A stretch of 38,552 nucleotides of DNA, from positions 1 through 38,552 of the forward strand of contig DASRGZ010000080.1 in NCBI GenBank assembly GCA_035650735.1, in the 5' to 3' direction. Below, in pieces: positions 1 to 38,552 of this stretch. Each line of letters begins with the position of its first letter. Within the stretch, counting starts at the first letter, position 1. This DNA comes from Chthonomonadaceae bacterium (lineage in GTDB: Bacteria > Armatimonadota > Chthonomonadetes > Chthonomonadales > Chthonomonadaceae). The notes beneath the pieces are model-generated. The model was not told where the DNA came from. It made no database searches and saw only the letters and a list, made by a program, of their open reading frames with translations. The translations under genes were made by a program, and so were the position numbers.

Positions 1-194
1 GTCTGAATACAGCAACGGGCAAGTCGAAGGTCAGGTCAACCGTTTGAAACTGATCAAGCGCTCGATGTATGGTCGGGCGAGGTTTGATTTGCTGCGGGCG
101 CGGGTGCTGCCAATGCACAAGGCAGCCTGAGAAAAGGCCGCAGTGTTGCCCTTCGAGAAGGCTACTCCTCATTCACCAAATCGTCGGGAGTTCC
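1..194 (+). mobile_element. ISL3 element right end with probable terminal IR (~171-194)
   Basis: After the transposase stop, TTCACCAAATCGTCGGGAGTTCC (reverse complement starts GG) resembles ISL3 ends and is followed by AT-rich GTTATAC. Confidence 0.65.
2..130 (+). CDS. ISL3-family transposase, C-terminal end (partial, runs off the window start)
   Basis: Manual translation from base 2: SEYSNGQVEGQVNRLKLIKRSMYGRARFDLLRARVLPMHKAA*, the typical ISL3 C-terminal motif (SNGxxEGxVNRLKxIKRxMYGR). Not in the ORF track. Confidence 0.9.
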   Translation, partial: SEYSNGQVEGQVNRLKLIKRSMYGRARFDLLRARVLPMHKAA

Positions 195-201
195 GTTATA
201 C

Positions 202-1123
202 TGTACCAGTCTGACTTGGCGTCTGTGTACCAGTGGGAATCGCCCGATCTGTACCACCCAGGATCGCCCGCTGTAGACCATGCTGCTGTCGGCAACCCCA
301 CAGGTTTGCTTTGGTTTTGGGTCGCTGCCCCTGACCTTCCTCCTGCTCCGTCCTACCGGGCAGGAGGACATCATGGAGCGACTTTGTATGCAACTCATCC
401 AAGACATCATCTACCGACTGTGCCAAGGCCAATCCGAGCGCGCCGTCGCACGCGATCTGGGACACTCCCGCGTGACGGTGCGCCACTACCGCGAACTGGC
501 GCGGGAGAAAGGCTATCTGGACCGCCAGACGCCCCTGCCGGACGCAGCCCAATTGCTGGCGGAGTTTGGCCCCCCTCTGCCGCCACCGGTTCAAATCTCC
601 ACGGTCGAACCCTACCGGACCCTGGTCGCAGAATGGTTGGCTCAAGGGGTCGAGATGCGCGCCATGCACCGCCATGTGGTGGAACGCCACGGCTACACCG
701 GCAGTTACGGCTCGGTGTGCCGCTTTGTCAAGCATCTGCGTCCGCCCACAAAGCAGGCAGTCGTGCGTATCGAGACACCGCCCGGTCAGCAGGCGCAGGT
801 AGCTTTCGGCGCCGTAGGCAAACTGCGCGATCCGCAAACCGGTCAGGAGCGCCAGGCGTACTGTTTTGTGCTCACCCTCAGTTACTCGCGCCACCAATAT
901 CTGGAGTTGGTCTTCGACCAGAGCATCGCCACCTGGATTGGCTGCCATCGTCGCGCCTTCGAGAGCTTGGGGGGCGTGCCGCGTGAGATCGTGGTGGATA
1001 ATCTCAAAGCCGCCGTTCTCAAAGCGGCTCTGGAAGATGCCATCCTCTGCGCTCCTTACCGCCAGATGGCTCAGCACTATGGCTTTCTCATTCATCCCTG
1101 TCGGGTTCGCACGCCCCAGCACA
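202..1123 (+). mobile_element. IS21-family element, left part, interrupted at ~1123
   Basis: Starts with TG at 202. Reiterated subterminal motifs (TGTACCA at 202, 226 and 250; ATCGCCCG twice) precede an istA-like ORF. Confidence 0.8.
373..1123 (+). pseudogene. istA: IS21 transposase IstA, truncated by an IS3 insertion
   Basis: AGGAGG RBS then ATG at 373. N-terminal HTH (SERAVARDLGHSRVTVRHY), ETPPGQQAQVxF, VVDNLKAAV and PCRVRTPQH, then breaks before the expected KGKVE. Confidence 0.88.
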
Positions 1124-1189
1124 TGATCTACCCCCGACAATTTAGGCCAATGGATGTGTTAGACTCCTCAGAAACGGAGGAGCCAATCC

Positions 1190-1455
1190 ATGAAACAAGG
1201 CCAGTTCTCGCCGGAGCAGATCCTCGCTATCCTGCATGAGGCCCAGGTCGGCGACAAGAGCATCACCGAAGTCTGCTGCCAACACAACCTGACGCAGGCT
1301 ACCTTCTACCGCTGGCGCAAGAAGTACGGGGGCATGAGTGTTCCCGAAGCCCAGCGGCTCAAGGAACTCGAAAAAGAGAACGCCCGCCTCAAACGCCTGC
1401 TCGCCGAGCGCGATCTGGCCATTGACGCGCTCCAAGAATATCTGGCAAAAAAGCA
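1190..1455 (+). CDS. IS3 OrfA (HTH), ending at an A6G slippery site
   Basis: MKQGQFSPEQILAIL...TFYRWRKKYGGM...RLKELEKENARLKRLLAE. AAAAAAG at ~1446-1452 is the usual -1 frameshift signal. End coordinate is approximate. Confidence 0.85.
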
Positions 1456-1922
1456 ACCACACGCCCACAGCAACAGGAGGCGTGAGCCTTTCTCCGACAC
1501 AAAGGACTGTCCGAGCGTTTTGCCTGTCGTCTGTTGCAGGTCAACCGCTCAACCTTTCAGTATCAACCGCGTCCCGACAAAAACGCGCCCCTGCGCCAAC
1601 AGTTGCAGGATTTCGCGCAGAAGAAGCGGCGGCGCGGAGCCGTCAAAGCCCACAACTGGTTGCCTCGAAAAGGCATCCGGGTCAGCAAAAACCGGTACAC
1701 CGGCTCTGGAAGCAGGAGCGGCTTCAGGTCCGCAGACGCACGGGCAAGAAGCGTAAGCCGCCGGGCAAACCGGATATGTCGCTCCTGGCAGCCACACATC
1801 CGGGTCATGTCTGGTCGCTCGATTTTCTCTTTGACGCTGCTGTTGGCGGAACAAAATTCAAAATCCTGACCCTAGGCGACGACTTCACGCGCGAATGTCT
1901 GGCTATCGAGGTGGCGACTTCC
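1453..1922 (+). pseudogene. IS3 OrfB (rve integrase) with in-frame stop, frameshift and truncation
   Basis: In-frame TGA near 1483. LSERFACRLLQVNRSTFQYQP shifts frame near 1690 to VHRLWKQERLQV...HVWSLDF...DDFTRECLAIEVATS and ends before the remaining DDE residues. Confidence 0.85.
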
Positions 1923-2457
1923 CGGCCCTCGCCGTCGCCATTCGGGTCGCCGTTGATCTGATTGATGTTGTTGTCCCGGTTATAGGAATGCACCGTCCAG
2001 GGATTGCCGTAACCGTGATTATAGAGGCTCCAGCCCTGAAACAGCATCACACTCACATAGATTCCGCGGTGCCCGGAGGCGGTTACGCGCTCCCGCAGCC
2101 GCTTGAAGTAGGCGTCGTCGAACTTCCGCAGGTCGAATTTCGGTTTGCCGTCCTGTGCCGTCCCTGGTCCGGTGCGCCGATAGGCGAGCGGCTCGTAGAA
2201 GCTCCGGTTCACCCCGCCTTCCCACGCCCAGAGCCGCACGAAGTTATGGTTCCAGGACTGAAGCTCCTCAGGTACGTCTCGAAGTCAAAGGTTCCAGGCT
2301 GGCTCTCACTCCGCCCGTCCGAGTCGCCAATCGTGCCGCTGTCCTGGAGGTTGTTCCAGGTGTGGGAGCCGGTCAGGTAAACCGCCTTGCCCCTGGTGTC
2401 GGCGAAGTAGCGGGGGTTTGCTGCGCAGACGCGGAGCGGGCCGTGGGTGCGCTCGGT
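1917..2457 (-). pseudogene. DUF6298/DUF4038-like glycoside-hydrolase-type domain remnant
   Basis: GPLRVCAANPRYFADTRGKAVYLTGSHTWNNLQD is in frame with the upstream gene. Frameshift near 2268 to HNFVRLWAWE...GKPKFDLRKFDDAYFKRLRERV...GIYVSVMLFQGW; truncated at the IS3 junction. Confidence 0.7.
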
Positions 2458-4593
2458 CTAGGGCGATGCGGCAGAAGAGGGAAGCACCGAGGCGCACGCG
2501 CGCCGCAGATACTCCTCGAATTGCCAGTCGCCGCTACTGCCTGTCTGCCGCGTGATGACCAGGTCTAGGCTGGGTACAAATGCGATCAGCTGTCCGCCGG
2601 AACCGGGCTTTTCACGGGCGTCCGCAGGGATTCCTTCGCCGTTGCGACCGCTCTCGGGCCAATGCCTGGCGGGCAGCTCCCAACCGTGAGAGAAGACCTG
2701 GGGATTGAGCTTCCAGCGCATCTCGGGCATCGTTACCGTGTGCGTGGGAGCGGCGGTTTGGTCGACGAACCACCTGGGGATGACCTGCCGCTCTTTCCAG
2801 CGACCGTTACGGAGCATGCAATAGGCAATTCGCGCAAGGTCCCGCGCCGGCATGCCCATGCCATGCGGGGTAAGGTGTTCGAGTCCCGGACCTCCGTCAC
2901 GGTGGTCGAACCACCAGTGCTCGATGCCCAGAGGCTTGAACAACGCTTCGATGGCGAACTGATCATAGGGCTTTCCCGTCACGTCCTGGCAGACCAGCGC
3001 CGCATGGTCGAACGCCAGGGTGGAGTAGCCGCAGCCTGTTCCCGGATCAAACGCCAGCCGCGCCGTCCGCGGGTCCCCGCTGTGGCCCAGCACATACTCC
3101 CAGGACCCTTCGTTGGGCGCGCCTGTGGCTTCGGGGCAGATTCCCGAAGTATGGTTCAGCAGTTGTTTCACCGTGATCCGGGCCTTCCTCGGGTCGCTCA
3201 ACGGCTTGGCCCAGGGGATGAACTCGAAAGCCGGATCGTCAAAGCGCATCCGCTTCGGCGTGAGACCATGCTGGCTTCGCTCGGAAGCGATGGCCAGAAC
3301 GGTCGCGCAGACCGCCTTCGAAACCGAAGCCACACGACGCGCATCCGTCCTGGCGCTGTTGCCACGTTCCACCTCCAGCACAATGTATCCATGCCGAATC
3401 ACGACAGCGGCGAAATCCCGGTCGTCGCTCTGCAGCAGCCACTGTCGGAGCGCGTTGAGTTTCGCGGGGTCCATACCGGCAAGGCGTCGAATCTGGTCAG
3501 GCTGATCGAGCTTGCGCCAGCCGCCCCGGGATTCCGGCGGTGGGAAGTACGCATCCATGTTTTCCTTCCCTTCTCGCGGCGAAGAGGTCAGCCGCTGGAG
3601 CGCCGCGTAGACCACCGGGTCGTCTTCGGCGCCACCGAAAGCAAAGGGGTATCGCTGGTTCACCTTCTCTTCCATCAATCCCCATGAAACGTTGTTGGCA
3701 ACACAGAGTTCCGCCGCGCGGGCGCCTTCTTCACCCACCTTATCGTCCTCGTTGCAGACGATCGGCTTCCGATAACGTTTGAGCGCCTCGATCCGTCGGG
3801 GCATCTCTTCCCGCTGCACCCCGTTAAAGTGCACAAGCAGGAGATCGCTTGCTCGCGCAACGGCATCCGGCACCGTGCCGTCGCCCAGGCCGCTGGTGGA
3901 GACCAACAGGCCCGGTGCGACACGCTTCGCCAAACGAATCAGATCGGCCTGTCCTTCTGCGGACGCCAGAAGGTGGTGGTTGAAGCCTGCATGGCCGAAT
4001 TCATTGGCGATCTCAAGCACCACATTGGTGAAGCCGTTGCGACGAATCCATTGCGCGACGTTCCGGACGCCTGCGCGAACGGCCTCCTCGTCCCGGAGCC
4101 GCTCATCCTGCCTCTGATAGTAGCAGCCGAGAATGACCACAGCGCCGCACCGATCACAGGCCTCAATGACCCGCCGCACGCGCACCATGTATTCGTCCCG
4201 CAGCGAGCCGTCAGGCTCAAAAGCCGAGTTCACCGCTCCCTCGTACCCGGGCATTCCTCCCTGGAGATTCAGCGTGAATGCGCGCAGGCCGTATGCCACG
4301 TAGTCGGGCAGGCAGGCAAGGAACCGGCTGGTGTTGGCATCGGCGTCGAACTCCGGTTTGTGCGTGTCCTCGAAGACGGCATTGACCATGCGGGCGTTCA
4401 TCAAGAGCCCTTCTGCGGCGGTACCGGGGTAGGTCAGTTTGCCGTTGATCCGCCACTTGCCGCCAGCAACCGTCACGCGCGTCGCTGGATCGCCGGGGCG
4501 GATGCGCTCGCTGCGCGGCGGGTACGGCGCGCACGCTCCCATCGCGGCGCTGGTGATCAGCAGAAACAGAGCCGACGCGGGCCAGTGTGTCAT
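2458..4593 (-). CDS. Secreted two-domain protein: GH-like TIM barrel plus beta-lactamase-family serine hydrolase
   Basis: Signal-like N-terminus. EIANEF and IVCNED glutamate motifs; C-terminal SVSK (SxxK), LLNHTSG, YST and LDLVITR. Confidence 0.8.
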   Translation of the reverse strand: MTHWPASALFLLITSAAMGACAPYPPRSERIRPGDPATRVTVAGGKWRINGKLTYPGTAAEGLLMNARMVNAVFEDTHKPEFDADANTSRFLACLPDYVAYGLRAFTLNLQGGMPGYEGAVNSAFEPDGSLRDEYMVRVRRVIEACDRCGAVVILGCYYQRQDERLRDEEAVRAGVRNVAQWIRRNGFTNVVLEIANEFGHAGFNHHLLASAEGQADLIRLAKRVAPGLLVSTSGLGDGTVPDAVARASDLLLVHFNGVQREEMPRRIEALKRYRKPIVCNEDDKVGEEGARAAELCVANNVSWGLMEEKVNQRYPFAFGGAEDDPVVYAALQRLTSSPREGKENMDAYFPPPESRGGWRKLDQPDQIRRLAGMDPAKLNALRQWLLQSDDRDFAAVVIRHGYIVLEVERGNSARTDARRVASVSKAVCATVLAIASERSQHGLTPKRMRFDDPAFEFIPWAKPLSDPRKARITVKQLLNHTSGICPEATGAPNEGSWEYVLGHSGDPRTARLAFDPGTGCGYSTLAFDHAALVCQDVTGKPYDQFAIEALFKPLGIEHWWFDHRDGGPGLEHLTPHGMGMPARDLARIAYCMLRNGRWKERQVIPRWFVDQTAAPTHTVTMPEMRWKLNPQVFSHGWELPARHWPESGRNGEGIPADAREKPGSGGQLIAFVPSLDLVITRQTGSSGDWQFEEYLRRACASVLPSSAASP

Positions 4594-4939
4594 CTTCGCA
4601 CCTCCTTCCTGGCAACGGAACGTACTCTCATCCTCGTCCTCGCATCTTTCCCGCTGCGGGGCTCGAATTGGCCCCAGCGCGGCCCGGCATCGCCCGCTCG
4701 CGTGTCTGGAGAGGTGGCCGAGAGCGCAACCGCTGTGAGTCCTACTGATCCGCGCATTGATTACTCATAGTGGAACAGATTGCATTCCTCTCAGAGCACT
4801 GGCCGGAATAGTAATATCCAATCCGGTGAATTTCTTCCCATATGCGCTGCACCTTGAGGTAGCCATACGATAAGTATTCCATCGGACTTGATATATAATA
4901 ACCTGCGCTCGGATCAGTAGCAGGATAGCTTGCATCGCT

Positions 4940-5495
4940 TTGCGCTATCTCACCTTTCCGTTCCAGCCGAACGGATCCGACGACAGCGATGATCTGTCGG
5001 CGGGCCGTATGAGCGTTTCCCTGAGCGTCTTTGCGCGTCGCCTGGATCGTGTAGATGCCGGGAACGAGTCCCCGTGTTGTGAAGTCGCCCTGCACAGGCC
5101 CGCCCTGCCTCGTGTACGCAAGCTCGGCCACGGCCCGTATCCCTGCAAGGAGGACTGCCTTGACCTGCCCGCCAGGTTGGGCGGCACGGACCGTCCAGTG
5201 GATACTCTCACCGACGTAATACTCGTCGAGAGGCGTGGCGATGGCCAGCGGAGGCTCCTCGATAGCCTGAAGGGAGACGTCGTCAATATAGAACAGCGCC
5301 TTTCGGGTCTGCTCCGGATCGCTCGGTATCGGGCAACTGATGTGGATGTCCAGGCCCTCGAAGTCGTCACGCAGGCGACCCTCGGTCACAAAATGGTTCC
5401 AGGCGGCCGGATCCTCGATCCCTCCGGAATAGGAGAGTCCGCCCAGGAATTCGGCTTTCCCGAACTGCCGCAGAGTCATTCCCGGCACGGCCGCG
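4940..5495 (-). pseudogene. C-terminal remnant of an unknown protein (beta-sandwich-like)
   Basis: Protein-like stretch AVPGMTLRQFG...FYIDDVSLQAIEEPPLAIATPLDEYYVGE...LVPGIYTIQAT with no credible start. Boundaries approximate. Confidence 0.45.
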
Positions 5496-5496
5496 C

Positions 5497-6308
5497 CACC
5501 GCCGTCCTCTCCGACTTCACCTCTAACCGCTTCGTCCGACCCAGTCAAACGGACCCGAAGCGGTTGCTCGAGTGGGACTGGATTGCCTTCTCTGTCCTCC
5601 CCCCAGGGTTCACTCCCATCGAGTTGTCCCCGCTTTGCCCGCTGGGCACCAACTCGGCGGTCGCCACCGTCAGCCAGAACAGATCGGTCGTGACGGCGCG
5701 CAATCTCGAAGTTGTGTCCGATGCCACCAACGTCCTGGCCCTCGAGTGTGCGGTGCGCCGACGCGCCCTCCTCGCAGCGGCTTCGCGCTCCCCGGAGGCT
5801 GTCCACCTGGCGGCCAGCCATCGGGTGCTCCGCCCCCAGATCTACGGGGATCCGCGTCTCCAGGCGCATTTCCGCCTCTTCAGCCTCTGTAGTGCCGGGC
5901 GGAATGTGGGCGCCAACCGCTTTGAGGAAGAAGCCCTGGCGGAACACGTTGGCTTCTACCTGCGGGCGCTCACTGCCTTCCTGGGCGGGGGAGCGGCCTT
6001 CCGGGTTTTCCGTGACCGACCTTGCCTCGGCCCCGCCCCGAGACAGATGGCTGTCCGTCGCTCTGGCCCCGCTGCGGGAGGAGTTTCGCGCCGTGGAGTT
6101 CGGATTCGACCAGGAGCGCTCCGCAGGGCGGGGCTACTATGACGGCGTCTGCTTCCATATCCACGAGACGTCTTCAGGCCGTCCCATTGAGCTCGTGGAC
6201 GGCGGGGCCGTAGACTGGACGCAGAAGCTGCTCCACAGCGTCAAGGAGCGCCTCTTCATTAGCGGTATCGGCAGCGAGAGGGTTTGCGCCCTAGACCACC
6301 TTCCATAG
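5497..6308 (+). pseudogene. Conserved hypothetical protein with class II aaRS-like motifs, 5'-truncated and frameshifted
   Basis: NRFVRPS...ELSPLCPLGT...EVVSDATNVLALE...HFRLFSLCSAGR, frameshift in TTTT at ~6006-6009, then GRGYYDGVCF...DGGAVDWTQKLL...SGIGSERV*. Confidence 0.65.
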
Positions 6309-6322
6309 AGTAAGGGGCCTTT

Positions 6323-8359
6323 TCATCGGTCGGACGGAGTAAACTGGGCCACGAATCCGCCATCTACGGCTACCCGCACCCGCAGCGTCTCGTCCGAGGA
6401 GGCCGCGAACGTCTCCACCGTCAGCCGGTTCGGGTCGGCTTCCGCCTCCGGCGCATCCTTCCAGACCTTCGCCGCGTACCGCCCCGGCCCCAGGAACGAC
6501 AGCGGCAGTTCCACGACTCGCGCCCGCTTGGCTGCCATGCCGCCTACATACCACGTCCGACCCCGGCGCCGCGTCGTGACCAGAACCTCCCCCACCTCGC
6601 CCACCAGAGCCCGCGTCTCATCCCACCAGGTCGGAACTACTTTGAGGAAGTCAAAGCCCGGCTGCCCTTCGTAGGCGGTCGGATAGTCGGCAATCATCGG
6701 CTGGGGGTTGTCGAAGCAGACATACATCGCCAGATGATGCCCGCGCGTCCCCAGCACGTTGGGCGCGATGTTGTGGGGCGTAAACTGCGCTCGCGTCACC
6801 GCCCGGAACCCGCCCAGATGATAGTCCATCGGCCCTGCCAGCAGGCGCGTGAACGCCAGCAGCAGATTGTGCTCTGGCGTGCAGCGGTCGCTCCACTTGA
6901 GGTATTCGAGGTTCAGCGCGCCCTCGTGGTTCATCAGGTTGGGGTAGGTGCGCTGCATCCCGGTCGGCTTCCAGACGCCGTGAAAGTGGATCAGCAGATG
7001 ATGCCGCGCCGCCGCCTGCAATATCTCCTCCGCGAGCTCCACCATCTCCTGATCGTCATGATCGAAGAAGTCCACCATCATGCCGCGCCAGCCTAGTCTC
7101 TCGAAGGCCGTAAATGTCTCCTCGACTCGCCCGCGCAGCGCCGCCTGATGCACCCACGTCCACAGCCGGACGCCCCTCGCCTCCGCATAGCGGCGAATGC
7201 CTTCCAGATCCAGATCGGCGCGGACTTGGGTGACGTCGGTGTCCGGGCCTGGCTCGATGCCCTGCTTCGACTGCCGGTACCAGGGCGTCACCGTTTCATC
7301 AGCGATGACGGAGTGGTAGAGAATGCCGTTGCGGGCGCAAAAATCTATGTACTTCTGCGCCATCGGCAGCGAGAGGATGGGCGGGCCTGGCCTGGAATCG
7401 TAGAGATTGCCGTTCCACCAGGACCAGGTCATCTTGCCGGGCTGGATCCAGGACGTGTCTTTGAGGACGGACGGCGCGTTGAGGCAGTAGATAACATTCG
7501 ATTCCAGCAAGGCTCCGGCCCGGTCGCCGACCATCACGACGCGCCAGGGCGTCACCATCGGCAGGTCGCGGACGACTTTCGTCCCGTCCGGGCGCGGGGT
7601 GAGGCGGCAGATCAGTTCCGTTTTCTGCCCCCTCTGGGAAGGGCGCATCAGCGACATTCCGGCATAGCGGCGCAGCGCCGCCTCTGTAATGGCCATGTGG
7701 GTGCCATCGTCGAAGGCGAAGGTCGCGGGCATGTCCAGCAGCGTATCGGCCTTCACGTCGCGCAGGGGCGTCGTGGTGACGTTGTGCTCGTGCGAAGTGT
7801 GGTAGTTTTCCAGGTATTGTACGTAGGCGCGTGGATTGCCGGCAAGCCCGAACGACGTTCCCTCTTCGACCACGGTCAGCCGCTCCATTCCCTTCTGTTT
7901 CGGAACGACATAGCGAAATGCGAGGGCATCGTCGTAGCAGCGAAATAGCACATCCACGCGGCGTCTGCGGGGCGTTTCGAGGGAGAAGCGGACCTCCCGG
8001 TAGCGGTCTCGCGCGACCGCAGCCTTGCCGAAGAGGATACGAATGCGCTTATCCGCGCTCCGGTGGCGCTCGCTTCGCACCCGCACGCCCGCCAGCAGGT
8101 CGCCCTCGTCGGCGACGCTGAGGCTAAGGCGGCAGTCGGTCAGGAGCGGCTTGCCCTGAAACGTCGCCGACCACAGCGGCGTTTGCGCGGAGCCGGGCGG
8201 CGGCATCTGTATCTGTACGGAGAGGCGACCGTCGGGAGAGGTCAGGGTGCGGGGGATGTCGGCATGGGCAGCCCGCCCGCCGAGGACCGCTAGCCCGCCG
8301 AGGGCACAACTGATGATGGCGGCCCCGGAACACCGGGAAGAGGGAAAGCGATAGGGCAT
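6323..8359 (-). CDS. Glycoside hydrolase family 97 (probably retaining, alpha-galactosidase-like)
   Basis: Signal peptide; WIQPGKMTWSWW, YIDFCA, GMMVDF, RTYPNLMNHEG, FTRLLAGPMDY, VPTWWDETR. Asp in 'VDF' suggests the retaining subgroup. Confidence 0.93.
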   Translation of the reverse strand: MPYRFPSSRCSGAAIISCALGGLAVLGGRAAHADIPRTLTSPDGRLSVQIQMPPPGSAQTPLWSATFQGKPLLTDCRLSLSVADEGDLLAGVRVRSERHRSADKRIRILFGKAAVARDRYREVRFSLETPRRRRVDVLFRCYDDALAFRYVVPKQKGMERLTVVEEGTSFGLAGNPRAYVQYLENYHTSHEHNVTTTPLRDVKADTLLDMPATFAFDDGTHMAITEAALRRYAGMSLMRPSQRGQKTELICRLTPRPDGTKVVRDLPMVTPWRVVMVGDRAGALLESNVIYCLNAPSVLKDTSWIQPGKMTWSWWNGNLYDSRPGPPILSLPMAQKYIDFCARNGILYHSVIADETVTPWYRQSKQGIEPGPDTDVTQVRADLDLEGIRRYAEARGVRLWTWVHQAALRGRVEETFTAFERLGWRGMMVDFFDHDDQEMVELAEEILQAAARHHLLIHFHGVWKPTGMQRTYPNLMNHEGALNLEYLKWSDRCTPEHNLLLAFTRLLAGPMDYHLGGFRAVTRAQFTPHNIAPNVLGTRGHHLAMYVCFDNPQPMIADYPTAYEGQPGFDFLKVVPTWWDETRALVGEVGEVLVTTRRRGRTWYVGGMAAKRARVVELPLSFLGPGRYAAKVWKDAPEAEADPNRLTVETFAASSDETLRVRVAVDGGFVAQFTPSDR

Positions 8360-8467
8360 GAGTGGGGTTTCCGTGACAACACGTAAGCGTGACGCCGGTT
8401 TGGACGAGCGGAAGGTGAAAAGCCTGTCATCCCTACTATGTTATCCCGTCTTCTGCCGATTTCCTCC

Positions 8468-8496
8468 TTGCTCTAAATCCCGAATGTTTAGAGCAA
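8468..8496. repeat. 10-bp inverted repeat TTGCTCTAAA-N9-TTTAGAGCAA in a divergent intergenic region
   Basis: Perfect arms at 8468-8477 and 8487-8496, read directly. Confidence 0.8.
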
Positions 8497-8640
8497 TCAA
8501 ATTGACATCATCCCAATTATAACCGTTTTCTGCTTTCCAGACGAGGTTTACAGCTGCTTTGCCCGATTCTGCTTACTCCAGGACGCCTATGCCTGCCTGC
8601 GAAAAAGGCTTTCTTGATGAGAGTAGGGTAAAATAGAACC

Positions 8641-9771
8641 ATGACTACTGGAATCTGTCCCGTCACCATTGACGACCCCATCAACGCTGCTATCCTGGCC
8701 GTCTCCGAGGATCAAATCCAGGGTTTTTTGGAAGACCCCTTCGGCGCTATCGCCGCCCAGGCCGGCCTGCCCGTCCCGGTGGTTATTGAGCGCATTGCGG
8801 GCATGTTGCGCGCCGGCACTATTCGCCGCGTCCGCCAGACCCTGATGGCTACCAACCTGGCTCCGGGCGCCCTGGTGGCCTGGCAGGTACCGGAGGAGCG
8901 CCTGCAAGACGCCTTCGATTACCTGTTCCAGCAAGACCCCTTCTCCGGCCACGTCGTCATTCGCACCGCCGATCCGGCCACCTCCGGCTCTCGCTACCGT
9001 CTCTGGACGACGCTCAAAGTCCCGCAGGGCTACTCGCTTAGCAAGCACGCCGACTTCCTGGCAGGCCAAATCGGCGCGCAGCGCTATCGGCTGATGCCGG
9101 CCCGATGCGTCTTTACCCTGGGGGTGGGCCATATCCGCCGGCGGGGCATGGAGATCGGCAGCAAGTCCGAGGAACTGGCCGACGTGCTGAAGACCGAGGT
9201 GGTGCGCCTGAGTCCGCTGGAATGGCAGGTGCTGGTGGCGCTCAAACGCGAGTTTGCGCCGGAGGAGCTTCGCCGCGACCTGTGGCGGGCGCGGGCGGAA
9301 GAGGCGGGCGTGGACCTGGCGACCTTCCTGAAGGTCGGGCGCTCTCTGAACGAGCGCAGGATCATCGGGCGCTTCTCTACGTTCCTGGAGCACGTTAAGC
9401 CGACGGCGGGCAACAAGCGGGTCACGCGCTACAACGCCCTGTTTCATTGGGCTGTGCCTGCGGGGCGCGAGATCGAGGCGGGGCGGCAGGTGGGCCGCTT
9501 CCACATCATGACCCACGCCTACTGGCGCGAGGGCGGCCCGGAGTTCCATAACGTCAATGTCATGGGCGTCGTCCACGGACTGGATAAGTCCGTCGTACTG
9601 GCCCACAAGGCCGCCATTGATGCGCATCTGGCTTCGGTAGGCATTCCCGTTAGCTACACTAACGTTTTCTGGGGAGGCCGCAGCGAGATCAAGCCCTCCG
9701 AGATCGCTCCCAGCGCCTACCGGCAGTTTTGCCAGGAGGTCGGGCTCGACCCGGACGCCATGCGGGAGTAG
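8641..9771 (+). CDS. Fused AhbA/AhbB (NirDL-like) siroheme decarboxylase, Lrp/AsnC fold
   Basis: Two tandem HTH+AsnC-like units: PFGAIAAQAG...GTIRRV...ALVAWQVP...GHVVIR and RIIGRF...NALFHWAVP...THAYWR...NVMGVVHG. Confidence 0.78.
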   Translation: MTTGICPVTIDDPINAAILAVSEDQIQGFLEDPFGAIAAQAGLPVPVVIERIAGMLRAGTIRRVRQTLMATNLAPGALVAWQVPEERLQDAFDYLFQQDPFSGHVVIRTADPATSGSRYRLWTTLKVPQGYSLSKHADFLAGQIGAQRYRLMPARCVFTLGVGHIRRRGMEIGSKSEELADVLKTEVVRLSPLEWQVLVALKREFAPEELRRDLWRARAEEAGVDLATFLKVGRSLNERRIIGRFSTFLEHVKPTAGNKRVTRYNALFHWAVPAGREIEAGRQVGRFHIMTHAYWREGGPEFHNVNVMGVVHGLDKSVVLAHKAAIDAHLASVGIPVSYTNVFWGGRSEIKPSEIAPSAYRQFCQEVGLDPDAMRE

Positions 9772-9817
9772 CGCCCACCTGCTCCGCGCTGCTTGAGGGC
9801 AGGCAAAGGAGAATCCA

Positions 9818-10008
9818 CTTGCCCTCACCCCCGGCCCCTCTCCCGCAACGCCGGGAGAGGGGAGAGGCCCCCACCCCTTGATCCCCTCCCCCAAGAACAG
9901 GGGAGGGGAGAGGAAACGCTGGCTTCTCCTCTCCCTGCAAAGGTATCGCTAGGTGGAGGCACGAACCGTTGAGCGCCGACCCTGGCAGTGGGTTGGGGGT
10001 GGGGCGAG
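9818..10008. repeat. Palindromic repeat element family A (CCCTCACCCC...CCCTCTCCC-loop-GGGAGAGGGG), MITE-like
   Basis: Two tandem hairpins at 9822-9864 and ~9868-9910, an imperfect inverted end GGGTTGGGGGTGGGGCGA, and a flanking direct repeat AAAGGAGAATCCA. Confidence 0.75.
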
Positions 10009-10020
10009 AAAGGAGAATCC

Positions 10021-11313
10021 ATGCGAACGGAGAGAGTGGGACTCATTGCGGTGTGCGTGGGTCTGGCGCTGGCGGCGTTGGGAGGCGCGGCGCAGGCGCA
10101 GGAAAGCCGCTCGGAGGGGCTGCTGGCGGCGGCGGATAAGGTGGACATCACGCCGACGCACTCCGTCTATATGGCCGGTTATGCTGGCAATCGGCGCAGC
10201 GTGGGCGCCCACGATCCGCTGATGGCACGCTGCCTGGTGATGCAGCAGGGGCCAACGCGCATCGCCTTCGTCTCCTGCGACCTGCTGGGCGTGCCGCGCT
10301 ACCAGATCGAGCAGATCCGCGCCAAGGTCCGCTCCGTCGCCCCGGAGCACCTCTATATCGCCGCCACGCATACCCACTCCGGCCCGGATACGCTCGGCCA
10401 GTGGGGGCCGGACCTCCAGACAAGCGGCGTGGATCAGGAGTGGATGGCCGGCTTCCGCGCGAAGGTCGCCCGGCTGGTAGACGCCACGGCGGCCAGGCTC
10501 CAGCCTGCGGTCCTGAAGTTTGCCAGCACGAAACAGGTGCCGCGCATCTCCAAAAATATCCGCGTGCCCCAGATACTCGATACCGAACTGGGCGTGATGC
10601 AGGTGCTGGCCCGCGATACACAGAAGCCCATCGCTACCCTCGTCAACTACGCCTGCCACCCGGAGATCCTCAACACGCACCATCTGACCGCCGATTTTCC
10701 CCACTGGCTCTATGAGACGGTAGAGGGCAAGGCGGGCGGCGTCTGCCTGTATCTCAACGGCGCGCAGGGCGGGATGGTCACCGCCGATTTTGACGAGACG
10801 ACCGCGCCCAAAGGCGAGAACTGGCAGGCGGCAGAGGCCATCGGCACGAGCCTGGGCCAGCGCGCACAGGAGCTTCTAGGGCAGGCCGAGATCGTGCGCG
10901 AGGCGCCTATTCAGACGCAGCAGCGCGTCTTTACCGTCCCCCTGGAAAACGCGCAGTTCAAGGCGCTCATCGCCCTCAAGGTCTTTCCCAACCTGCTCAA
11001 AGATGGCCAGATCGAAACGGAGGTCAACCGCATCACTATCGGTCCGGCGGAGTTTCTGACCCTGCCCGGTGAAGTCCTGCCCAATATCGGCCTCTACCTC
11101 AAGCGGCTAATGTCCGGGCAACCCAAATTTCTCCTGGGCCTCACCTGCGACGAGCTTGGCTACATCCTGACGCCGGAAGATTACGGCCTCGACCTCTATC
11201 GCTACGAGACCAGCGTATCGGTCGGCTCAGAGATGGGCGCACGGATGGAGCAAAACCTGCGCGCCCTGCTCTTGACAGACGGACGGAAACGTGCTAGAGT
11301 CGGCAAGCACTAA
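10021..11313 (+). CDS. Neutral/alkaline ceramidase-like secreted hydrolase
   Basis: AGGAG RBS, signal peptide, VDITP, HDPLMARCLV, ATHTHSGPD, NYACHPE, NGAQG, TLPGEV. Confidence 0.8.
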   Translation: MRTERVGLIAVCVGLALAALGGAAQAQESRSEGLLAAADKVDITPTHSVYMAGYAGNRRSVGAHDPLMARCLVMQQGPTRIAFVSCDLLGVPRYQIEQIRAKVRSVAPEHLYIAATHTHSGPDTLGQWGPDLQTSGVDQEWMAGFRAKVARLVDATAARLQPAVLKFASTKQVPRISKNIRVPQILDTELGVMQVLARDTQKPIATLVNYACHPEILNTHHLTADFPHWLYETVEGKAGGVCLYLNGAQGGMVTADFDETTAPKGENWQAAEAIGTSLGQRAQELLGQAEIVREAPIQTQQRVFTVPLENAQFKALIALKVFPNLLKDGQIETEVNRITIGPAEFLTLPGEVLPNIGLYLKRLMSGQPKFLLGLTCDELGYILTPEDYGLDLYRYETSVSVGSEMGARMEQNLRALLLTDGRKRARVGKH

Positions 11314-11331
11314 TTACAGGAGGATCTGGCT

Positions 11332-12837
11332 GTGTTGGCCCTAAATGTGTGCTTTTTGCCGAGTTTTGCACCGGTCGGGCGTAAGCGCTGCGGGCGCTGG
11401 AAGGGCGTAATGCGGGCGGTCTGCACGGCGGGCCTCGCGGCGAGCCTGCTGGGCTTGCTGCCCAGCGTGGACGCGGCGGCGCAGGACAGCGAAGCGGCCA
11501 AAGGCGCCGTTCCCGCCGCGCCCCAGAGCCAGGCACCGTCCCCCGCGCAGCCGACGCTCAACTTCCGCGAGCGTCCCAAGTATCCGACCGACCCGCAGCG
11601 ACTGCGGCGCACCGTCCAGATAGACGGCGTGCTTAGCGATGGCGAGTGGGACCCATTCTATACCGTGACTGAAGGGCCCATCAAGGGAACCGTCTATTGT
11701 AATTGGGATGACAACTATCTCTATCTGGCGGCGCGCACGGATCAGCCCGCCTCCGTGCTGTTCGACCTGGACATGGGCGGCGACGGCTGGCTGCGCAGCG
11801 CCGATAACCTGGAAGTGGTGATCGGCAGCATCGGGGAGGGCAGCGCGCCGACGGTGGCAGCGCGCCTGCTGGATGCCGCCAACAGCAAGGATACCCCGGT
11901 CTGGAACGACAAAGCGGTGGATGTCAAGGCGCTGCCGGTGGCGGGCAAACTCACCAACGGCACACAGGTCGTGGAGCTTGCCATCCCGAAGGATACCGCC
12001 AGCCTAGTCCTGCGGCCTGGAGCAACCATCGGGGTGCGCGCCGAGTTCCTGCCACCCGGCCCGGCGACCGCCTACATTCCCACGCAGGCGTTTGAGCCGC
12101 ATTTGCTGCTGGATGCGACGCTAGCCGAATCGCGGGTGCAACCGGTGGCCGGCATCAACCCGCGCCTGACTCTCTCCGATTATAAGTGCATCGCGGGCCA
12201 GAAGCTGTTTGCGACGCTGGAACTGCTCAACCAGAGAGATGTGCCGGTGCCTATCCGCAGCGTGCTCTGGACGGGACAGGGCAACTCCGTCAACGTGGTC
12301 AACACGGTGCGCGAAGTGACCGTGCCGCCCATTGCGCCGTCGAAGCGGCTCAAACTCAAGTACAGCACCGTTCTGCCGCCTACCCTGGCGCCCGGCTCCT
12401 ACACGCTGATGGTCACGGCGGATCTGGAGGAGGGCAAGCAGGTGCAGTCGGCGGCGACCTTCACCATCGTCGAGCCGGTGCAGGCGCAGATGTCCGCCGA
12501 GCCGGAGCCGGTGGCTGTGGTCGGCTCGACGAAGCTGCGGGTCAACGTGGATGTCTTCAGCGCCGTTCCTCGCTACCTGGGCGGCAGCGTGGAATTGCTG
12601 AGCGTGCCCGCCGGATGGGAGCTTAAAGGCAGCAAGAAACGCGAGCTGTTTATTGACCACGAGGACGGGCAGGAGATAATCCGTTACGATTTCCGGCTGC
12701 CCTCCACCACGCCTGCCGGGGACTACCCACTGGAGGCGGCGGTTAACTGGCAGGGGCGCGTCTGGAAGCTAAAGCATGTCGTCCATGTGGTCCGTCCTGA
12801 GGAGACTTCCCCCGCAAAGACGGAAGCGAAGAAGTGA
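11332..12837 (+). CDS. Secreted hypothetical protein (CBM9/DOMON-like N-terminal domain, Ig-like/NEW3-like C-terminal domains)
   Basis: IDGVLSDGEW...WDDNYLYLAA...VELAIP; C-terminal VPAGWEL...TPAGDYPL. True start may be ~11410. Confidence 0.65.
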   Translation: MLALNVCFLPSFAPVGRKRCGRWKGVMRAVCTAGLAASLLGLLPSVDAAAQDSEAAKGAVPAAPQSQAPSPAQPTLNFRERPKYPTDPQRLRRTVQIDGVLSDGEWDPFYTVTEGPIKGTVYCNWDDNYLYLAARTDQPASVLFDLDMGGDGWLRSADNLEVVIGSIGEGSAPTVAARLLDAANSKDTPVWNDKAVDVKALPVAGKLTNGTQVVELAIPKDTASLVLRPGATIGVRAEFLPPGPATAYIPTQAFEPHLLLDATLAESRVQPVAGINPRLTLSDYKCIAGQKLFATLELLNQRDVPVPIRSVLWTGQGNSVNVVNTVREVTVPPIAPSKRLKLKYSTVLPPTLAPGSYTLMVTADLEEGKQVQSAATFTIVEPVQAQMSAEPEPVAVVGSTKLRVNVDVFSAVPRYLGGSVELLSVPAGWELKGSKKRELFIDHEDGQEIIRYDFRLPSTTPAGDYPLEAAVNWQGRVWKLKHVVHVVRPEETSPAKTEAKK

Positions 12838-12880
12838 TTACGGTCGGGTGGAGTGGGGCCAGAACGAGGATGCAAGTTTC

Positions 12881-13792
12881 GTGAATGCAATTGAGACCTT
12901 TGGATTGGGCAAAGCCTATCGGGGCCTGCCCGCCGTGCGCGACCTAAATCTGCTCGTGCCGCAGGGCTCGGTGTTCGGGTTCCTCGGCCCCAATGGCGCC
13001 GGCAAGACGACCACGATCATGATGCTGCTGGGCAACATTCGTCCGACCACCGGCAACGCGCAACTGCTGGGTAAGCCTATCGGCGATGTGGCGATCCGGC
13101 GGCGGGTAGGGTTCCTGCCGGAGAAGTTCCAGTTCCACGACTTCCTGACTGCCGTCGAGTTCCTGAACCTGCACGGCAAGCTCTCCGGCATGGATGGCGC
13201 CTGGAGGGCGCGGCGCGTGCCGGAGGTGCTGGAGCGCGTGGGGCTGGCCGATCGCGCCCGGTCCAAACTGCGCGAGTTCTCCAAGGGAATGCAGCAGCGC
13301 ATCGGGCTGGCGCAGGCTATCCTCCACGACCCTGACCTCGTCATTCTTGACGAGCCAACCTCGGCGCTCGATCCCCTTGGCCGCCGCGATGTGCGCGACA
13401 TCATCAATGAGTTGCGCACGGAGGGCAAGACGGTGCTGGTCAACTCGCACCTGCTCTCCGAGATCGAGATGACCTGCGATCAGGTTGCGATCATCAAGCG
13501 AGGACAGGTGGCAGCGCAGGGGACGATAGAGGAGCTGTTGGCCTTTTCGTCTACCGTCGAAGTGGAAGTGCGCGACATGAACGACGCGGCGATGGCGGCG
13601 GTGCGGCAGGTAACCCCCCGGCTCAAATTCGAGCGGGTGCCGATCACGCGGTTCACCGCCTGGGTGCACAGCGAGGACGATATTCCCGAACTGGCGCGGG
13701 CCCTCGTCCAGAACGGCGCCCGGCTCGTTGCTCTCATTCCCAAGCGCGAGACGTTAGAAGAGCTGTTTGTCCGCGTGATCGAAGGAAAATAA
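12881..13792 (+). CDS. ABC-2 type exporter ATP-binding protein
   Basis: Walker A GPNGAGKTT, signature FSKGMQQR, Walker B VILDEPT, H-loop NSH. GTG start at 12881. Confidence 0.95.
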   Translation: MNAIETFGLGKAYRGLPAVRDLNLLVPQGSVFGFLGPNGAGKTTTIMMLLGNIRPTTGNAQLLGKPIGDVAIRRRVGFLPEKFQFHDFLTAVEFLNLHGKLSGMDGAWRARRVPEVLERVGLADRARSKLREFSKGMQQRIGLAQAILHDPDLVILDEPTSALDPLGRRDVRDIINELRTEGKTVLVNSHLLSEIEMTCDQVAIIKRGQVAAQGTIEELLAFSSTVEVEVRDMNDAAMAAVRQVTPRLKFERVPITRFTAWVHSEDDIPELARALVQNGARLVALIPKRETLEELFVRVIEGK

Positions 13793-14004
13793 CACAACCT
13801 CTAGCGATAGACCCGCTACAGCCGCAATGCCCCACAGCAGGCCACCGTTGTGGGGCATCAGCTTGCGTCCTTGTTGTTCCGCCAGCACCGTCTGTTCCGG
13901 CGCCAGCCCTTGCTCCGTGCGCAGTTGCTGCAGAATGCGTCCGCTTTGCCCCGTCCTTTCCAGTAAATTGGTATAGTTTGCATATCATTTAACGTTTTTC
14001 ATTC

Positions 14005-14033
14005 TTGACAGCAATTACTTTATTATATATTAT
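14005..14033 (+). promoter_or_regulatory. Sigma70-type promoter upstream of the MOSC and globin genes
   Basis: TTGACA (14005-14010)-N17-TATTAT (14028-14033) in an AT-rich tract. Confidence 0.7.
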
Positions 14034-14152
14034 AACACTCACGGACAAGCGGCTGCGGCGGTGTCGCCTGGCATCCGATCTGATCGCAGGTTATCTAATT
14101 TAGAGGGTCTGGCTCAAAGCAATAACAGCGGTTAGAGAAAGGAAGGCAGGAC

Positions 14153-14931
14153 ATGAGCATTATCGGAACCGTGGATAGCCTGTGGCGCTATCCGGTCAAA
14201 AGTATGCGGGGCGAGACGTTGGACGAAGCCTTCATCGGGTTTTCCGGAGTCTATGGCGACCGCCTCTTCGCCTTCCGGAGTTCGGCCCAACCCAAAGGCT
14301 TTCCCTATCTGACGGCACGGGAGCAGCAAGCGATGTTACGGTATCGCCCTCGATTCCGTGATCCCGATAAGGCGGCACGTCCCCCGATCTCAACGAAGCA
14401 GAGAGCATCACACCCGGTCTTAATCCCCTGTACGCCGATCCGGCGGACCTGATGGTGGATGTCCAGACACCCTCCGGAGAGATTCTGGCTATAGACGACC
14501 CCACGCTCATGGGTATGCTGGGCGATGCGTCTACCCTCACGCTGGTACGCTCGGAGCGGGCGCTGACGGATTGCCGTCCCGTGTCGCTGTTTTCGGTACA
14601 GACCGCACAGCAGCTTGGGGAGGAGCTTGGAACCACAGTGGATCTGCGCCGCTTCCGGGCCAATGTCTATGTGGACTTGACTTCCGCAGGCGGCTTCGGC
14701 GAGGATACGCTTGTGGGCCGCTCTCTGCGTCTCGGATCAAAGGTGATGATCTCGGTTCTGGAGCGCGATCCGCGCTGCAAGATGATTACCCTGGATCCTG
14801 ATACCGGAGCCTCGACCCCCGCGTTCCTGCGCAAGGTGGCCAAAGCCCATAATGGCATGGCTGGCGTCTATGGGGCCGTCCTGGTGGAGGGCATAGTGCG
14901 GAAGGGCGATGCCGTGGAACTATTAGACTAG
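14153..14931 (+). pseudogene. MOSC-domain (mARC/YcbX-like) molybdoprotein, single frameshift near 14382-14386
   Basis: LWRYPVKSMRGE...GDRLFAF (MOSC_N), then in a shifted frame DLNEAESITPGLNPLYADPADLMVDV...RRFRANVYV...DPRCKMIT...GVYGAVLVEGIVRKGD. The shift is at a C5 run and could be a sequencing error. Confidence 0.85.
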
Positions 14932-14973
14932 CCCACGGTGTGCAACCATTCAAAAGCCGAAAGGAGAACGAAA

Positions 14974-15375
14974 ATGCAAGCGAACGAACAGCCCTCGCTC
15001 TATGACCGATTGGGCGGCGTCTATAACATCGCAACGGTCGTGGATGACCTGATTGATCGGCTAATGAACGATCCGCGTTTGAATGCTAATCCCCGCGTGA
15101 ATGAGGCTCACCATCGCGTCTCGCCCGCCGGGTTCAAGTATCTGGCGACAGAACTGGTCTGCTCAGCAACTGGCGGCCCGCAGACCTACTCGGGCCGCTC
15201 AATGGGAGACTTGCATCGGCATCTAGGGATCACCGAGGAAGAGTGGGCCGCCTTTATGGACGATCTCGAGCAGACGCTGAAGAAGTTCGACGTGCCGCAG
15301 CCTGAGCAAGAGGAATTGAAGGCCATCGTCGAGAGTACAAAAGAAGCGATTGTCATCCAACCGTGCTTAACCTAG
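14974..15375 (+). CDS. Group I truncated haemoglobin
   Basis: AGGAG RBS; SLYDRLGG, ATGGPQTYSGRSMGDLH (proximal His), LGITEEEW. Confidence 0.92.
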   Translation: MQANEQPSLYDRLGGVYNIATVVDDLIDRLMNDPRLNANPRVNEAHHRVSPAGFKYLATELVCSATGGPQTYSGRSMGDLHRHLGITEEEWAAFMDDLEQTLKKFDVPQPEQEELKAIVESTKEAIVIQPCLT

Positions 15376-15400
15376 TTGCCGGGTTCCTCCCAAAACAGTC

Positions 15401-15444
15401 TCACTTATGTGTGTCACCTACCAAAGTGTGACACACATAAGTGA
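15401..15444. terminator. Perfect 17-bp hairpin between the convergent globin and pgm genes
   Basis: TCACTTATGTGTGTCAC-N10-GTGACACACATAAGTGA. No U-tract, so the terminator role is inferred from position only. Confidence 0.5.
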
Positions 15445-15481
15445 AGCGAGACGGGGAATCGAACAGAGCGAGAACCAAAGG

Positions 15482-17119
<1,638 letters not shown>

Positions 17120-17153
17120 GCGTCTCTTCGTCCTTTTCAGTGGTTCTCTCCGC

Positions 17154-17360
17154 CTGGCAGCCCACCCGTAAACGAGTGGGCTGCGGACGGCAAGCCCCCT
17201 AAAGGGGGCTACGAGGGGCGGGTTAGCTTCCTGCAAAGGAGCCTTGTCAGGCAGAGCACTGAGGCATCTTTGCCTCTGGTAGGAACCGATCCACCTGGCG
17301 CAGCCCCATTTAGGGAGCTTGCCGCCCACGGCCCAGTCCTTTAGGGCCGGGCGGAGCCGG
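17154..17360. repeat. REPIN-like composite palindromic element family C, copy 1
   Basis: GCAGCCCACCCGTAAACGAGTGGGCTGCGGACGGCAAGCCC...GCTTGCCGCCCACGGCCCAGTCCTTTAGGGCCGGGC; arms shared with 24749-24911. Confidence 0.85.
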
Positions 17361-18540
17361 TTCCTTGCCCGCCTGGGAGCACGGGGGGCGGCGTGTAGGG
17401 CGGCAGCGTGCCCAGGAGTGCCTGCTTGACCCACATGCCGAAGTACGGCGTCGGCGTGTAGTTCCAATCCGAAATCAGGCAAGGACCGGCGGCAGGATGC
17501 AGGTCCCAGGCCGTCCAGTTCCAGCCGTGATCCTGGAGAACTTGCAAGACGTACCGGACCCACTGCTCACTCCTATCGCTGAAGCCGTTGCGGCTCGGCT
17601 GGCTGCCAAATTCGCTGACGATCACGGGCAGCGTCTTCGTCGCCGCTTCCATCTTTGCCGCCCACTGCTCCACCGTATCGCCCTTGAACGGATAGGTATG
17701 GTTGGCATAGAGGACACCGTGTCCTTTGGGATCGGAAAGCTGCTTGCCCGCCAGAATGCCGGAAAAATCGTAGGCCCAATCCAGCCCGCCGGCAACGACG
17801 ACATTTCGCGCGCCCGTGCCGCGCACGGCGTTGAGCAGCGCCTGCATCCCGACGGCGTCATAGGTCTTCTCGTCACCCGTTCTGCGGTTCTTTTCCGTGA
17901 CCTTGCCGCCCTCACGCCAGATGTCCCAGGTCACGTCGTGCGGTTCGTTGTAGAGGTCAAAGAGAACGGCAGGATGATTTTTATAAGTCCTGGCACAGTC
18001 CTTCCAGAAGGTCAGACTGTTCTGGTCGGGCATCTTATGCTGGCCGATCTGCTTGCCCCACTCGCCCTCATCCGACCAGTGCAGGTCCAGCAGGATATAG
18101 CAGGCCTGCGCGGCGCAAGTGTCCACGATCTGCCGGACGAGAGCGCGATAGGCTTTGCCTTCGTCCGTCTGTTCGGACGCCTTCCCAAACCAGCGATCCT
18201 GCGCCAGCGGCAGGCGAATGATATTGACATGCCAATCCCGAATGGCGGTTTGTACCGTGTCGAGAATATGCCCCTCGCCGTCGCTCGTCCATTCGAGGCT
18301 GGCCACGTTGACGCCGCGCAGATGGACAGGCTTGTTCTGGCTGTCCAGCAGTTGCGTGCCGACCACCTTCAGCGGCGATAGTCGGGCCGATGGCTTCCCT
18401 GCCGCCAGAGCGCTCGTTCCTGCTGCTGTCCATGCTACGGCGCATAGCAGCAGGCCCCAAACTCCATACCGAGCCGCGCGTGGTAACGTCCTCAACATTA
18501 ATCTGATTTCTCCTTCAGCTAAGGTGCGAGATACATTCAC
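17341..18540 (-). CDS. Glycoside hydrolase family 5 (cellulase-like), secreted
   Basis: [24 protein letters not shown] (acid/base), HTYP, IVSEFG (nucleophile), WTAW. Start may be ~18498. Confidence 0.92.
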
Positions 18541-19319
18541 TCACAGCGCACGTACTCCGGATGAATATCCGCTAGGGCCGGGAATGTCTCGCGGTAGGCC
18601 AGAAGCGCAGGCAAGTCCAGCTCGGCCTGGATGCAGCCCTCCGCTTCGCCCGCGTCCGCCAGAATATTGCCGCGCGGATCCACAATCAGGCTGCGGCCCG
18701 AATAGCAAAGCTTAGGATCGTCGCCGCAGCGATTGACGCCCACGACATACGCCTGGTTCTCGATGGCTCGCGCCTGCAATAGCGTCAGCCAGTGGTGCTC
18801 CCTGGGCTGGGGCCAGTTGGCAATGACCACGAAAAGCTGCGCGCCACGCCGCGCCGCACTGCGGAACACCTCCGGAAAGCGCAGGTCGTAGCAGATGAAG
18901 GGCGCGACCGTGAACTCCTGGCACGCGAATACAACAGGCTTATCGCCGGAAGCGTAGTGCTTCGACTCGCCGCCATAGGTGAATGGGTGCATCTTGCAGT
19001 AGCGGACGACCTCGCGGCCCTCCGGGTCAAAGACAACCGCCTCGTTGCGCCCGCGTCCGTCCGACCCCATAGTCGTCACGCCGCCGAGCATAAAGACGTC
19101 GAATTCCCGCGCAGTGCGCGCTAGAAACCGCTCCGTTTCACGGGCAGCGCCTTCAGCGATAGCGGCAACATTCAGGCTAAAGCCGGTCGAGAACATCTCC
19201 GGCAGCGCCACGAGCGAGCCTTTGGCGATGGAAGCACGCTCCAGCAGCGCGCGCACTTTCGCATGGTTGGCCGCTTTGTCTTCCCAGGCAATATCCAGTT
19301 GGCAGCAGACGATATGCAT
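18537..19319 (-). CDS. Carbon-nitrogen hydrolase (omega-amidase YafV/MtnU-like)
   Basis: Triad motifs LPEMF, YCKMHPF, ICYDLRFPE; ARAIENQAYV. Confidence 0.9.
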   Translation of the reverse strand: MHIVCCQLDIAWEDKAANHAKVRALLERASIAKGSLVALPEMFSTGFSLNVAAIAEGAARETERFLARTAREFDVFMLGGVTTMGSDGRGRNEAVVFDPEGREVVRYCKMHPFTYGGESKHYASGDKPVVFACQEFTVAPFICYDLRFPEVFRSAARRGAQLFVVIANWPQPREHHWLTLLQARAIENQAYVVGVNRCGDDPKLCYSGRSLIVDPRGNILADAGEAEGCIQAELDLPALLAYRETFPALADIHPEYVRCE

Positions 19320-19325
19320 GGACGT

Positions 19326-20507
19326 TTACTCCTTCAACAGCGTGCGCAGTCCCTCGACGAGCCTGCCGATCCCCTCCATGGCGCGGTCTTTCGGCAGGGT
19401 GCCGTAGGAAACGCGCAGGTAGCAGCCGGCCTCCATGCCGAAGGTTGTGCCGGGCAGGGCGGCGACGCGGTGCTCGGCGATGAGCCGTTCCACCAGGCGC
19501 ATCGGGTCTAAGCAGGCGTGAATCTTGAGCAGGAAATAGAACGCGCCTTTCGCCTCCGGCACGGTACAGAGCGGCTGGAGCGACCGCAGCGCCTCCAGGG
19601 CGACCTGGCGTACCTCGGCAATGTCCCGCAGATGCTTGCGGCAGTAGTCGGCGCCGGCCTCCAGCGCGCCCACCGCCGCGTACTGCGAAATCACCGGCGG
19701 GCAGATGAGCATGGTATCCTGGATCTTCTTCACAGGCACCAGCAGCTGTTCCGGCAGCACCATATACCCGATCCGCCAGCTTGCAAAGCCATACGCCTTC
19801 GAGAGCGAGTAGAGGGAGATGGTATAGCTTTCGCTGCCGGGGAGACTGCCGGGAGAAAAATGGCGCGCGCCGTCATAGGTGAAGTACTCGTAGGCTTCGT
19901 CGCTGATGTGATAGAGGCGATACCGACGGCAAAGCGCATTGATGGCGCGCAACGCCTCCTCCGCGTAGACCGCGCCCGTCGGATTGTTGGGCGAGATGGT
20001 CAGGATGGCCCGCGTCCGTTCCGTAATCGCAGCCTCGATAGCCTCCAGGCGCGGCTGATAGTTCTCGTCCGTTGCGACGGTGACAGGGCGGCAGCCCGCC
20101 ATCGCCACCGCCATATCGTGGTTGAAATAGTAGGGCGTCAGCAAGATAATCTCATCGCTGGGGTCGGTGACGGCGAGGATGGCGTTCAGGAAGGCCATGT
20201 TTGCGCCCGCCGTAACGACGAGGCTGCGGCCTGCCTGTAGGTCTATGCCGTTTTCGGCGCGCAGTTTGGCGGCGATAGCCTCCAGCAGCGGCGGAATGCC
20301 CTGTACCGGACGGTACTTGTGATTATCGGGGTCGCTCAGAAAGCGCGCAATCGCCTCCACTGCTTGCGGCGGCGGGGGATAGTGGACGACGCCCTGCCCA
20401 AGCGAGATCGTGCCCGGATGGCGGCTGATCATCTCGCCGACAATCGGAATGACCGGCGACTGCACGGCCTGCATACGAAACGGTTCCTGCATAGTTTTAC
20501 AATTCAT
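19326..20507 (-). CDS. PLP-dependent aminotransferase class I/II
   Basis: ISLGQG, SPNNPTG, SDEAY, SLSKAYGFASWRIGY (PLP Lys), YLRVSY. Confidence 0.95.
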   Translation of the reverse strand: MNCKTMQEPFRMQAVQSPVIPIVGEMISRHPGTISLGQGVVHYPPPPQAVEAIARFLSDPDNHKYRPVQGIPPLLEAIAAKLRAENGIDLQAGRSLVVTAGANMAFLNAILAVTDPSDEIILLTPYYFNHDMAVAMAGCRPVTVATDENYQPRLEAIEAAITERTRAILTISPNNPTGAVYAEEALRAINALCRRYRLYHISDEAYEYFTYDGARHFSPGSLPGSESYTISLYSLSKAYGFASWRIGYMVLPEQLLVPVKKIQDTMLICPPVISQYAAVGALEAGADYCRKHLRDIAEVRQVALEALRSLQPLCTVPEAKGAFYFLLKIHACLDPMRLVERLIAEHRVAALPGTTFGMEAGCYLRVSYGTLPKDRAMEGIGRLVEGLRTLLKE

Positions 20508-20530
20508 CTATATAAGGTTAACGTAGGCCT

Positions 20531-20726
20531 GCTGCGACCGTTGGCAGCTCTTACTCCCATTGAAACTAGGCCAGCCGCTCGTTGGCGTCCGACATATTTT
20601 TGCTGCTACCGTTGGCAGCTCGGTAGACACCCCCAATTGTGTGGATACATCTCAAAAGCGTGCGCTCCATGAGAAGCGTCAACACGGTTGGGAGGGATTA
20701 CCGGCAGCTCTTACTCCCATTGAAAC
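20531..20726 (+). CRISPR. Candidate orphan repeat-spacer-repeat unit (36-bp repeat, 35-bp spacer; second repeat split by a MITE)
   Basis: R1 20531-20566 GCTGCGACCGTTGGCAGCTCTTACTCCCATTGAAAC; spacer 20567-20601; R2 = 20602-20621 + 20711-20726, 35/36 identical after removing the insertion. No cas genes in the window. Confidence 0.45.
20622..20702. mobile_element. 81-bp MITE / internally deleted IS with an 8-bp target duplication
   Basis: Terminal IRs GGTAGACACCCCCAATTGTGTGGA / GGTAATCCCTCCCAACCGTGTTGA (17/24 match), flanked by GGCAGCTC at 20614-20621 and 20703-20710. Confidence 0.8.
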
Positions 20727-21757
20727 CCCGGCCCCTCTGGTATCGCCGCGCAGCCGTCCCTCAGCTTGAGCGGCGAGTTGGGCGCAATCAGCCCGGTCTC
20801 CAGGTAGAGCGCGTTGGGCAGGCAGGCCATGATGTTAAGCTGCACCGGGCCGCCGCCGTGCGAGGCATAGGGCCGTCGAAAGGCGTCTGCCAGCAGGCCG
20901 ATTTGCAGCAGAGCGGTCGGCCCACCGGCACGGCGCAGGTCAGGCTGCACGATGTCTACCGCGTCGCGGCGCAGGAAGCGCGCGAAGTCGGCGCGAGTAT
21001 AGAGGTTCTCGCCGGTGGCAATCGGGATATCCAGGGCTTCGGCAAGACGGGCATACCCGTCCACGTCGTCGGCAGAAATCGGCTCCTCCCACCAATAGCA
21101 GCCCAAATCCTGAAAGGCGCGGCCCCGCCGCAGGGCCTCTTTGGTCGTCAGCGACTGGTTGGCGTCTACCATTAGCCGCACGTCCGCGCCGATGGCCTTG
21201 CGGACAACCTGAATACGGCGCACATCCTCTTCCAGGGTCGGGTAGCCGACCTTGATCTTGACGGCGCGGAAGCCCTGCTCGACGGCCTGGGCGCAGATGC
21301 GCTGCACCTCGTCGTCGTTATAGTTCAGCCAGCCCACCATCGCGTAGGCAGGGATCGCTTTGCGCGCCGCGCCCCACAACTGCCAGCAGGGAACGCCGCG
21401 CATTCGCCCCAGGCAATCCCAGAGCGCCACATCCACCGCCGCGATGCCGAACATCGCCAGGCCGAAGGAGCCGTGATACTCCGTTTCCCGCAGCATCGCT
21501 TCGTGCGTCTGACGGACAAGGGCCGGGTCGGTTCCCAGGACGACCGGTTTGAGGATATGTTCGATGAGCGCGGCCAGCGCCTCCGGTGCGCCCGCCACCC
21601 GCCCAAAGCCGACCTCCCCGACGCCGGAGATATTCTCCTCGGTGCGCACGACGACCTGCGCCGATCCGGCTCCCGGCAGGCTTTGCAGGGCATCGCGGAT
21701 CGGGGTCGGGTTTGGGGCGCTGCGCCGCACGGTGACTTCTAACGCGGTGATTTGCAT
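20711..21757 (-). CDS. Mandelate racemase/muconate lactonizing (enolase superfamily) enzyme
   Basis: AAVDVALWD, VKIKVG, MVDANQ, WEEP, ATGENL, VQPD, ASHG, PEGPGF. ATG at 21757. Confidence 0.93.
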   Translation of the reverse strand: MQITALEVTVRRSAPNPTPIRDALQSLPGAGSAQVVVRTEENISGVGEVGFGRVAGAPEALAALIEHILKPVVLGTDPALVRQTHEAMLRETEYHGSFGLAMFGIAAVDVALWDCLGRMRGVPCWQLWGAARKAIPAYAMVGWLNYNDDEVQRICAQAVEQGFRAVKIKVGYPTLEEDVRRIQVVRKAIGADVRLMVDANQSLTTKEALRRGRAFQDLGCYWWEEPISADDVDGYARLAEALDIPIATGENLYTRADFARFLRRDAVDIVQPDLRRAGGPTALLQIGLLADAFRRPYASHGGGPVQLNIMACLPNALYLETGLIAPNSPLKLRDGCAAIPEGPGFQWE

Positions 21758-21794
21758 GGTATCCTCATGGGTTCCAGGGCGTGCAGGGCAGGTA

Positions 21795-22655
21795 CTATGG
21801 GCCGCAGTAGCCTTTCGCGGCCAGCATGTCGGCGATGGCCGTTCCAGTGGCGGCGGACGGCGCGACTTCAATCGGCACGACGATCAGGCCCTCGCTGGAC
21901 TCGCCGTAGGGGCCTTCGGCCAGGACGACTCCGCCTGGCCCTATCGCCAGCGAGCAGCCAATGCACTTGCGCCCTTGCCACGGCCCTGCGCTCAGCCAGC
22001 CCACGTTGCTTACCCCCACGACCGTCATATTATACAACGTGGCCAGCGTGGTATAGGCGGAGCGCCACAGCGCGCCGTAGGGTTCCTTTGCGTTGTCGTG
22101 ATCGGCGTCTACCGCCCAGGCCGAGGGCGAGAGCAGTAGCTGCGCGCCCATGCGCGCCAGCGAATGGCCGAGCGCCAGGGAACTCGGAAAATTATCGGCG
22201 CAGATGGGAATGCCGATGGTTCCCAACGGCGTATGCGCTACGGAGAGCGAGTCGCCAATGGAATAGAGATCGTGGGCAATCTCCAGTTCGTTGATCTTGC
22301 GGTGCTTGAGCAGGATCGCGCCATCGGGAGAGGTCAGGACCGCCGCATTATAGATGCGATCTCCGGCGCGCTCCGTCAGGCCCGCCACCACGTAGATACG
22401 CGCTTGCCGTGCCGCCTGAGCCAGAATGTCGCTGTGCCTGCCGGGAATAGGCTGTGCCAATTCGCGCGCGGCGGGATGCGTCCAGCCGAGGTCCAGGCAC
22501 TCCGGCAGCACGACAATCTGGCAGCCCTGCTCGCCTGCCGCCGCGATCATGTGCATGGCCCGTTGCAAGTTTGCCTCTACCGCGCCGCCCTCGACCCGCA
22601 TCTGGCCTATCGCCAGCATAAACCTGTTGCCGCTCACGTTCGCCTCCTCGCCCAT
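21795..22655 (-). CDS. Carbon-nitrogen hydrolase (nitrilase family)
   Basis: LPECLD, HRKINE and ICADNF triad motifs. Confidence 0.9.
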   Translation of the reverse strand: MGEEANVSGNRFMLAIGQMRVEGGAVEANLQRAMHMIAAAGEQGCQIVVLPECLDLGWTHPAARELAQPIPGRHSDILAQAARQARIYVVAGLTERAGDRIYNAAVLTSPDGAILLKHRKINELEIAHDLYSIGDSLSVAHTPLGTIGIPICADNFPSSLALGHSLARMGAQLLLSPSAWAVDADHDNAKEPYGALWRSAYTTLATLYNMTVVGVSNVGWLSAGPWQGRKCIGCSLAIGPGGVVLAEGPYGESSEGLIVVPIEVAPSAATGTAIADMLAAKGYCGP

Positions 22656-22844
22656 TGATTCTGCAAAGAGGGCCTAAATCCTTGCTGCTGTCTGGCTTTT
22701 CTGTGCTTGTTTGTCCCTTGCGAAGGAGATGATGGTGGAGGAGAGGAAAATAGGCTTGCCCTGGTGAGGAACAGCGGCGTGGAGTGTGACCAACTCCAGG
22801 TGTACGAGCAGGCAAGGGAGACGAGGGCAAAAGGAGAACCGCAG

Positions 22845-23660
22845 GTGAAAATCTCGATTGCTTCGTTCAGCTTTCATGGGCTTCGGCAGGAGGGCAAAAT
22901 AGACGCCTTCGGCTACCTGGAAAGCGTCAAGTACCGCTACCGGCTTAACGCGGCGGACTTCTGGAACTATATCATCGGCAGCGACGATGAGGGCGTCATC
23001 CGCAAGGTCCGGCAGGCGCTAGATGAGAGAGAGATGACCGTCGCCAATTATCACGTGGACGGCGTGCATGTGTGGGAGGCGGACCCGGAGGCACGGGAGC
23101 GCAACTATCGGGGCGCGCTGCATCACCTGCGTCTGGCCGCCATTTTGGGGGCAGAGACGGTGCGCTTCGATACCGGCGGTCCGGTCAGCCTGGGAACGGG
23201 GAATGCGTTTGATCCGGCCAATGCCAGGGTTCCCATGACGGAAGAGCAATTCGATACGCTGGTGAAGCGCTATCAGGAGTACGCGCGCTTTGCAGGCGAT
23301 CACGGCTTCCGCGTCGGGCCGGAGAACCACTGGGGCTTCTCGCTGATTGCCGACAACATGGAGCGTTTGGCAAAAGCGGTAGATCATCCCGCCTATGGCG
23401 TGCTGCTGCATATCGGCCACTGGGAAGACGGCGATGAGGAGGGCGGGGACCGCCGCATGGCTCCCTGGGCGATGCATACGCACGTAGACGCCCGCATCAC
23501 GCAGACCTGCCTGGCCGAGCGCATTAAGATACTCCGCAATGCGGGGTATCAGGGCTATTGGGGCGTAGAGCATCATTCCGGCAAAAACGAGTACCGTGAG
23601 GTCGCCTATCAACTGGCAGCGGTGGAGCGTGCTCTGACCAGCACAGACACTACGCCGTGA
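22845..23660 (+). CDS. Sugar phosphate isomerase/epimerase family TIM barrel protein
   Basis: AGGAG RBS plus GTG; GPENHWG, MHTHVD, GYQGYWGVEH. Confidence 0.8.
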   Translation: MKISIASFSFHGLRQEGKIDAFGYLESVKYRYRLNAADFWNYIIGSDDEGVIRKVRQALDEREMTVANYHVDGVHVWEADPEARERNYRGALHHLRLAAILGAETVRFDTGGPVSLGTGNAFDPANARVPMTEEQFDTLVKRYQEYARFAGDHGFRVGPENHWGFSLIADNMERLAKAVDHPAYGVLLHIGHWEDGDEEGGDRRMAPWAMHTHVDARITQTCLAERIKILRNAGYQGYWGVEHHSGKNEYREVAYQLAAVERALTSTDTTP

Positions 23661-23847
23661 GCGTAGATCGCACTTATTGCAACAATAAGAGAACTGCTGT
23701 CATATCCGCCTGGTTTCTTGATTCTTCCTGACTGTACCTCAAACCTGCCGGAACCGGTGAGTAAAGAATCGAGCCAATGCAGCCGGAAAGTTTATGGAGC
23801 TTGCCTTATCAAGAGGCCGAACAGAAGTGCCAAAAGAAGGAGTTACC

Positions 23848-24708
23848 ATGCGTAAGATTACAGACGAAGAGATTCAGTTCTTTGATGAGAATGGCTATGT
23901 TATCTGCCGCAACGTCCTGCACGCCGACGAGCTGGCCAACTTCCGCGCGGAGTCGGCGCGCCTGATCGAGGAGATAGTCTCCGGCGGCCCGGCGGATAAG
24001 AAGTGCCTGCGCGGCCCGGAGGGCATTCCCTACTATCTGACCTATCTCCACTCCAACCCCAACACCTTCTCGCTGCGGCTGCTGGCGCATCCCTTCATCG
24101 GCGACCTGCTGACTCGCATGGTCGGCCCGGACTTTATTCCCTGCTATGAGTCGCTGGTCTTCAAGCTGCCGGGGCACGGCTCTTCGGTGCCCTGGCATCG
24201 GGACGGCAATGCCCTCACCGGCAGAGAGCGGATCTTTAACATTGACATCTACCCGGACTACTCAACAGTGGAGAATAGCTGCGTCTGGGTCGTGCCGGGC
24301 AGCCACCTGTGGGATGTGGAAAAGGCCAACGCCTGGGTCGAGCAGGGACGCAAGGACTTCTACTCCCTGCCCGGAGCCGTGCCGGCAGAGATGGAACCGG
24401 GGGACGTGCTGTTGCATCATGTGAAGGTGCTGCACGGCAGCACGGTCAATACGAGCAACGACCTGCGCCGGGTGGTCTATTTCGACAACCGCGCCGCCAG
24501 TTGGAACGAGAAGTACGGCTGGTTCGACCGCAGCGTGATCGAGAAGCGGTGCCGCCTGTATCAGTACGCGCTGCATGAGCGCAAGGTCAACCCCTATCCG
24601 AGCGACGATGAGACCTTTGACTACGCCGTGCCGGAGGGACTGCCCACCTGGCATCCCGGCGAGCCTGTTGACCTGTACGCGCGCCGCGAAGGCCCCGGTG
24701 GCGATTAA
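23848..24708 (+). CDS. Phytanoyl-CoA dioxygenase (PhyH) family Fe(II)/2OG enzyme
   Basis: FFDENGYV, FKLPG, PWHRD, VVPGSH, PGDVLLH, LHGS...R. Confidence 0.92.
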   Translation: MRKITDEEIQFFDENGYVICRNVLHADELANFRAESARLIEEIVSGGPADKKCLRGPEGIPYYLTYLHSNPNTFSLRLLAHPFIGDLLTRMVGPDFIPCYESLVFKLPGHGSSVPWHRDGNALTGRERIFNIDIYPDYSTVENSCVWVVPGSHLWDVEKANAWVEQGRKDFYSLPGAVPAEMEPGDVLLHHVKVLHGSTVNTSNDLRRVVYFDNRAASWNEKYGWFDRSVIEKRCRLYQYALHERKVNPYPSDDETFDYAVPEGLPTWHPGEPVDLYARREGPGGD

Positions 24709-24748
24709 CGGACGCACCCGTTAAACCTCAGAGTGTGTACGCTAACTT

Positions 24749-24911
24749 CTGGCAGCCCCACCCGTAAACGAGTGGGCTGCGGACGGCAAGCCCGCTCAAG
24801 CGGGCTACGCGAGGTGGGTTAGTCCCCTATAGGAGCTATAAGAAGGAAGGTTAGCCCCCTTCAGGGGGCTTGCCGCCCACAGCCCGGTCCTTTAGGGCCG
24901 GGCACAGCCGG
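24749..24911. repeat. REPIN-like composite palindromic element family C, copy 2
   Basis: Same arms as 17154-17360 with a different, shorter core; lies between convergent genes. Confidence 0.85.
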
Positions 24912-24927
24912 GTTTCCATGGACACTC

Positions 24928-25734
24928 TCACACAGCAGAGGGCGTCTGCGCGCAGGCGGCGACGAACGCCTCCGTCGTGGTGGACCAGGCGTACTTCGTC
25001 TCGATCTCGCGCACGGTCATTGCCGTGGCCTGAAGCGTATCCACCGTATCGTGGAACTCGATGCCCGTCGTGGCGTCGCGGACGAGGATGATGTTATAGC
25101 CGCGCTCGTTCATCCTGATGATGCCGTAGTCACGCCCGATCACGCACCAGTTGGTCGCAAAACCGGCGTAGAACAGGTGCAGGATTTTGCGCTCGGCCAG
25201 CAGCGCGTGCATCTGCGCGCCGGTATGGATGACCGGCTCGCCGGGCAGCGGTCTGGCAGGCGGAGCGATATCGAGCTCGGTAACGTAGCGTTCGAGCGCC
25301 GCGTGCAGGCGCGGCTCGTCGTCGCGGCCAAAGGCGGCGTACTCTCCGGCGCGGTAGATGCTGCGAAAGCCGGCAGGGGGCCACTCCGAAGAGGCGGCAG
25401 GCGCGGAAGGGGCCGGCGGCGGAGCCGGGCTGTAGCGCTCTGCCACCTGCGGGCACGGCCCGTGAATGACGGCCATGCCGACGCGGCGGGCCGCTTCCAG
25501 CAGGGGAACAATGCGCGTTCGCGTGACCTCGGCGGCCCGCTGGAGCCAGTTGTCTATGTAGTGGGTGTTCCAGACATCCACCAGCACCAGGGCCGCCTGC
25601 GCCACGGGCACGGGCAGCGCGCGCTCGACGTAATGGAAATTACACTCGTCGCAGGGAACTTCCGGGTCGGTATAGACGCGATAGTAACGGCAGGGAAGGG
25701 AGAGCACGGGCGATTCGGGCTGGCCTGGCTGCAT
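24928..25734 (-). CDS. Isochorismatase-family cysteine hydrolase
   Basis: ALVLVDVW, YAGFATNWCV, LVRDAT; AGGAG RBS before ATG at 25734. Confidence 0.85.
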   Translation of the reverse strand: MQPGQPESPVLSLPCRYYRVYTDPEVPCDECNFHYVERALPVPVAQAALVLVDVWNTHYIDNWLQRAAEVTRTRIVPLLEAARRVGMAVIHGPCPQVAERYSPAPPPAPSAPAASSEWPPAGFRSIYRAGEYAAFGRDDEPRLHAALERYVTELDIAPPARPLPGEPVIHTGAQMHALLAERKILHLFYAGFATNWCVIGRDYGIIRMNERGYNIILVRDATTGIEFHDTVDTLQATAMTVREIETKYAWSTTTEAFVAACAQTPSAV

Positions 25735-25801
25735 AGCAAGCTCCTTTTCCAAACCAATTCGGAACAGGCAGAGTCGCATATCGGAAGGGCGGCGTTGGCG
25801 C

Positions 25802-25830
25802 ATTATAGCGCGGCGTCGGCTGGTTGTCAA
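25802..25830 (-). promoter_or_regulatory. Perfect consensus sigma70 promoter for the isochorismatase gene
   Basis: Minus strand TTGACA (25830-25825)-N17-TATAAT (25807-25802). Confidence 0.85.
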
Positions 25831-25871
25831 TGCGGCTCGTCTGGGCTTTACCTGCTGCGTAGGAGACGACA

Positions 25872-28586
25872 ATGACCGGGCTGATGCACCTGCTGCTGAG
25901 CCTCTGCGTTCTTGGCTGGCTGGCGCTTTCCGCCGCGCAGGGCGCGGAAGGCGACTGGCCGATGTGGCGGCATGATACCTCCCTGACGGCCTACCAGCCG
26001 CTGCCGGGCGCGATGCGTCAGCCCCCGCGCGTGCTGGCGCGCTATTTCGTTGGCAGCGGACAGGGCGCGCACCGCTTTGCCGATCTGCGGGGCAGCGGGC
26101 GGGATACTGAAATTCTCGTGACGGCGCGGGCGCGGCTGATGGCCTATAGCGAACAGGGCAAGCTTCTCTGGCAGAGCGCGCCGCCGGGCTATGTCATCAG
26201 CGACGTGGCCTGGGTCGAAGACCTCGACGGCGATGGGCGCAAGGAGGTCGTCGCTCTGGCGGGGCACCTGGGCGGCACGCGGCAGGCGTACCTCATCCTG
26301 GACGGGCAGACGGGCCGGCTGCGGGCCGCCATAGACATCAACACCGGCGACTTTGGCTGGCGCGGCTGCTGTGGCGCGTATCTGCCAGACGCGCGGGGCA
26401 AGCAGATTTTTGTTGTCACCTCCATGCGGCAGGCGCAGGGCGGGCCGCCCGCCTCGAACGGAGAGTTCGCCCTGTGGAGTTTCGACGGGCACAGGGCGAT
26501 CCGGCGCTGGGCCTGGACGCCCAAAGAGTACGCCGTCGAGTATCCTGCCGTGATGCTCGGCGACCTCAACGGGGAGGGACATACGCACGCCGTCGTGGAT
26601 AGCTGGTGCCACGTCTGGAACCTGGACCTGGCCACCGGCGCCCTCGCCTCGCACACAACCTGGGACCCGCAGGGCGCCAACAAACGCCACTACGGTTGGA
26701 ATGAGTTGGTGGACGTGGATGGCGACGGCAAGCTGGACTTCGTCAATATCTCCCTGACCAAGCACGTGGACGTGCTGCGCAACGTCGGCGGCAAGCTGGA
26801 GCTGGCCTGGACGCGCGGCTGGCCCGACCCGGTTACCACGGAGGCGCGCTCCATCCGCATGCCTTCCGACCCGGTGAGCGACCTGGACGGCGATGGGAAG
26901 AAAGAGCTTGTCGCCGCCTTGTTCGACGGCACGACCGATAAGCGCTGGCACCTGTTTATCTGGGATGGCGTAACGGGAGCGCAAAAGGCCGAAGCGCCCG
27001 ACCTTGTGCCGATAGCGTCCGTGCCCATTCGGGGAGAACACGGCGGGCGCGCGCTGCTGTGCGTCCGCAGCGCCGGCCTCCAGTTCGATCCGCCGGCAAG
27101 TTACGAGGTCTGGCGGCTGCAAGGTGGGCAGCTTACGCGCCTCTGGGCCTCATCAACCGCCGCCTTCCTCCTGGAGTCGCTTCCTGCCGATGCGCGCCGG
27201 GATTTTGCCTTTAACGCCGTCGGCGTGCGGCGCGCGGTCATGGCCGGGCCGGATGGCGGGCGGGCCGCGTTCTTCACGACCGAAAAAGGGGGCCAGGCGG
27301 CGCAGGGATGGGCTATCCAGGCCGACGGCGCGGTTGTCACCAGCACGGAGACGCCGCCCGCGCCGCCCGTGCCTCGCGCCCTGCCCGACCTCCCTCCCTT
27401 GCAGGGCGTGATGGCGCCTTATCTGCTGGCGGCGGATATAGATGGCGACGGGCGGAACGAAGTCCTGCTCTACGACAACGCCACCGTCACTGTGCTACGG
27501 TTGGAGGGGGACGCGCTGCGCCTCGTCGAGACGTTTCCCTCCTCCGAGATTCCCATCGTCTGCGATCTGCTCGGCGACGGCAAGCCCTATGTGCTGACGG
27601 CAGGACGCGGCGCGGACGGCAATCTCTGGGTGCAGGCGCGCGGCCCGGACAGAAAGACGCTATGGCAGTACGTGTTTCCGCAGAGCGCGGCCTGCGGGCA
27701 GTATAGCGAGCGCCCGCACTATTTTACCGTCGGCCACTTCACAGGCGGCAAGCACCTGGATGTGTTCACCTACAGCACCAAGCCTGCCGCACGCGCCTAT
27801 GTGCTGGATGGGCGTACCGGCAAGCCCGTCTGGGAGCGCGAAGAGGTTCCCGGCATCGAGCGGCATTTCCAGGCGTTCGGCGGGCGCGCGGTCGCGTGGG
27901 ACTTCAACGGCGACGGCACGGACGACATCGTCTTCTGCAACCCCGATTTCTACTGCATCGCCGACGGGAAAACCGGCAATCTGCTGGTCGGGCCGGTCAA
28001 TATCGCGCAGGTGCTGAAGTGGTGGGCGGCTTACGCCTCGCCGACGGTGCTGCAACGGGCGGGCGAAGCGCCTTTCGTCTATCTGGGCGGGGCCTATAGC
28101 TGCCGCGCCGGCCTCTCGCTGGACGGCACGCGCGGCCTGTGGCTGGAATATCTGCCGACCGAGCGCTGGCCGCTGCGCGGCGGGAATGCCGGCTTCAGTG
28201 AGGGGCTGCTGCCGCCTTCCAGAGTTATTTCCCACGGCTCGAAGGAAGAGCGCGGCTGGCGCGGCGCGCAGGTGGAGGCGGACGGCACGCTGGTCTGCTT
28301 TGACGCGGCGACCGGCAGGCATCTCTGGCAGATGGGGCTATCCACTGCGCCCAGCGGCATTGTCTCCGGCGATGTGGACGGCGAGGGCGCGCCGGAACTG
28401 CTCTTTGGCGGGCAGGATGGCAATCTACTGGCCGTCCGGGATGCGGGGGACCGGGGCAAAGTCGTCTGGCGCAAGACCTTCGCCGCGCCGGTCGGCACGC
28501 CCATTCTCGCTGACGTCAACGGCGACGGCAAGAGCGAGGTCGTGGTGAGCGTGGGCGACGGTTACGTCTACGTGCTGGGGCGCTGA
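25872..28586 (+). CDS. Secreted FG-GAP/VCBS repeat, PQQ-like beta-propeller protein
   Basis: Signal peptide, DWPMWRHD, many D-x-D/N-G-D-G-x-x-E/D repeats. Confidence 0.85.
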   Translation: MTGLMHLLLSLCVLGWLALSAAQGAEGDWPMWRHDTSLTAYQPLPGAMRQPPRVLARYFVGSGQGAHRFADLRGSGRDTEILVTARARLMAYSEQGKLLWQSAPPGYVISDVAWVEDLDGDGRKEVVALAGHLGGTRQAYLILDGQTGRLRAAIDINTGDFGWRGCCGAYLPDARGKQIFVVTSMRQAQGGPPASNGEFALWSFDGHRAIRRWAWTPKEYAVEYPAVMLGDLNGEGHTHAVVDSWCHVWNLDLATGALASHTTWDPQGANKRHYGWNELVDVDGDGKLDFVNISLTKHVDVLRNVGGKLELAWTRGWPDPVTTEARSIRMPSDPVSDLDGDGKKELVAALFDGTTDKRWHLFIWDGVTGAQKAEAPDLVPIASVPIRGEHGGRALLCVRSAGLQFDPPASYEVWRLQGGQLTRLWASSTAAFLLESLPADARRDFAFNAVGVRRAVMAGPDGGRAAFFTTEKGGQAAQGWAIQADGAVVTSTETPPAPPVPRALPDLPPLQGVMAPYLLAADIDGDGRNEVLLYDNATVTVLRLEGDALRLVETFPSSEIPIVCDLLGDGKPYVLTAGRGADGNLWVQARGPDRKTLWQYVFPQSAACGQYSERPHYFTVGHFTGGKHLDVFTYSTKPAARAYVLDGRTGKPVWEREEVPGIERHFQAFGGRAVAWDFNGDGTDDIVFCNPDFYCIADGKTGNLLVGPVNIAQVLKWWAAYASPTVLQRAGEAPFVYLGGAYSCRAGLSLDGTRGLWLEYLPTERWPLRGGNAGFSEGLLPPSRVISHGSKEERGWRGAQVEADGTLVCFDAATGRHLWQMGLSTAPSGIVSGDVDGEGAPELLFGGQDGNLLAVRDAGDRGKVVWRKTFAAPVGTPILADVNGDGKSEVVVSVGDGYVYVLGR

Positions 28587-28606
28587 AGGGAACGCGTTTT
28601 CCTTAT

Positions 28607-28758
28607 CGGGCGGCTGAAGCCGCAGCAACAAGAGCACTAAACCCGCCTGCGCGGGTTCTGCCCTCACCCCAGCCCCTCTCCCGCAGCGTGGGAGAGGGGA
28701 GGATTTGAGTCGGCGGAGGTCGACTTGGTATCTTTGTTGCTGCGAATTTATTCGCCCG
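28607..28758. repeat. Inverted pair of family B palindromic units bracketing a family A hairpin
   Basis: Left arm CGGGCGGCTGAAGCCGCAGCAACAAGAGCACTAAACCCGC; right arm (reverse complement) CGGGCGAATAAATTCGCAGCAACAAAGATACCAAGTCGAC; family A hairpin at 28661-28701. Confidence 0.8.
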
Positions 28759-28803
28759 CTACCGAGAACGGAAGGAGCCTGAGAGAGAAGAAAGGAGAAG
28801 GTT

Positions 28804-29781
28804 ATGTCGGAGATATTTGCAGCCACCGGCGACTCTATCGCCCGTATCGCCCTGGATGGCGATAAAGGCGTCGTCACAGCGAGTTTGAGGGGCAGCGGAG
28901 CGCAGTGCCTGACCCTGGACCCGCGCCATCCCGGCACCCTCTATGCGGGCACGCGCGGCCAGGGCGTCTGGAAGAGCGGCGACGGTGGGCAGACCTGGCA
29001 GGATGCGCGTTTGCCGGAGAAGGACGTCTTCTCGCTGGCGGTCAGCCCGGCGGATGGCGCCGTCTATGCGGGCACCGAGCCGAGCCGGCTGTTTCGCAGC
29101 GAGGACGGCGGGCAGTCCTGGGAGGAGCTGGAGGCGCTGCTGGAGTTGCCCTCCCGGCCCACCTGGAGCTTTCCGCCGCGTCCGTGGACGTCACACGTGC
29201 GCTGGATCGCGCCCAATCCGCACGAGGCGGGGGTGCTGCTGGTCGGGATCGAGTTGGGTGGCCTGATGCTAAGCCGGGATGGAGGAAAGACCTGGGCCGA
29301 TCACCGACCGGGCGCGCAGCGTGACGTGCATGCCCTCGCCTGGCACCCGCGCGCATCGGGACGCGCTTACGAGGCGGGCGGAGGCGGAGCGGCCTACAGC
29401 GTGAATTGGGGAGAGACCTGGCAGCCGGCCGATAGCGGCCGCGACCGCAACTATACCTGGGGCCTGGCGGTGGACCCGGATGACCCCGATTGCTGGTATG
29501 TCTCCGCCAGTCCCGGCCCGCGCCAGGCCCACTACTCTGGCGATGCCCAGGCGTACATCTACCGCTGGCGCGGGCAAGGACCCTGGCAGGCATTGGATGG
29601 CGGCCTGCCCCAGCCGCTCGACAGCATGCCCTACGCGCTGGCCCATATCGGCGGGCGCCTGTTCGCGGGCCTGAGCGATGGGCGCGTTTATCTCAGCGAC
29701 GATGCCGGGGAGAGCTGGCGCTCCCTGCGACTGCAAGGCGATCCGCTCCCCAGCGTGCTGGCGCTGGCCGGCCTGGAGTAG
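28804..29781 (+). CDS. BNR/Asp-box repeat beta-propeller (Ycf48/sialidase-like) protein
   Basis: Repeats SGDGGQTW, SEDGGQSW, SRDGGKTW, SDDAGESW; AGTEPSRLF. Confidence 0.88.
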   Translation: MSEIFAATGDSIARIALDGDKGVVTASLRGSGAQCLTLDPRHPGTLYAGTRGQGVWKSGDGGQTWQDARLPEKDVFSLAVSPADGAVYAGTEPSRLFRSEDGGQSWEELEALLELPSRPTWSFPPRPWTSHVRWIAPNPHEAGVLLVGIELGGLMLSRDGGKTWADHRPGAQRDVHALAWHPRASGRAYEAGGGGAAYSVNWGETWQPADSGRDRNYTWGLAVDPDDPDCWYVSASPGPRQAHYSGDAQAYIYRWRGQGPWQALDGGLPQPLDSMPYALAHIGGRLFAGLSDGRVYLSDDAGESWRSLRLQGDPLPSVLALAGLE

Positions 29782-29787
29782 CGCCTA

Positions 29788-30087
29788 TTAGCCGTGATCC
29801 AGGCGGCCCACATTGGAGCCCTTGCGGCGATTGCCGCCGGGCACCGTATTATCCGTCGGCGGGTTGGGCTCGCTGTGGGGAACGCCCGCCTGGGAGGGAT
29901 GCCCGCTCGGATGCGGAATATGCTTGGGCCGGCCTTTGGACTGGTTGGCCTGCGGATCTTCAAAATCCATATCTTCGCTGCGGCGACCCCGATCCGGGAA
30001 GTGGTCTTTCTTCTCGTCCACGTCCTGATTATGGCCGCCGCCTTTGGCCCTGGCGACTCTAGGATTGCCCTTGGGGAACTTTGCCAT
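29788..30087 (-). CDS. Small hydrophilic hypothetical protein (99 aa)
   Basis: Purine-rich RBS-like sequence before ATG; fills the gap between genes; G/P/charged-rich composition. Confidence 0.6.
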   Translation of the reverse strand: MAKFPKGNPRVARAKGGGHNQDVDEKKDHFPDRGRRSEDMDFEDPQANQSKGRPKHIPHPSGHPSQAGVPHSEPNPPTDNTVPGGNRRKGSNVGRLDHG

Positions 30088-30216
30088 ATTCCCAACCCCT
30101 TTCTGCCCGTGTGCCGGGTCTGGTCTTGCACGTTGATTTCCGGCATTAGGACTCCGGGGCCAGAGGAAAGGTTCCTCCGATGAGCGGCGACGCGGTGGCG
30201 CCGGATGGGGATAAAC

Positions 30217-31011
30217 TCACCATTCCAGCAAGTGCCGTAACTCTGGCGGCAGGCCCTCCCGCAGCGAATCCGGAAAGTGATCGCGGTACTGAATGGCCCG
30301 CAGTCCATTCCAGAGCCGCTGTGCGGAAGCGTCAAAGAAGGAGGCAAAGTAGACGTAGCGCGGCTGCTGCGTCGCGTTGCCGGATGCGGAATGGATCGCC
30401 ATGGGATTGAAGATGATCAGGTCACCCTCACTGACGCAGACCTCGATGCCCTCGTCGAGATTGACGCCCGCATAGCGCACAGGATCTTTCTTAAACTGAT
30501 CCAGCTCGGCCTCGGTCTGTAGAGCGGCGGTGGCGGCATAGGTCAATTTGTGTGAGCCGGGCACGATCATGAACGCCGCTCCGCCCGGAATAACGGTGTT
30601 GCAGGCGTGCACCATGTGGTAGTAGGCGCACCGGGGCGTGGACTCATACTCGTCGGGGAAGAAGGCCCAATCCACGTGCCAGCCGACCGGGCCGTAGGGC
30701 GGGGGCTTGGGGTCAGAGCGGATGAGCACCTGTTCGAGCAGGCGCAGGTCGGAGAGGCTGCCCACTCTGAGCAGGGTCATCGCCAGTTCCAGCAATTTGG
30801 GGTTGCTGACGAGCCGGGGCATGATCTCGCCGGGAATCGGGTGGCGCAGGTCGTGGATGCGCCTGAGGCCCGGCTGATCGGCGGGGGCGATAGGCGGAGC
30901 GAGGCTGTCAATATGGGCGCGGATGGCCGCGGTTGTGTCCAAATCGAGAAAGCCAGGCACGACCACGTAGCCCTGCGCATCCAACTGAGCCAGAAGGGAG
31001 GAAAGATCCAT
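30217..31011 (-). CDS. Phytanoyl-CoA dioxygenase (PhyH) family enzyme
   Basis: LDAQGYVVV, GWHVD, IVPGSH, EGDLIIF, IHSASGN...PR. Confidence 0.9.
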   Translation of the reverse strand: MDLSSLLAQLDAQGYVVVPGFLDLDTTAAIRAHIDSLAPPIAPADQPGLRRIHDLRHPIPGEIMPRLVSNPKLLELAMTLLRVGSLSDLRLLEQVLIRSDPKPPPYGPVGWHVDWAFFPDEYESTPRCAYYHMVHACNTVIPGGAAFMIVPGSHKLTYAATAALQTEAELDQFKKDPVRYAGVNLDEGIEVCVSEGDLIIFNPMAIHSASGNATQQPRYVYFASFFDASAQRLWNGLRAIQYRDHFPDSLREGLPPELRHLLEW

Positions 31012-31072
31012 GCGGGCGCTCCTGTTCGGCGTTCGAAGGCTGGTCCCCTTGGGGGAGAGGAGAAGCCTTGTT

Positions 31073-31272
31073 CTACCCTCATCCCCGGCCCTTCTCCCTG
31101 CAAGGGAGAAGGGAGAAGAGAAGCCGGGTCCCCCCCTTCCCTGCCGCGTTAGCGACGAAGTAGGGTCGCAAGGCGGAGGGCTGTGGCAAGGCGGAGGCAG
31201 GGGCCCTAACCCTGCCGACCCTTGCAGTCCATTGCAGGCCCGACCCTGGCAGTGGGGCCAGGGGGTTTAGGT
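31073..31272. repeat. Family A composite palindromic element, further copy
   Basis: CCCTCATCCCCGGCCCTTCTCCCTGCAAGGGAGAAGGGAG at left; CCGACCCTGGCAGTGGG near the right end is shared with 9976-9992. Confidence 0.7.
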
Positions 31273-31324
31273 AAGTCCACGAAGGCGGACTTAGTGCCTT
31301 GGTTGCTGCGGCTTTAGCCGCCCG
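31273..31324. repeat. Family B palindromic unit, single copy
   Basis: Reverse complement CGGGCGGCTAAAGCCGCAGCAACCAAGGCACTAAGTCCGCCTTCGTGGACTT matches 28607-28657. Confidence 0.8.
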
Positions 31325-31346
31325 AAAAGAAAATGGAAGGCCCCTG

Positions 31347-32687
31347 CTACTTGACCTGCGCCTGCAGGAACTCGTCCCAGTTGGTGCTCCGCGCTAGCGC
31401 CAGGTTATTGTAGGCGCTCAGATAGAGAGGCTGCCCCGCTATGTCGAAGCCGGGAATGTAGATGGCGAGGCCGTGCGAGCCAGTTTGATCGATGTTGCCG
31501 TGCGACGAGGTGATAACGGCTCCGCTGCTACCATTGATTAACGCCGTCTCCATATTGGCCGCCGCCTGCTTGATGTCGATGGGTGAGGCAGTCGAGGTGC
31601 GCAGGATCTCGGCGTAATCGAAGAGGTCCTTGTTCTCCGGGTAAGCGTAGTTCTGTGCCCGTTCGCGGGCGTTGCTCAGCAGGTCGGCCTGGTCGTGGAT
31701 GTGCAGGCGCAGGGTGTTGGCGAAGTTGTTAAGCGCCGTGGCGACATTATCCATCTTCGTCAGGTCCACAACAGACTGGGTAATGTTGGAGTTGTTGGGA
31801 TAGGCGGCCACGAAGTCACGCACGATCTCCTCGCCCACCTGGCAGGGATTCAGCACGCCGCTGCTGGACTTCAGCGCGCCGAGCCAGGCATCGTAGGGAT
31901 AGCCTTCGCCGGGCGGGCTCTCCTCCGAGCCGATCATGACGTGAGCCGAGTTCCGCACCTGGTAGGCCACCTCGACCATCTGCTCCAGCGAGGCATCGAA
32001 GATGAGCGTATCCACGGGCACGCCCGCGAGCGCCTGCGGGATCTGCTCGGTCTCGATTTCGGTGTTGAACTCGTCATCTTGCGAGACGGCACGGAAGCGC
32101 AGCTTCAGACGATTGCCAGCAGAGCGGGTCGGCTCCCAGCCGGAGCCGTGATCCCAAATGACGACGGCCAGATGGTCGGCGGGGAAGTTCTGATAGCCCC
32201 ATTGCACGAAATTCTGCAACACATGCCAGTCGCCCATATCGGAGGTGCCGTTGACGTTGGTGGCCGGGTCGGGCAGACGGTCCTGATCCAGCGTGGTGAA
32301 GTCGCCGCGATGGACCAGGTAGCGGCGCGTGCCGACAAAGGTCGGGTTGCCGCAATCGGCGCAGTTGGCCTGCTTCCACTGCACCACGATGTTAAGATTG
32401 GCGTCCGAGCCGACGCTGAGGATCTGGGCCATATTGGTCAGGCTATCGGGCTGGAGGTTGTTGGCGGCGTTCATATAGATCAGCACCGTCCAGCGTGCCC
32501 GTCCGGTCTGATGCGGGTTCATCTGGCAGACGCTGCGCCCGGTTCCCGTTCCGCCCCCGCCTCCGGGATTCCCTCCGCTGTTGCCACCACCCCCGCCCCC
32601 ACCGCCACACCCGGAAAGGGACGCTCCTAAAACGCCGACCGCTCCGGCCAGGACGGAGAGGCGGCGCAATGCTTTTCTAAAGGACAT
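31347..32687 (-). CDS. Clostripain (peptidase C11)-related lipoprotein
   Basis: Lipobox LSGC plus Gly linker; WTVLIYMNAANNL, IWDHGSGW, FDASL..MVEVAY, GSEE..PGEGYPY, GLAIY. Confidence 0.88.
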   Translation of the reverse strand: MSFRKALRRLSVLAGAVGVLGASLSGCGGGGGGGGNSGGNPGGGGGTGTGRSVCQMNPHQTGRARWTVLIYMNAANNLQPDSLTNMAQILSVGSDANLNIVVQWKQANCADCGNPTFVGTRRYLVHRGDFTTLDQDRLPDPATNVNGTSDMGDWHVLQNFVQWGYQNFPADHLAVVIWDHGSGWEPTRSAGNRLKLRFRAVSQDDEFNTEIETEQIPQALAGVPVDTLIFDASLEQMVEVAYQVRNSAHVMIGSEESPPGEGYPYDAWLGALKSSSGVLNPCQVGEEIVRDFVAAYPNNSNITQSVVDLTKMDNVATALNNFANTLRLHIHDQADLLSNARERAQNYAYPENKDLFDYAEILRTSTASPIDIKQAAANMETALINGSSGAVITSSHGNIDQTGSHGLAIYIPGFDIAGQPLYLSAYNNLALARSTNWDEFLQAQVK

Positions 32688-32832
32688 ACTCCTAAAACTC
32701 CTTGCCGTTGGATGCTAACCGAGTATAGCACACAGGGGAGACGCCGCACAATCGTCGGGCGCTCTGCATGGACAGGCCAGGGGGAAGCGCGTCTGCAGGG
32801 GGGAAATTCCGGCTAGAAAAGAGCCGGCGCCC

Positions 32833-32862
32833 TTGAATTTGCCGGGGGGGATTTGTTATAAT
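32833..32862 (+). promoter_or_regulatory. Probable promoter of the diguanylate cyclase gene, with a G7 tract in the spacer
   Basis: TTGAAT-N18-TATAAT with extended -10 TGn; G7 at 32844-32850. Confidence 0.6.
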
Positions 32863-32973
32863 GAGCCGACAGGCGGGCGGGATACAGAAATCCTGTGGCC
32901 GTCTGTTAATCCTATTGTATCGCATTTGGCAGCGGTTTTGTTCCCGCTGTCTAAAGAAAGATAGGGAAGCGCC

Positions 32974-34848
32974 GTGAGTTCATTGCCACGCCGACGGCAA
33001 GCCAACGCACAACGGGAACGGCTCCACCCCGAGCCGGGCGTCTCCGCACAGGCGGGGCGCGGATCGTCGGCTCGCCGCCATCGGCAAGACCTGCGGGCGG
33101 ATGCGTCCCAGAAAGGCCGCGAGGCGTCGCCGTTCCAGCGCGCCTATCGCGGCGCGACCTTATTGGCAGCCATCGTACTGCTGCTGCGCGGCGCCTGGCA
33201 CAGTCCGCATTCTGCCGCGACCGCGTGCGCGGCGGGAATTGTCGTTGCGCTGGTGCTGCTGGCTCGGCTGATTCCCGTCGCCTGGACGCGGGAGCGCCCG
33301 CTGACCTTCACGGCTCCGGTGATTTTCGCCGCCGCGCTCTGGATGGGAGCGGAGACGGCGGCGCTGGGCGCGCTGCTGGCCGCCTTCCTGCACGCCCGTT
33401 TTGGACAGACCGGCGGCCACTCGCGCGGCTATCTGCGCTTCCAGGGCGCGCAGTTGGCGCTGTCCGCCTTCGTCGGCGGCGCAGCCTGGATGGTGGCGGC
33501 ACGGCATCTGGGCCTGCCGATAGAAGGCGCCGGAGGCGCCTCCCTGCGGACGATGAGCAGCCTGACGGCGCTGAGCCATCTGGTCGCAGCGGCCTTCAGC
33601 GCCCTGGCCTTCGCCGCCACCAACGGCCTGTTCACTGCAGGGGCGCACCTGGGCGGGCTGCAAGCGCAGTGGCGCACTCCGCGCAGTCGAGTGCGTCTGG
33701 CTGGACTGATGCTCGTCTACGGGCTTGGCCTGCTGCCGGTCGTGCTGCTGGCTCCGCTCGGCAAGGCGCTGGGCCTGATCGTCGCCCTGCCGTTTACGGC
33801 CCTGCTGCTTCTCTGCGCCCAGGTGGCCCGGCTGACCCTGGAGGTCGCCAGCCTGCGCGGCCAGTTGGAGACCGCTGAGGCGATGGGCCGTGCCAGCATC
33901 GCCGATCCCTCCACCGATATTGACCCCGCCATCCTTCTCCAGCGCTTCCTTGCTCTGGCCCGCGCGCTGGTCACCGCCGACCGCGCCCTCGTCTGGACGC
34001 TCGACCCGGAAACGGGGGAGCTGACGCCTGCGGCGGCCCTGCCCAACATGGGCGCTTTCGCCGGGCAGAAGGCGATGTTTGGCGAGGGGCTTATCGGCCA
34101 GGCGGCGGCGCGCATTCGTCCCCGCATCATCGCCGACGCCGCCCGCGACCCGTATCGGGGCCCCCGCGAGGCCGCCTCCGGCGCCTGGCTGCTCTATCCT
34201 ATTGTCGTCCACGAGCGGGTGCTGGGCGTGGCGCAGTGGATACGGCCCGCCCGCAGCCCTTTCACGCGCGACGATGTGGCCCGGCTGGCCTCCCTGGTGC
34301 CGCAGGCGGCGGTCGCCCTGGAGAATGTGCGCATCCGCGAGAAGATGCACAGCCTGGCCGCCACCGACGGCCTGACCGGCCTCTGGAACCATCGCAAGAC
34401 GCACGAGTTGCTGGCCCGCGAGATGCGCCGCGCCTCTCGCTATCACCGCGCACTCTCCGTGCTGATGCTGGACGTGGACGGCTTCAAGACCTTCAACGAT
34501 ACCTACGGCCACCCGCAGGGCGACCAGTTGCTGCGCTGTATCGCCTCCATCCTGCAAGCCAATGTGCGCTCCGTAGACCATGTGGGCCGCTATGGCGGCG
34601 AGGAGTTTATGGTCATCCTGCCGGAGACGTACAAGGACAACGCCTGCCGCCTGGCCGAGCGTATCCGCAGTGCGGTGGAAGAGCAGGCGTTCGTCGTCGT
34701 CGCGGGGCAGGTTATCCGCCGCACCATCAGCGTAGGAGTGGCCTCCTACCCAGAAGACGCGCTCAACCCCTCGGAACTGGTGCAGCGCGCCGACGAAGCC
34801 CTCTACCGGGCCAAGCGCGCCGGCAAGAACTGCGTCCTCTGGGCCTAA
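32974..34848 (+). CDS. Membrane-bound GAF-GGDEF diguanylate cyclase
   Basis: Multiple hydrophobic helices, GAF (GEGLIGQAA...PIVVHERVLG...AVALEN), TDGLTGLWN, FKTFNDTYGHPQGD, I-site RSVD, RYGGEEF. Confidence 0.93.
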   Translation: MSSLPRRRQANAQRERLHPEPGVSAQAGRGSSARRHRQDLRADASQKGREASPFQRAYRGATLLAAIVLLLRGAWHSPHSAATACAAGIVVALVLLARLIPVAWTRERPLTFTAPVIFAAALWMGAETAALGALLAAFLHARFGQTGGHSRGYLRFQGAQLALSAFVGGAAWMVAARHLGLPIEGAGGASLRTMSSLTALSHLVAAAFSALAFAATNGLFTAGAHLGGLQAQWRTPRSRVRLAGLMLVYGLGLLPVVLLAPLGKALGLIVALPFTALLLLCAQVARLTLEVASLRGQLETAEAMGRASIADPSTDIDPAILLQRFLALARALVTADRALVWTLDPETGELTPAAALPNMGAFAGQKAMFGEGLIGQAAARIRPRIIADAARDPYRGPREAASGAWLLYPIVVHERVLGVAQWIRPARSPFTRDDVARLASLVPQAAVALENVRIREKMHSLAATDGLTGLWNHRKTHELLAREMRRASRYHRALSVLMLDVDGFKTFNDTYGHPQGDQLLRCIASILQANVRSVDHVGRYGGEEFMVILPETYKDNACRLAERIRSAVEEQAFVVVAGQVIRRTISVGVASYPEDALNPSELVQRADEALYRAKRAGKNCVLWA

Positions 34849-34875
34849 TTCCAAGTCGCGATGTGGAGACCTGTT

Positions 34876-35664
34876 ATGAAACTGGCATGTCAAGAGGCAT
34901 TGGCCGTCGGAACGACGCTGGAGGAGAAGCTGGACAATCTGGCGGCGGCGGGCTACGAAGGTATCGAGTTCTACGGCTCCGACCTCGCCGACCGGTTAGA
35001 GGAGATCAAGCGGGCGACGGCCAGCCACACGGTCAAGCCTGCGAGCATCTGCGCCGGGTATAGAGGCTGCCCGTTGGATACTGACCGGAAAGAGCGCGAA
35101 ATCGCCTCCGCCGACATTCACCGTCTGCTGAACATCGCGGGCGATCTGGGCATGGCCGGCCTGATCGTGGTGCCCATCTTCGGCGGGCCGCGCATCCCCG
35201 ACCTCTCGCCGCTCGCCTCCGCCGTCCAGTTGGAGAAAGACCTGCTCGCCAGGCTCTGCGAGGAGTGGGGCCAGACGGCGCAGCAGGCCGGAACCAACGT
35301 GCTGCTGGAGCCGCTCAACCGCTACGAGACGCATCTGCTCAAAGCGCTGCGCGATGCCACCGAAATCTGTGCGCGTGTCGGCAACCCCAACGTCAAGATC
35401 ATGGCGGACTTCTTCCACATGAGCATCGAGGAGGCCGATATTCCCGCCTCGATCCGGCAGGCCGGGCCGTACATCGCCCACGTCCACCTTGCCGACAGCA
35501 ACCGCCAGCTTCCGGGTTACGGCCATACGGATTTCACGTCCGGCTTTGCCGCGCTCAAGGAGATCGGCTTTAACGGCTACATGGCCTTGGAATGCGGCAA
35601 CCCGGAGCTTGATAAGCAAGCCGGCCTGAAGAAAGCGGCGGAGTTCCTGCGCGCCCAGTTGTAG
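34876..35664 (+). CDS. Sugar phosphate isomerase/epimerase (xylose-isomerase-like TIM barrel)
   Basis: LEPLNRYE, ADFFHMSIEE, HVHLADSNRQLPGYG, YMALE. Confidence 0.92.
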   Translation: MKLACQEALAVGTTLEEKLDNLAAAGYEGIEFYGSDLADRLEEIKRATASHTVKPASICAGYRGCPLDTDRKEREIASADIHRLLNIAGDLGMAGLIVVPIFGGPRIPDLSPLASAVQLEKDLLARLCEEWGQTAQQAGTNVLLEPLNRYETHLLKALRDATEICARVGNPNVKIMADFFHMSIEEADIPASIRQAGPYIAHVHLADSNRQLPGYGHTDFTSGFAALKEIGFNGYMALECGNPELDKQAGLKKAAEFLRAQL

Positions 35665-35809
35665 CCTCCACGCCCCGAGAAAGCGCCCGGCACTAAAGGG
35701 GTGGGCGGCCAGCAGAGTCCCTATTCTCGCTTAGCTTCCTATGCGGTGCGACTGTTGGCAAGCGCCAGCGCGCCGCGAAACGCTCCGGTCCGCCTGCCAG
35801 GAGTACGCG

Positions 35810-37006
35810 ATGGGCCTGGACGTCGAACGCATAGAGATACTGCTCCTGGTCGCCGCCGTCGTCGCCATGCTGGTGCGCCGGCTTCGCCTGCCCTATACCG
35901 TGGGATTGGTGCTGGCCGGGATCGCGCTGGCGTTCTCGCCGCTGGGGCATCAGGTGCGCCTGACCCAAGAACTGATCTTTGGCGCCTTCCTGCCGCCGCT
36001 CATTTTCGAGGCCGCCTTCAATATCTCCTGGCCGGAGCTGCGCCGCGATCTGGGCGTAGTGCTCACACTCGTTACGCTGGGCGTTCTCCTCGCGGCAGCC
36101 CTAACGGCGGCGGGCCTGCACTTCCTTGTCGGGTGGGGATGGAGCGCCGCCTGGCTCTTCGGCGCCCTGATCGCCGCCACCGATCCGGTCGCGGTCATCG
36201 CCACCTTCCGGGAGGTCGGAATTCAAGGCCGGCTGCGGCTGCTGCTGGAGGCGGAAAGCCTGTTCAACGACGGCACCGCCGCCGTCGCCTTTGGCGTCCT
36301 CCTGGCGCTGGCCCAGGGCGGCGGGATGAGCGCCGGAGAGGTCGCGGGGAAGTTTGCCGTTACGGTGTTGGGTGGCCTTCTCTGCGGCGCGGCGGTCGGC
36401 GGCAGCGTGCTGCTGCTGGCGGGCCGCACCGACGACCACCTGCTCGAAACGACCTTCACCACCATCGCTGCCTACGGTGCGTTCCTGCTGGCGGAGCATT
36501 TTCATCTGTCCGGCATCCTGGCCACTCTAACTACCGGGCTTATCCTGGGCAACTGGGGCTCGCTGGGCACGCTGACGGATAAAGGGCACGAGACCATCGA
36601 CTCGTTTTGGGAGTACGCCGCCTTCCTCGCCAACTCCCTGATTTTTCTGCTGATCGGCATGGGGCTCACCTCCGAGAGCTTCACGCCCGGCAAGATCCCT
36701 TCTCTCCTGGCCGCCATTGTCCTGGTCACCGTCTCCCGCGCGCTCGTCGTCTACCTCTGCTGCGCGCTCTTTGGCCGCTCCGCCTGGCGCGTGCCGCTGC
36801 GCTACCAGCATGTTTTGTTCTGGGGCGGCCTGCGCGGCGCCGTGGCCCTGGCGCTTGCGCTCGGCTTGCCGCCGCAAACGCCGCAGCGTGCGACGATCCT
36901 GACCGCGGCGTTCACCGTCGTCGCCTTCTCCGTCATCGTGCAGGGACTGACAATAAAGCCCCTGCTGCGGCGGCTTGGCGAGCTCCCGCCACAGCAAAGG
37001 CCTTGA
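35810..37006 (+). CDS. CPA1-family Na+/H+ antiporter (NhaP-like)
   Basis: FLPPLIFEAA, AATDPVAV, EAESLFNDG, WGGLRGAV. Confidence 0.95.
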   Translation: MGLDVERIEILLLVAAVVAMLVRRLRLPYTVGLVLAGIALAFSPLGHQVRLTQELIFGAFLPPLIFEAAFNISWPELRRDLGVVLTLVTLGVLLAAALTAAGLHFLVGWGWSAAWLFGALIAATDPVAVIATFREVGIQGRLRLLLEAESLFNDGTAAVAFGVLLALAQGGGMSAGEVAGKFAVTVLGGLLCGAAVGGSVLLLAGRTDDHLLETTFTTIAAYGAFLLAEHFHLSGILATLTTGLILGNWGSLGTLTDKGHETIDSFWEYAAFLANSLIFLLIGMGLTSESFTPGKIPSLLAAIVLVTVSRALVVYLCCALFGRSAWRVPLRYQHVLFWGGLRGAVALALALGLPPQTPQRATILTAAFTVVAFSVIVQGLTIKPLLRRLGELPPQQRP

Positions 37007-37021
37007 AAAGAATAGGGGCTC

Positions 37022-38173
37022 TTAGCCCGTGATCACCTCAGGCTGCGCGGCGTCATGCGGGGTCTTGCCCGTCTCGATCAGGGTCTTCATGCGCGCCAGA
37101 TCCTGATCCATCCTGGCCTTAGGATCGAAGCCGAGCAGGTCGGCAACGGTATGGCCCAGCGCCCCCGCCGGCGGATTGTAAGAGAACAGGATGTGGACGC
37201 GTGTGCTGCCGTCGGGATTGGTATCGAACTTAATCAGGCCGGCATGCTCCACCGGCGCGCCCGGCAGCGTCTTCCAGCCCAGCTCCTTATTGAGCTCGAT
37301 TCGGGTGACCTCCGCGTCCCACTCAATCGGCACGCCGGCGGGCCCGGCGACGACCCAGTGCGAGCGCCCGCCGCCCAGATCGCGCACCTCGCGCACGCTG
37401 GACATAAAGTGCGGGAAGTTATCGTAGTTGGTCCAGAAGGCAAAGACCAGATCCCGGGGCGCATTGATGTTGAGCGTCTTCTGGATATCCACCGCCCGGT
37501 GCCCGGAATTCACGCCGACGATACGCTTCACTTCCTTATTGGTAAGCCCGCGCGCCAGCAGCGCCAGGCCGGTAAGCCCCAGAAGCGGCCCGAAGACTCC
37601 GCCGCGCCGGATTCCCGAGAGCGCCAGCGTGCCGCCCGCAACGCAGGCTACCAGCCGGGCGGAAGGCGACCAGTTGGCCTGCAGGAACTCCGGTTGGATT
37701 CCCGGACGCCGGGAAACTCCCTGTAAGCCAGGAATATCGCCCGCCGTCTCGTGCCGCTCCAGCCGATCCTCGACGCCCCGCACGCCGCGCAGCGAAGCCA
37801 CGACCGCGATCAACGGATCGGCCTCCCGAGACAGAATCGGGCCCCTTAGCGTGACGATGCCCTGGTCGCAGGTCACCAGGATCGAACTGGGATGGGTCAC
37901 GATCCGCCCCATCTTGGCCCGAACGCGCTCGACAATGACGGCATCCGAAGCCTGATCGCGGCGGAAGAGGTGGAGCGCCTCCGCCACATAGCCGTTTATC
38001 CGGTTGGTCAAATCCTGCACGGTCGCATCCAGAGCGTCGTCGGTCTTGTTGAGCATATGCACCGCTTTATCGCGGATCAACGCGCGACGCCGCCTGCCCC
38101 GGTCCGGGTCCCATAGATACATCAGCCCCGCGCCGAAGCCGACGCCGCTCAAAAGCGATAATCCTTTGTTCAT
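37022..38173 (-). CDS. BON domain plus SRPBCC (polyketide cyclase/dehydrase-like) membrane-associated protein
   Basis: GAGLMYLWDPDRGRRRRA; BON (GIVTLRG...GVRGVEDRL); hydrophobic hairpin; SRPBCC (NFPHFM...SHWVVAGPAG..EWDAE...YNPPAG). Confidence 0.88.
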   Translation of the reverse strand: MNKGLSLLSGVGFGAGLMYLWDPDRGRRRRALIRDKAVHMLNKTDDALDATVQDLTNRINGYVAEALHLFRRDQASDAVIVERVRAKMGRIVTHPSSILVTCDQGIVTLRGPILSREADPLIAVVASLRGVRGVEDRLERHETAGDIPGLQGVSRRPGIQPEFLQANWSPSARLVACVAGGTLALSGIRRGGVFGPLLGLTGLALLARGLTNKEVKRIVGVNSGHRAVDIQKTLNINAPRDLVFAFWTNYDNFPHFMSSVREVRDLGGGRSHWVVAGPAGVPIEWDAEVTRIELNKELGWKTLPGAPVEHAGLIKFDTNPDGSTRVHILFSYNPPAGALGHTVADLLGFDPKARMDQDLARMKTLIETGKTPHDAAQPEVITG

Positions 38174-38317
38174 GAGTTGCTCCTCCCCTCTCTATGCGTC
38201 CGGCTCAAACTTGCCGCTCTCCTGCATCGCTCATCCCTCATATGGCCCATTCCGCTCTGCGCGTGCCGAGGCGGCTTCCCGGAGAGACGATGCTCCTCCG
38301 CTTCTCCCAACGCTCGG

Positions 38318-38347
38318 CGGGCGGAAGCTTAATTAAGCTTCCGCCCG
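38318..38347. repeat. 30-bp perfect palindrome, possible terminator or processing hairpin
   Basis: CGGGCGGAAGCTTAATTAAGCTTCCGCCCG, 40 bp downstream of the Em/GsiB-like stop. Confidence 0.75.
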
Positions 38348-38387
38348 TTGATGTTTACAGTATGTGCTCGCACCCGAGCCTTGCCAT

Positions 38388-38552
38388 CTATTTGTTCTCT
38401 TGCTCGGCCTGCTTGCCTTCCTCGATCAGCTCTTTGACACGCTGCCCGCCCTTATGGCCCAGCTCACTGTAGCCTTCGGGGCCCAGCTCTTCCTTGCGGG
38501 CCTCGCCGCCCTTGCGGCCTAGCTCCACATAGCCCTCATGGCCCAACTCCTG
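38388..38552 (-). CDS. Em/GsiB-like (LEA group 1, KGG repeat) general stress protein, partial
   Basis: Manual translation [54 protein letters not shown], with 20-aa repeats. Not in the ORF track. Confidence 0.88.

Follow-up and report, generated by a model that had tools for sequence, protein, structure and literature searches.

The locus lies in a window of 38,552 nucleotides (the whole stretch of DNA that was analysed), between two genes on the minus strand, a mandelate racemase / muconate lactonizing enzyme (MR/MLE) gene of the enolase superfamily and, downstream of it, a class I/II aminotransferase gene. The bacterium is one of soil and mine, with a genome of 6.5 Mb. In the intergenic DNA ahead of the aminotransferase gene sits a repeat-insert-repeat structure, in which two copies of a short target (R1 and R2) flank a spacer-like insert, and R2 is itself split by a second element (Table 1).

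Table 1. Features of the locus, with positions in the window
Feature	Position	Strand	Remarks
Class I/II aminotransferase gene, downstream	19326..20507	-	Pfam Aminotran_1_2 1e-56
R1, intact 36-nt copy of the duplicated target	20531..20566	+	sequence GCTGCGACCGTTGGCAGCTCTTACTCCCATTGAAAC
Spacer-like insert, 35 nt (34 nt if the repeat is 37)	20567..20601		single occurrence in the genome
R2, first part, 20 nt	20602..20621	+	repeat D4 in the repeat search, 21 nt at 95%
81-bp MITE inside R2	20622..20702		8-bp target duplication GGCAGCTC at 20614-20621 and 20703-20710
R2, last part, 24 nt	20703..20726	+	repeat D2 in the repeat search, 24 nt at 100%
MR/MLE enolase-superfamily gene	20711..21871	-	Pfam MR_MLE_N 9e-16, MR_MLE_C 3e-59

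The repeat-spacer-repeat with a unique 35-mer that an earlier note had read from the letters of this DNA is present in all its parts. R1 and R2 are identical at 35 of 36 positions, the only difference in the first part of R2 being a T at position 6 where R1 has a G. Since a T at 20530 and at 20601 is shared by both copies, the duplication may be 37 nt long, with R1 starting at 20530, and the insert 34 nt; the dimensions of the locus are thus a repeat length (L) of 36/37, an insert length (S) of 35/34 and a spacing of 71. Both repeat pieces, D2 and D4, were recovered by a repeat search independent of the reader who wrote the note, the 24-mer of R2 occurs twice in the window and in none of 100 shuffles, and throughout the genome R1 is unique apart from R2 and the 35-mer is found here only. 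Tandem duplication was ruled out, as the 35-mer is not repeated before R1 or after R2. Logan contigs from four public runs in three studies, one of which may be the source of the window itself, cover 20300-20668 and 20675-20950 with no differences, which argues that the structure is not an artefact of this assembly, and no contig in these runs (X1, X2, X3 and X5) skips across the insert or the MITE.

The 81-bp element, which the earlier note had described as an insertion with a duplicated target, is a genuine MITE: it is multicopy (36 genome copies in two subfamilies), its ends GGTAGACACCCCCA and GGTAATCCCTCCCA are inverted relative to each other, and its target duplication is of fixed length, with a perfect 8-bp duplication in 29 copies. 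Word depth in the public runs is 10- to 100-fold higher across it. The MITE entered R2 later than the duplication that made the two copies, and a locus with two copies only, one of them split in this way, shows why array finders and annotation pipelines overlook such events.

The MR/MLE protein ends in P-E-G-P-G-F-Q-W-E-stop, and the native stop codon (20711-20713) lies together with the F-Q-W-E codons inside the last part of R2, a reading made in the earlier note that translation and Pfam bear out. R1 holds a displaced copy of the last four codons and the stop, and the target comprises the 3' end of the gene with 20-21 nt of the DNA that follows it. Both the duplication and its polarity can be seen at the locus itself, with R2 read from its translation as the native gene end, and duplication of the target would have left the gene with an intact end. 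Each of the 16 gene ends read carries a C-terminal G-F-x-W, mostly as G-F-x-W-E-stop, and the codons TTT CAA TGG occur among them only in this genome (in the window and in the identical metagenome contig L068). The GTTTCAAT/ATTGAAAC end of the repeat derives from these codons for F-Q-W and is missing from the gene ends of the 15 other relatives, which makes the site a chance look-alike rather than part of a relic array. The alternative raised in the earlier note of a relic CRISPR array, with its final repeat recruited as the end of the gene, has the ATTGAAAC end in its favour and nothing more, whereas G-F-x-W is present in 15 of 15 other relatives' gene ends in DNA unlike the repeat, and the motif here follows from codon choice; the gene-end comparison speaks so strongly against this alternative that we regard it as barely credible.

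Comparable units across the genome

The same genome holds 85 further unique repeat-insert-repeat units, about 86 with this locus, which fall into two size classes whose limits were chosen after the data were seen: class 1 with L 28-33 and S 34-40 (about 30 + 37 nt; 60 loci), and class 2 with L 34-40 and S 33-38 (about 36-38 + 33-38 nt; 25 loci). The start-to-start distances of unique two-copy repeats peak at 66, 67 and 68 nt (17, 14 and 20 loci, respectively), and the background beyond 80 nt is 0-1 per distance, except for 4 at 150. As controls, 400 kb of G004, a relative without cas1, gave no pairs and 400 kb of G012 one REP-like family only; eight pairs came from the first 480 kb of the present genome. 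The present locus matches class 2 in both dimensions, its duplication of 36/37 nt agreeing with the mode of 36-38 and its insert of 34/35 nt lying within 33-38.

Units of this kind elsewhere in the genome are true insertions with spacer-like cargo. Eight inserts, all flanked by duplications of about 30 nt and seven of them in class 1, reproduce over their full length a sequence that stands elsewhere in the genome (six exactly, two with one difference), and the 5' flank of these self-protospacers is CCG in four of the eight and GCC|G in a fifth. Two inserts, one of them in class 2, agree with spacers of the resident array over 17 nt at their ends (E 3e-6 each). At the class-1 locus C125:44700, a VOC/glyoxalase protein carries 23 aa in frame, FYTKVLPFE-TAHRPASLLTEDAG-FYTKVLPFE, and all nine of the full-length homologues aligned have a single FYTKVLPFE-type segment, so that at the protein level the predicted product contains an insertion relative to an uninterrupted site. 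Fewer of the loci than of random segments fall in coding DNA, with 32 of 85 lying in long stop-free frames as compared with 513 of 600, and the two copies differ more in class 2 (1.94% mismatches) than in class 1 (0.83%). A genome search returned no self-protospacer for the 25 class-2 inserts. An empty site was not proven for any class-2 locus when five relatives were searched with two class-2-bearing regions, one also holding a class-1 locus; these gave only repeat-family or off-locus matches.

Several candidate observations on this population were set aside. An in-frame bias of the genic loci (15/32 vs 17/53) was dropped as too weak, and class-2 open reading frames were of no use for a protein-level empty site, as none of seven had a Pfam family and the frames are probably spurious. 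Contig C15, the donor of three self-spacers, was rejected as a mobile element, being ordinary chromosomal DNA. C59:13745-13932 was dropped as a remnant of a native class-2 array in view of its HEAT-repeat neighbours and lack of cas genes; its diverged first copy is probably paralogous DNA.

The source of the insert at the present locus was sought as well. For the 35-mer no protospacer or PAM was found in the genome itself, where the best other match is 21/35 (E 0.007), in IMG/VR, which holds no exact match, or in phages and plasmids, which gave partial matches at chance level only. The comparison with relatives yielded no single-copy allele in G001, the metagenome loci or the four runs: G001, of the same genus, has different neighbours on both sides, and the pairing of the MR/MLE and aminotransferase genes, looked for at 76 metagenome loci, occurs in this genome and in the identical contig L068 only, the 75 other loci being without it.

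Gene 3' ends are often duplicated by integrative elements, and an att-like scar had been among the alternatives of the earlier note. A duplication unrelated to CRISPR, whether an att scar with a lost interior, the work of a transposon that duplicates a long target, or repair with filler DNA, would agree with this habit, as would a direct repeat that includes a gene end and leaves the gene intact, and the break in synteny relative to G001 may be counted on the same side. So may the first 14 nt of the 35-mer, which form an internal word of a multicopy element with 36 other sites; however, the flanks do not match and the E value is 0.43, and we treated this match as chance and rejected the 35-mer as a remnant of that element. 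No integrase gene or element remnant lies nearby, only 35 nt and the MITE stand between the copies, and the arrangement is not tandem, since no second copy of the 35-mer flanks R1 or R2. Moreover, a spacer-sized deletion remnant sparing both att copies would have to recur 25-85 times with differing sequences, and the dozens of sequence-unrelated loci of these dimensions in one genome set the locus apart from att duplications. We therefore consider such an origin very unlikely.

Target motif and CRISPR systems

Both ends of the repeat resemble the start motif of class 2, which was derived from the 25 other loci with this one left out and whose information content is inflated because the orientation was picked by an EM step: the plus-strand start of R1, GCTGCGACCG, scores 4.2 bits and the minus-strand start, GTTTCAATGG, 5.9 bits, placing them in the top 1% and the top 0.2%, respectively, and a match at both ends was equalled by four of 200,000 random 36-mers. 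The consensus bases of class 2 include a G at position 4 (18/25) and a C at position 8 (13/25). Little of the ATTGAAAC motif can be seen at the opposite end of these repeats, and class 2 overall thus mimics one repeat terminus only.

The resident array (contig C93) has a 29-nt repeat and spacers of mostly 36-38 nt, and the resident cas1 lies beside it, with Cas2 and Cas4 adjoining, in a type I (B-like)/III module. A second cas1 was not found in the assembly, which is 97.6% complete and may have missed a copy, and no DR9-type array was found in this genome. There are, however, at least 15 solitary copies of CRISPR-DR9 (Rfam), three of them above the gathering score, which lie ahead of genes. 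Order-level relatives possess arrays of a 37-nt GTTGCACCGG...GGATTGAAAC repeat with a period of 71-76, which implies spacers of 34-39 nt, adjoining cas1. The duplication at our locus has the length of the relatives' 37-nt repeat and not that of the resident 29-nt repeat. The earlier note had called the repeat length CRISPR-like, and this fits the relatives but not the genome's own array; likewise, the system with repeats of about 36 nt ending in ATTGAAAC that it had envisaged exists as 37-nt CRISPR-DR9 arrays in order-level relatives, but here as solitary copies only.

The likeness to CRISPR-DR9 (RF01322), as found in the arrays of L027, L030 and L032, extends to the unit length of 71-76 nt and the ATTGAAAC 3' end, and the GTTGCACCGG-like 5' end of these arrays resembles the class-2 target motif. 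Nine of the 25 class-2 loci match the first 10 nt of the relatives' repeat at 6/10 or better, as compared with 5.8% of random 37-mers, and only 12 sites in the genome, this locus included, combine a ATTGAAAC end with at least 6/10 of the relatives' repeat start; six of these are DR9 solos or lie within the resident array. In contrast to a true DR9 repeat, the repeat at our locus matches at its termini only (6/10 at the 5' end, 8/8 at the 3' end), is devoid of the central hairpin and matches no Rfam model, and, unlike the arrays, the locus consists of just two copies and lacks both a leader and neighbouring cas genes.

The resident Cas1-Cas2-Cas4 could have produced the same kind of scar, with a length of 36-37 nt here since the site resembles its repeat at the GTTTCAAT end alone. 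Its cas1 is the only one in the assembly, with Cas2 and Cas4 adjoining, the minus-strand start of the locus, GTTTCAAT, is identical to the opening 8 nt of the resident repeat (C93, plus strand), and the class-2 insert at C106:28873 shares 17 nt with a leader-proximal resident spacer. On the other hand, the class-2 consensus fits the DR9-type GTTGCACC better than GTTTCAAT, the bimodal repeat length (about 30 and about 36-38, with few between) agrees better with two rulers than with a single imprecise one, and class 2 is more diverged and has no self-protospacers, which suggests an older or different source. We hold the resident enzyme to be a rather unlikely author of this locus.

The earlier note had gone further and proposed a natural neo-CRISPR, that is, a one-spacer array. 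As an integration scar the locus agrees with this proposal, but it gives no sign of being a working array, transcribed into a crRNA with a ATTGAAAC handle and used in interference. The plus-strand repeat does share its ATTGAAAC end with the DR9 family and with the resident repeat read in the direction of transcription. However, a search of 20350-20850 gave no promoter-like site, both flanking genes are on the minus strand so that a plus-strand transcript would be antisense, and the MITE splits R2. An Rfam search of 20300-20900 gave no match at E up to 1, to CRISPR-DR models or otherwise, and the DR9 hairpin is lacking; the small hairpin pointed out in the note does have a 5-bp stem, but it is unremarkable (z -1.8). 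We regard a functional array as very unlikely.

Proposed integration mechanism and relation to known systems

We favour the reading, at a probability of roughly 0.8, that the locus is the fixed scar of a single off-target (non-canonical) spacer integration by Cas1-Cas2. That a site resembling a repeat by chance took up spacer-sized DNA and was duplicated in the process, the central proposal of the earlier note, is supported mainly by genomic context, namely the 85 units of the same anatomy, together with the motif match at both termini and the gene-end comparison. We infer that Cas1-Cas2 was the agent, and the enzyme would have come from a system of the DR9 type, with repeats of 37 nt, that the assembly lacks. 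In the ancestor, a single stretch of 36/37 nt would have comprised the last 15 coding bases, the stop and about 20 downstream bases, and both its ends might by chance have resembled the ends of a 37-nt DR9-type repeat, G.TGC.. and ..ATTGAAAC. The Cas1-Cas2 integrase may then have made two staggered attacks at these look-alike borders and joined a prespacer of about 35 nt, after which gap repair would have duplicated the target into a repeat-spacer-repeat, through which the gene could retain its intact end. Afterwards, one base would have changed in one copy and the 81-bp MITE would have landed in the copy on the gene side.

With considerably more reserve, we lean towards a wider reading in which this chromosome is a fossil record of large-scale misfiring of CRISPR adaptation, with about 86 fixed off-array integrations in two ruler classes, the 36-38-nt class being the work of a since-lost DR9-type system that is visible only through its scars and about 15 solitary DR9 repeats.

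To our knowledge, off-target spacer integration is well documented solely from laboratory overexpression and in vitro. Nivala, Shipman and Church reportedly described off-target spacer integration and the resulting 'neo-CRISPR' loci in 2018 (Nat Microbiol 3:310) for the type I-E system of E. coli, with Cas1-Cas2 overexpressed in the laboratory; their natural evidence, from two other species, is said to have been circumstantial. The E. coli loci are reported to share with ours a spacer-sized insert within a repeat-length duplication of ordinary DNA outside arrays. In contrast, the scar described here is natural and fixed, one of about 86 in one genome and of two size classes, and the matching adaptation module is absent from the assembly. 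In the open-access literature we found no description of natural genome-wide scars like these.

According to Grainy et al. 2019 (PMC6698737), Cas1-Cas2 of P. furiosus carries out full-site integration in vitro at non-CRISPR plasmid sites, which lie a repeat length apart and have bases in common with the repeat borders, and it prefers G at the attack site; in class 1 of the present genome, G is the first base of the repeat at 42 of 60 loci. Whereas those events took place on plasmids in vitro and followed a single ruler of 30-31 bp, ours are chromosomal and fixed and point to two rulers of about 30 and about 36-38 bp. Ectopic spacer acquisition in Streptococcus thermophilus, as described in two reports (PMC7999890, PMC5338259), occurs inside arrays and is alike in that integration takes place away from the leader-proximal repeat; there, genuine array repeats are targeted, whereas here it is non-CRISPR DNA.

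The locus would represent an event that occurred in nature and became fixed, at a site whose likeness to a repeat arose from codon choice alone, and its 85 companions may serve as natural data on what a Cas1-Cas2 integrase confuses with a repeat and on how it measures the length that it duplicates. If the wider reading is true, host scars alone could suffice to reconstruct CRISPR systems that have died out, along with the targets they preferred, and off-target adaptation would be a recurrent natural source of insertions that can lengthen proteins in frame, as by the 23 aa in the VOC enzyme. The companion loci also bear on which insertions survive selection, with few in coding DNA and at least one in frame.

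A doubled gene end split by a MITE

An earlier note described window positions 20531-20726 as a repeat, a short insert and a second repeat split by a mobile element, a layout borne out by the sequence readout. Both parts of the split copy were picked up by a repeat finder, one of 24 nt at 100% and one of 21 nt at 95%. The window has two occurrences of the 24-mer and its 100 shuffles have none, and neither R1 nor the 35-mer between the copies has a further copy anywhere in the 6.52-Mb genome. As the T preceding each copy is also common to both, the duplication may be 37 nt long and the insert 34 nt. A true MITE, the 81-bp insertion belongs to a family of 36 genome copies that fall into two subfamilies, and 29 of these copies have a perfect target duplication of 8 bp. 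Contigs from four public runs of three studies (mine and soil metagenomes), one of which may be the source of the window itself, cover 20300-20668 and 20675-20950 with 0 differences and contain no alternative joint at the locus.

Features of the locus, of the related units and of the DR9-type repeats (contigs of this genome carry C-numbers, loci L-numbers)
Feature	Position	Strand	Description
R1	20531-20566		GCTGCGACCGTTGGCAGCTCTTACTCCCATTGAAAC
Insert	20567-20601		35 nt, between R1 and R2
R2, first part	20602-20621		20 nt, T for G at position 6
MITE	20622-20702		81 bp, 8-bp direct repeat GGCAGCTC on both sides
R2, last part	20703-20726		24 nt
Enolase-family gene	20711-21871	-	MR_MLE_N + MR_MLE_C, ends PEGPGFQWE-stop
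Aminotransferase gene	19326-20507	-	class I/II
Class 1	e.g. C115:41819, C119:18332, C132:10001, C136:1460, C149:11319, C167:27172, C64:81958, C88:10652		60 loci; repeat 28-33 nt, mode 30; insert 34-40 nt; near resident array geometry
Class 2	e.g. C182:19182, C188:12920, C218:35876, C44:2736, C10:6485, C17:92631, C198:74393		25 loci; repeat 34-40 nt, mode 36-38; insert 33-38 nt; spacing 68-78, mostly 70-75
Self-derived inserts	C68:4604, C13:17206, C204:4511, C135:1594, C31:3766, C57:1424, C33:24622, C174:14153		
Inserts overlapping resident spacers	C106:28873 (class 2), C193:12614 (class 1)		resident spacers C93:7526 and C93:4107
37-nt repeats of relatives	L027, L032, L030		7, 13 and 4 copies
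DR9 solos (L190-L205)	C33:3081-3117, C89:7761-7797, C13:11714-11750, C155:3404-3440, C76:215-251, C97:2042-2078, C112:9397-9433, C56:6145-6181, C67:6561-6597		
DR9 solos (L190-L205), contig only	C94, C79, C176, C128, C173		

The comparison of enolase-family gene ends took in sixteen copies: the window gene, represented by its identical metagenome contig L068, the orthologue from the same genus, and 14 relatives from metagenomes. A terminal G-F-x-W motif is common to all sixteen and extends to G-F-x-W-E-stop in 13; apart from the window gene, x is one of S, A, G, D and N. The spelling TTT CAA TGG, which yields GTTTCAAT (ATTGAAAC on the + strand), belongs to this genome only. Thus, the gene natively ends in R2, and R1 is coding sequence copied to a displaced position; since the CRISPR-like terminus arose incidentally from codon choice, a relic CRISPR array co-opted as a gene end, which the earlier note had offered as an alternative, is ruled out. 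No empty allele of the locus was found among the same-genus genome G001, the metagenome relatives' loci and the contigs of the four public runs; for the 35-mer, neither a protospacer nor a PAM turned up in its own genome, IMG/VR (exact match), phages or plasmids. No sign of transcription or processing was seen: there is no promoter-like site in 20350-20850 and no Rfam match in 20300-20900 at E up to 1.

Two size classes of repeat-insert-repeat units

The genome was scanned for two-copy direct repeats with a 12-nt exact seed, a start-to-start spacing of 30-200 nt, repeats no shorter than 24 nt and a gap between copies of at least 10 nt, which yielded 246 pairs outside the resident CRISPR array. 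For 147 of these, the genome has no more than three copies of the repeat and two of the insert; they group into 130 single loci and 7 small clusters, and the spacing of the single loci peaks at 66, 67 and 68 nt (17, 14 and 20 loci) over a background above 80 nt of 0-1 per distance, except for 4 at 150. Besides the locus studied here there are 85 unique units in two size classes, whose limits were chosen after the data were seen; our locus (36/37 + 35/34 nt, spacing 71) belongs to class 2, and was missed by the scan only because the MITE splits R2. The complete genome of a same-family relative without cas1 (G004) gave 0 pairs in 400 kb and another genome (G012) gave 6 in 400 kb, all accounted for by one REP-like family, as compared with 8 in the first 480 kb of the present genome. 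The 85 loci are not enriched at contig ends and are depleted in coding DNA: stop-free frames of 600 nt or more contain 32 of the 85 versus 513 of 600 random segments. Copy pairs differ very little and are perfect at 48/60 class-1 and 12/25 class-2 loci, the mismatch rates being 0.83% and 1.94%, respectively.

Eight inserts reproduce, over their full length, a site elsewhere in the genome (six exactly, two with one difference); all have duplications of ~30 nt and seven are of class 1, and no self-protospacer was found for the inserts of the 25 class-2 loci. Three of the eight originate from contig C15, ordinary chromosomal DNA with dnaE and a BsoBI-type restriction-modification pair, and the flank on one side of the self-protospacer reads CCG in four cases and GCC|G in a fifth. 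Two further inserts overlap resident-array spacers terminally by 17 nt (E 3e-6 each, against 79 native spacers), as overlapping or homologous protospacers of one invader pool would be expected to do; they appear to stem from identical or related invader DNA. The class-1 unit at C125:44700-44797 lies in frame inside a VOC/glyoxalase gene (L046:335-1540, - strand) and adds 23 residues, FYTKVLPFE-TAHRPASLLTEDAG-FYTKVLPFE. The protein was aligned with nine full-length homologues (66-70% identity), each with a single FYTKVLPFE-type segment, and with a fragment of 100% identity that lacks the N-terminal region; the alignment directly demonstrates the empty site of this class-1 locus. For class 2, searches of ORFs for Pfam families and of two regions in relatives gave no empty site.

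Both classes carry target motifs. With the orientation set by an EM step, class-1 repeats begin with G at 42/60 loci and are flanked past their other end by N-C-C-T-G (+2 is C in 47/60, +3 is C/T in 53/60), and CC stands at +2/+3 on one of the two sides in 40/60 loci against ~11 expected. The class-2 repeat start, oriented likewise, has the consensus G-T-n-G-C-A-(A/G)-C-G-G. Because the EM step inflates motifs, our locus was scored against a matrix from the 25 other class-2 loci: its - strand start GTTTCAATGG reached 5.9 bits (top 0.2% of random genomic 10-mers) and its + strand start GCTGCGACCG 4.2 bits (top 1%), and only 4 of 200,000 random 36-mers equalled it at both ends.

Three class-2 loci of 26 are in contact with the MITE family of the window, which may be above chance: besides the present locus, the family adjoins R2 of C10:6485 (MITE at C10:6593), and C38:40468 sits within a diverged copy. 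At C224:43547-43709, a non-CRISPR repeat of 29-30 nt occurs three times, with spacings of 68 and 66, and encloses two inserts that differ; apparently a second spacer was added to an off-array unit, so that some units have grown.

Candidate sources of the integrase

The best explanation of the locus, supported by the class-2 geometry and the motif match at both ends, is one off-target Cas1-Cas2 integration at a site that by chance resembles a DR9-type repeat (Rfam CRISPR-DR9, RF01322); the earlier note had anticipated spacer integration at a chance repeat look-alike. The integrase would have struck in a single event, gap repair would have doubled the 36/37-nt target, and the point change and the MITE insertion would have followed. 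Because of the duplication the gene kept an intact end, and this goes some way towards explaining how the event could become fixed.

The resident array of the genome, on contig C93, has 80 repeats of 29 nt with periods of 65 (34 units), 66 (24) and 67 (14), so that most of its spacers are 36-38 nt. It lies beside genes for Cas2, Cas1, a Csx1-like protein, RAMP, Csm2, Cas10, Cas4, Cas3, Cas5 and Cas7, which makes the locus a hybrid between type I (B-like) and type III. At its low-coordinate end the array has a degenerate repeat, which puts the leader next to the cas genes, and hence the transcribed repeat ends ATTGAAAC. The comparison with the genome's own array, as called for earlier, holds for this 8-nt end but fails for length (29 versus 36/37 nt); the class-1 mode of 30 nt is 1 nt above the resident repeat. 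The C93 cas1 is the only one in the assembly, in which none matching the ~36/37-nt class was found.

cas1 is present in 17 of 25 genomes searched, this one included, and was not found in G001 (89% complete). Family-level relatives have resident-like repeats of 29-30 nt, and the cas1-adjoining arrays of order-level relatives have a 37-nt repeat with a period of 71-76, which is the class-2 geometry. This repeat, GTTGCACCGG...GGATTGAAAC, matches CRISPR-DR9; the class-2 consensus agrees with 9 of its first 10 positions, and 9/25 class-2 loci match that start at 6/10 or better versus 5.8% of random 37-mers. Our locus matches 6/10 there and 8/8 at the ATTGAAAC end, and only 12 sites genome-wide match both ends as well, six of which are DR9 solos or part of the resident array. 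No DR9 array was found in the genome, which has at least 15 solitary full-length DR9 repeats, none within an array: three exceed the Rfam gathering score (58.7, 51.0 and 46.5 bits versus 45) and 12 more have E of at most 2e-4.

It is possible that the resident module made the integration instead, as GTTTCAAT is common to its repeat and to our locus and one class-2 insert overlaps a resident spacer. We nevertheless favour a DR9-type module, since lost or unbinned, as the probable enzyme source, because positions 4 and 8 of the class-2 motif accord with the DR9 repeat, the repeat lengths have two modes, and class 2 is more diverged and without self-protospacers.

Precedents and neighbouring elements

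The closest in vivo precedent is the neo-CRISPR work in E. coli reported by Nivala et al. 2018. The kind of event is already known; new within it are a fixed natural instance at the end of a gene and the setting of that instance in a bacterial genome with ~86 scars of two sizes, and we found no description of natural genome-wide scars in the open-access papers searched. A process of the same kind is described in an in vitro study of P. furiosus Cas1-Cas2, where non-CRISPR sites were attacked in pairs a repeat length apart and had border bases in common with the repeat (PMC6698737).

The DR9 solos show compensatory changes in their stems, and many precede a (C)AAA-rich tract (for example AAACAAACAAAC) with a start codon behind it; a 5'-UTR or processing element derived from the repeat is a possible role for them. 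Small arrays of two to three type I-E-like 29-nt repeats with a 61-nt period lie at C109:6231, C126:9896, C127:3615 and C42:25176, and the assembly has no I-E cas1 for them. A multicopy element at 36 sites, which starts CTAGAGCGTG.GATGCACTTGGG and has a long form and a short, hairpin-bearing form, breaks the assembly and is often found at contig ends (e.g. C100:14, C108:14, C142:31, C173:31); the 14-nt word that it has in common with the insert of our locus is probably due to chance.
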